Assembly (NCBI GenBank): GCA_038496445.1
Contig: JALMLS010000420.1
Span: 62,001-126,000 of the forward strand
DNA: 64,000 nt
Origin: Trichosphaerium sp. ATCC 40318
Lineage: Eukaryota > Protista > Tubulinea
Direction of reading: 5' to 3'
Shown here: one piece after another, positions 1 to 64,000 of the stretch
Position numbering within the stretch: the first letter of the stretch is position 1
Layout: the number at the start of each line of letters is the position of its first letter
The notes under the pieces: model-generated
Seen by the model: only the letters and a program-made list of their open reading frames with translations
Database searches by the model: none
What the model was told of the DNA's origin: nothing
Position numbers and translations under genes: made by a program

Positions 1-1005
1 ATGAGGGGTTTGTTCACTATCACAAAATGTCAATAAAAAAAGAGTTCTGAGAAGAAAAAATTGCGTCAAACACTTGAATTGCACCATCAGAAAAAGTTTG
101 GGCAAATGTAGTGGGGGTATTAGTTTACCACAATTGGAGACAGAAAAGGGACGTACTTCTAGATGAATACCAAAGAAGTGGAGTAAAGGCGAGCCCAGGT
201 ATGAGGCGCTCGTCTACGGATACTGTGCCCAACAATAAGGTGGTTGTTATCGAGAGAAATCCAATGTATGCAAACCCTCATGATACATGTCAGTTGGGTG
301 GTGGGTGAGATGTGATTTTTGAATAAAGAAAAATGAAAAAATGAATGTACCGGCCCAAAACATATATTTGTATGTTCTGCCCGCTCGGAACTTGGCTTTA
401 CTCTGATGCCAGAATCTGTAATACGCCGACCAAAATTGTCCATACGTCCATTTCGGGCGGTACGAGCCTTCTGCTGAGACTGGTGCCATGCCTATTGCTT
501 TTGTGTATTTGTAAACGTGATATAGTGATCCCACTGTGGCGCCATACCGTGCTGAAATAGCGTTGTAAGTAAGGAGGCTCATGAAAATGGCCATTAAACA
601 ACTGCAACGTACTGGACCACCACCATATTGTCATGAAGGCCGGAAGCCTTTTTCCTATATCGTCAGCTGAAGTGACAACAGACCAAGTGTAGAGATAGTT
701 CACTTGTCACATGTAAGCAATTAATTACAGTTTAAGATGCTCTCAGTTTACCTGGGACTTGGTTACGTATCCCTGTGCCTCGCGGTACGGGTCGTTCAAA
801 TTGTACTTCATGTGGTGCCTGCTCAATTCGCTCTGCGCGTATTTTATCCCGTGATTTGAATAGTGGGTACGTTGGCAGGTCATCTGGCCGACCACCAACA
901 CTAATGACATGGGGATCCAACAAAGGGTTATTATAAGGAGCTACAAAGCATCGTCAGTCTAAATCTTAAGTGAAAGGCGTTTCTGAGGTTTGTACCGTTC
1001 TCCAT
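1..1005 (-). CDS. Hypothetical spliced protein; exon structure uncertain, probably runs off the left edge
   Basis: ATG at 1005 spliced into ORF 732-923 gives MENAPYNNPLLDPHVISVGGRPDDLP. T-rich minus-strand intron-like segments start with GTAC (e.g. at 350). No family recognised. Divergent from RPN7. Confidence 0.35.
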
Positions 1006-1172
1006 TGCGAAGGTGAGGTGAATTCACCAACGAAACCAGCTAGTACTTTATACACGCGTTTGTACGCGACGAGAACCCCTGGTGACTCCAACCTAGATCG
1101 TATAGGCCAGTCAAATAAAGTACCTCCGCAGGAAAACTAAATAATTTTGCAGTTGAAAAAAACCTTACCAAA

Positions 1173-2828
1173 ATGGAGGACGAACTCGCAAAGCTCCCTG
1201 ATCTTGACCTAGCGCAAGCGTGGTTTATTTTGACACTCCCTGATCACCCAGATGCTGAGAAGTCAAAAACCAAACTACTAACTGCAATTAAAACGGATAG
1301 TGCGTATTTAGTGTAGGTGTAGATAATTAACGCGAATAGATATGTCAGCATTGTATTTAGATGTCTGTGAACAGTTAAAATTTCCTGTCGACAAAGATTT
1401 AGTTGAAACGATGCAAAAAGCTAATACAGACAAAATAAAAGCGTTGGATGATAAAATAGAGGATGCAGAGAAGAATCTAGGTGAAACTGAAGTGCGTGAA
1501 GCTCTTTTAGAGAAAGCTGAGTATTATTGCTTGATTGGCAACAAAGTACGTACTTTTACAAGTAAACCCGGCTTTTGTAACGCGACCTGTTCAGAAAGAA
1601 GCCGAAAATTGGTTTCGAGTCACAGCAGAGAAAACCGTTGGGATTGGCGGCCGCATTGACATTGTGTTGACATTGATACGCATGGGTTTGTTCTACAATG
1701 ACAACGATTTAATCACGAGGAATATTGCAAAAGCTAGAGAGTACGTACTGGAGGCGTGCAAAGTGCCGAAGGTTGCGCAGCGCTCTGTATTAATCATAGC
1801 AAACTAATAATTATTAATCAAAACAAAACCTTGGCTCTTTGTAACAATATTTTACCACTTCTTATTTGTATTCTAGTCTTATCGAAGAAGGAGGTGATTG
1901 GGATCGCCGCAACAGATTGAAGGTGTACGAGGCCTATTACATGTTATCCACGCGCAACTTTAAGGATGCTTCAACACTCCTACTCGAAACAATGGCCACA
2001 TTTACAGCCACAGAACTCATCTCCTATGAAGATTTTATTTTCTACGCAGTTCTCGCTGGCTTGTTGACGCTAGAGCGCGTTGAAATGAAAGAAAAGGCAA
2101 GCACATCACATTGGTCTTTTTTCCTGAAAAAAAAAATAATACAACAGTCAAATTTACGGTTTTTTTTAATTGTTTTATTTACGCTTTTCTTACACTCCAA
2201 AAAGGTTGTCGATTCTCCAGAAATCAAGACAGTTGTACATAACATCGAGCATTTACAAGCGTACATTGAAAACTTCTATGAGGGATCTTATGACAAGTTT
2301 TTTGTGGCTTTAGGTAACGTGACACTGCTTGTGACTGTTTTTTTTTGTTTTTTCTCACTCTTATTATTAGCTGGTGTCACTGATCGCTTAGAAAATGATC
2401 GCATATTAAGCCGTCATGCTAGGTAAGGCACCATTGATTCGATGACAAGTGTATTTTATTTATGTTTTTGTTTTGTAGATTTTATTGCCGCGAAATGCGT
2501 GTACGTGCTTACAAACAGTTGTTGCAATCATACAGGTCTATCGAACTCGGTTCTATGGCTAGCAGCTTTGGTGTATCCAATGAGTTTATTGACAAGTACG
2601 TACTCTGATTGTACATTTATTGTAGAAGCAATGTATTCTAATGCTTTGCACGATAGGGAACTGTCGCGTTTCATCTCTTTGGGTCGTCTAAATTGTAAGA
2701 TTGACAAAGTTGGTGGCGTTGTTGTAACAAACCGACCTGATTCCAAAAATGCTCAGTACCAAGCCACGATTAAGCAAGGTGATAATCTTCTCAATCGTAT
2801 TTCTAAATTGAAGGGCGTCCTTGTGTAA
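1173..2828 (+). CDS. RPN7: 26S proteasome regulatory subunit Rpn7/PSMD6 (multi-exon)
   Basis: Conserved motifs [30 protein letters not shown] and [39 protein letters not shown] in spliced exons. Confidence 0.97.
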
Positions 2829-3069
2829 CCACGTTCTACTGTACAAACAAATGAATGAAAAAAAAAAAATCTGTAGTAAAACTCGTAGGCAATTGCTTTG
2901 TCTAGTAAGTACACCGTGTTTTAAAGCTTTTCGTGTGTGCTGCTAGCTGGCAATGAGCTATGCCACGGCTTAATAATCGGCGGTCGATAAGTGAGGTCTG
3001 TTCGCAACCTTCAAAAAGGACAACACCGTATCTTTGTGTGGCAGTAATTACGCCCTAAAGTGTGTTAAC

Positions 3070-6000
3070 ATGCTCAGCGGTATCGCTGCGAACATACTTT
3101 CAAAGTATTTGGGAGATTACATTGAAGGTAAAGTTAAACCAAATTTGAGTGTAGACCTAAAATTATTGCCAAGGGTTGGACAAAGACAACCTCAAATTCA
3201 GTGTTGGATCTGGAAATGTTGTACTCAATAATTTGAAACTTAAGAAGACGGCACTCGATGGCATAGAGCTTCCTGTGGTAATAAAAGAAGGTGCGCACCA
3301 GCGTCAATTCGGCGTTTGAAGCTTGCCAAAACAGACTTTATGAAGCGGTAGTGTTAAAACGCTTGTAGGTTTCCTAGGGAAGTTAGAATTGCGTGTTCCA
3401 TGGCAATCTCTTGGTAGTAAACCGACAATTGTTAGAGTTGACCAAGTGTACCTGGTTGTAAGCCCAAAACCCAAGTCAGCGGTAAGTAATCGTTTCTCGT
3501 ATGGTTGGAAAAGTTTTCTCGTTTTGTGGCATCCAACCAACAACAATTGACATTTTTTTGCAAAGAACTCCGCCGAGGCGGAAGCCAAGCGAGAGCAATT
3601 CACGAAACAGCGCGCTTTACAATTGGCTGAGTTAATTGGATTGGACAAACCCGATAAAGGTGATTAAACAGTTTTTTCCTACCATTTGCACGACGTTGTC
3701 ACGCCTCACGTCTCACGTGTATTTTGTAGAGGACAAAAAAAAAGCGGACAAGGATAAAACTAAGAAGGATGATTCCTTTGTTGGAAGATTAGTGATGAAG
3801 GTGATAGATAATTTGCAGATCTTTGTTGATAGAGTGCACATCAGGTACGTTTAGTACAATAAACACGTGCTTGGGTTTTTTTTTATTTTGCCAAACCGCT
3901 CACTTCCTGGGGACCACATAGATATGAAGACGATGTATCCATACCAGGGCATCCATTCGTGTTTGGTATAACGCTGGAACACTTACACGCTCAGTCTGCC
4001 GATGATAAGTGGGAGCCAACATTCCTCCAAGTCGGTAACGACATAACGCACAAGGTACTCTATTCATTTTGTGTGAACCGAACCAAAAAAAAAAACCAAG
4101 CTAACATTATTCAAAGCTCGTTACATTGAAGAGTTTGTCTTTGTACTGGAACACTGGCAAGAACAATGCCAAGTTCCTGAAGTACAAGGATATTAATCAA
4201 ATGAAGCAGTTGATGGCACATCTGATACAAAAGGAAGAAGGCCCTAAACTTGAAAATCAATTTATTTTACACCCAATATCCGGTTTTATGAAGGTCAGTT
4301 TTCGCGTGGCGCTCATGTTTCTAACGTTTAAGTAGGCCACGCTCGATCGTGGTGAACTAAATCTTGACAGACCTCGCTTGGGCCTTCAAATGGAGCTTGA
4401 TAGCGTTGGTTTGGCGTTTGGTCGCGAGCAATACTTGTCCGCTATGAAGGCTGCCGATTTTTTTTCTTTGTACACCAAGGGCGTAAAGGTACAAATACCC
4501 AACTAATGAATCACTCACAGGAGATCTTATTTTTTTTTTTTGCAGTATCTAAAGTATCGCCCTGAACAAGGCGTACGTCCGTCTGAGGATCCAAAGGCCT
4601 GGTGGAAGTTTGCTACTGGTACCGATATCGTTGTCTTTTGAGCCCAGCAGAAGTTGTTGGTACTAATACGCATACACTAGATGCCGTTCTGAATGACGTC
4701 CGTAAGAAGCGTAGACAATGGCAGTGGGAATACATCAAATTGCGCAAAACACAAAGACTCAAGTACATAGAGGTCTTCAAAGAGCGCCAACTTAAAGGAC
4801 CAGATAAGGTTCGTGTACAGTGCTAACCAACAGTTTTTTTTTGAAAAAAACCAGCCTGCCATTGATGCTAATATGCCATAGATGTCCTCAACAAGCAAGG
4901 AAGTTATGGTGCAACTAGAAGAGATGCTATCCTATGAAGAGATATTATTGTATCGTAAGCTAGCCAATGCTGCTGTTCAAATACATAAAGAGAAGCAGAA
5001 GAACACTTCATACTTCAGTTCTTGGTTTGGCTCTTCAGAAAAGGTTCGTTTTTTTTTAATACATTGACCAAAAATACCCAAACAAGGCCTGTGTGGAGGC
5101 TGTATAACTAAATGCCCAATATAGAAAAAAAGTCCAGAAGAGGTTGCTGCAGAGAAGGAAAAGGCCATGAAGGAGCTATACGCCACCATAGACTATTCCA
5201 ACGAAAAAGCAGAAAAGGCAGTTTCAGAATTTCCTCGATTTGTACGTTGTCAAGTCCTCCTCCGCGTTTTGCGCTTCTCACTTTTTGTCAGTACGTTCAA
5301 ACACAAGTAGACGTTTTAATCAAACGCGGGTCGTTTGAGATGAGAGAAGATAGCACCAACACGGTTATACTAGAAGCGTTTTTCAATAACCTGTGCACTG
5401 CCATAAAAATAAGACCTGATTCTCAATCTGTACTTGATTTGCTCATCTATAATAACCATCTAATACTTGTCTTAGATAGAAACGCGCCTCGCAAGGGTAG
5501 AAGTGGTTGAATATCACACTTTGGTACGGTTATACTTGTGCAAATAATTATTAATTTGTTACAAACAATAATTGATTGCTATTGTGTAGAAAGGAAAGAA
5601 ACTGAGTGTAGTGACGCCAGATCTCGGCCTCACCACAACTGAAGCAGACTTTATGTCGTTCACACTAGATTTAAAACCAATTGATGTTGAGGAGCATCTA
5701 GACGTTCGATTCAGGATGAAGTCTCACTCTCTAGACATATACTTCTCTAGAGCCGTCATTGACAAAGTTGGTAAGTGGCGCCAGATGGCATTTAATTTGG
5801 TATCTCTGTCAACTTATTGTGATTAGTCGATTTCTTCGTATTACCTTCCGATTCATCGCTTGTTGACGACTTGGCAACTGCTGCGACAACGGGAGTAGAT
5901 TCGTTGACCAAACAAGCGCAGGCTCAACTGAAATACGCCGTCAAGAACAGGACAGCTATTGATATCAATTTGAATATCCAAGTACGTGCTTGAATACTCG

Positions 6001-9000
6001 ACACAAATGCTTACGCTACGCCACTAGGCGCCAACTTTGATTATCCCAGAAAACTACACTAATCCTTCTTGTCACTGTCTGATTATCGATCTTGGTCATA
6101 TCAGCTTTTCGTCAGACTTGGCCACACGATCTAAATCAGTAAGTTTAGAACACCCTCCCTTGCAATATAACCTCACTCTACTATTTAGATTCTAGCAGAT
6201 GACGATGGTGATGGAGCACCAACGATCACTGAGGACTTCTTTTACGATACATACAACCTCGATCTCACAAAGATTTACGCTGTAGTTGTTAAAGATACAG
6301 GCTCTGGCTGGAAGTCACTACTTGTACGTTGTGTTCTCGCAGCGTTTTGTGGATTCAATGCCTAAAACCGCTTCTCTTTTAGACAAATGAGCACACAGAA
6401 AAATATCAAATTATCGAAAAATTTGACATTGGCCTTGTAATGAAGGTCTTGAGTGGTGTCCAGACTAACCAACTCTCCAAAGTAAAGTGCGTACATCCAT
6501 GTCCAGCTGATTAACGTGTCCTGACCTCTATTTGCGTAGAGTTGCGGGAAGTCTACCAAAGTTGTCTGTCTCTGTGACCAAGCAAAAAACTGAAGGGTTA
6601 ATGGCCATTGCAATGTCTGTTTCCAAACCTTCTGAGATAAAACCAGCATCTCCTGTCAAGGCCAAGAAGGTGTCCCTTAGTAGGACAACTACACCTATCA
6701 ATACGCCTACACTTTCGAGTACACCTCCAAAGGGAGGCGATGGCGTAAAAACGGCGAAGGACTCTGCCAAAGCCAAGCTTAACGAATTGAAGCGCAATGC
6801 TGAAGTCACATTCGTTATTGAGTATCTTGCCGTACAAGTGCAAGAGGCGGAGGTCCTAGGCGGCCCACAACAACCGCTTATTGGTGTTGTTCTACAATCT
6901 CTGTCAACTAATCTGTGGAATACGAACCACTACAACAAAGTGGATTTGGCACTACAGAAGTTTTACGTCGAAGATCATGTCATGAAAGGTGGCAACGACC
7001 AGAATTTTCTCATCACATCCGGTGCCAGCGATAAGGATCTGATTGACATCAATTATCTTGGCGTTCTCAAAGTACAGTTTCCTTTATCTAGACTCACATC
7101 TAACGCTCCAAACAGGACTCACCAGATTACGCCCACCTAGATCACAAGATTGATGTTGATTTTGGTAAGCTTTTTATAATGGTCATCATACTTGAGCCAC
7201 TCTGACTCGGCCTTGAGGTTCCCTTGATATATGCGTCAGTAGACCTACAGTTCTTAAACTCATGAAGTACGGACTGGAGCTTGCGCAAGCACTTGCACCA
7301 CAGGAACAACCTAGCAAGGGAGGTTCTAAAGCTATCGAACAAAAGGTAGAAGCATTGGATGAAGGCGAACAAGGTGCTGTGTTACAATATTTGTTGTTGA
7401 GCTTTTTTTGGATTGCTAACCTTTTGTGCAGATCCTGTTCCTGTTCAGACAGAGGAAGAGTTGCTTGAGTTGGCTAAGACAACTTTGGTTGCTCTTACAG
7501 CCCAGCTCGATGCTGTGCGCCTTACTTTGGTGAAGGAAGGAGAACCCATCTTGACAATGGGCCTAACTGGAACCGATATTGACGTCAACATGTCCGCCGA
7601 TAACTCTATGGTGGTTAACGGCTCTATGGGCAACATTAAGATAGCAGGAGTTGACAAGGGGCCATGGCAAAACATGCTAGACTGCAAGGGCGACCAAGTC
7701 CTCAAGTTACGGTATGAAGCTTTCAACAAGATGTCTCCTACATATCCAGGTCATGACATGGCGGGTACGTCTTGGTTAAAGTCATTCTTGGCTATTGTTT
7801 TTGTGTGTTTGTGGCTCATTTATTTATTAATCAGTGAAATTGCGTATGGGATCACTAGTATTCAACTTTCTAAATGCAACCGCTCTTGAACTCGGTGAGT
7901 ACTTTGCTGTATTCAACGAAATGCAAGGTATGGTCACAAAGGCAATTAAAGACGCAGGAAAGGAAAGTTACCAGAACATCAAGGAAGCCCGAAAGGCTGG
8001 AACCAGTGCGTTACAATCTGCTTTTTTGATTTCAAAAAAATCTTGCAATCTCATTTCTTTTTTTTTTGTTGTAGAAATCAAACTTGATGTTGAAGTGGCA
8101 AATCCATACTTGTCGGTACCCACCAGTGCGACATCGGAGGATCGCCTAGTGTTGGATTTGGGATTGATTTCACTTCAGAATGAATTTTCACCAGCAGTAC
8201 GTTCCTAGGTTGTAACACTAGTGTCTCTAGCAAACTCACTCTAAACTTTTGCATAGCACACGGAGGTAGTATTGGATAAATTAGCTGTAAAGATATCATC
8301 ATTATCTCTTATGTGTGTCTACTCTGACTTGAAGAAAGACAAGCTGTTACAAGATTTTGATTTGGGTGTGAGTGTGCATCGTGCGCTCTCTGGCAACGAG
8401 ACACATACCGTCCCAGACATTTCAGTACGCTTTAGGTTTTGTTTGTCCTACGTGGCTAATAGTGTGTGGTGCTAGATCAAAACGGATTTATCTCCTATAA
8501 AATTTGCGTTAAATGAAAACCAACTCAATTTGCTCGCGGGCATTCTTACAGGTAACATGAGTGCCAAACCGGCAAGGGCAGATAAGGGTACGTATTATTA
8601 AAAAAACCCAAGAGTTGCGTGTCGCTGATTAGTGTGCTAGCGGAGCTCAGGGAAATGTCAAACATGAAGGGCGTCATTGCCGCAATTTCCAAAAATGCAG
8701 AACTTCAAAGGGCTGAGCAAGCGCCTAAGGAACCTAAAAAGCCAAAAAAAGAGAAGACCGGTAGTTGGGTACGGATGTGGAGACTTGAGACCTTTCTGTA
8801 TTGTTGACACTGTGCAAAAGGTTGCTACGGCTTTGCGTGCCTCGCTACCAGAGGTGTCTGTGTCACTTTTGAGAGGATCAGGCGTAGATGAGAACGGCAA
8901 CGAAGATGGTATTGCAAATTTTTCATTGAACGGTGCGTATTAATCATTAAACTATTTTTTTTCAAAACCGCAACCTGTTTCTTAACCATTTCCAGGTATG

Positions 9001-12000
9001 GCAACAGACGTTCAAATACTGGGCGACGGCGGTATGGAGGCAAGTGGACAAAGCGGTTAGGCATGGCGTTCTTATATATGTTTCTTAGGTTGGATTCAAA
9101 CTCAAGAGTATGATATTATCCGACGCTAAACTGGATACAAAGAATCGTTACGCTGTAAGTATTTGGCTCATATCTTCTGCGATCCGACTAATCGCCGCAA
9201 ATAGCAATTGGTGAGCCCTATTTTAAAGGGATCCAACGACGAACAAATAACATTGGCTATGGTCACTAAGCCTTCAGGTGACATGGATTTGAAGGTCAAT
9301 GTGGCTAGAATGAGGATATACCTTGTTCCAGAACCGCTTCAGGACATCTATGTACGATCACGACTCGTTTCACCAACTGCGACTTACCCAACCATCAGGT
9401 TCATGCCATGGCGTTACTAGACAAGATGAATGCTGCAACAGCGAGCATGACCAAGGCGAGTGATGCGCAATCGGATAAAGATAAAGCATCCAAGAAATCT
9501 GAAAAACAGGAAAAGACAAAGGAAGACGATGCTTTGGACAAGCCTGAAACTACCATGACCGTACGCAACATTCAAAAATCCCAAAAAACTATAGTTTGGT
9601 GGAAGCACGTGACTAAAGTGTGTAGATTGATTTGACGTTGGGGTCCCCAGAGATTTGTATGATCGAAGACAGCTCCACTTTAGCTACCAAAGCATTGCTT
9701 ACGCGGCTGGGAGACAGTCAAGTAGTGATGGTGCAAACTTCTCATGGTCAACAATCTATAAACGTCACAATCAAGGATTTGCGTGCTTCCAAGTGTATGC
9801 TTTATGCCAAGGTACGCAATCTCATGATTAAAAAAAGCGTATACGCCTTTGACTTATTGAATGCAGGATGGCGAGATGACGGAAGTTGTTGATGTGCTTC
9901 AGCCGTTCGATGTTGCTGTGCTGTTGAAAACCAACGAAGAAAAGAAACAGCTCATTGCTTTGAACATTCAGAAGCCAGTTAATACAATTGTTTCGTACAG
10001 TGATATCACATTTGCCATGCGAGTGCACAAGTCATGGATACCATTTTTAGATGAGCTCTCAAAAAAGAAAGATGGTACAGCCCATTATTGTACAAAAAGT
10101 GGATCGTAACTAAAATGAAAATAGATGCCAAACCAACAGATAACAATCCGGAAACTAAATCCGTTGTTGTTACCAGAAAAGCCATCGACGCTGCACCTGT
10201 AGACAAGGGAAAAGACGAACTGCTTATAGAGCTGATAGATGGCGATAATGATGGTAAAGACGACACTTCACTCGTAGCTTTGGATTCCGATGACGACGAT
10301 AGCGATTTTGAACCTCCAAAGAGCAGACGTATGCTTCACTCCTTGGTTTTTTACAGGTTATTGAGCGTTTTGTGTAGGCAAGAAAGGAAAAGAGGAAGTT
10401 GAGTTGGAAGAAGCCGAGGACAGTGCAGAAGCGAATGATAAGGAGACGCAAGAGGTTAGTAGTTACCTGTTTAATTATAAATGACTGACCTTGGTCTGTT
10501 TTTAAAGCTTGACGTGCAAATAGAAGGTCTTAATTTGAGTTTGATTAATGACAACTATGCTGATGGCTCCTTCTCTGTCCCTGTTGCAAAGATCCTAATC
10601 AATCAAATCGACACTGGCATTACAATGTATGCTGGAGGTAAGATGAAGTTATACACTTCAATTTCGACGTTCTATGTCGATGCCTTCCAGGATGAGCTCG
10701 CAACGTGGGAGCCTATCATTGAACCTTGGAAGCTAGAGATGCAGGTACGGCGATTGGACATTTGGTTTATGATTTGGTGTGTTTATAACAGCGTTCGTGT
10801 AGATGACGCAAGAAAAGGACAAGATGAAACTTCACCTTGTCTCCGAAGAAGTATTAAACATCACGTTTTCCAAGTCATTTATTGACACACTCTATAACTC
10901 AGCAAGTGTACGTAACGTTGTAGTTTAGTGTTATCTTTTACTAAGTGGGTTGCCGAAGATATTGCAAGACGAGGTGAAACAAGTCAAAGCCGATGATTCT
11001 GCCAAAAAGAAAAAGGCTAGCAAGTCGAAAGGCTCTCTTATGCACCCGTTTATCATTGAAAACCGCACTGGCAAACTTGTAAACTTTAGGTGGGACGGAA
11101 GTGCTCCAGAGGTATGTCATTTTTCACCTTCTTGGTTTCTTAGGTGGCTTACATTCTATTTTAGACAGCCGAAGCACTGGCCACAGGTGAGTCGCGACCT
11201 CTTGATGTAAAAGGACCAGGAAGAGGATCTGTATTGACAAAAGTGAACTATCAGCTAGCTGCCACAGTCGATGAAGATCAGTGCGTGTGCCTCCATTATT
11301 ACTATGAATTTTAACAGACCGTTTCTTACCAGAGATGCATCGTTTTGCGAGCTAACCGAACTCATGGTGAACCGAGTGGGTCGTCAGTCGTTTGCTATAT
11401 CGAAGACAGACCCAACAAAGAAAGTGATTGTTGACATCAGACGCGAACAAGGTGTTAAAATTACAACGTTCCGTAGCGACCAAGTTATCTACAACCACAC
11501 AAAATTCGATTTGCAAGTGCAAGTGCGACATCCTAGCACAAAGGAGCAGATCAAACTGCCTGATTTAGCGCCCGGAAAGTACGACAATGTTGCTTCCCCC
11601 TTTACTGGCACAAATGCCGACACGCACTTTGAATCTAACTAACGCATCTAGATGGATCGCTCTCCCACTAGAGCTCATGAAGAGCCGAGAGGAGTTAGAC
11701 ATTTGCATTAGACCATCGCTTTCATACGAATGGTCGACATGGCATCAAAAGTCAGAAAACGATGCAACATACATGCATTGCAAGCACACGAGCGAGAATA
11801 GAATTTGGATGGCACTTGGACACATTGAGGTTGTGCCAATCCCTGGTGGGTCTGACTCTACATTGCACTTGTATGCACCTTATGAATGCTCCAACTTCTT
11901 GTGCATGCCAGTCAACTATCAAGTACGGACAGGACATCCTTTGTTAAAATATTGGCTGTCTTCTAATTGCTCACTCTCTTTTACAGGTTGTTGCTGGCAA

Positions 12001-15000
12001 TGATGATCACGCTGTTGTAGAAGGCACGATAGCACCAGGACAAACCGACCACATTCACATCAAGGAGTCCGTAGAAGAAAAACTTCGCGTTAAGTTGCAA
12101 CTTTCTAACTACAAATGGTACCTCCTCTGCGCACCCAATCGACTGTAATTAACGCAATTGTGCCTATGCAGGAGCAAAGCAACCAAGTTGTTCCCAAGAC
12201 CAACCTTGGAGAGTGAACCCGTATCAATAGCCTTACACGATAAGAACGAACAGAAATTCAAGTTCCAAGCAGAAACCAGACCGTAAGTTCATGTCCACTA
12301 GTCGTTGGTGTGTGCTTATCCTTTCAAGTCCTGTTCCATCTGGCTGCAGGGCAGTTTCTTTATTCTCACGCTATTGGATCACAAACAACACGGGCTTACA
12401 GCTCTTTTATAAAGACGAGAACAGTGATGATATGGCACCTGGGCAAAGTACGTTTCGTTCGATAGAAGCACTCTAGCTCAACCTTTTCTAGCGCCTATAG
12501 ACGCAGACCTTCTGGAGCTGCCGGAAGACCCGAATGCATGGTATACATGTGATGACACGAGAGACACAGACTCGGCACTTGCACGATACATGTATGACGG
12601 CAAAAAACTGTCACTAAAGGCGCAACAATCGGACTGGTCGAAAAAGTACCCTCTGGGTGTTACAAATGCAGGTTTAATAGATGTACAAGAATCACACGAA
12701 GGTTACTTATTCCAGTTTTCTGTATCTGTTAACCCAGCACCTGGCAATGTACGTTATCACTACTTATGTTTTTTTTCTAAATACGAGCCATTTGATTGCT
12801 AATAATATATTGTTTAGTTCTGGCGTACTAGCCTTGTAGACATTGCTCCTGGATTTATAATTGTCAACAAAACGGATGAGACGCTTCAATACAGGCAAAC
12901 TAATTCCAAACTTGCTCCAACTCTGGCTTCTAATGGGCAGATTCCATTCCACTGGCCAAACGCACAATTACCACGAACACTCGAGTTTTCGATTGACGGC
13001 GATGGCAGATGGTATTGTCTTTGTCACTCATGTGCTCATTGACCTTGTATGCTAACGGTAATATAGGTCGTATCCAATGTCAGTCGATGTGGTGACAACG
13101 CATCAGATCAAGATGAGAGCTTTGGACAATCCTGAAGATTTCAAGACAATAGGCGTACGCAATGCAGCCACATAAAAGTAGACACTAACTGTGCTGCTCT
13201 TTTAATAGGTTGTTATTAAACAAGTCAAAAACGTCACATATATTGTTTTGGGAGATGCAGCTGAAGTACCATTCTACCGCATTATCAACAAGTCATCAAA
13301 GAGCATCCGCTTCCGTCAAAAGGTGAGTGTTTGCCCGTGTTTCACACTTTTAAACGAGAATATTAATTGGCTGCGTGTGCTAGGGACAAATGTACACATA
13401 CAAGGTTGAAGGTGGTTCAGAAAAAGATTATTACTGGGATGACCCTGTAGCACCAAAACTCCGCATTGAGGTAGTCTTCGTACAATTAATCACCATTTGT
13501 CTCACGCTTCTCTTAAGGTGAACCTTGCCAATGCAGCTGAGACTGAACGTCCAATGGAAATCAGTGTGGACAAGTTCAAAAAGTACAAACCGTGGAAGGG
13601 ACTTACCATGGAAATCGCTCCTTCAGGGCCTACAAAAGTGCTCATCATAAGAGACAGGCATGCCCGAGCCTTACAGGCTGAGGACATTGAGGCCAAGCTC
13701 GCTGAAACCAATGTACGGATTTAATGTCTCGGCTCTCAATCTCATTCTTTAATGCCTGTAGGTGATGGACATGCGAGCAAGTTTGGCTGGTGTCGCCATC
13801 TCTATTGTTGATGACAAGCCACAAGAAATCGCCTACATTGTACTATCGACAATTCATGCCACTGTGCACACTTCTCAACTCCAACAGCGCGTCGGTTTCA
13901 CTCTAGGTACGTCTGTTCTCCACCAGTTGTAACTACGTTCATATGTGATAACTTTAATCTAGGAGCCTTACAAATAGACAACCAACTGTACTTGACGCCA
14001 TATTCTATAGTCATGTGGCCTGTATTGGGTGATGATAAGGTATACTATTATAAATAATAGTCGGGTACTTGGCCTCATCGCTAACATTAAATTTAGCCAT
14101 TTATGGAATTGACAATGATCAAGAATGCAACATACAAGTCTGTACAATACTTTGATTACTTTGCATTCCAAATGCAAGAACAAGATTTCGAAGTTGATCA
14201 AGTGTTCCTACTTCGCATGCTACACTTTGCTGAAGTGCTTAACCAATACCTAGTCAAAGTACGCCAAGAAACCAGCGAACTACACACCAGTATTTTTGTG
14301 GCTCACTTTATATTTTTTTTCAGTGGCAAGGCGTGGACTACGAACGCGATTTGTTGTCTGGAAAGGGCTTGGGCGTTCCTGAGTTTGCTTTGGGTACAGA
14401 CGTGCAATCAGATTACATGTATTTCGAAGAGTTGCACATTAACCCAATCAAAATCAACCTAAGCTTCCAGACTGTGGCAGCTACTGACCACAGCCACGTC
14501 TCTCCATCAGCTTTGGACAAAGTACTTTCATATGCCGGCACTCTTGCCAATATTGAAGACTGCCCTCTATTGCTACGTGGCTTGTTCTTGAGCAACCCGT
14601 TCGAAACGCAAGAACAGCTTATCAATCGTATAATTGGTCATTATACCACACAAGGTAACCCAAAAACAGTTGTAGGTAGCACAAGTCCCGTATTAACACT
14701 GCGTTTGTTTACAGGGTTATCCCAACTGTACAAGATAGTAGGATCAGCTGATTTCCTTGGTAGTCCGGTATCGCTTGTATCAAACCTGGGTACAGGCGTT
14801 AAGGATTTCTTTTTCGAACCTGCAAAGGGTCTAGTTAAGGGTCCAAAGGAGTTTGGCAAAGGCTTAGCCAAGGGAAGCTCGAGCCTTGCCAAGAAGTCCA
14901 TTTTTGGGATATTTAACACAGCAGAGAAGCTCACGAAGACTGTCGCCAGAGTAGGTGAAACCCTAACTTTCGATGAGGACTACCAAAGACAGCGCGCTAT

Positions 15001-16130
15001 TACGCGAAAGCGTAAAGCTCAACATGTTGGCCAAGGATTAGCGTATGGTGCGATGGACTTGGGTATCGGATTGTACAAGGGTGTAACCGGTGTTGTTGTA
15101 CGTTTTGAACGCCGCCAGTTTGATTTACAGGCACTCTAACGCTGTATCTAGATGGAGCCTATTAAGGGCGGCATGCGTGGCGGTGCTTTAGGTGCTGCCA
15201 AGGGTATCGGTCGCGGAATAGCTGGGTACAATACTGAAAGACGGTCTATTCTAATTTTGACAAAATTTAGGTTGGTGCTCAAACCAACAATTGGTGCTAT
15301 CGATTTCGTTTCTCGTACAGCGGAAGGCATCAAAAATACCACAAAAATTTTTGATCACAACGTCAAGGCTCGCGTGCGACCGCCTCGATACATTACGTAA
15401 GTTACTTTTAAGAGGTAGTTATGTTTAACAAAGATTGTTATTTAGAGAGGAAGGCAGAATTTGTCTTTACGACTTTGACAAATCAGTTGGCCAACAAATT
15501 CTTCACAGCCTCCAGGATGGTGCCTTCAATACACAAGCTTATAGATTCCATTGCTTCTGCACAACCAACGATTGCGTGCTTGCTTCAACGACCATGTTGT
15601 GGCTGTTAACAAAGAACAAGATTGGCGAGCTGGCTTGGAAATCCGAGTGGGGCGTAGCTCTAGAACACATTCGCAATGTCGAAACCAAGGTACAAACAAT
15701 AGCAACGCCTGTGCACTTGAGAAACTAACTTGGTCTTGAAAAAGGGATCACACTTTACGGTAACTGCTAATGACAAGGAATACGACATCAAGTGCTCCAC
15801 AAAGGAGATTGAAAAATTCATTTTGAAGAAGATTTTCTCGCTGACGAACGTACACATGGTCAATGAGGAAGCCAAACGGTACGTCGTTTTTATTACGCGC
15901 GAATGCACAAGCTTATTCGTGCTTTTAGTGAGCAAGTTCGTTTGGAATGGGGCAACGACATTTTTGCGGGAGAAGCTGATGATGAAGACGCCTCTCAGAT
16001 CATCGCCAGACGCGGAAAAGACAAAAGACGGAGGATGAGTTTGACAGACACCGATGAGAACCAACCACTCCTCAGTGATAACAACAAACCAGATGAAGCA
16101 GGTTGTTGTGCTTGTTGCAACATACTCTAA
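3070..16130 (+). CDS. VPS13: VPS13 bulk lipid-transfer protein (many exons)
   Basis: Chorein_N start MLSGIAANILSKYLGDYIE and KVIDNLQIFVDRVHIRYED; WEPIIEPW; C-terminal MYFEELHINPIKINLSF, YKIVGSADFLGSPVSLVSNLGTGVKDFFFEPAKG and RVRPPRYI. Confidence 0.96.
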
Positions 16131-16377
16131 AACTAGCTACAAAAATATAGCATTTTTTAACATCACAAAACCGGTTTTTGGTGGTTTTATTTTTTTTCAC
16201 ATTTACAAAAATACAAAGGTTGATATTAGATCTTCTGGTATTCGTTGCATCCTCGAAACAAGCAATGCAATCCTTTTTTTTTTCTGGTTTTTCAAGTCTC
16301 TGTGATGTTCGTGCTGATTGTAAGCTGTTTTGGCGTTGCAAACATACTTTGCTACTAGAATTTGAGTTTGTTTCTAT

Positions 16378-19300
16378 TTAAATTCTCTTTAACTCTGTTC
16401 GCAACAAACTAAAACTTGGTCGTGATTTGGGGTCTCGATGTACGCAACCTTTAAAAATTCGTCTGAGGTGTGGATTGCAGCTCCTTGGGAGAGGCAACGG
16501 AGCGCTATTGCTTTTAGTTGCAACTCTGGTGAGATGGCGTCCAAGCATCTCCCTGGAGAACTGTTTGAATGGCACTTCTCCCGTTATCATTTCCCAAAGT
16601 ATAATGCCAAACGCATAAACATCTGCCTACAGAACGACGTTAACAAAGTTACGACTGCTCAAGTCACATGCCTTGCGCGTCACATAGACGGAGTTTCGCT
16701 TTCCATATCTAAGACTTTGGTTATTTTTTCTATTGGTGTAGGTTGTGTTAACGTACACTTCATGTGGCAAATGACTTGGTGTCCCTGCAACACTTCGGCG
16801 TATTGTCATGTTGGTATCTCGTCTAGCGGCACCTTGGTGTAGCGTCAATGACAATACATAACCGCAATATTCTACTTTGTACTGAGATGACGTACCAAAA
16901 TCAGCTATTTTTACGCTGTAGCCACCTCTTGGTTGTTTTTGAAGTAGCACATCTATCAGTTTAAGGAAAAGTGGAAGCAAAAAACAGAAAAAAACGAGAA
17001 GAAAAAAAATCCGTCAGATTTGACGTTGTGAGGATACTTGCACTCTTGAGGTCTCGATGCTACAATATCTATTAATTATAGAACTTATTTAAGTTGGAGC
17101 GTGTGCGTACAATAATATGGTATGAGTGTAAATCTGCCATACCCTCTGCAAGTTGCATGAAGATGGATCTGATGCTGCGTGTGCTCCTATCACATTTCAT
17201 TTGATGAATGTACTCGTACAGGGAGTAATCCATGAGTTCCATCACTAGCCAATGAGTTAGCCCGTTAAAAGTTGAGGCAAAGGATGCTGTCACAAAGGTA
17301 CCTATGATGTGTGAATGCCTTGGGAGCATCTCAGTACCACGCCTTTCGTTGTATTTGTGGTAGCAATAGCCGTGAAACTAAAATGAAAATGAGTTAGACG
17401 AAACAGTTGGAAGCCTCGTACGTGAACAACGTTTTCTATTACGCCCGATAATAAACTACGATAGTATTAACACACAATCAGTAACTGCAAGGTATGGGTG
17501 GGTACCTCATCGTGACGAGCTCTGCTTTGAGATCCTCAAACATGACCTTGGATTCAGGAATGTGCTTTGTTGCCACACTGTGCCCATCGTACTTGGTGCT
17601 CCACACTTCACCGTATGACCCTGAACCTATCATGAAGATCAGCAAGTCATTTACACGGGTTTAACAGGTCGCGTACCTATACGTATACGCTTTTTGGAGA
17701 TTTTTGAGTGGTCAACATTGATTATCCAGCTTGTAACAATCAGAAAAGAAGAAACACTCCTACAAAATGAAAAAATAGAGATGTACCTGTCAATCTTGAT
17801 GCCAGCATTTCTAACCAACTTCCACAATACTGGGAGTACACCAGCGTTTAAATACTTTCGCTTGGTTTCATCATCTATGAAGTGGGCATTAGAACAAGGT
17901 TTAATAGCCAAAAACACCTTTTCCACAAGCAATCATCATTTCCTTTACAGCAGCGTTCTTCTCAGCAATGCTATAACGCTCTCCTCTCATCACTCTCATC
18001 ACGTGGTAGAAGCCACTCGATTTCACTAAAGACCGTGAGTAACGTGTAAAGGGAGTGTAGTTTACGTACCGTCTGCGGGCAAAAGTTCAAGGGCAGCACC
18101 ACATCCTTTTCGTTCGAACATTTAGCGTAAAGCAAGAAAAAAACCAGAACAAGGCGTACCCATTCTCCTCAATATGCTTTCTCTGTTTTTAGCTTCAGGG
18201 CTAGCAACTGTTCAAATGTCAGTATGTAGTCTTTTGGTAACAGTTGTAAAGCTTACGTCCTGACGTCATGAGCCTGAAGAGGTTGGATAATTCCTCTTTT
18301 AACTGATTTTTGCGTGTTGTATCCCACAAATTAGCCAGAATGCGGACGTGCGAATCTTTGAATTGCAACCAAATTTGTTTAAAGAAAGTATTGTCAAAGT
18401 CAGCAAAGCCACCGTCTGGTGCGAAATCTTGGCGCGGCATTGTTTTCACCTTAGCCCGGGAGTCCATGCCGGAATTGACTTCCCTATCAACGCTTGGTTC
18501 TTTTTTTAAAGGCGGGCCATCATAGCTACTGGAACGTAGTCTACCAGCTACAAAAAATGTTACATTGGCCTCTCATTGTGGGTCACTACATGTCGACTTC
18601 CACTTAAAACATTTCCGCCTCTGTATGGGCTTTACATGCGTATAAGAGCCAAGTTCGACTATTTGTGAGCGTTGTGAGCGAGAGGCAAAAAAGCCGAATA
18701 TTGTGTCATTTAGAGCACCTTTTTACAAAGAAAACTCGCACAGTTTTCGGCTTTTTGCCTCTCGCTCCTAAAACGCATACAAATAGTGGAACTTGGCTCT
18801 TATACGCATGTAAAGCCCATACAGAGGCGGAAATGTTTTAAGTGGAAGTCGACATACACTGTGACGGAGGAGTAATCAGCCACTTGAGAGCCACAACTGC
18901 GTAAAGCTGTGCTTTGCGTTTAGTAGATTGAATGATACGGGTTAGAAGTGTAACGACGTCTCTATAGCGAGCCATTTGCTGCCTTGCCTAGATTATAAAT
19001 TAAGCTCAGCCGCGAGCAACCACAAGTGAAAAGTACCCTTGAATTTTGCACTACATAGCTTATTATTCTTATCACTTGATACTCAAGAAGGTTGTTGGCG
19101 GTGTGATCCTATTAAATGTATTAGTAATGGTATTGCTAGATTTTGAACTAACAAGATACATCAGAAGAACATTTGATCTCATTGCCAAAAAGTCTTTCAT
19201 GCACTCCTTCCTCATGCATAAGTTCACAACTTTAAACACCTAATAACCCAATTTTAGTCTAAGTATACAGCACAGCATCTCGTACGGCTATTTTGAGTTT

Positions 19301-21591
19301 GACATCAGAATTGGCTTGCTCTATGTTTCGCTCTGTAAAATCAAGTATAATATCCATGCTCTGAGGATATTTGATTATGGTTTGCGCCAGATTCTTTGTT
19401 TTGACTTGACAACACGAGTTATAACATGGTTTTAATTATCTCACGTACCACCTATAAATACTCGTATCGTCTCAGCTGCGTATAGTGCGCATCGCTTATT
19501 TCTCCTGTCGCCCATGAGAATGACGAGGGGCGTAATAATACCTTCCTCGATTATCAAGTGTTTTAATTTGACTATCACGTGTTAGCTTGTCGCAATCTTC
19601 CCTGATGTTTATTACCATCTCTAGTTGCAATCTTTGATAAGATTTTCATGGACAAAAGCGTGGATTTAACATTCCTGTGTTCCACCAATATTTTAATTAC
19701 AGCGCTGATGCCGCCTAGAAACTTTTAAGAAACAGATTAAATAAAACACAGTGCATACCTTTTTCTGCAAAAGCCATCATTTCCTTAACTTCCTGTTAGT
19801 ATACACTATCTATGACTCGTATTTATGGTACCTTACTATCTACAGCCAAACGTTAGCGGTAAAGGTAAGACATATGGGTTGCGTACCAGCAATATTTTTC
19901 TTTGCGTGTTCCAATGCTTTTGTCAAATTTGCATCTACCACCGATTAGTACACGTGAAAAAAGTGCTGATTTGCCAATGTGCACGTGCTTTTGTATTGCC
20001 TTAACGTGGATATGAGGGCACTAGTTGAGGTTTCATTTGTTATGTGCATTCTAGGCATTGGTGATACAAGTTGTTCGCGAGAGTTGTTTGCATGCGTTAC
20101 CTAATCACGTGATTAACAACCAAGTACTTTGCAATAAATTGTTTACAGTATTTCTACGATTGATGTTCTGTCTAGTCGGCCTTGATCGTGTAGGGCGACC
20201 ACTACGTGTGCTCTTCCTTCTAGATGATCTTCTCTGCTGTCGAACGTTCCTGTCTTTCAAAGGGTTCCCTCCGTGCGTTTGGCGTCGATTCAGCTTTTTG
20301 ACATTAGATTTTAGCATTTTCACCACAGTTGACTGTCTATTTACCTTTGGCTCTGGCGAGCGTTGTTCCCCGAAGAGATTTCGTATTTGCTGTAGCGGAA
20401 TGTCATCACAAAAAAATAAATAGTTATGGGAAGTACCTCTGTTCTTTGAGAACTGCTGCTTGTCAAAGTCGTCGCTGGGTCTTTGAATGTGTCAATAAAT
20501 AAGGAACTTATCAAAGCTATTCGGAAGTACCGTCATCAACGTCTGAACCAAGTGGAATAGATGCAGTGCTCATCTGAAAGAGAATTGAATTATCAAACTT
20601 GGCATCCTTAGATTAAGTTAAAAACAGATTTCTTCAGTTTTTTTTTAGAAGGTCTTGCCCCTGTTTTGTTTCTAAGCAAAGCGGCTTTGTGGGTGCACTC
20701 CAACGCCTTCGGGTAATTGCCAAGCAATTTATATGCTAAACCTATAAAAAATGTGAGCTACAATTGGGTATGGAACTGGGAATACCTTTGTTGTAGTAAG
20801 CATCACGATAAAACGCATCAATGTCCAGGGCTTTATCAAAACAGGCTATTGCCCTTTAAGAATAGTTAGGATATTAATTAGCTTGTTTACCACTTACTCA
20901 GATACTTGTCCTAGGCCGCAATATGCTATAGAATGAAGGTAAGTATTTTCGATTGTTTGGCATTGAATGTTAATTATTGATTCAATGCGAACGCACTTAC
21001 CATTTCCCATATTATTCCAGGCACTCTTGTACGTGGGGTCTAGTTTTATAGCCTCTTTGTAACATTCAATTGCCTATCCTTTATTACTTAGTCTGTAAAG
21101 GAGTAAAGTGTGAACTAACCGCCATGAACTTGCGTTGCCTGCCTAGAGTGATACCTTTGTTATTCCAAACAGCTTTCTTTTACAAAGTTGTTAGCGTGTT
21201 TTTAATTCAACAAGGAGGAACCTGGGCTGGCTCTAAGTGCAAAGTGCGGTTAAAGCAACGAATGGCGTCCTCATGACGACCCAACCAATATAAACTGATT
21301 CCCTATGACTAATCACAATCACAAGTGGACGTTTGTGCAGTACCTTCCATGACCATGCCAAATGATTGTTTGGGTTTAGATTTATCGCCTTTTTTTTACA
21401 TTATTGAGTTTTTAAACCAACTAGCGCTATGTTGTTTATCGTGCCTTGTCAAATAGTTCAATAGCTTGATCATAATTTCCTGGGGTAATAGGATCGTTTT
21501 AGTCACGTGGTGAAGGAATGATTTTATTAGAGGCCAAATAAATAGTACCTTGCGCGTATGTACTCACTCCCTGTGAAAATTCATTGGCCAT
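16378..21591 (-). CDS. TPR + ARM-like repeat + C-terminal TKL-type protein kinase (single multi-exon gene model)
   Basis: N-terminal TPRs (GNYDQAIELFDK, HEDAIRCFNRTLHLEP); ARM-like helices (IIEEGIITPLVILMG, YLNAGVLPVLWKLV); kinase motifs IGSGSYGEVW, HRDLKSA, KIADFG, DVYAFGIILWEMITGEVPF. The halves join in frame across intron 18586-18857 and a 35-nt intron. Start is approximate. Confidence 0.75.
18586..18857 (-). repeat. 272-nt intron consisting of a long inverted repeat (arms about 18590-18705 and 18739-18855)
   Basis: 18590-18656 is the exact reverse complement of 18789-18855 (67 bp). About 50 bp more pair imperfectly around a loop of about 33 nt. On the minus strand it is flanked by GT(ATGT) and (GT)AG. 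Confidence 0.9.
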
Positions 21592-21843
21592 TTGCTCATT
21601 TATCACGTGCTCAATGTGAGGTGATAATGAACGTGGCAGAATTCTTGTGATTGTGTTACTGAACTTAAACTGTAACCAACATGCGTTTGAGTTTGATTCA
21701 ATACAGCACCAGTTAAGATACACCTTAAAAATACTGCAAACCGGAACTAAAATAGCAAAAAGTCTGCTTTAAGCATAGCGCTGGCATGATTAAGTCAAGT
21801 AATCAATTCCAGAGTACCCATTATAAGCAAGTTATAACGTGCC

Positions 21844-22642
21844 ATGGCGTGTGCGCGCGTATCAATCGAAATAATTGAAGAAATAGCAAAGTGCGTCTAA
21901 AAACAACGTAACGCATGAAACGCCTTAAATACGCGTGTATAGGCTAGCAGACAACAATTCGTATCTAAAGTTAGCTGCAACATGTAGTGAATTGCGTAAA
22001 ACCTTTTGGGACCCTGTCATGTATCGCGGCAATGTACTAGAGACAATTTCAGGGTACTATTGCTTTTTTTTTTGTTGTGCAAAACAACCTTAACAAAACA
22101 CAATTTTACTGTTTTTTAGGAATTTCGAGTCACGCCAAAAAGAGTTCGGTAGATATGAAAAGACCCACAACTATTTGTGGCTAAAAAAAGATGGTGTTGC
22201 AACTGCTTCCGACGTTACAATAGAAGCTGATTGTAACGTTCCTAATGGAGTCTTTCCAAAAAAAAAATTATGGCAACATTCTAAAGGAACATGGACAGTC
22301 AGAGCCAAACTGTATCGTGCTGGAGAACAGCGTCAGAAACGCAGATTCTCGCGTGTTGAAGTTCTGTACACTGGTAGTCCAGTAGATTTTTTTGTTGACG
22401 TCACGTGTAAGTCTAAAGATTTATCTCGAAGAGATGAGAAGATAGTGCGAGCACAAGATGGCAAGATTACTCATTTGGGATGCCTTTGCTTCATGGAAAA
22501 ATTGTATGGAACATCTGGTGGTTACTGGAAGGATAGGTATCTCGTAGTATACTGCTATTTTTATAATTAACACGCTACTTATAGGTTATTGCCTAACTAT
22601 GATAAATGTACTGAACCACCACAGTTTTGTTCGGTTATGTAA
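21844..22642 (+). CDS. F-box protein with unknown C-terminal domain
   Basis: Spliced N-terminus MACARVSIEIIEEIAKLADNNSYLKLAATCSELRKTF fits the F-box pattern and continues in frame into ORF 22175-22570. Confidence 0.65.
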
Positions 22643-22814
22643 ATGTGTACCTGATAGATAAATAAAATAATATTAATATAAGACCCACTTGCATATGATA
22701 CCTGGCAGCTGCTAATGAAGACTTTCGCTTGGGTTCAAGATAACCGAAGAGCTTGACCAACTTGTTGGATAGAGGAATGGAGTGTTTTCAACGAAGTATC
22801 AAAAAGCTGTATAT

Positions 22815-24669
22815 TTATTGTTTTTTCGCTAATAGGTCTTGACGCTTACGGAGTCTCTTGGCAATGGCAAAAGCCATATCAAGACTTTGCGTGTAATTCA
22901 AGCGCGGATCACATGATGTTTCGTATTTGTCGCTCAATTTCTGTACTTGATTGGAACCACCAAGGCATTCTGTTACGTCGTCACCTGTAAGTTCTAAATG
23001 AACGCCACCAAGGTGCGTCTTCATTTCTTCATGTACGCCAAATGTTTCGATAACTTCAACGAGCATGTCATTGTAATCTCTAGTTTTGTGACCTTGAGAT
23101 TTCTTTGTGTTACCGTGACATGGATCGCAACTCCATACAACCTACGATTGACACATGTTAGCACAAATAATTCATATTGTAAAAATAGTAAATGGTGAGG
23201 GCTTACTGGAACTCCTGAGGCAACAACCGCTTTGATAATAGGGGGTAATAGTTCTTTCACCTTCTTACAGCTAAGACAGTAGTGAGCACAGCAAGCAATT
23301 TTTATGTAAATGTTGAAAGCGGCTAGTAAGGTACCCAAGTCTTGTGATGAGTGTTAGTTTTCCTTCAATCTTATTTGGATTTAGAATCTTGATGAGTTTT
23401 GCTAGCGCTTCTGGGTCTGTCGAAGGGCCAACCTTGCATCCAATAGGGTTAGCGATTCTGCAACGAAAGGAGTTAATTATTAGATCTACCATAATTATGT
23501 TATTAATCGTTTGTAGTGTACCCTCTGAAATACTCAACGTGCGCATCATCAAGGTTGCGTGTACGATCACCAATCCACAAAAAGTGAGCGCCGAGGTTGT
23601 ACCTAATGTCCAGATATTGAGTGTTTGTTGAAAAAACAAGTAATGGCGCTCCGTACTCTACGTCTTTAACTTTTCTTGTTAGCGCCTCTTCGTAGTTCAA
23701 GAGTAATCCTTCGTGAGAAGTGAACAAATCGACGGTATTAACACCGGAAGGTGCTGGCGCAGCAACGGTTTGCAAAAAGTCTAGACCTTCTGTTACACGT
23801 GTTACAATCTGCTCATATTCTTCTCTATAATAAAGACAATCAGAATAAGGATCTTTTAGTATACTGGGACGCACTTCTTGCCATCCTTAGTGGTGACATT
23901 ATCAAGGCGCCATGAATCAGCGTGGTACAATCCAGCAACACCACTGGTCGCGAGAGAACGCAAGTAGTTCAAGGTAGCAGCAGAATGGAAGTATGCTTGC
24001 ACAAGACTAGACTAAGTGTCAGTCATTTTGTCACCGTAATAAAGTTGGTACCGATTTGGGTCTGGTTCTCTGTGCTCAGGTTCAAATCCGTTGACATTAT
24101 CGCCTGGTACGTATTAATACTTGGTGCACACATGGTAACGTCATTGTCGTGATTTTTGTGAGTTGTACCTTTGTAAGATGGTATTTCTTTTCCGTTTACT
24201 GTTTCCATTGGAGATGATCTAAAAGTATTTCAGCACGGTTTAATACTATGTGACGAGGAGAAAAGAGACATTTGCAGACCTTGGTTTCGCGAATTGTCCA
24301 GCAACTCTTCCCAAGCGACAAACTGGGATTCTAGATCCCCAAATGATAACCAAACTCATTTGTAGCATAATTTTAAACTTGCTAATTATTTTATCTTCCG
24401 TGCACTCTTGAAAGCGTTCTGCGCAGTCACCTCCCTACCAACGGGTTATAAAGCGAATATTAACGCGTAAGGCGTACTTGTAACAGGAACATTTCGCCTC
24501 TACAGCATTTTGCGAGTGACTTTGTTAAATTCTTGATCTCATAGCTATGTACCAAAGGTGGCAGTGCGCGAACTTGTTCTAGGCATTTTTCTAGCAATTC
24601 AGGTGACTTGTAAGTAGGTTGTTGTAGTATTGGCTTTTTTCTCCAGCTATCTTTTGCCCAGTCGCTCAT
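22815..24669 (-). CDS. Class II (plant/actinobacterial-type) DAHP synthase
   Basis: Starts MSDWAKDSWRKKPILQQPTY; motifs GDCAERF, GRVAGQFAKPRS, TSHEGLLLNYEEALTR, HFLWIGDRTR, NPIGCKVGP, GGVHLELTGDDVTECLGG and CDPRLNYTQSL. Confidence 0.96.
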
Positions 24670-24878
24670 TGTAGTTGAGGTGAATTCAAAATGATCAAAA
24701 AAGGACTTTGACACGTAAACTGTGAAAAAAACTGAGAAAGTCTCAATTCCACAAGCGTTGTGATTTTTATTTTCAAGTCATTTTTTGAAGGTGTCTGAGG
24801 TGTAGTGCGCATAGTCATTATTCAATTAACGCTTTACGTACAAATTTTTATACTGTGAACACTTTACGCTGTACGAAG
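24670..24878. promoter_or_regulatory. Putative bidirectional promoter of DAHP synthase and AROM
   Basis: 209-bp interval between divergent start codons. No specific element identified. Confidence 0.55.
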
Positions 24879-30889
<6,011 letters not shown>

Positions 30890-30955
30890 ATGCAATCTCA
30901 TGAATAAAAATCTCTTTAGCTTGTTTTATCTATATTGTTTATTGCTATCATTTGT

Positions 30956-33335
30956 CTAAAGTACTGATTCTGAATCACGTGTATCGAGGGGAGGCATTGA
31001 GCTGTTATTTGTCTGCATGTGTTTGTGTACAGAATCTTCAATCATGTCATCTGTTTTTTTCCGCCGGTACCACCTTTGTAGTAGAAACAAATTGGTTAGG
31101 ATTGTTGGTGTTACGATTGGGTTACCTATAAACTATCCAGGCTATGATTACAGAAGTAACGACAATGATGACAATTACTACTATGGGTATGACATAGACC
31201 ATTAAAGATTGACTTTTGCAATTTGATTTATCAATATTCACAACAATCAAACTACCTGTATGTGTTGCTTGTGAGCTCGCCTTATAATTTTCACAGTTTC
31301 TCTAATGTATGACATTAAATCAAAATACATAAATCACGTGATACTACAAATTTTACAACCAGAAATAGCATTTCTTGTACCCTTGTGGTTCCACCTGTTA
31401 TTCCAATTGTATTATCAAACTACCCGATTTCTCAGTTTGGAATAAACAATAAGTTGATTTACCTCTCTACACGTATAATCAATTTTGGCTATTATTTCGC
31501 CATCCTCGTATGTACGACTGTTATTAAGAATGACATTAATACCTCCTGTGACGTTGAGGCATCCCTCTACAGTGAGATTACCTGAAATAGAAATATCTCC
31601 TAAAAACGTGTTAATTAGACGCAGGATATTGGGCCTAAAAGTGTAAAAACCTTGTCCAACTAAGTCTCCTTTGAAAATAACGTTTCCTTCAATATGTAGT
31701 AACTGATTTATGATAAAGTTGTTTTCTATCACCATAGTATCATTGTCGCATTTAACTGTTGTACAATCTACAAACGGCGTTACTTTGTCAACTTGTTAAA
31801 AAATAAGTGTCGGTTCGCACCTAATTTATCTGGTACCGCTAAATTGTATGCCAAGCTCGATTTCGAGTTAAACGGGGTCAAACTAAAATACAATTAACCG
31901 GATAGTTATCGGTACAAATTGACGAAAATTACCTAAACTCAAGACTTGCATCGCCTTCTGCTTTTTCAATAGATGGCACATCAAAACAAAAGCCAACTAA
32001 ATTGAAAATAAGTTTCTGAATTATTTCTTAGCACTAAACACTCTAACGCACGTGACCATCCTGATGGAGGAGTAACAACGTCAACAGTGATCTTTTGGCC
32101 CTGAAAAGAAACTGAACTAGTGTTTAAACTTGCTGATGAAGCTCGAGAGGGTAGATCACATGCTACGCATAGCTCAGTGTATAGGTGAATTGGAGGTGCA
32201 TAACTATCTTGGAACCCTAGCGTTAACCGTTAGCACAATATTTTGTGAATGATTGCGTTTTTTTTGTTTGTTTTACCTCTATCTTGGAAAGTAGCGCAAT
32301 TCACTGCTTCTGGGTTATCGTATTCAATAACCAGGTATGGCTTTCTATTAGCAGCAGCTTCACTTGATGCGATTTCGTAGCCTAGGCTCACAGAAATTGC
32401 TAAAAGGGACTATAAGTCGAATGAAAGTAAAGAATACAAACTTGCTTCCAGCTACAATAATCCAACCATTGTTCTCTAATACCTCGGGATTTGTCCATTT
32501 TCTAAGACTAGTTGTGACAGTCTCGTCTTTCCAACCTCTTCCAAGAAGAACAGAAGCCGCGATTGTTGCTACGTCATCTGATACATAGTATGCAGGCCGA
32601 ACTATTTTTGTTCAATAAGTACAACTAGCTAAGCTTGATGTGCATTTGTATAGCACTGTGCGTCAATTTTCATTCAAAACCCATACCACCTCCATTTGAC
32701 CCAAACGTCTCAAACGTTGTACTTTCGTTCCAGTGTACAAGAACTTCGTGTATTCTCCCTTCGTCCCCAGGTTCTTGATTAGTCTTGTAAAAATGAAGTT
32801 TGGCCGTGTATACTAAAGACCCATCCGGAATCGGTCCACCTACAGAGTATGGTTAAAACACGTATAGGACTATGCACTGGCTGTGTTAGTGTAATTTTCT
32901 GACAACCTTTAATAATAAAAATGGTGTTTAAGCCTTGTAGCGATTCAAACTTACCTTCTCTTGAGAATATCGCCCATTTTAGCAATACTGCGACATCTGA
33001 ACCATCCCATTCAATTTCGTCAGAATCACCAAAAAAAAGTCCTCTCTCAAGTTGTGTATCGATGTTTCCTTCATACGTTCCGTTGTTTACGAGTCTCAGT
33101 GTCTCGAACGCTAGCAGTAATAAGACTTAAATTACAGTTTGTTCGCTTTGAAAGCAGAATTTCCACCTATAGGAAGTCCCATCAAAGCTAGGACTACCCA
33201 CGTGTTCAATTTGGAGTTTTTTAACAAGAGTTCGTTCTAGCGCAACGTACCACAGCACCCCATCGCAATTAGTGTTATAAAACATACGAAATCGCGGACG
33301 ACATTACGGGAGAGATGCGGACTGTTAGAGATCAT
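30956..33335 (-). CDS. Type I membrane protein with DNRLRE-like extracellular domain
   Basis: Hydrophobic N-terminus; IPDGSLVYTAKLHFY..HEVLVHWNESTTF..WTNPEVLENNGW..SSEAAANRKPYLVIEY; TM segment IPIVVIVIIVTSVII followed by WYRRKK; ends ESVL. Confidence 0.6.
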
Positions 33336-33755
33336 AAAGCTGCTTTTTGTTAAAGAGTAGCAAAGCAACCGATTCAGAAAAGAAATAACTAACAGTTCAA
33401 CCAATTTATTGTCACTGTCCCCGTGGATTCAACGAGTTATCACGTGCTGCAAGTTAAGTCGGTTTTCCGCAGTTTTGTTATCGCAGGCCGCCCGGCAGAA
33501 TCTGGTTCAAGTATTTATAGACGAGTTGTTCACTGCACTATGAGATAACCTTTCCCTAAACATACGATACTCTCGGAGCTATCAAAGAAGTGAAAGAGCT
33601 GAGAATACTCATAGAACAGCCCCAAAACTTTATTGCCTCACCCTTGAAATACAGAATTTAGTTGGTGTTGTGTTGGCTTAGTCCGCTTAAGTTATCCTTT
33701 GCAAAAAGTTTTTTTCAGTTTTTTTTTAGTACTCAAAAACCATATAAATTCCTGC

Positions 33756-36126
33756 ATGAGTGACGACGAGCCGCGAATATCCCAACGATTTACACTGGAT
33801 GAATTTGATGACTTGCTTTCCGATCTTGAAGGCAACATTAAAGACGTACGAACCAATTCATTCTATCCAGACGCGTATTAAACCAATACTAGATAGACGA
33901 AAGCCAGGAAAGCGACGGTATGTAAAAATCACATGTACAAAGAGAAACTGCATGGGTCGCCCAAAAAAGATCTATTCAAAGCTTTGTAACAACCCTGTTT
34001 TTAAAATTAATATCGTTTGGGTTGTCTGTTTCAAACGCGCTAGAAAAACCGTTTACTGCAAACACGGCTTTTTTGGACAATGTTAGAGGCGATTTATAAA
34101 GTAACACGTGATTTTTAGACTTTGACAACGACGCGCTCGATGATTTAGACGCTCTCGTTGAGGATTTAGCTGTTGATGATACACCAGTCGACTATGACGC
34201 GCGCGATAGTGCTAGCGACCTTGACGCCGTGCTAAAAAACCTTGATGACTTATCACAGCACCCAGGATCGAGCTCATCTTCAGTACGGGCTTTTCCTACC
34301 CATTTGAGCTTTTTTTGTTTTGTACTGCAAACCTTATTTAATTTAATTTCTATTTCTAGTCTAGTGACAATGAGGATGACTTTAATGATAAACGTGACTT
34401 TACCACACCTTCTCCTCCACCAACATCCCGGTTGAGTGAGCACAGGCGCATGTTTTTTTTGAAATTAATTAATATGAATTCGGTTGCATGACATTTTGCC
34501 TAGGGTTTTCAGATGGTTCCAAATCATCCAAGTCATCCAAATCATCCAAGTCATCTTCTTCGTCTGCAGGCTCTTTTGGCCAAAGCCAAATGAGAGCACC
34601 ATCTCCTCCACCTAGAAGAGATTCTCCTCCTCCACGGCCAATATCTCCTTCCCCAGCCGCTGTCTCCCCACCTGCGCCTCAACGCGCAAGGGTCGTAGAG
34701 CCAAGATATAGTCAGCCTGTATCACCAAGGGTCCGTTGCTACTGTTACATTTAATATTTAATTAACACATTTTGACAGCCTCGTCATGTACCTTCTCCAG
34801 GAGTTGTGCACTACAGACTAAGAGGCCCACGTGAAGTTTCTGTAGGAAATGGTGCTACGTACACTATAGAATCTGAAAATGATCAAAAGGCTCCTGTAAA
34901 CGTGGAGGAGCACAGGATGAGAGGCGAAGCATCTGGTTCAGGTAAACCACAAAAATCGTCTTTTTCTCTGAAACTATGTTAACCCCTGTCGTAGAAAATT
35001 TGAATGCAGTCATCCAAAGCGCTGGTCACGGAAAGACAAGTGTAACTTTCTACCCTACGCGTTCAGGCTCTTTGAGAATCACCATATACGTTGATAACAA
35101 GAGCATGTTTCAAAATGTTCTAGATGTTAGAGGTTTGTCAATTTATTATTTGGATATAGTATTATTCACTACGACTTTAGGTGCTGATGGAAGAGGTGGT
35201 AGTTCGTCAAGCGAGCAATACACTTTCGAGTGTCAAGGAGGAGGTATAGTCATATAAGAAAGAGTGTTATTAAATCTGTATAAGGCGTCCGAGGTGGTAA
35301 AATAGGCCAGCAAGCGTCGTTCAACATGGATGTCAAAAATCAAAACGGACAAATGGCTGTACGTCCCTTTCACTGATTCTTACTGTGTCCTTTAACTATA
35401 AATCACAGCGCCTTGATACCAATGATATTAGTGTGCGACTCACTGGTCCTTCTACTATAAACGCTACCATTTCTGACCGTGGCGGTAAACACGTCCTTTT
35501 CCTACTTTTTGTGTTCTTATCCTTCACGCAAGGTGGCAGATACGAGGTTGCTTATATCCCTCAAGTGCATGGCTCATACCAAATGCATATTGAGTGGCAA
35601 GGACAAGCAGTATTCGCTCAACCAGCCATTGTCAATATATCGGAAGGCACACAAATTACATGTCTTGATAAGAACTAACACATTGAAGGTGCTGATGCTC
35701 GCAATTGCGCTGTAATGAACTTTCCAAGCCATGCATCTGTTAATCAAAAGACTTCCTTCAGAATTCAGTGAGTCCTCCTTTTTGCTTCTTAGTCATTCTC
35801 ACTTTTATCCTTTAGGGCGAGGGGAAGAAGCGGTGCAAATCTCAACTTTGGTGGAGATGCCTTCAATGTCAGTGTTTCTGGTCCACAATCACCACGTGGT
35901 TTAGTAATGCGAGATATGGTGCGTACATTAAACAAAAGGGGTAATGTAATCTGACAAACAAAAAGGGAAACGGATCGTACGATGTGGAATTTACCATTCC
36001 TGGATCTGGCACATACTCCTTCACCATCACCCTCAACGGCCAGCACATATCGGTACGCACAACTTTTGGTCTCTTTTTCATACCAACCTTTTATTGAAGG
36101 GAAGCCCAATGGACCTCAGAGCGTGA
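33756..36126 (+). CDS. Protein with N-terminal LD-like motifs, Ser/Pro-rich linker and about 3 filamin-type Ig repeats
   Basis: FDDLLSDL, DDLDALVEDL, LDAVLKNL; PSPPPRRDSPPPRP; filamin repeats such as GGRYEVAYIPQVHGSYQMHIEWQG and GSYDVEFTIPGSGTYSFTITLNGQHISGSP. Confidence 0.8.
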
Positions 36127-36224
36127 AGATGCAAACACGTGTGCATTTAATAAGATTAATAAAAAAAAAAGTTGGTAGTCTTCCTTTTGGTGGTTTTTTT
36201 GTTGTACAAAACTGGATTTTCTTT

Positions 36225-39200
36225 TTATTCTACATACAAGGCATCCCCTGATATTGATAGAAGGGTATAACCTTGATCTTTACTTGTGCTCTCACGAAGC
36301 ATGAATGAGTCAACGCGATAGTTCAATAGGGCATTGCCACCCATGTTGGCTGTGTGCGCTTTCGCGATTGCATTGGCTTCTTTAATAAACTTGTGCGTGA
36401 AAGCCTGCATACCACCTTCTCTCCTAATAGCAAAGCTTTCCTTGACAAGATGGACATTAACTCGTCCAATGTTCCTCCGACCTAATTTCCCAGGTACAAA
36501 TGGCATCGGCGTTATCACAACACTTTCTCTTTTCACTGATCGCTTCGTTTTCTTGGTGACAGTACGTTCTCCGCTTTCATCCATATCAAATAATAGCTCC
36601 TCTGCCGAGGGTATGGAGTCATGCAGACTATCTGCACTCTTTCCTTGCGTCGTTTGAACTCTTGAACATTGTGAGTAAGTCAAAACACAAAAACCTTTGT
36701 ATTGTACCTTGCTGGCGCTAGATTGGCTTCTATTTTGATAGGATCACTTCGCCTTGACTACATAAACCGTAAGAGAAACTAGTGATTTTAAAGATCTTGT
36801 ACCTTCATGGGTATGAAGTCATCCTTTTCTTTTTCTGACTTTGTGGTTTTCTTTGATTTCTTTTTTTTTGGAGTAGATGATACACCATTGTCTGATTTTT
36901 TACTTGATGGAGAGTTGCTTTGGACCTTAAGCTGTTCAACTATTTGTGCGCTGACAGATACGATCAAAGAGTCATCTGTCACGCTTGATAAAGATAATGA
37001 GAACTTTGTGAGTACTCTACTGACACCTGGCTTCACACACTAGCTCAAATACATTAGTGTGGCTGGTCAATAGATGACAATCTTTCTAACTTGCCTTAAC
37101 GTCAGCGTTCTGTAGAATAGCGTTTATCAGTATTGTCAATGGAGGTTGTGTTGCCTTCTCCTGCTTTTTAGGAGAGTAATCCGCAACAACAAAGTATGAT
37201 AATGCTTGTTGAAGCTGACACTTTGAAGGAGAGGATCCTGGAAAAATAGGTGTGCTCACTTGAGGCAACAAGAACTTGTGTACTTTTAATTGGGTTATAG
37301 CGTCTCCCAACAGGTACTCATCAACATCATCAACCTAAATAGGGCATTAAGGTACATATCACAAGGTATCGCGGTCATCACCTGTAGTATGTATTGCCCT
37401 TCAGTGGCTTCTGCTTCAAAGGATGTGTCTAGTTTTGGAGAGTGGCTAACTGATAGTTCGGCGCTGCTGGAGCTCTTTTTTTGCAGCGTGGTTGCTTTGG
37501 CTGGTTGTGTTATTTTTTCAGGCCTTCCATGAGCCAACCTAGTCTTAGGATAGAAGTGCACCGGTGATTTTGAGATACGAAGAACCTGAGAGTAAAATAA
37601 GCCTTGGGTGACAGCTTTACACTGATAAAGTACGTTTTTGTTGTATAGAGCAGTCATAGGCTTCTCTAACTTTGATGCTGGTGGGAGCAGAGGCGCGTTG
37701 GGACCAGACAAGGTTGTATTCTCCTAAATGAATGCGTTAACATTTGTAAGAGATGGTGACTCACCAGGTACAAACCAGTGCCATACACTGCACCAACCAA
37801 TACATTGTCCATAATGGCAATCTGCATGTCAATGCCTACTACTGCATTGTAGCCGTTCATACGAATTTTCAAGTCAAGAGATCGCATCAAATCATATATC
37901 AGAAATGGAAGCAACTAACAAACGTAGGCATGTTAGGACATGGCTGAAAATAATAATGATTCGACCTCACCTCAGACACAGCTCTAGCAGTGGATTCAGC
38001 ACTCTTTGCTTTTCGCTTATCCCTCGTTGCAGTAGCGTGTATTAACTTTCCAGGACCACGCATGCATGTCTAAATAGTACAATATTAGTCCGTCACCAAG
38101 TCGGGAACAAAGCATACTCCTGGTGGAGGGTCAATAGTTGCCAACACGAGCTCCGACTTTTGGTTCTTGCTGCCCCATTGTATGTTACTTGTAGGGCTAC
38201 TTGGCTGCTCTTCATCGAGTAAAGGTGGCCTACACTCAATGGCAGTACCCATAGCACTGCAAATGCAAACATCTTCACGCAATGTTGTAGTTTCAGTGTA
38301 TCCCGCAATGACATTGCAGCCCTAATCTTTTTGTTAACAAAGCAAAAAATACGAGATTTTACGTACAAGCGCCTTGGCATGTCCACTCATTTCATTACGT
38401 AGTTCTGACCACCATCCATCTCGAACACCAGTTTGCTTCTTCTCGCCATGCAGGTCAGGTATGATTTTTACTGAACGCGCCATAACTAAACCAGCAACAC
38501 GTGTTTTGTACCTAGACAATAAACAATGAATAAAACTATAAACACGTGTTTCGCGTCTTCGTACGAAGCAGGAAATGGTAATGTTTCCAATGTAAGAAAT
38601 GTTATATCAGCCATCGACAACATTGCCAATACCTCATTCTTTCGAATCTCTTCTGGGTGTACAGGAGTGCTATCGATAGGAGACGCTTGTAAGGAGTTTT
38701 TGGCTGATGTTGGATCAGTGTCAGACTGTGTATCTGGTTCAGACCGACGCTACAACAGCGTCAACAATAGATATATACAAGTAGCAACTATACCCTCAAA
38801 GTACAAGCTGTGCCATAAGCACGTGCCACTAAAGCATTTCCTTCAAAATCGAGGTGTTGTCGATACCCCAATACGACGTTACCGCCCATTTCCTTCACCT
38901 TGGAACCAATTTGGCGACGCAACTTACCAGTCACTTTCCACAGCGTGTATTGACGCGCTTCATTTGAAGACCTAAACAAAAATTTGAGTCCAAACTTCTT
39001 CACTCCACAAAAATGGTATTTACCTTGATGTTCTAACATTGTTTTTCCAATGGTATTCAGGATCCTCATCGACAATTAACTCTTCGGTGAAACCTTGTAC
39101 ATCCTGTATAACGAACCATTCAGGCGGTACACCAGCTAATCAGGGTTGTAAGAACAAGACGAGGCATAGGGTGAGATTACATGTATAAAATGTAACAGGC

Positions 39201-39874
39201 CCAATTTCAGCGACAGACGTGCTGAATGACAGAGCACCAAAAGATGCGATAAACACTGTAAGCTCCAATTCACCACGTATACCACGGATAGTATCATAAA
39301 TAGGAAACCAGCTATACTCAATGGGTTAGTTAGGCGCTTTGAGCATCATTGACACTTGACACATGTCTTCATCAAAAAAAAGTACCCATGAACCTGCAAT
39401 GGCGTTAGTTTAGCGTATAATGTAAGAACATACCTTGTGCTCGGCTGAAATCAGCAAATTATTCATGTCTATGTAAACAACGCCGATTATATCATCAGAA
39501 GAGATACGGTCGTGATCCCATACGCTTCATAAGACTATTAGGCCATAGTTTTTTGGTTTTGGCATAAAAACACAACGTACCGAAATTCAAGTGGATGCTT
39601 CATAAGCGCTGCATCGTTAGGAATTTCTATACGATATTGGAAGTCCCAGGTTGGATTTAACGTCTTGTGGCGAATGTCGGTTTTTTCGTTATACAACGAT
39701 GAACACTTCAACTTGGACGCGTCAGATACCCAGATGAGTGATTTTGATGCGAAAAAAATGCCAAAATGTTTTTTGAATGCTCACCTCCACGTAGGCATCA
39801 CTAGAATTAGTGACAGAGTCCATTACAGGTAAGTTTCTGGCTCCATGAATTATGCCCTTTATAATACTGGGCAT
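36225..39874 (-). CDS. C2CD5: C2 domain-containing protein 5 homologue
   Basis: N-terminus MPSIIKGIIHGARNLPVMDSVTNSSDAYVE; MGGNVVLGYRQHLDFE; RDGWWSELRNEM; C-terminus FTHKFIKEANAIAKAHTANMGGNALLNY..SISGDA. Confidence 0.9.
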
Positions 39875-40046
39875 TGTTGATATTATCTACATATACACTG
39901 CTACAGGTGGCTTCTCTCAATAGATGAATAAATGAAAAAGAAAGGTGAAGAATTAATTGCTTTTTGATCATTTTTTTTTACATTTTTTTCGACGGTCAAA
40001 TGACACGCCTCATTTATCGTTCATTTTAGGTTGACACGACCTATGA

Positions 40047-40514
40047 TCATCTCTTTCTACGCTTAGTTTGTTTACGTTTAATTTCAGGAGTAGAGTCGTC
40101 TGCTGGTAGCCAGTTCAAGCCGTTTTGAGCGAAGTGAGTCCAAGCTGGTGTACAGACCTAAAACGAGTCAGATAACCGAAAGAAATTTTAAACTATTCGC
40201 TCTTGCGCGTACCAATAAGGAAATGATCATTCCAGCGAGTACTGTTGGTAAAATAATTATTAATATTTAATTTTTCACAAAGAAATGTTGCAAACGCACC
40301 AATGTACATGGTGACTTGAAAATCTTGTTGCATGTAGCCTACAGCTCCACCAATAATCTTTAAACAACTGATCAGAACCAAAAACGACATAAAACTTGTT
40401 TATTGTACCCCAGCCACGCATAAAATAACTTGGAAGTATCGCTCAGCTGTTTGCTGGCCAACATGGTCCTACGCGTACGTTTTTCTTTACAATCACTACT
40501 TTTTAACGTACCAT
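40047..40514 (-). CDS. SPCS1: Signal peptidase complex subunit 1 (SPC12)
   Basis: Spliced MDHVGQQTAERYFQVIL..IIGGAVGYMQQDFQVTMY..VPAW..LNWLP. Confidence 0.9.
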
Positions 40515-40674
40515 AAAGAAATTACGCTCAAACAAACCACAAACGGCCATGTTTAAAATGTCGAGTCACTACTTGGGTTTTCACACTTAACAGTTTAAGC
40601 GACGAGTAAAGGAACAGAAATCTTGGACGATATTTTAGAAGCGATTTTTATTAAGGTATCAGTACAACGACGAT

Positions 40675-42086
40675 CTAAACCAAAGGTTTTTGTCCAGCCA
40701 AAGGTGACATTAATTGTTCGTTGACAGGCTTCGAAGCAAGTTTTTGTGCGTCTAGTCACGTGATTAGAACCAAAACTTGATTGAAAACAAAAAAAAAACC
40801 AATAGTATGCTTACTCGTAGCGTGAGAGATGTGCTTGGCGTCCATGCCTGTTTGAGGCTTTTGTCCAGCAAGAGGGGACTTTACTTGTTCGTTTATGTCC
40901 TTTTTGGCGAGTTTTTGGGCCTCTGTGAACACAGTTAGCGTTGTCGTTAACAAAGCGACGTACTGAGGGCGTTTTGAGTTTCGACACTGTCCAAACCCTT
41001 CTTTGGTGCTTGTCCGGCGAGTTCTCCTCTTACTTGTTCGTTTACATCACTCTTAGCAAGCTTTTGGGATTCTAAGAGACTTGTAAGCCTTAGTACACAA
41101 AAATAGAAAACGTACTGAGAGCATGTTGGGTGTCGACACTGTCCAAACCCTTCTTTGGTGCTTGTCCAGCGAGTTCTCCTCTTACTTGCTCATTTACGTC
41201 TCTCTTAGCAAGTTTTGTTCCCTCTGTATTAAAGTCAGATCGGCAACTTGTTATTAGTGCGTACTCAATGCAGTTTGCATTTGTGGGGTATCAGTGGTGT
41301 TGTAGTTAGAAGTACCATGGCTTTCACCACGAACTTGCTCGTTAACAATACTGACATTACGGGTGAGCTTGGTTCCCTCTGTAGTACATTAGAAGAGTAA
41401 TACGAAATATAGAAAGTCACATACTCATTGCCTCTTTGACGCCCATGGAGTCAGTGCCGAGTTTACCTCCTTGGCCAGCCAATTCTCCGCGAACCTACAA
41501 TGAACTTGTCAGATTGAAGAAAAACAACCCAAAAACCGCAAAAAAAAATTTACCCCACGTGCGCTTTACCTGTTCGTTGACGTTCGAAGCAGTAATCTTT
41601 TTGACTTCTACAGCGCGACCAATGTGCTTACCGTCAAGTCCTTCCTTAGAACCTTGACCTACAAGTTCGCCACGGAACTAACGACAAACACGTGAGCAAG
41701 AACGCGGTATAGCGGTATAGTACCTGTTCGTTGACCAAACGGCGGGTCTTGGATGTATTTTCTAGCGAGTTTGTGAGAAATCAAGTGTGCACAAAAAGAT
41801 TGCGAGCTGCCAACGGCAGGGACGTACCAACAGATTTACCAATGTGCATGGAGTCCAAACCTTCTGCAGACTTACGACCAGCATGCTCGCCTCTGACTTG
41901 CTCGTTGACTTTGTTTACGCTCTTGTTGAGCTTTGTGGCCTCTTAAAAGTAGGTTAGTTACGTCCTCGACGCAAAACAACGTACTCATGGCGTTTGCCTA
42001 CAACGGGTTAGACAAGATAACTACATACAGTATAGACATACCATTTTGAAGTCCATCCATGCTTTTGGTGTTGGTTTGCCTGCCAT
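40675..42086 (-). CDS. Tandem ~36-aa repeat protein (8 x NEQVRGE-type units), nebulin-repeat-like
   Basis: Units such as VNEQVRGELAGQAPKKGLDSVDTQHALKSQKLAKSD. Near-identical duplicated exon segments at about 40981-41040 and 41132-41191. Confidence 0.75.
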
Positions 42087-42410
42087 GTTGTCGCTTAAAG
42101 GTGTGATGAGAAAGTTTGTGAGTGTGACGCTTAGACTGTTGACATACCATAACTTAAGTACCACGTGTGAACTGCACAGAGCGGTATGCAGTAAAGAAGG
42201 GTTTGTATTAATACGCACGTGATACTATGAGTTTACTTTCCTTTGGAGAAGCAAGGCACTATTTTCAGAATAGGCATGCGCCCACGTAAAGCGCGTTGGT
42301 TGCGTTGTTTAGTATGATAAAGCGCGGCTTTTGTTGTGAACGCATAAAACGTAAAATAACCAAAAACCGCACAAACAAAAGTAAGGTACAAATTTATTTG
42401 CGATATGACA

Positions 42411-43657
42411 CTAAAACAAGCCGTTTCTGTAATCAACCATTGCTTGCATAATCTCTTCCTGCGTGTTCATAACAAAAGGACCGTATTTAGCGACAGGCTC
42501 CTTTATAGGCTTTCCACTTAATAGTACAAAATCAACACCCTCTTTAGTCTGCACAGAAAGGGATTCTCCGGCGTCAAACACTAAAACAAAAAAAAAACGT
42601 TAATAAACTCCTAGATTATTTCCATTCTTTTACAACGCACTTAGTAATTGCCCTAGACTTCAAGAGTTAATTTGAGAGAAAAAGGAAGTGAGATGGTTTA
42701 TTTTGGTTTCTTGAAAATAAAATACTGCACAACATGCCTTCTTTGCCTGCAACGCTGTCCTTTCCAAATTGACCTTCACCTTTCAAAACATAAACAAATC
42801 CATCTAAATTGCTTGGTACTGCTTGCTCAAAAGTAGCAGACTTTTCTAAAGTCACGTGTAGGTACGTAATTGGAATATGAGTGTAAACTAGGATTACACG
42901 TGAGCGAAGAGCTAACATACTAAATGTAGAAATAGAAAAAAATTGTCCTATTCAAATGTACCTTTCGCTTTAATGCCATATGACTCTCCAGCAATAATAC
43001 GAACAGTGACACCATCCTTGTTGTAATTTGGGATTTGCTCTTTTGTCAGCTCTTGGTAATTTGGATCCTTCATCTTTTGGGCCTTTGGAAGGTTTACCCA
43101 CAATTGCAGCCCGTGGTTAACTTCTGGAGTACCAGGCATCTCACTGTGGACAATACCGCGACCTGCTGTCATCCACTGTACATCACCAACAGAAATGGTG
43201 CCTTCGTGGCCTTTGTTGTCCTTGTGCGTAAACTTTCCGTCCAACATGTATGTAACTGTTTCGAAACCACGGTGCTAGCGTTTGTCAGTGCTGCGTATGT
43301 AGTGTTAGCGTACTGGATGGTCCGGAAATCCGGCAGGTGCTTTGACATAGAATTCATCGAGCATAAGAAAAGGGTCTACGCTATCTAGTTGCCTAGTACC
43401 CACTGACCGGCGAACTTTTGCGCCTTGACCTTCTGACATCATTTTGGCCGTTATAACTTTCGAAATGCCTCTTCCTTTCGTTTCCGTCTTTGAAAGAGCG
43501 TTAGAAATGCACCTACAATGAAGGAGCGTGCCCAGCAAGTTCTGTTTTTATGAGCAGTTGTGATTTTGGCGAATTGGGGCGCACTAGCGTAACGAAAAGC
43601 GCGAGAGCATAGCTGGGCCGCTGTAAAAAATAAAATAAACGAATCATGACGTACCAT
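42411..43657 (-). CDS. Pirin family cupin protein
   Basis: [76 protein letters not shown]. Confidence 0.93.
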
Positions 43658-44014
43658 TGTTATTTTAGATTTAGATGGTGTTTCACAGCTATTCGATGCG
43701 TAAGAGAGCTGTTTGGAGGTGTTTTAGGACGTACATATCGTTTTCGCAAGAGTTGGCAAAGACTGCTTGTAGTGTTGCAATGAGTAACAATAGGACAAGT
43801 GGTGCTACTGTTAAGTGCATGGACTATTTAGCGGAGAAAAGTATTCTGGAATCGACCTTCCAGAACCTTCTACCACGTGCCCGAAATCAAACATCGATTT
43901 CTATCGTTTAAATACGCTCAGGATGATCACTTGATGGTGCGTTAATGTTTTTTTAGTGGTTTAAGGTAAGTCAGATCTTTTTTGAATTTTGAACGGCTCT
44001 TACTCACTTTAAAG

Positions 44015-46518
44015 ATGCAAGACGCGGTTGCGTCACATAAATGTTGGTTCTATTGGTTGTAAGATGTTTTCAAGTAATTTAATGCGTAGACTCCGCACAG
44101 GAAGAAGCCTTTCTACGGCATGCGCGTAATGTTATAGCGAGCGCTGAGCAAAAGGCAATTCAAGGACAAATCGACACAGCTGTCGCACATTACGCAGATG
44201 GCATAAAACTGGCACGCATAAAGATCAGTCGCGGTTTTTAACGGTGTTAGTTGCTTCTGGTTGCTAAAAAACGTACAATACCACTGTAACTACTGTTTTG
44301 ATGCTCTCATAGATGAAGCTACAACCCTTGGCCCTCTACAGGCCGAAATAGAAGAATGTATGCTGGTACGCCACAACTTACGAAAAACTGGTTTTTAACG
44401 CATAAAAAAGCGCGCTGAGGCTTTAAAATCAACAAACACGGACGACTCTATAAAAGGACCTCCACAGATAGATAGGGCGTCCAAACCTGTACCAACGCCA
44501 CAACCCCAAGCAAGCGACTCTAGTGATACATGGTTTGAATTTTTTTTGTCCCAGCGCTTTTTATTGACACCGTTGTTAATAGCACGTTTAATGTTGCGTT
44601 ATCAGTACAGCGCGTCAAAATGTACACAATTCGAGACTCAATTCGCCAACAAGTCAGTGACACTACGCACGTGTTACGAATTCTGACATCTGAAAACGGT
44701 AAATTAGCGCTTCTTCAACTTGGAGAACCAGGCACGGAGAACTACATATTTTTATCTGTCATACACTACAAATGATGGCTTACACCTTATCGTAGCAAGT
44801 CCACTCCTCACGTACGCGCTGACTGGTGATGTTCCTTGTATGGAAATTGATGAAGGCACGGCAGTTTTTTAATTGCTTTTTTTTTGACGATTGCTATCAG
44901 GACACTTCGTATTTCCTGAGAGTGATGGTTCTTTTATTGGTCTTACCTTTGCCGAGTAAGTAAACTCTACATTATACGAGAACTGTCAGTATTCTAACAT
45001 GTTTCAGTAATACACCAGCTGCATTTTTAAAGTTATTCGAGGCTAAGGTAGTCTTCCCTAACATTTTGTTTGATTGAGACTTACTTTCTCTTTTAGGTGA
45101 AAGAGTATGCTATTTTCAAGCAAAAAGATGCCCAAGAACCCGGACAGATAGTTGTCCACTCACCTGTTGTTGAAGATGTGCCTCTAAGTGAAGATGATTT
45201 CGAAGTACTGGATGATCCTGGAGAGGACTATGAGAATCATATTGCAACAGAAGAAAATGCGTTGATTGTAGCCAATGACACAAACGCCGTAAGCTTATAA
45301 ATATGTCCTTTTGTGTACTGCATCATACTAAGTTATTAATTAGGTGACTGTTCAACGTATAGCAGGAGGTATTGAATTCGGTTCTGTGGTGCTCGCCTAT
45401 GGTATTGATAAGGGCGCAGAAATGCTCCATGAAGGCATTCAGGCGTAAGAACTCAATGTGTTGCAATGCAACCTCTAATTTTCTTACAGTGGCGGTGAGA
45501 TGATTAAGAGCAGGATTACACCAAATGAAGAAGCAGCTGTGGTCAGTCCAGCACTTAAAACCACCGTCAGTGTTGCTGGACCTGTAGCTGATGTTGCTGT
45601 AAAAGGTTGGCGAAATATTTGATACACGTGCGCTTCTATTACTAACTGTTTGAGTCAGTGTCTGCATCAGTTGTTAAAGGAGTTGTAAAAATAGCTGAAG
45701 ATATTGGCAAGATAGTAGCAGATGAAGTCAAGAATAACATGACTGAATCAGAGGTTCGTCTCTAGTTTATCCAAATGTAGACATAGTAAAACTTAAATAG
45801 AAAGAAGCTGCTTCAGCAAATCCATACCTCCAAGCCGCCAAGGAAATTGGACAATCAACCTTGTTCGCAGTAGGTACATATCAAGACCAACAAAAGGAAG
45901 AACTGTAGGACTTGAACCTAATAGGTTTTTAATGCAGGTACCATTTGGAATAGTCTCGAAAATGCTGGAGATACTCTTGTAAACTCAACGACAACCAAAG
46001 CCTCGAATATTGTTGAGCATAAGTATGGCCCTGACGCTGCTCGAGTGGCTGAAGACATTGGCAGCATTTCTGTTAATGCTTACAAAACAACCCGAAATAT
46101 TAGAAGGTAATCAAAAAAAGCTACTTCTACAACCAACTTGTAACACTATGTATAGTTTGGGCGCAAAATCATTGTTAAAAAAGGTGGCTCGTAAAGGCGC
46201 TGTTAAGGCTAGTAAAGAATATCGTATGTTTGCATCATAGTGAAGCTCTACTAACTCTTTTTCACAGTTAAATCCACAGAGCAGCCTCCAAAACCTGATC
46301 TTGACTTTCCTGAAGAGGAAGTGGACGACGAAATACGACATGTACCAATACAACCTGATGGTATTGAACCTATTGATGTGGATCAACATGTGGGTGCTAG
46401 ATCCGTCATTGAGGACATTGATGAAGACAGTATCGAGGATGATGACACACAACCAAATCAACACGAAATTGAAGCTGAGAAAGCTCCTATTGAGGTCATA
46501 GGCGATCAAATTCAATAA
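44015..46518 (+). CDS. Spartin-like protein (MIT-like N-terminus + senescence domain, acidic tail)
   Basis: MIT-like AEQKAIQGQIDTAVAHYADGIKL..EECMLRAEALK; senescence-domain-like IAGGIEFGSVVLAYGIDKGAE, IVEHKYGPDAARVAED and KSLLKKVARKGAVK. Confidence 0.75.
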
Positions 46519-46921
46519 TTTATTTATCTTGCACAACAAAAAAAAACCAAAGTTTTTGAAGCTGAAAGCAGGTTCTTTATTATGCTGTAGTGTTTACTTC
46601 GGTACCAAGGAAATTATGTCAATCACTGGTAACTATGTATTGTACATCGAAGCCACAAACGTAGAGTGTTCAACAAAGGTTGATACACAACAATCTTGTG
46701 TTGTTTTGTTCAACTTGAAGAGTATGTAAATAAAATTTTTAAAGTTGGTTGTTCGGTCAGTAATTATTGTAACAAATGTTCACCTCACGTAATATAAAGC
46801 TCAGTGGTGTAGAAAATAATTGGGTAAGGTGATTATTATATTTTTTTGCAAACAACACGGAGTGGTTTCTTTTTTTTTTTCCTTCTTTTCAGCTGTTAAA
46901 AAATTACTTTTTTTATTCGTT

Positions 46922-48734
46922 TCACTGTACTTTCCCATCAATATTCAATCTAGGTCCTAAAGCATCAGTAGCATTTCTAGCATCAAAGTACTATGGAGAA
47001 CAATTGTTAATAGGATATTATAACGCAATAATGTAGCACCTTTTGCAAGCAAACAAGCCCTAATCCAATGATAATGAGCACGCCACCAATGTACTGAGGG
47101 ATACTCAGTAGTGTCCCAAACACGAAGTATGCCATTACTGTAGCCACCAATGGCTTAACCTTGCATTAAAACAATACCAGTATATAAAGTCATTTCACAC
47201 GCAGGACGTACTTGTATGGTGTTACTGGCAGCAACAATGGAAGCATCCAATTGTTGGTTTGCATAGGTTAATGCTATGAAGGGTGAGTCGAATGAGTACT
47301 CTTACTATAACTTACCGGCATATGTCAGTACTGTAGGGAATATTACAGCGTAGCCCTAGGCACGATTTATAAGCATAGTGTTTGGATAAAGTATTTGTAC
47401 GAGTGGCCATAAAGTTAACTTGTCAACTGCCCACTTGTTCATAAATCCTTAAAGGCGTTAGACGGAATTCAAAGAAATGCTGACTTGGTGGATGCTAAAC
47501 ACGTGCCTCGAACAACATAGTACATTGCTGTAACTGCCATGAGACAGCTGCCCACCATGTATGCAATAGCAGTTACGGTAATGGACTACAAAAAGTGTCA
47601 CTATAGAATAGATTGTGCTATCTTCTCCGACAATAGCAACGTACTGGATACCTACAAAAAATCCAAATGAGGAACAATCACAAAGACGGGGTGATATTTG
47701 CCGAACCTCTTTAGAATTGGCTTTTGTAGTATAATGTAGACTGCCATCGACATTGTATTCTGTTCAATAATGTTGATTAGATATTGTTAACAGCTATTCA
47801 ATCTCGTACGGCCATCAAGAAGAGCAATCCTATTGTTTCTTTTCCACCAAACTACACATAAATAAGATTATTTTCGATAGCAAACTATTTTAAGTTGTTA
47901 CCTTGATATGTCCGTCAGTTTTAGCAGAAAATACAACCATCACTATTGCACCAATTACAGCAACAACAATGCCTCCAATCTATGACACTACACTTAGAAT
48001 TGTTACATAAATGTTCTGTATTACCTTGAGGATAGATGGCTTTTCCATTCTACATGCACAATTAGTTACCACTTACATTTGGTTGACGTACCGCAATATC
48101 AGTGCCAGGAAAGTTGCCCAAACAGGAATCTACACATGTTAACAACAAAACAAGTTACCTGAATTACGTACTAAGGGTTGTGTTATCGAAGCTATTGATG
48201 GTCCAGCAAAAGACAATCCTATTTCAATATTTAGCAAAGCAATTCCAATGTATTTTTTGGCCATGCCTAAAATGAAAAAGAGTTGATTTCCCCACACTCC
48301 TGTCAATCCAAGCAAACTAAAAAACGTCACGTGGACAGTTTTCGAAACAATAATATACTCACAAAAACCAGCCAGCATCTCGTGCCAATGGTCTCACTCC
48401 TTGATTTATAGAGTTACAAACACGTGAAACGAAAACTCTTTCGTACTTTCAAAAGTAAGTGCCATCAACACTAAAAGAGGTCCTGCGATAGCCTACAATC
48501 ACGTGGACATTAATAAAAAATGCAATGAATAACAAAATAGAGTATAGGAGCACCTCGCGAATTAAAGAAAATACAATTGGGTCAGTATAAGCAATACCGA
48601 GCTTGGCTACAATGGAGTATATTCCGCTACAACCCTCACGTCAAAATAACCACGTTAAATACATTTTAAACGTACAACGCTGTTTGGCTGTACAGCAACG
48701 CAAAGTAGTACGAAGATGTACGCAGGAGCGACAT
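46922..48734 (-). CDS. EamA/DMT (WAT1-like) membrane transporter
   Basis: Multiple hydrophobic exons; DPIVFSLIRE, GLTGVWGNQLFFILG, SIASITQP, WANQQLDASIVAASNTIQP. 3' end approximate. Confidence 0.85.
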
Positions 48735-48826
48735 GATAAGATGGTAATTGAGTGTTGTGCGTGTGTTTGAAGTCTTTGCGTTTCAAAACGCGAAAAGCTT
48801 ACCAAACACAATACAAACGTTCTAAA

Positions 48827-49553
48827 ATGGCTGTAATGCATTTAAATAATACTCAGGTGGTATTTCTAATACTTGGTATGCTCAATACCGCAACTACGGA
48901 TTAAAGGCTAACAAAATCGCCGTAGCCGTGATTGTCAACGTGATGGTTATCGTTACAAGCGTTATTGCCGCTGTTAAAGTACGTTGTAGTTTGACATTTT
49001 GTAGTAATGTACACACAACATAACAACATCTGTAGAGCGGTTTCCCATCATGGGTATGGAAAGGAACCATAGACAAGTAAGTTTTGACTCAAACAGCAAA
49101 TACAGATTTAATTCATAAAAACAACTAGCGTCAATGCTGCCTGGGCGATTTCTTTCATGTCTATTGTACTAATAGTGGTACGGAGGCTTTTTTTATTTTT
49201 GCAAAAAAGCCTTTTCTGTACAGAACCTCCTGCTTTATTTAAAAAAGATGTTATTGCATAGATGGCCATTCTAGGTATAGTAGGAGAGTTACAGATACGC
49301 TTATACATCAGTAGATTCAACATTTTTGCTCAGGTACACTTTTTTCCTGAATCAATTAAAATCAACGTATACCGTAGTTTTGGACAAGAGCTATATGGTA
49401 CATCATCATTGGATTGCTTGTAGTAGGTTTAGCAGGAGCAGTTGGCATTACAGCTGCTTTCCTTTGTTGGATATTCGCCGTTGTATGCTTGGTACGCACT
49501 GTTACTCTTTTCATTTGAATGACAATGTACCAACTTGCATTTTAGGTATTTGA
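48827..49553 (+). CDS. Small multi-pass membrane protein, COPI-associated/TVP15-like
   Basis: Spliced hydrophobic exons MAVVFLILAVIVNVMVIV..; YISRFNIF..FWTRAIWYIIIGLLVVG resembles the TVP15 core. Ends uncertain. Confidence 0.5.
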
Positions 49554-50084
49554 GTTACTCATGTGCCTTCAAAACAGTGAATCACCAAAACAAAACAATA
49601 ACAACAAGGCGTAGACACTAAAAGCCATCAAGTACACGTAGCTGTACTGGTTATAGCCAAGTATTTGGCCTGTGTAGTACCGCACTGTGGTGCAAATAAA
49701 ATAATCTTTGGCTTGTGTTGATTGTCACGAATTAATTAGCTTTGTACTTAGTACTATCTTCCTTAGAACCGATGGATTGATTTATTACGAAAATCAAATA
49801 TCCTTTTTAGAACATGTTCACATTTAGTACTAGTTTAAAAATCCGTAATGCGTAGCCGCGAAGGTTGCATACGAAGGCACTAGTAAATTTTTTTGTGCTG
49901 CACAGGCAGAAAGGGAAAAGTTCCATTCTGTGAAGTAGTTGCATGATGCGCATTGCAATTTTTTATACTATCACGTTAATGCCACCAGTTGTGACGAAAG
50001 AGAATATTAAATGAACTGAAAACCTAGATTGGAAGTTATTTGACTTTCTGAGTACTCAACTGCCTCCATTTAACAACAAACACA

Positions 50085-51329
50085 ATGGCAGAAACACAAG
50101 GAGACGCCACCAAAATTCTCGCGCTTATCGCAGATCGTATTCAACCAACAATTAACAATAATTTCGATGCGCTTGTTATGGCCATGCATGGCATACTACG
50201 CATGCGTAAGTTTGATTTCATAGGCTCAGAAAAGCAAAATAAACCGTGTACGTTAATCAATTAATTTTTTGTCAACGAGCCCGAACCTAACCTAACTACG
50301 ACCAGTTGGAGAGAAGATGCCTTCTGATTGGAATGCCAATCCTGGCGCATACACACTACGTTACAGGTAAGACTTTAACGCCAACACACGAAACTAACGC
50401 GTACAAACCCCCCTAGCCACGCAGCTGTCCCTGAGTCAACATTTATTTTTAAGTTCATAGTACTCATGGACAAAATATTGGTACACGCAGTATGCGTTGA
50501 CGCAAATGATAAAACAGGCGAGACTGTATCAACTGAAATAACGTAAGTTTTCTAGCCCCAACAACCGACTTGTCATATTTTTTGTTTTTTTGACATTCAA
50601 CTAGTGCTGCATCATACATTGACGCCTCCAAGTCCTTAGAAGACCTCTCATCATACTTTACAGACTTACCAGGCCTAATGGCGGCCTTTAACAAGAGCAT
50701 TTCGGCCAAACTAGTCCCTAACGTTGCAGATCTAAGGTACTTGATATCTCATCTCTGTTGGTCCATTATTCTTACGATTCCGTTAGGCAACAAGCACGTG
50801 AAAATCCTCCACGAGCGCAGGCAAATCCTCTAAGAAATCCAGGACCTTATCCTCAACGGCAGCCACGTCCAAATTATCCTGGAGGCTTCGGAAACCCAGC
50901 CAATCCGTACGCAATAACAAGTTTAATTTCTGTTGTTTTCTCCTTGTACCTATCTCTAACAGTGTATAGAGGTCTTCCAGGCATGCCTGGCTTCCCTGGC
51001 ATGGGTGTTGGTCAAGGTGACTTGTTTCCAGGTGGTAGACCAGGTAACCTTGTAGGTCCAGGACAATGTACGTCATTTCTCTCTAAATTTGTTGTTGAAG
51101 GAGACAAAACATAATGAACGTAATTTAGTTAACCCTAATATGGGAGGACCAAGAGGTGGTTTCCCTGGCGGTGTACCAGGCGCACGATTTGATCCATTTG
51201 GACCTCCTGGCACTCAACCAAAGTACGTTAAAGTCAGAGATGTTCAATTATTAATTTTTGTGTTTTAGTCCTGATGCAGATCACTTCAGAAGACCTGGTC
51301 CAGGTTTCGATGATGATATGTTCATGTAA
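50085..51329 (+). CDS. PSMF1: Proteasome inhibitor PI31
   Basis: FDALVMAMHG, MPSDWN..YTLRY, Pro/Gly-rich tail with VGQGDLFPG, VPGARFDPFGPPG and PDADHFRRPG..DDMFM. Confidence 0.92.
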
Positions 51330-51384
51330 ATTTTATTAAACAAAACTGGAGTAACATGTCAAAAGAGGAGGGTTGTTATTATTA

Positions 51385-54300
51385 TTATAAATGTAAGAAA
51401 AGTCCAAGCAAAATAAATGCCATAATAACTGTATACTTCTGGATAGCATTGCTACTGTGCCCTTGATTCTTTTGTGGTGTTTGCACAATATCACGTTTTT
51501 TGTGAGGGCATGCTCCTAGTTCAGTATCGCTCTCAGCCTAACATGCTTGTTAAGCAAAGCAAAAGTGGAGAAAAAAAAAAAAAAGCAAAACTTACGACCG
51601 TTTTTATAGCTCCTTCTCCGTCTGCCGATAGAAAATAAGAACAAGTATAGATATTGAATTTGACGCACCAATGCCATAGAAAGTAATTTTCCAGTCCACG
51701 AGTGTACCTTGTAAGCCACTTGCCAAGTTCTTTACAACAATTGACCATCTTCCCTATTTTGTAAATATTTAATCTTTCTAAACCTTTACTCATCATTATT
51801 GTACCTGTGTTTGCTCTCCCCAAAATGCAAGAGTGGTGAAATTCCATCCTTGGTAGTTAGATTTAGAATCCAGGTAGCGACTTGGCACAATAACAGAATC
51901 TTAAGACAGAATTAGTTCGAAATTTTTTTTAAGTGAAATATCAGCGCACGTGTGTTCGAAGGAGATACCAAAAGTACATCCAATTGACCACGTCTGCTGT
52001 GTATTATATTAGGCATAACAACGACATGATGTATCTTCATGTCTTCCTAATAAGAAAGCGATTAGATAAACAACTCACAAAAAAAAACCGCACCGCAATC
52101 TCAACAGTCGATTCAGCACAGCTGGAGAATCCTTTATGCACATTCGGAATAGTATACACGATATCTTTCTCTGTGAGAGACTTTTCAAATGCACGTGCGT
52201 TTTGGACTACAAGGTCACTATCTATTAAACCAAATCCGCTCGTCTGTGAGAAATAGATTCCTAATACGGAAATAATTAAGATAGAGATTGCAATGTATTG
52301 AGCTCACCAGCGCCATTCTGAATTGAGTCTGTACCAATCTGAGTACAAGAAGCTTGTAGGATATACTGTGCATCTAACCAAGTGATACTAGGATTGGTTT
52401 CAAGCATCAAGGCCATGAGACCTGAAGCCAAAGGAGCTGCAGCGGAAGTACCCTTTTTTTCATTAAGCAATTATCAAAGAGTGCCATTGACATACCGTGA
52501 AGGAACTCAAGCATCCTGGATTGAGGGAAGCCTTTGTAGTGACTAGACCTGAGCTGCTTAAACCACCGCCAGGAACAACTGCAAAGAGAGCAGAACAGCC
52601 CTGAAATAAAGTTAGACAAATATTCGAATAAACACAGTTACCTCGGAATATCTCGCAACGTCACCATGTTTGGTTATAGCACCAATAGCTATTGTGTACC
52701 TCCAACTCGCATAACCATCAAAAGCGCAGCTGTCGCCACTAAAAGTATATTTAAGATGACGGTTGAACCAAATAATAAACAAGAACTACTAATGACATAC
52801 TGCTGCTTTCCATTTCCACTAGCCCACATGATAATATTTCCTAGACCTAAGATCACATAAGTTTCTTATAATTCACAGTGAAGTTTCTTCAAGACCATTT
52901 CGCCCTTTTGATATTGCTGTAAGTATGCCGGCCTTTGCCAAGGAGCCAGGTCCTTCCATTGCCTTCCCAGTATCAGATGGTCCTAAAAAGGTATTGTGAG
53001 ATGACGCTTCCGCCACGTGACACAAAAGGGTGTACCCCAACTGCAACTGTAAATATCAATTTCGTGCATCTTGTAAGAAAGCGCTGCGCCTTCTTCAAAA
53101 TCAGTAGAACATCCACAGCTCCTTATCCACCAACGTTAGAAATTCCTTTCAATAAATATGATGATACCTTTGAAGAATTGCCAAACCAGCGACCTTTGCT
53201 CTAAGCACTTTATTAAAGACATCAAGTTACCTTGAAATAAACGTACCTGAAAGCAGGTCCTACTGCACAATAAGAGCCATCAGCTGCTGCTGCTGCGGAT
53301 CCAGCACAAGGTGTTCCTTTGGTGATGTTTAAAATAGTTGTACTTATGGATTTTCTTGAAGACTTGAAACGTACCATGGTAATCACGTACAAAGTCTAAA
53401 ACAAAAATCAGATTTATAAGCTTTAAAAAATAACATTATCGGCGAGACGTACTGACTGGATATGGATCATTTGAGTTAGCATTAAAGTTCCAACTTAGCT
53501 AAATGAAATAGTTAGGCGTCTATCATTTTTAAATATTACAACGTCTCCAGCATAGTTAGATTGAAGGTCAGGATGATCTGTATCAATGTGTTAACAAAAT
53601 GAAGAAATAAAAAAAAAGAAAGACTTACCATGCTGCAATCCATCGTCGGCAATGGCAATCACTACGAACTGGTTAACGCACTTTAATTGATAACAACCTT
53701 ACCAACACCCTCCCCAGTAATACCCTCTTTCCAAGCCGAGTCGGCTTTTACCTGTAAAGTGTCAATTTAGGATGGCAGTTACAAAAACCTGGATGTTGTA
53801 CATTTGCGAACGCCTCTGATGAGCGAAGATGCCACTCTTCTAGAAATAAAGCGTCTCTTGGACGACCGTCAATTAATTTCCACCATTCAGTTTCCTCCTG
53901 CACGGCCCTCTTATCGTGCATATGCAGATGCTAATCAAAGAACAATAATTAAATCTCGTTTTGACATGCAAAAAAAAGATAAACCCCAAAAAAACAAAAA
54001 CCTTGTGCATAGTCTCTATACCTGACGTTGATGCCATTGTACACCAAAAGGATTACTCTCAACTCCGCGTTTGTTACTATTATGTAGATTGTCCAGATGA
54101 TTAACAAAACGTGCGTGGTGCTCTGGTAACTGTGAAATATGAGTTTTTGATTCAGAGCTGACTGAATCATCAAATTTGAACATGTGGTAGTCTTCAACGC
54201 TTCCCATGTGACCCCAATAACTTAAATTATGGTGTTCTGCAAAGGCGATGGCTTGTTCTTTCGTCTACAGCGCAAGTTAAACGCCATATGGAGTCTATAG

Positions 54301-54418
54301 GAGAGAGCCGTACCGGAAACTGTATTGCCCATTCGTCCACGTGATGTAACGCTTGGGCTATTACTGGTAGCGCAATAAATAGTAATAAGAAACCACATGC
54401 GTAACGTGTGGTATACAT
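51385..54418 (-). CDS. Kexin/furin-like S8B subtilase with signal peptide and hydrophobic C-terminus
   Basis: Signal peptide [23 protein letters not shown]; catalytic [11 protein letters not shown] (Asp), HGTPCAG (His), MWASGNG (oxyanion Asn) and [25 protein letters not shown] (Ser). Confidence 0.9.
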
Positions 54419-54919
54419 AGTGCGCAGAGTGACGTTTTTGAAGTGTGAAGACTTTTAAAACTGAAAACAACATCTTTTGGAAATTCCACTAGTTTTCTTA
54501 TCTGAAAGCTGGTTGTACAAGTTTACAAAGCGTGTCGAGCAAAGCCAGAACGGTTGACGCTATTCAGATTTTCAGAGATGATTCAGTGACGTCTTCACAC
54601 CAGTTAAAAAAAAGTACAAAACAGCATCACGTGGGCTTTCCGAATGTACGTTCTGCTGCTACATGTTCTCACAACTTCACGAAATTTAACAAAAATCCAA
54701 TAGGATAACGGTCAACGTCGATAATTAAAAAGTTCCTCATTTTAACGTTAAGGTAGGTGTGGTCTTTAAGTAAACGTGATCCGGAATAAGAACTTTTTCG
54801 ACCAACAAACATAAACGTAACTAGCGTATTAAAAGGTAAGACGCGTACAATTTGTTGCACCAATGCAACTGTACCACAAAATTAGTCAAAAAAGCACTCC
54901 GTAACTCTCGTTTAGCATA

Positions 54920-56003
54920 ATGACAACTCTAGAAGAGAAATGGGCAGCACAAAAGGCAAAGATGGACGCCATCAGGTACAATAAAATAGAATTTCGCCTA
55001 AAACGATGCTAACAACCCAAAAGGGGCACACAACAGAGCGTCGTAACTAGCGCTAGGCCTAACGAATACAAGTACATGAGTATGGACGATGTCCGCTCTC
55101 AACAGCAGAGTTGTGTCACTGGTGCTAAACCAGGCGCATACAAATACAACGACATGAACTCTGTACGTTCTCAACAACAAAGCGTTGTGACAGGCGCAAA
55201 ACCGAGCGGTTACAAGTACAAAAGTATGGACGAAATACGCGGTCAACAACAGAGCGTCGTTACAGGAGCCAGGCCACAAGGATACCAGTACAAAAGTATG
55301 AACGAAATCCGTTCTCAACAACAGAGTTGCGTGACCGGTGCTAAGCCACACGGCTATCAATACAAGAGTATGGACGAAGTCCGTTCTCAACAACAGAGTT
55401 GTGTGACTGGTGCTAAGCCAAACAACTACAAATATAAAAACATGAATGACATCCGCTCTCAACAACAGAGTTGCGTCACTGGTGCTAAACCAGATACATA
55501 CAAGTACAATGACATGAACTCTGTACGCTCTCAACAACAGAGCGTTGTTACAGGGGCCAAGCCTCACGACTATAAGTACAAAAACATGGACGACATTCGT
55601 TCACAACAACAGAGTTGCGTGACTGGTGCTAAACCAAACAACTACAAATATAAAAACATGAATGATATCCGCTCTCAACAACAGAGTGTTGTGACTGGCG
55701 CTACACCACACAACTACCAGTACAAGAGTATGGACGAAGTCCGTTCTCAACAACAGAGTTGCGTGACTGGTGCTAAACCAGAAAAGCAAACATACAATGA
55801 CATGTCCGCAGTACGTTCTCAACAACAAAGTGTTGTAAGTGGTAGAAAGCCAGAAGAACGAAGAGCTGTAGACATGGAGGTACAATATTTTAAATTATTT
55901 AATCATTCTACCACCCCAAAATCTAACTCTCTGTCACACATAGAAAACTCGTAGTCAGCAAGGTAGTGTCATACACAATAATGACTTAAAAGACAAGTTC
56001 TAA
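54920..56003 (+). CDS. Hypothetical protein made of about 12 tandem 24-aa repeats
   Basis: Repeat consensus MDxIRSQQQS(C/V)VTGAKPxxYKYKx. ORF 55076-55954 plus short first and last exons; AATAAA follows the stop. Confidence 0.85.
55025..55860 (+). repeat. Coding tandem repeat, 72-bp unit, about 12 copies
   Basis: Recurring cgttctcaacaacagag..actggtgctaa at 72-nt period with mostly synonymous variation. Confidence 0.9.
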
Positions 56004-56136
56004 ATCCATTTGTACAACATCAAACTAAAACACACGCTCAGGTTGGCGTTTGAATAAATATATAGTAAACAAACAAGAGTAACAATATAGTTTGTGGTAA
56101 TTTTTTGTGATTTTAATTAAAAATTGGATTTTTGGA

Positions 56137-59100
56137 TTACAATTCTCTTTCTAGTTCTTGCAATTCAGCTTCATCAAATTCTTCGTCACCAAGATCTTCA
56201 AAATCTTCTAGATCTTTTTCAAGCTCATCATCAAAGACATCTTCATCCTCATCGAAGACGTCATCATCTATTTTTTCGACCTGTTCTACCTTAGTAACAG
56301 GTTCAACCGAGGCGACCTCAGTAGGAGCTGGCGCTGTTTGTTGTACAACTGGTTCTACGAGTGGCTCAAGAGGCTCAGCTTGAGCAACTGGATCTTGTAC
56401 AACAGGTTCGACTGGAGCAGACTCTGTAAACAAAGCCGTCAAAATCATGAAAAAATCAGCAAGAAATTAAACGTACGCCTATTGTGTGGACCGCCTTGCT
56501 CCAAAAACTCCTTCAACAAATCGATAGCGAGATCCTCCTGGATATCAAGATACTTGTCTGAATCCATAGACCAGTAATTTGTACCATTTGGATATCTGTA
56601 GACCTTCTCAGCTTTGATAGATTCTTGGTGAAGAGGGAATGCTTCAGGACATTCTTCTGGAACAGCAATACGTGATGCAACTTCTTTATTGCCGTCATGT
56701 AGCAATTTACGCCATGCGCTGACTGTATCGTTCAAACGTGAAGGAACATAGGCACGTGCAAACAATACAGCTTCTGGAATCCTGTCTGTGTTCATCAAAA
56801 GGTCTAGACATTCATCGACCTTGCCCATCAAGAGTAATGTAACAAATGCAACATTGTTCTTTTCTAAACAAAGAATAAAGTTAGAATCACGTGTCAGGTT
56901 GGTTTGTTTTTTTAAAGCACGTACTCTTCTCTTTTGAGAGGTCTGCGAGCTCCGCCATACCGGCTGTGTTACTCTGTGATGTGTACAATAGTAGTAAACC
57001 GGCAGTATCTTTAGCTTTCTTCAAGCACTCCTCAGCCAACGCCATCTAAACGCATACGTTAGTTTTAAAATGAAAATGAAAAATGGAAAGAAAAGCGGTG
57101 GTTTGCACGAAAAATAACGTACATCTGGTTTTCGCATAGCGAGGTCTGCAATCTGTTTCCACTTGTTATCAGACTTTAATTTATTAGATATCTCATAAGC
57201 CAATTGTAGATTCTTTAGTTTGACAGCAAGATCAAATCTATGATCATCATCTTGTGATGTCTCCAAGGCCAACGCCAAGTATCCTAAATCATTGTCATTA
57301 ACACTCTTATTTTTTCAACAAATAAAAAAAAAACCAGCCAATTAAATGCAAGCGCGTACCTTGAGCTTCCAAAAACTGTGCAATTCTTGTTTTATCTGAT
57401 TCAGGTATCTTTGGGAGTATGGCAGCAGCAGTCTCCATATCGCCACGTAATACAGCTGTTTGGTAGTTGATAATGGACAAGTGAATTGTGAAAGATTGGA
57501 CAGTATGAGATTTATCCATGAGGAAGATTCTATTGAATCGAGGAAGGTAACCCAAAATAAACATATTTCTATAGAGCAGAAAAAAATAAGTCAAAAGAAA
57601 AGCAGAGCTTAACGACGTACCTTTCCAAGTGGCTAACAGTCTCTGTCTTTGTTCCAACAGCATAGTTCAACCTGTTTTGATTGTTTGTGTAAATGAAGCA
57701 ATCGCCAACCCATGTACCAGAAGTTACCTAAATTAGCTTGTCAATCAAAACGAAAACAAAAAAAAAGGATCATCAAACTCTCTGTAATCAGCCCTCATAC
57801 CTGTTCTGGAATTTCGTTAAGAACTTCGAAAGCTTGTGGAATGCCATCATCAGGAATAGGCGCTCCTTCTTCAAAAGTCTGCATGACTGCACCTTTGTTG
57901 TACTCAAGAATATAGTACGTATCTTCAGCGCATATGGCAACAAACTGTCCGTTTTCTGACCAATAGATAGCACGTGGTTGAACTTCAATTTTGCGTACTA
58001 GCCTTGAACTCTCCCAATCATAGAAACACATAAAACCATGTGCCCTTAGTCCAATCAAGGAGCCTCCAAATAGATTATCAGATGAGTATCCTGGCTTGAA
58101 AGCTTGTGTCTCTTCAAAGTTATTAAAGATTCTGACAGTGCCATTTGCCTCTCTTACTGCGTATCTAACGAGTAAAAAATTAAAAAAACCCAAGTCAAGC
58201 GAGAACAAAAAAAAAATTGTTGATCAAAAGAATACAAATACGTACTGTCCCTTAGCGTTGCTTGTGTTTGACCATCCAAAGTTTACAGCGGATCCAAAAC
58301 TCTTGTTTCTCCATGCGACACCAGTATAAATAGTGTATTCTCCATCACCAATAGCTACAACGAATCTTCCTTTCGAACTGTGTTGCAACTAAAGAGGTTT
58401 TAATAAAAAATTATTTTTCGAAGCGAAACAAAATAAACAAAAAAAAATTCGTGTTGACTTGTCATCGTACTCTTTGTGGGTAAACTTCAGTATGACCCAA
58501 TGGTTTTGGTGCAAGTGATAAGGTTTCGCCATCTTCTACTTTACCAGACATAACAGTTCTGATATTTGCGAGCATAATCTCATTTTCTTTTGCCCAAATA
58601 ATTTTACCGTTTTGATCCATAGACGCGGCAGGTTCTTCACGACCGAGTGAACAAAGGATTGTACCCTCATCATAACCGATACCAACAGCGTTAGAGCCCT
58701 TAATACAAGCAATAGCCCATACTCTGTCCCAACCGTACGTCAAAGGCTTCATAAATCGGTACGTGTTAGAATTCCACAATCGCACGCTTCCTAGAGGACG
58801 GGAACAGATCAGTACCTTGAAACAAGCGCAAAAAAACGAAATCAAAAAAAAAAACTGATTGAAAAAAAAATTGATTTGTTTTCTCATGTCATTGACGTAC
58901 CGTCTTCAGAACCGGACAAGATGATAGGTAGCTCAGGGTGGAATTTAACAGAGGATATATTGTGCGTGTGACCTTCGAGTGTTGAGACACAGGTCTTGTT
59001 TTGGTAATCCCATACTTTGACAGTGTGATCATCAGCGCCTGTCATTATATAAGGCTTGTCGCCGCCACGGAAGTACTCGACGCAGTTGACACCCTTTTCA

Positions 59101-59856
59101 TGTCCTTCAAGAGTAAAATGTGGTGTTCCTGAACTGAGACCCCAGACCTTTACAGTCTTATCAAGGGATGCAGAAGCAAAAGTGTTAGGGTCGTGTGGGT
59201 TAAAGACAGTCATCATGACATAATGAGTGTGACCCTCGAACACTTGCATGCATTGGAATCCGCGCTCCCAATCCCAAAGTTTTATAAGCATATCATCCGC
59301 TGAGGATAATATGTATGGGTTTGTAGGGTGTACAGACACAGAGCGAATGTAATCCACGTGTGCCTCCCACTTTTTAACTGTTTCCATTGTATTGTAGTTG
59401 TATACGCGCAAATTCATGTCGTCTGCACCGCAAAGTACCCATTGCTTGCGTGCAACAAATTTGGCGCATCGCACTGGTAGTTCTGTGACTTCAAATTGTT
59501 TTACCAGGCTCTTTGAAAAAAAGTTATTAAACGAACGTGTTTGATCGTGGTCGTTGCCACTGAGTAATAATAACGCACTTGGGTTTGGTAATTGTAAATG
59601 TAAACGTTGCCGTTGTATAAACTTGACAATATCCATGGTTCTTACCCGTAGGTTAGCTAATTGTGACTTTTAAATCGAGTGGGTACCCTGAGGATGTAGG
59701 TCGACACTTTTTACCCTATCTGATCTGCTACTAAACTTTTTCTATCGCGTGGATGTTAGCTCTAGGTTAGTACAAACCAACTTTATTTACCTTTACATTG
59801 ACTTGCATTCGCGACTAGGAAGGTGTTAGACGCTAAAGAGACACTAAACGTACCAT
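56137..59856 (-). CDS. COPB2: Coatomer subunit beta' (Sec27)
   Basis: [65 protein letters not shown]; acidic tail. Confidence 0.97.
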
Positions 59857-60103
59857 TTTGAAGTGTTGTTGGGAAGAGTTGTAGGCAAAAGGGTTTTTGA
59901 TGCTACGTCGGCAAACGCTCTAAGGCAGATGATAACACATAAGTCATAAAGCGTCAGCAAACTACCGTTTCAAGCCCTTGCGTAGTTTTATAGCTGTTTT
60001 TGAAGCAAAACAGGCTGACTTGACACATTTGAAACGTGAAATTGCTACGTATTCTTCTAGTATCTTTGGTATTGTGCCAAAGGCGCCTACATAGGTTTAG
60101 AAA

Positions 60104-60870
60104 ATGGTTTTTGGCTTCATAGTTTCCACGCTTGACACAACCCCAACCGTTCTCCTGTCATCATTCTACACTAAAGAAGGTAACGACGGGAAACAAAATG
60201 CGAGGTAATTGCTTTACTTTTGAGCTATTATTTATAACAACTAACCAATCCGAAGGATACAAGCGATATTCAACAGATTACGCGATACAGCAGCGTTTCA
60301 GCATGTGTGTAAACGTGCTTACGCATCTTCAACCAACTTTAATACAAACGATGTGTAAGACGTTTTGAACGTTAACAAACCATCTGACGCTTATAGAAGA
60401 CAACGTAGTAGTATGGTAGATGGCGTTTTTTGTATTCCAGTCGGAAAATACTTCCAACAAGCCAAAGTGGTCATGTGGAGACAGATAAACAAGTAAGAGT
60501 GCCCGCATTGTTACCTCACCATAGCATTAATAACCTTCAACAACAGTTTGGCATACACAATTATCTGTGAGATGGATGAAAACAGGATGCTTGCACAAAA
60601 CTTTTTGACAGTGTTCCCAAGTGTTGTTAATGAACACAACAAGAATCAAACGTCTGCCGGACAAGGCTCGGATGTACGCGAGACCTTTTTTTTTTTTTTT
60701 TTTTTTTCAAAGTTTGGAAGTTTGTTAATGGCGGTTTGTAGTACCTCATAAAACCTGAAGAGGTTCTTGTATTGCTACATCAGTACCTTCCAAATGGGCA
60801 GTTACTTGTTATTACACATGCTTATTCACGGCATTTGAGAAAAGAGGCTGATAGCATGCTGTTAAAATAA
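60104..60870 (+). CDS. AP5S1: AP-5 complex subunit sigma-1
   Basis: MVFGFIVSTL..; GVFCI..KVVMWRQ..AYTIICEMDENRMLAQNFL; KPEEVLVLLHQYLPNGQLLVI matches the AP5S1 pattern. Confidence 0.8.
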
Positions 60871-60948
60871 TAAACTTTTGTATTTTGAAAAAAAAACAAG
60901 AAAGGGGAACCACTGGTTAGACGAAATGTAGCTGTGTTATTTATTTTA

Positions 60949-62676
60949 CTAAACTAGTACAGTAGCCATTATAGCTAAAGCCTTATCCAACATTTCTCTA
61001 GATATCTGGTGGTGTATTGTCACACGGATTCTATCCTCACCAAAATGAGAGATGAGTAATCCTAGGTTCAGGTAAGGGGTTGACTGCCTTTTTTTTTCAA
61101 AAGACGACATACCTTTCTCTCTCATTGTATCAACAAAGTCCTTTGCTGATATATCCTTGCGTTTTAACTCAAAGATAACTATATTCGATTGTACGGTATC
61201 AATATCGAGTACAATTCCCTTATCAGACATTTTAATCAAGCCTTCACTGATGTACTTGGCATTATCGTGATCCACGTTAAGTCTCTTACTCATCTCTTCA
61301 ATGGCAATGATGGCTTTCGAATGTTAATAGTGTGCTTTATAAAATACCATCATGTAGTTACCTGGAGCAGCCAGAACGCCGACTTGTCTCATACCTCCAC
61401 CAAGAGCTTTTCTCATTCTTCGCGCACGTTTAATAAAATCGGCATTGCCAACAATCATGGATCCTTTTGAGCAACGTAAGCTATCGCTGTCTCGTATAAC
61501 GCGTACCAATTGGAGCGCCAAGACCCTTTGAAAGACAGATAGATACGCTGTCAGCGGCTGCAGTAGTGTTAAAAGGCAGGTTAAGAAATTTAACCAAAAT
61601 GAGATATTACCTTGTGCCATCCTAGCAGGAGAAACTCCAGCTGCGGTACCTACCACTGGTTAGAACATGTATTGATTTTTTAAAGCTATGTACAGGCGTT
61701 AAAGAATCTAGCGCCATCGATATGCAATTTCAGACCGTATTTCTTGCACAACTCGCCGACACTTAACATTTAGTTAGTATTGTTCATCATGGTTTTTGCT
61801 TTTGACCTACCTGTCAATGTAGGAAGCAGGAACTACACGTCCACCACATCTATTATGTGTATTTTCTAAACAAACAAGCTTGGTATTTGGATAGTGAACA
61901 TTATCTCCTCTGATGGCATGTTCAATGTCTTCAAGCTTCATTGTACCTGCAAATATTGTTTAGCAAAAAAATTTAAATAAAGCCTTAGCTTACCGTCTGG
62001 TTGGTTGACAACTGAGTAACTGTGTACGCCTCCAATCCAAGCAGAGCCTCTGTATATATTAGGTATGTACAAGGGACACTATTTCAAGTCATACCCTTGC
62101 TCATATTTGTAGATATGCGCTTCTGTGCCTACAATAAACTCCTCTCCTTGACGCCAATTTAATTTAAACTTAAAACGGTACAAGTCTTACCACGCCCATT
62201 ACAGTGAAGAAGTACACTAATGAGGTTTCCTACGTATGTCAACGTGCTAGAGACGCTTAGTACTCGTACCCATGGTTCCTGAAGGTACAAATAGTGCGCC
62301 TTCCTAAAATGACTTAGTACAAGCGTATAAATTGTTACCGTACCTTTCCAAGTAGTTTGGCAGTCTTTTCTTCAAGCGACTAGCACAATTTAATTGACGT
62401 TTTAAAACGCTAGAAAGGGTACGTTGACTGTTGGATCGTCTCCTATTAAGCGTTATGAATGTAACACGTCGTACAGCATATTACGCACCATACACATCAT
62501 CACCAACTACGCTTGCCAACATTGCCTTTACTTTCAGTATGCTAAGTGTATAATCTGTTTACGCACCTCTCGCATCTCTTTGGTTGGTTTTGTTACCGTA
62601 TCGGCTTGTTCAAAAGTCAGTGGTCAGTACATGAGGTGTTAAATGACGCACAGCGCATATCTATAACTTGGGCCAT
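60949..62676 (-). CDS. Low-specificity L-threonine aldolase (Gly1/LtaE family)
   Basis: [82 protein letters not shown]. Confidence 0.95.
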
Positions 62677-62808
62677 GCTGTTTGCTTCGTTGCAGGGATG
62701 ATAGAGTCAGACTTAATCTTCGTTCTACTTTTTCAATTTTCAAGCTTTTAGAGAATTCGTTACATAGTTTACTTGTTGAGCGTAGGAGAGAGAACATCCA
62801 GAGAAATA

Positions 62809-64000
62809 ATGCGTAAGTAGAGTAACTAGAGTAATGTACACAGGCGCGAAAAAAAAATACATTACTTCTATTAGCTTATATTATTGAGCAGAGCAACGCA
62901 GCAAGAAGCGTAAACGCAAAGAGAGGAAAACTAAGCAAGGAGAGTACGAATATGTTTACCTTGATGGGGAATCATACTGTGTGTGTGGTCGCGCTCATGT
63001 TGATGGCATTCCAATGATTGGCTGCGATATTTGCGATCAATGGTATGGTTACACCTGAAACTAGTTGTACAAGCTAACACACGCGTAAGGTTTCACCAGC
63101 CATGCGTTCGTGTGGCCAAGCAAGATACAAAGGCAATTCAAAAGTATGTATGTCCGTTTTGCTCTGGACCCAAAGGAAGTACGCACTACCAGCTCTGATA
63201 TTCTTATTGAGTAATTTAAACCGATAGAAAATTATGTAAAACGCGTCAAACGGTGTTCTACGCCTTGTGTTAACTTTGAAACATGCAAGACGAATGCTAG
63301 AACAGGTTCAAAGTATTGCTCTCACAATTGCGGCATTGAACACGCATTGTTGTTATTTAAACGTAAAAAACAAGAAGAAGTGGAAGAGGAGGCTTTGTTG
63401 AAACGTAAAGTAAGCATTGTGACTGACACGCACATTTCTTCTGTTTTTTGATCAAAAGATTTTATTTTTTTGATTTTTTACCTTTTAGGAACGTGAGAGG
63501 CAACAGAGTATACTAAAACACATTTGTGATAATCCATCTGATGGTAATGACCTTCACCAAATACAAGATCATGCACTCTTGATGCAACTAGAAGAAGATG
63601 AAAAAGATAGCAATGTACAATCCAAAACAAAAATGTTTCATGTTTTGTTAAATTTTATTTTAGCGAGAACTTGAAGAGATTGCATTACAAAGAGAGGAGT
63701 TAAGAAAAGCTGTAGCTAGAGCTGAAAATTTACCTTGTAGTCCAGCAAATACAGGGAACAAGAAGCGTTACTCACGTGCCCAAGGCATCTTATATGATTG
63801 CAAAACGTGCGGTAAACCGTTTCAGCTCCATCAATACGCTCAGCACTTGGAATCTTGTTACCTAAAGAAAGAATCGCACTCCCACATTTCTGGTATAGCC
63901 CCATCATACTCAGAGGATGCCTCTCATATCGTATACTGTGATTACTTTGATGCTAAGACTAAGACATATTGCAAGAAACTTAAGGCTTCATGTCCACTGC
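62809..64000 (+). CDS. COMPASS PHD-finger subunit CXXC1/Cfp1/Spp1-like (truncated by window end)
   Basis: PHD YCVCGR..MIGCDICDQWFHQPCV..YVCPFC; SKYCSHNCG; C-terminal CDYFDAKTKTYCKKLKASCP. Start approximate. Confidence 0.85.

Follow-up and report, generated by a model that had tools for sequence, protein, structure and literature searches.

Nearly all introns here are about 50 nt long, so a 266-nt insert in one of them should be harmful; how, then, does an intron of an ARM-repeat/protein-kinase gene come to hold a near-perfect palindrome of that size, and how could the gene tolerate it? The gene lies on the minus strand of a 64-kb stretch of DNA from a marine amoeba (the window, by which we always mean the whole stretch). 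An earlier note on this DNA had proposed that the hairpin fills a 272-nt intron (18586-18857) from one splice site to the other and is followed by a 22-nt micro-exon (LTHNERPI, 18564-18585) and a 35-nt intron (18529-18563), and had suggested a mirtron or a MITE/introner as its nature. We think it probable, if only modestly so, that a 266-bp fold-back or MITE-like palindrome was inserted in a pre-existing intron of about 42-44 nt, is spliced out whole, and is tolerated by looping out. On this reading the locus is an inflated ordinary intron and not an established small-RNA gene.

Intron boundaries in RNA contigs

Contigs of four public sequencing runs, chosen for having words in common with the gene, were compared with it over 16300-20300. 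Two of them, X2 and X3, are evidently RNA-derived, since their contigs skip fourteen minus-strand segments with GT..AG ends. One X3 contig (record 9; 426 nt, with 2 differences in 291 nt) spans three junctions; in one of these 18547 follows immediately on 18858, with 49 nt upstream and 291 nt downstream of this joint and no letters between the two sides, the contig positions being contiguous. The intron is therefore 18548-18857 (Table 1), its junction being given by one RNA contig only, from a 99%-identical strain. The donor GT named in the earlier note (18857-18856) is indeed the one in use, but its acceptor AG at 18587-18586 is not: the acceptor in use is the AG behind the T-run at 18549-18548, 38 nt farther downstream. 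The predicted junction 18857^18586 is not the one made by the only crossing contig, which also lacks the micro-exon and the 35-nt intron and so rules out that gene model; the 35-nt intron would in any case be shorter than every verified intron in the gene. Across the splice, PPSQ/SGRLRSSSYDGPPLKK is in frame, and reading continues without a stop for 476 codons, into the kinase domain. Splicing to the AG at 18586 alone would bring translation to an end after 8 codons. Full intron retention reads Cys-Met-Ser-Thr-Ser-Thr and then a TAA stop, which agrees with the earlier statement that retention meets a TAA within the arm (six codons, then stop), and a kinase-less isoform made in this way is possible on paper. 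At 310 nt, about six times the usual, the intron is also several times the typical length, as had been noted.

Table 1. Positions of the palindrome, the intron and the adjoining exons in the window
Feature	Positions	Strand	Remarks
Near-palindromic element (fold-back or MITE-like), non-coding	18590-18855	.	266 nt; inverted-repeat search, folds, self-alignment
5' arm in gene sense, 67 nt	18789-18855	-	Perfect complement of 18590-18656
3' arm in gene sense, 67 nt	18590-18656	-	Perfect
Inner part, imperfectly paired (mismatches, indels)	18657-18788	-	Loop of about 33 nt at about 18706-18738
Spliced intron, GT..AG, phase 1	18548-18857	-	310 nt; joint 18547/18858 in X3 contig
5' splice site GTATGT	18852-18857	-	GT outside palindrome; ATGT is the palindrome's first 4 nt
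Second GT right after palindrome	18588-18589	-	Possible 2-nt target-site duplication or start of old 5' splice site (GTAGTG)
Single-stranded tail, 42 nt	18548-18589	-	Branch-like GTAAC 18559-18563, T-run, acceptor AG 18549-18548
Upstream exon, ends ..LKWLITPPSQ	18858-18987	-	RNA contig
Downstream exon, starts SGRLRSSSYDGPPLKK	18257-18547	-	Linker preceding kinase domain; RNA contig

On the minus strand the order is exon ..CCG TCA CAG T, then GT, the 266-nt near-palindrome (18855 to 18590), and GTAG TGACC.., and the palindrome meets the 5' splice site only, not both splice sites. The mirtron argument fails here because it needed both hairpin ends to be splice sites and the acceptor lies elsewhere; with the acceptor at its actual place, the flush-ended geometry with a 2-nt AG overhang is not found. 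Nested, stwintron-like splicing was considered and rejected, since without the 272 nt no GT donor remains for the outer intron. An inner intron starting with GTCGAC is conceivable, and nothing supports it.

Elsewhere in the gene, the open frame shifts between the X3 contigs covering 19284-19397 and 19471-19572, and at least one further intron must therefore lie at 19398-19470, outside all contigs. One X2 contig joins 17111 to 16440, a 670-nt skip (16441-17110, minus strand) with non-canonical GT..TA ends, which would take out the catalytic core of the kinase and change the reading frame; it may reflect a wrongly joined contig or an unusual isoform. The marine-metagenome run X7 and some X3 contigs are unspliced on the kinase gene, at 95-99% identity, and within introns they show small insertions and a deletion of 17 nt (17764-17780 and 17385). 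Related strains are present in the sea, and intron lengths differ among them.

The palindrome and the search for relatives

An inverted-repeat search gave arms of 95 nt (18590-18684 and 18761-18855) that are 92% complementary and, within the element, two further inner pairs enclosing the loop. When the element was aligned with its own reverse complement, 67/67 outer pairs were intact and the mismatches and small indels were confined to the inner 130 nt or so. These results confirm the perfect 67-bp stem of the earlier note and the further imperfect pairing around a loop of about 33 nt. A fold of the 272-nt RNA likewise bore the hairpin out, at -195 kcal/mol compared with -64 +/- 4.8 for 200 shuffles (z = -27.5), and the element as single-stranded DNA reached -127 kcal/mol (z = -26); the palindromic structure is far beyond chance. 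In the fold predicted with the exon flanks included, the stem begins at intron position +2/+3 and runs to 42 nt before the acceptor. The exon bases GTCAC (18862-18866) can pair with GTGAC (18581-18585), which would extend the predicted stem over the donor by 5 bp; this pairing is probably due to chance. A longer inverted repeat taking in exon CACAGTG was also considered, but its two sides need indels to align and no target-site duplication follows it, and we treated it as chance.

Whole-window scans found one strong inverted repeat in the 64 kb, the element itself. Apart from it, the window has just one inverted repeat of any size, which is imperfect, low-complexity and rich in T-runs and A-runs and lies at 60692-60903, with 36-nt arms that are 78% complementary and lie 140 nt apart. 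The element has stop codons in every frame, and a protein database search with its longest ORF (58 aa) gave no relative in the length range that the search allows. Terminal inverted repeats, small size and the lack of coding capacity are traits of MITEs and fold-back elements, and the inserted piece is probably a small mobile or fold-back element.

No second copy was found in the window by pattern search or BLASTN; by BLASTN the arms match nothing else there, and neither resembles its flanks. The 22-nt terminus had no match in the JGI metagenomes, nor did the terminus match viral contigs. At the borders, a target-site duplication could be GT/GT only (AT/AT if the ends are drawn 2 nt inward), a match with a chance of 1 in 16, and no direct repeat borders the whole 310-nt unit. 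A gapped palindrome pattern searched in prokaryotic genomes (gap 200-230 nt, as against 242 in the element) returned one palindrome in a Prevotella MAG, which shares only the 12-nt ends and was dismissed as chance. That palindrome (contig CAAGFF010000140.1, about 300-665) is perfect over more than 360 nt, is centred near 480 and has the end of an ORF inside it; it resembles an assembly artefact from inverted duplication or an element with hairpin ends, and is unrelated to the element in the window.

Searches with the host gene gave no comparison locus. A metagenome scan with the 96-aa adjacent exon was blank, as was a search with it of the protein database in the permitted length range, and exact-product look-ups of the gene were blank as well; neither an orthologous locus nor an empty site was found in the metagenome, product and protein searches, and the window holds no paralogue of the kinase gene for a comparison of intron positions. 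The best match in a search with a VPS13 exon is only 59% identical, and the contig that bears it holds an intronless, non-syntenic VPS13; the host genome is therefore apparently absent from the protein libraries. The VPS13 gene of the window (3789-16130, plus strand, about 12.3 kb) has introns making up at most about 15% of the locus by length. Its closest library relative, 58% identical in the C-terminal exon, is a 3517-aa protein encoded with no introns on a 188-kb metagenome contig.

Origin of the long intron

The gene's other 13 verified introns measure 43-57 nt, and most begin with GTAC. Subtracting the palindrome from the long intron (310 - 266) leaves 44 nt, or 42 nt should the two GTs that flank it be a duplication; the 44 nt fall within the norm, the stem between the donor and the branch region being a predicted one. 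A motif NT[AG]A[CT] with its A 10-16 nt before the AG occurs in 10 of the other 13 introns, and the tail of the long intron has GTAAC, in which the A stands 12 nt ahead of the AG. Judged by its anatomy, the non-palindromic remainder is a complete ordinary intron of the gene, with its own branch-like motif and acceptor.

In the account that we favour, the palindrome would have entered directly behind the donor GT, where its opening ATGT completes a usable 5' splice site, GTATGT. The 42-nt tail would still hold the branch site, T-run and acceptor of the old intron, the 310 nt leaving as one intron, and the second GT after the palindrome (GTAGTG) may be the displaced original donor. Donor positions +3 to +6 sit in the stem, and we infer that U1 reaches and binds the donor during transcription, when the donor has just left the polymerase and the 3' arm is not yet made. 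Once the second arm has been transcribed, a stem of about 120 bp would zip up and loop out about 260 nt, and the looping would leave a donor-branch distance like that of the normal 43-57-nt introns. Small RNAs from the excised hairpin, if any, would be a by-product. Precedents exist for both parts of this account: in long yeast introns, stems between the donor and the branch site cut the effective distance (PMC12350175), and intronic inverted-repeat hairpin elements occur in Amoebophrya (PMC7789003) and in Hypoxylaceae fungi (PMC8469720). Because the 67 outer pairs are all intact, the insertion would be recent, and the imperfect, asymmetric centre would be a built-in feature of the element, since decay would spread evenly along the arms. 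Some observations speak against the same account. The 2-nt GT repeat is at best a weak sign of a target-site duplication; no second copy was found in the window, in the JGI metagenomes, in viral contigs or, by way of the element's ORF, in the protein database; and the case for a pre-existing intron is drawn from the anatomy of the remainder, no empty site or orthologue having been found. The junction, moreover, comes from a contig of a 99%-identical strain and the palindrome from the assembly.

The same features can be read as those of an introner, that is, of a 310-nt unit of palindrome and tail that landed in an exon and created the intron, bringing or co-opting its splice sites. The unit carries terminal inverted repeats, the donor is built partly from the element's end, the exon junction ..CAGT/CTGG.. 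is spliced precisely and in frame, and introners are common in marine protists (PMC9860276, PMC12130899). We nevertheless consider this origin unlikely, because without the palindrome the intron is already complete and normal in size, with a branch-like motif at the usual place; in addition, the borders of the 310-nt unit are without a direct repeat, no more than 266 of its 310 nt belong to the palindrome, and the lack of a further copy in the window, the JGI metagenomes and the viral contigs, and of a relative of the element's ORF in the protein database, speaks against an introner too. Of the suggestion of a MITE or introner, the anatomy agrees best with an inverted-repeat element that is spliced out as intron; that the element created the intron is not favoured.

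The single copy across the window, the JGI metagenomes and the viral contigs would suit an origin without any mobile element, in which the intron was once longer, broke, and was mended by fold-back priming that duplicated an arm in inverted orientation. The perfect outer arms are compatible with such a history, and the flanking 5-bp GTCAC/GTGAC pairing could be a trace of microhomology. Fold-back repair, however, yields a perfect palindrome with a short spacer, but here the inner 130 nt are imperfect and the outer 67 perfect, a pattern more readily explained by structure built into an element than by decay; it would also require a prior intron of about 180 nt, atypical for the gene. The arms' lack of likeness to neighbouring DNA argues against fold-back repair and a fold-back assembly artefact alike. 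We regard local formation of the palindrome as improbable.

Could the excised hairpin be a source of small RNAs? The 3' tail would then be trimmed and the stem diced, as in a 3'-tailed mirtron or an hpRNA giving endo-siRNAs, with element copies or a target gene being silenced. The hairpin starts at the donor, with a tail running to the acceptor as in mirtrons and 3'-tailed mirtrons (PMC4513878, PMC10853799), and Dicer would have an ideal substrate in the 67-bp perfect duplex. It measures 266 nt, however, with a stem of about 120 bp, and is not of pre-miRNA size (about 55-100 nt); two tested features of a conventional mirtron, the flush 3' end and the hairpin size, fail here. The branch point fixes where the hairpin of a 3'-tailed mirtron ends (PMC4513878); in this intron that end is not set by the acceptor nor, apparently, by the branch site, the only well-placed branch-like motif, GTAAC, lying about 26 nt beyond the hairpin. 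No target with extended complementarity was found in the window, Rfam matched miRNA-precursor models to the hairpin sub-threshold only, as expected for any long hairpin, and the literature searched holds no report of mirtrons in Amoebozoa. By analogy the hairpin would resemble, at most, a 3'-tailed mirtron or a long-hairpin siRNA source, and we hold a role as a small-RNA source to be distinctly improbable.

That the palindrome was introduced by a chimeric fold-back read is very improbable: it is known from the assembly alone, none of the contigs of the four public runs lying on 18578-18845, but such a gap is expected where short-read contigs normally break at repeats of this kind, fold-back artefacts copy adjacent sequence and neither arm resembles its flanks, the centre is imperfect and asymmetric, and the insert lies exactly inside an intron with its splice signals intact.

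Known systems and wider meaning

Insertion of a ready-made element in an existing intron, the origin preferred here, has parallels in several systems and matches none of them throughout. Like MITEs and fold-back elements found in introns, the palindrome is small and non-coding, has long terminal inverted repeats, can form an RNA hairpin and is removed with the host intron; unlike them, it is known from a single copy, has a flanking repeat of at most 2 nt, and sits directly at the donor, with the element's end forming part of the 5' splice site. The introners of Micromonas, Aureococcus, dinoflagellates and Amoebophrya (PMC9860276, PMC12130899, PMC7789003) also have an inverted-repeat end that supplies a splice site, a hairpin that brings the intron ends together and a marine protist host, but the remainder of the present intron is complete and normal, which suggests insertion into an existing intron. 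The internally symmetrical introns and stwintrons of Hypoxylaceae (PMC8469720) share with it terminal inverted repeats (45-55 nt in theirs), a possible double-stranded intron RNA and the lack of a clear target-site duplication; they differ in having many similar sister introns, whole-intron symmetry and nested donors, whereas the present intron is a single copy with an asymmetric tail of 42 nt and lacks a working nested donor. The zipper stems of Saccharomyces cerevisiae (PMC12350175), likewise in an organism with mostly short introns, shorten the effective distance between donor and branch site, but those stems are short and evolved in situ, and the stem of about 120 bp considered here would have arrived ready-made.

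As a single locus, the intron would be a tidy case of a short-intron genome absorbing a sixfold intron expansion, in which a self-complementary insert rebuilds the donor; as such it is ordinary, and it becomes moderately interesting if it is one instance of a possible genome-wide rule. Such a rule might be that the spliceosome of this marine amoeba accepts no more than about 45-55 nt of unpaired intron, that insertions survive in introns only as near-perfect fold-backs flush with the donor, that a class of hairpins of about 240-330 nt makes up most long introns, and that the excised hairpins feed Dicer/Argonaute. Taken as a whole this is speculative, and we think it unlikely; if true, it would be a protist counterpart of tailed mirtrons and hpRNAs, coupled to structure-based control of intron length. 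Should long introns prove to be usually hairpins across the genome, the organism would offer a natural system in which to ask whether RNA structure sets effective intron length under intron definition, and whether spliced-out transposon hairpins are a route into RNAi outside animals and plants.
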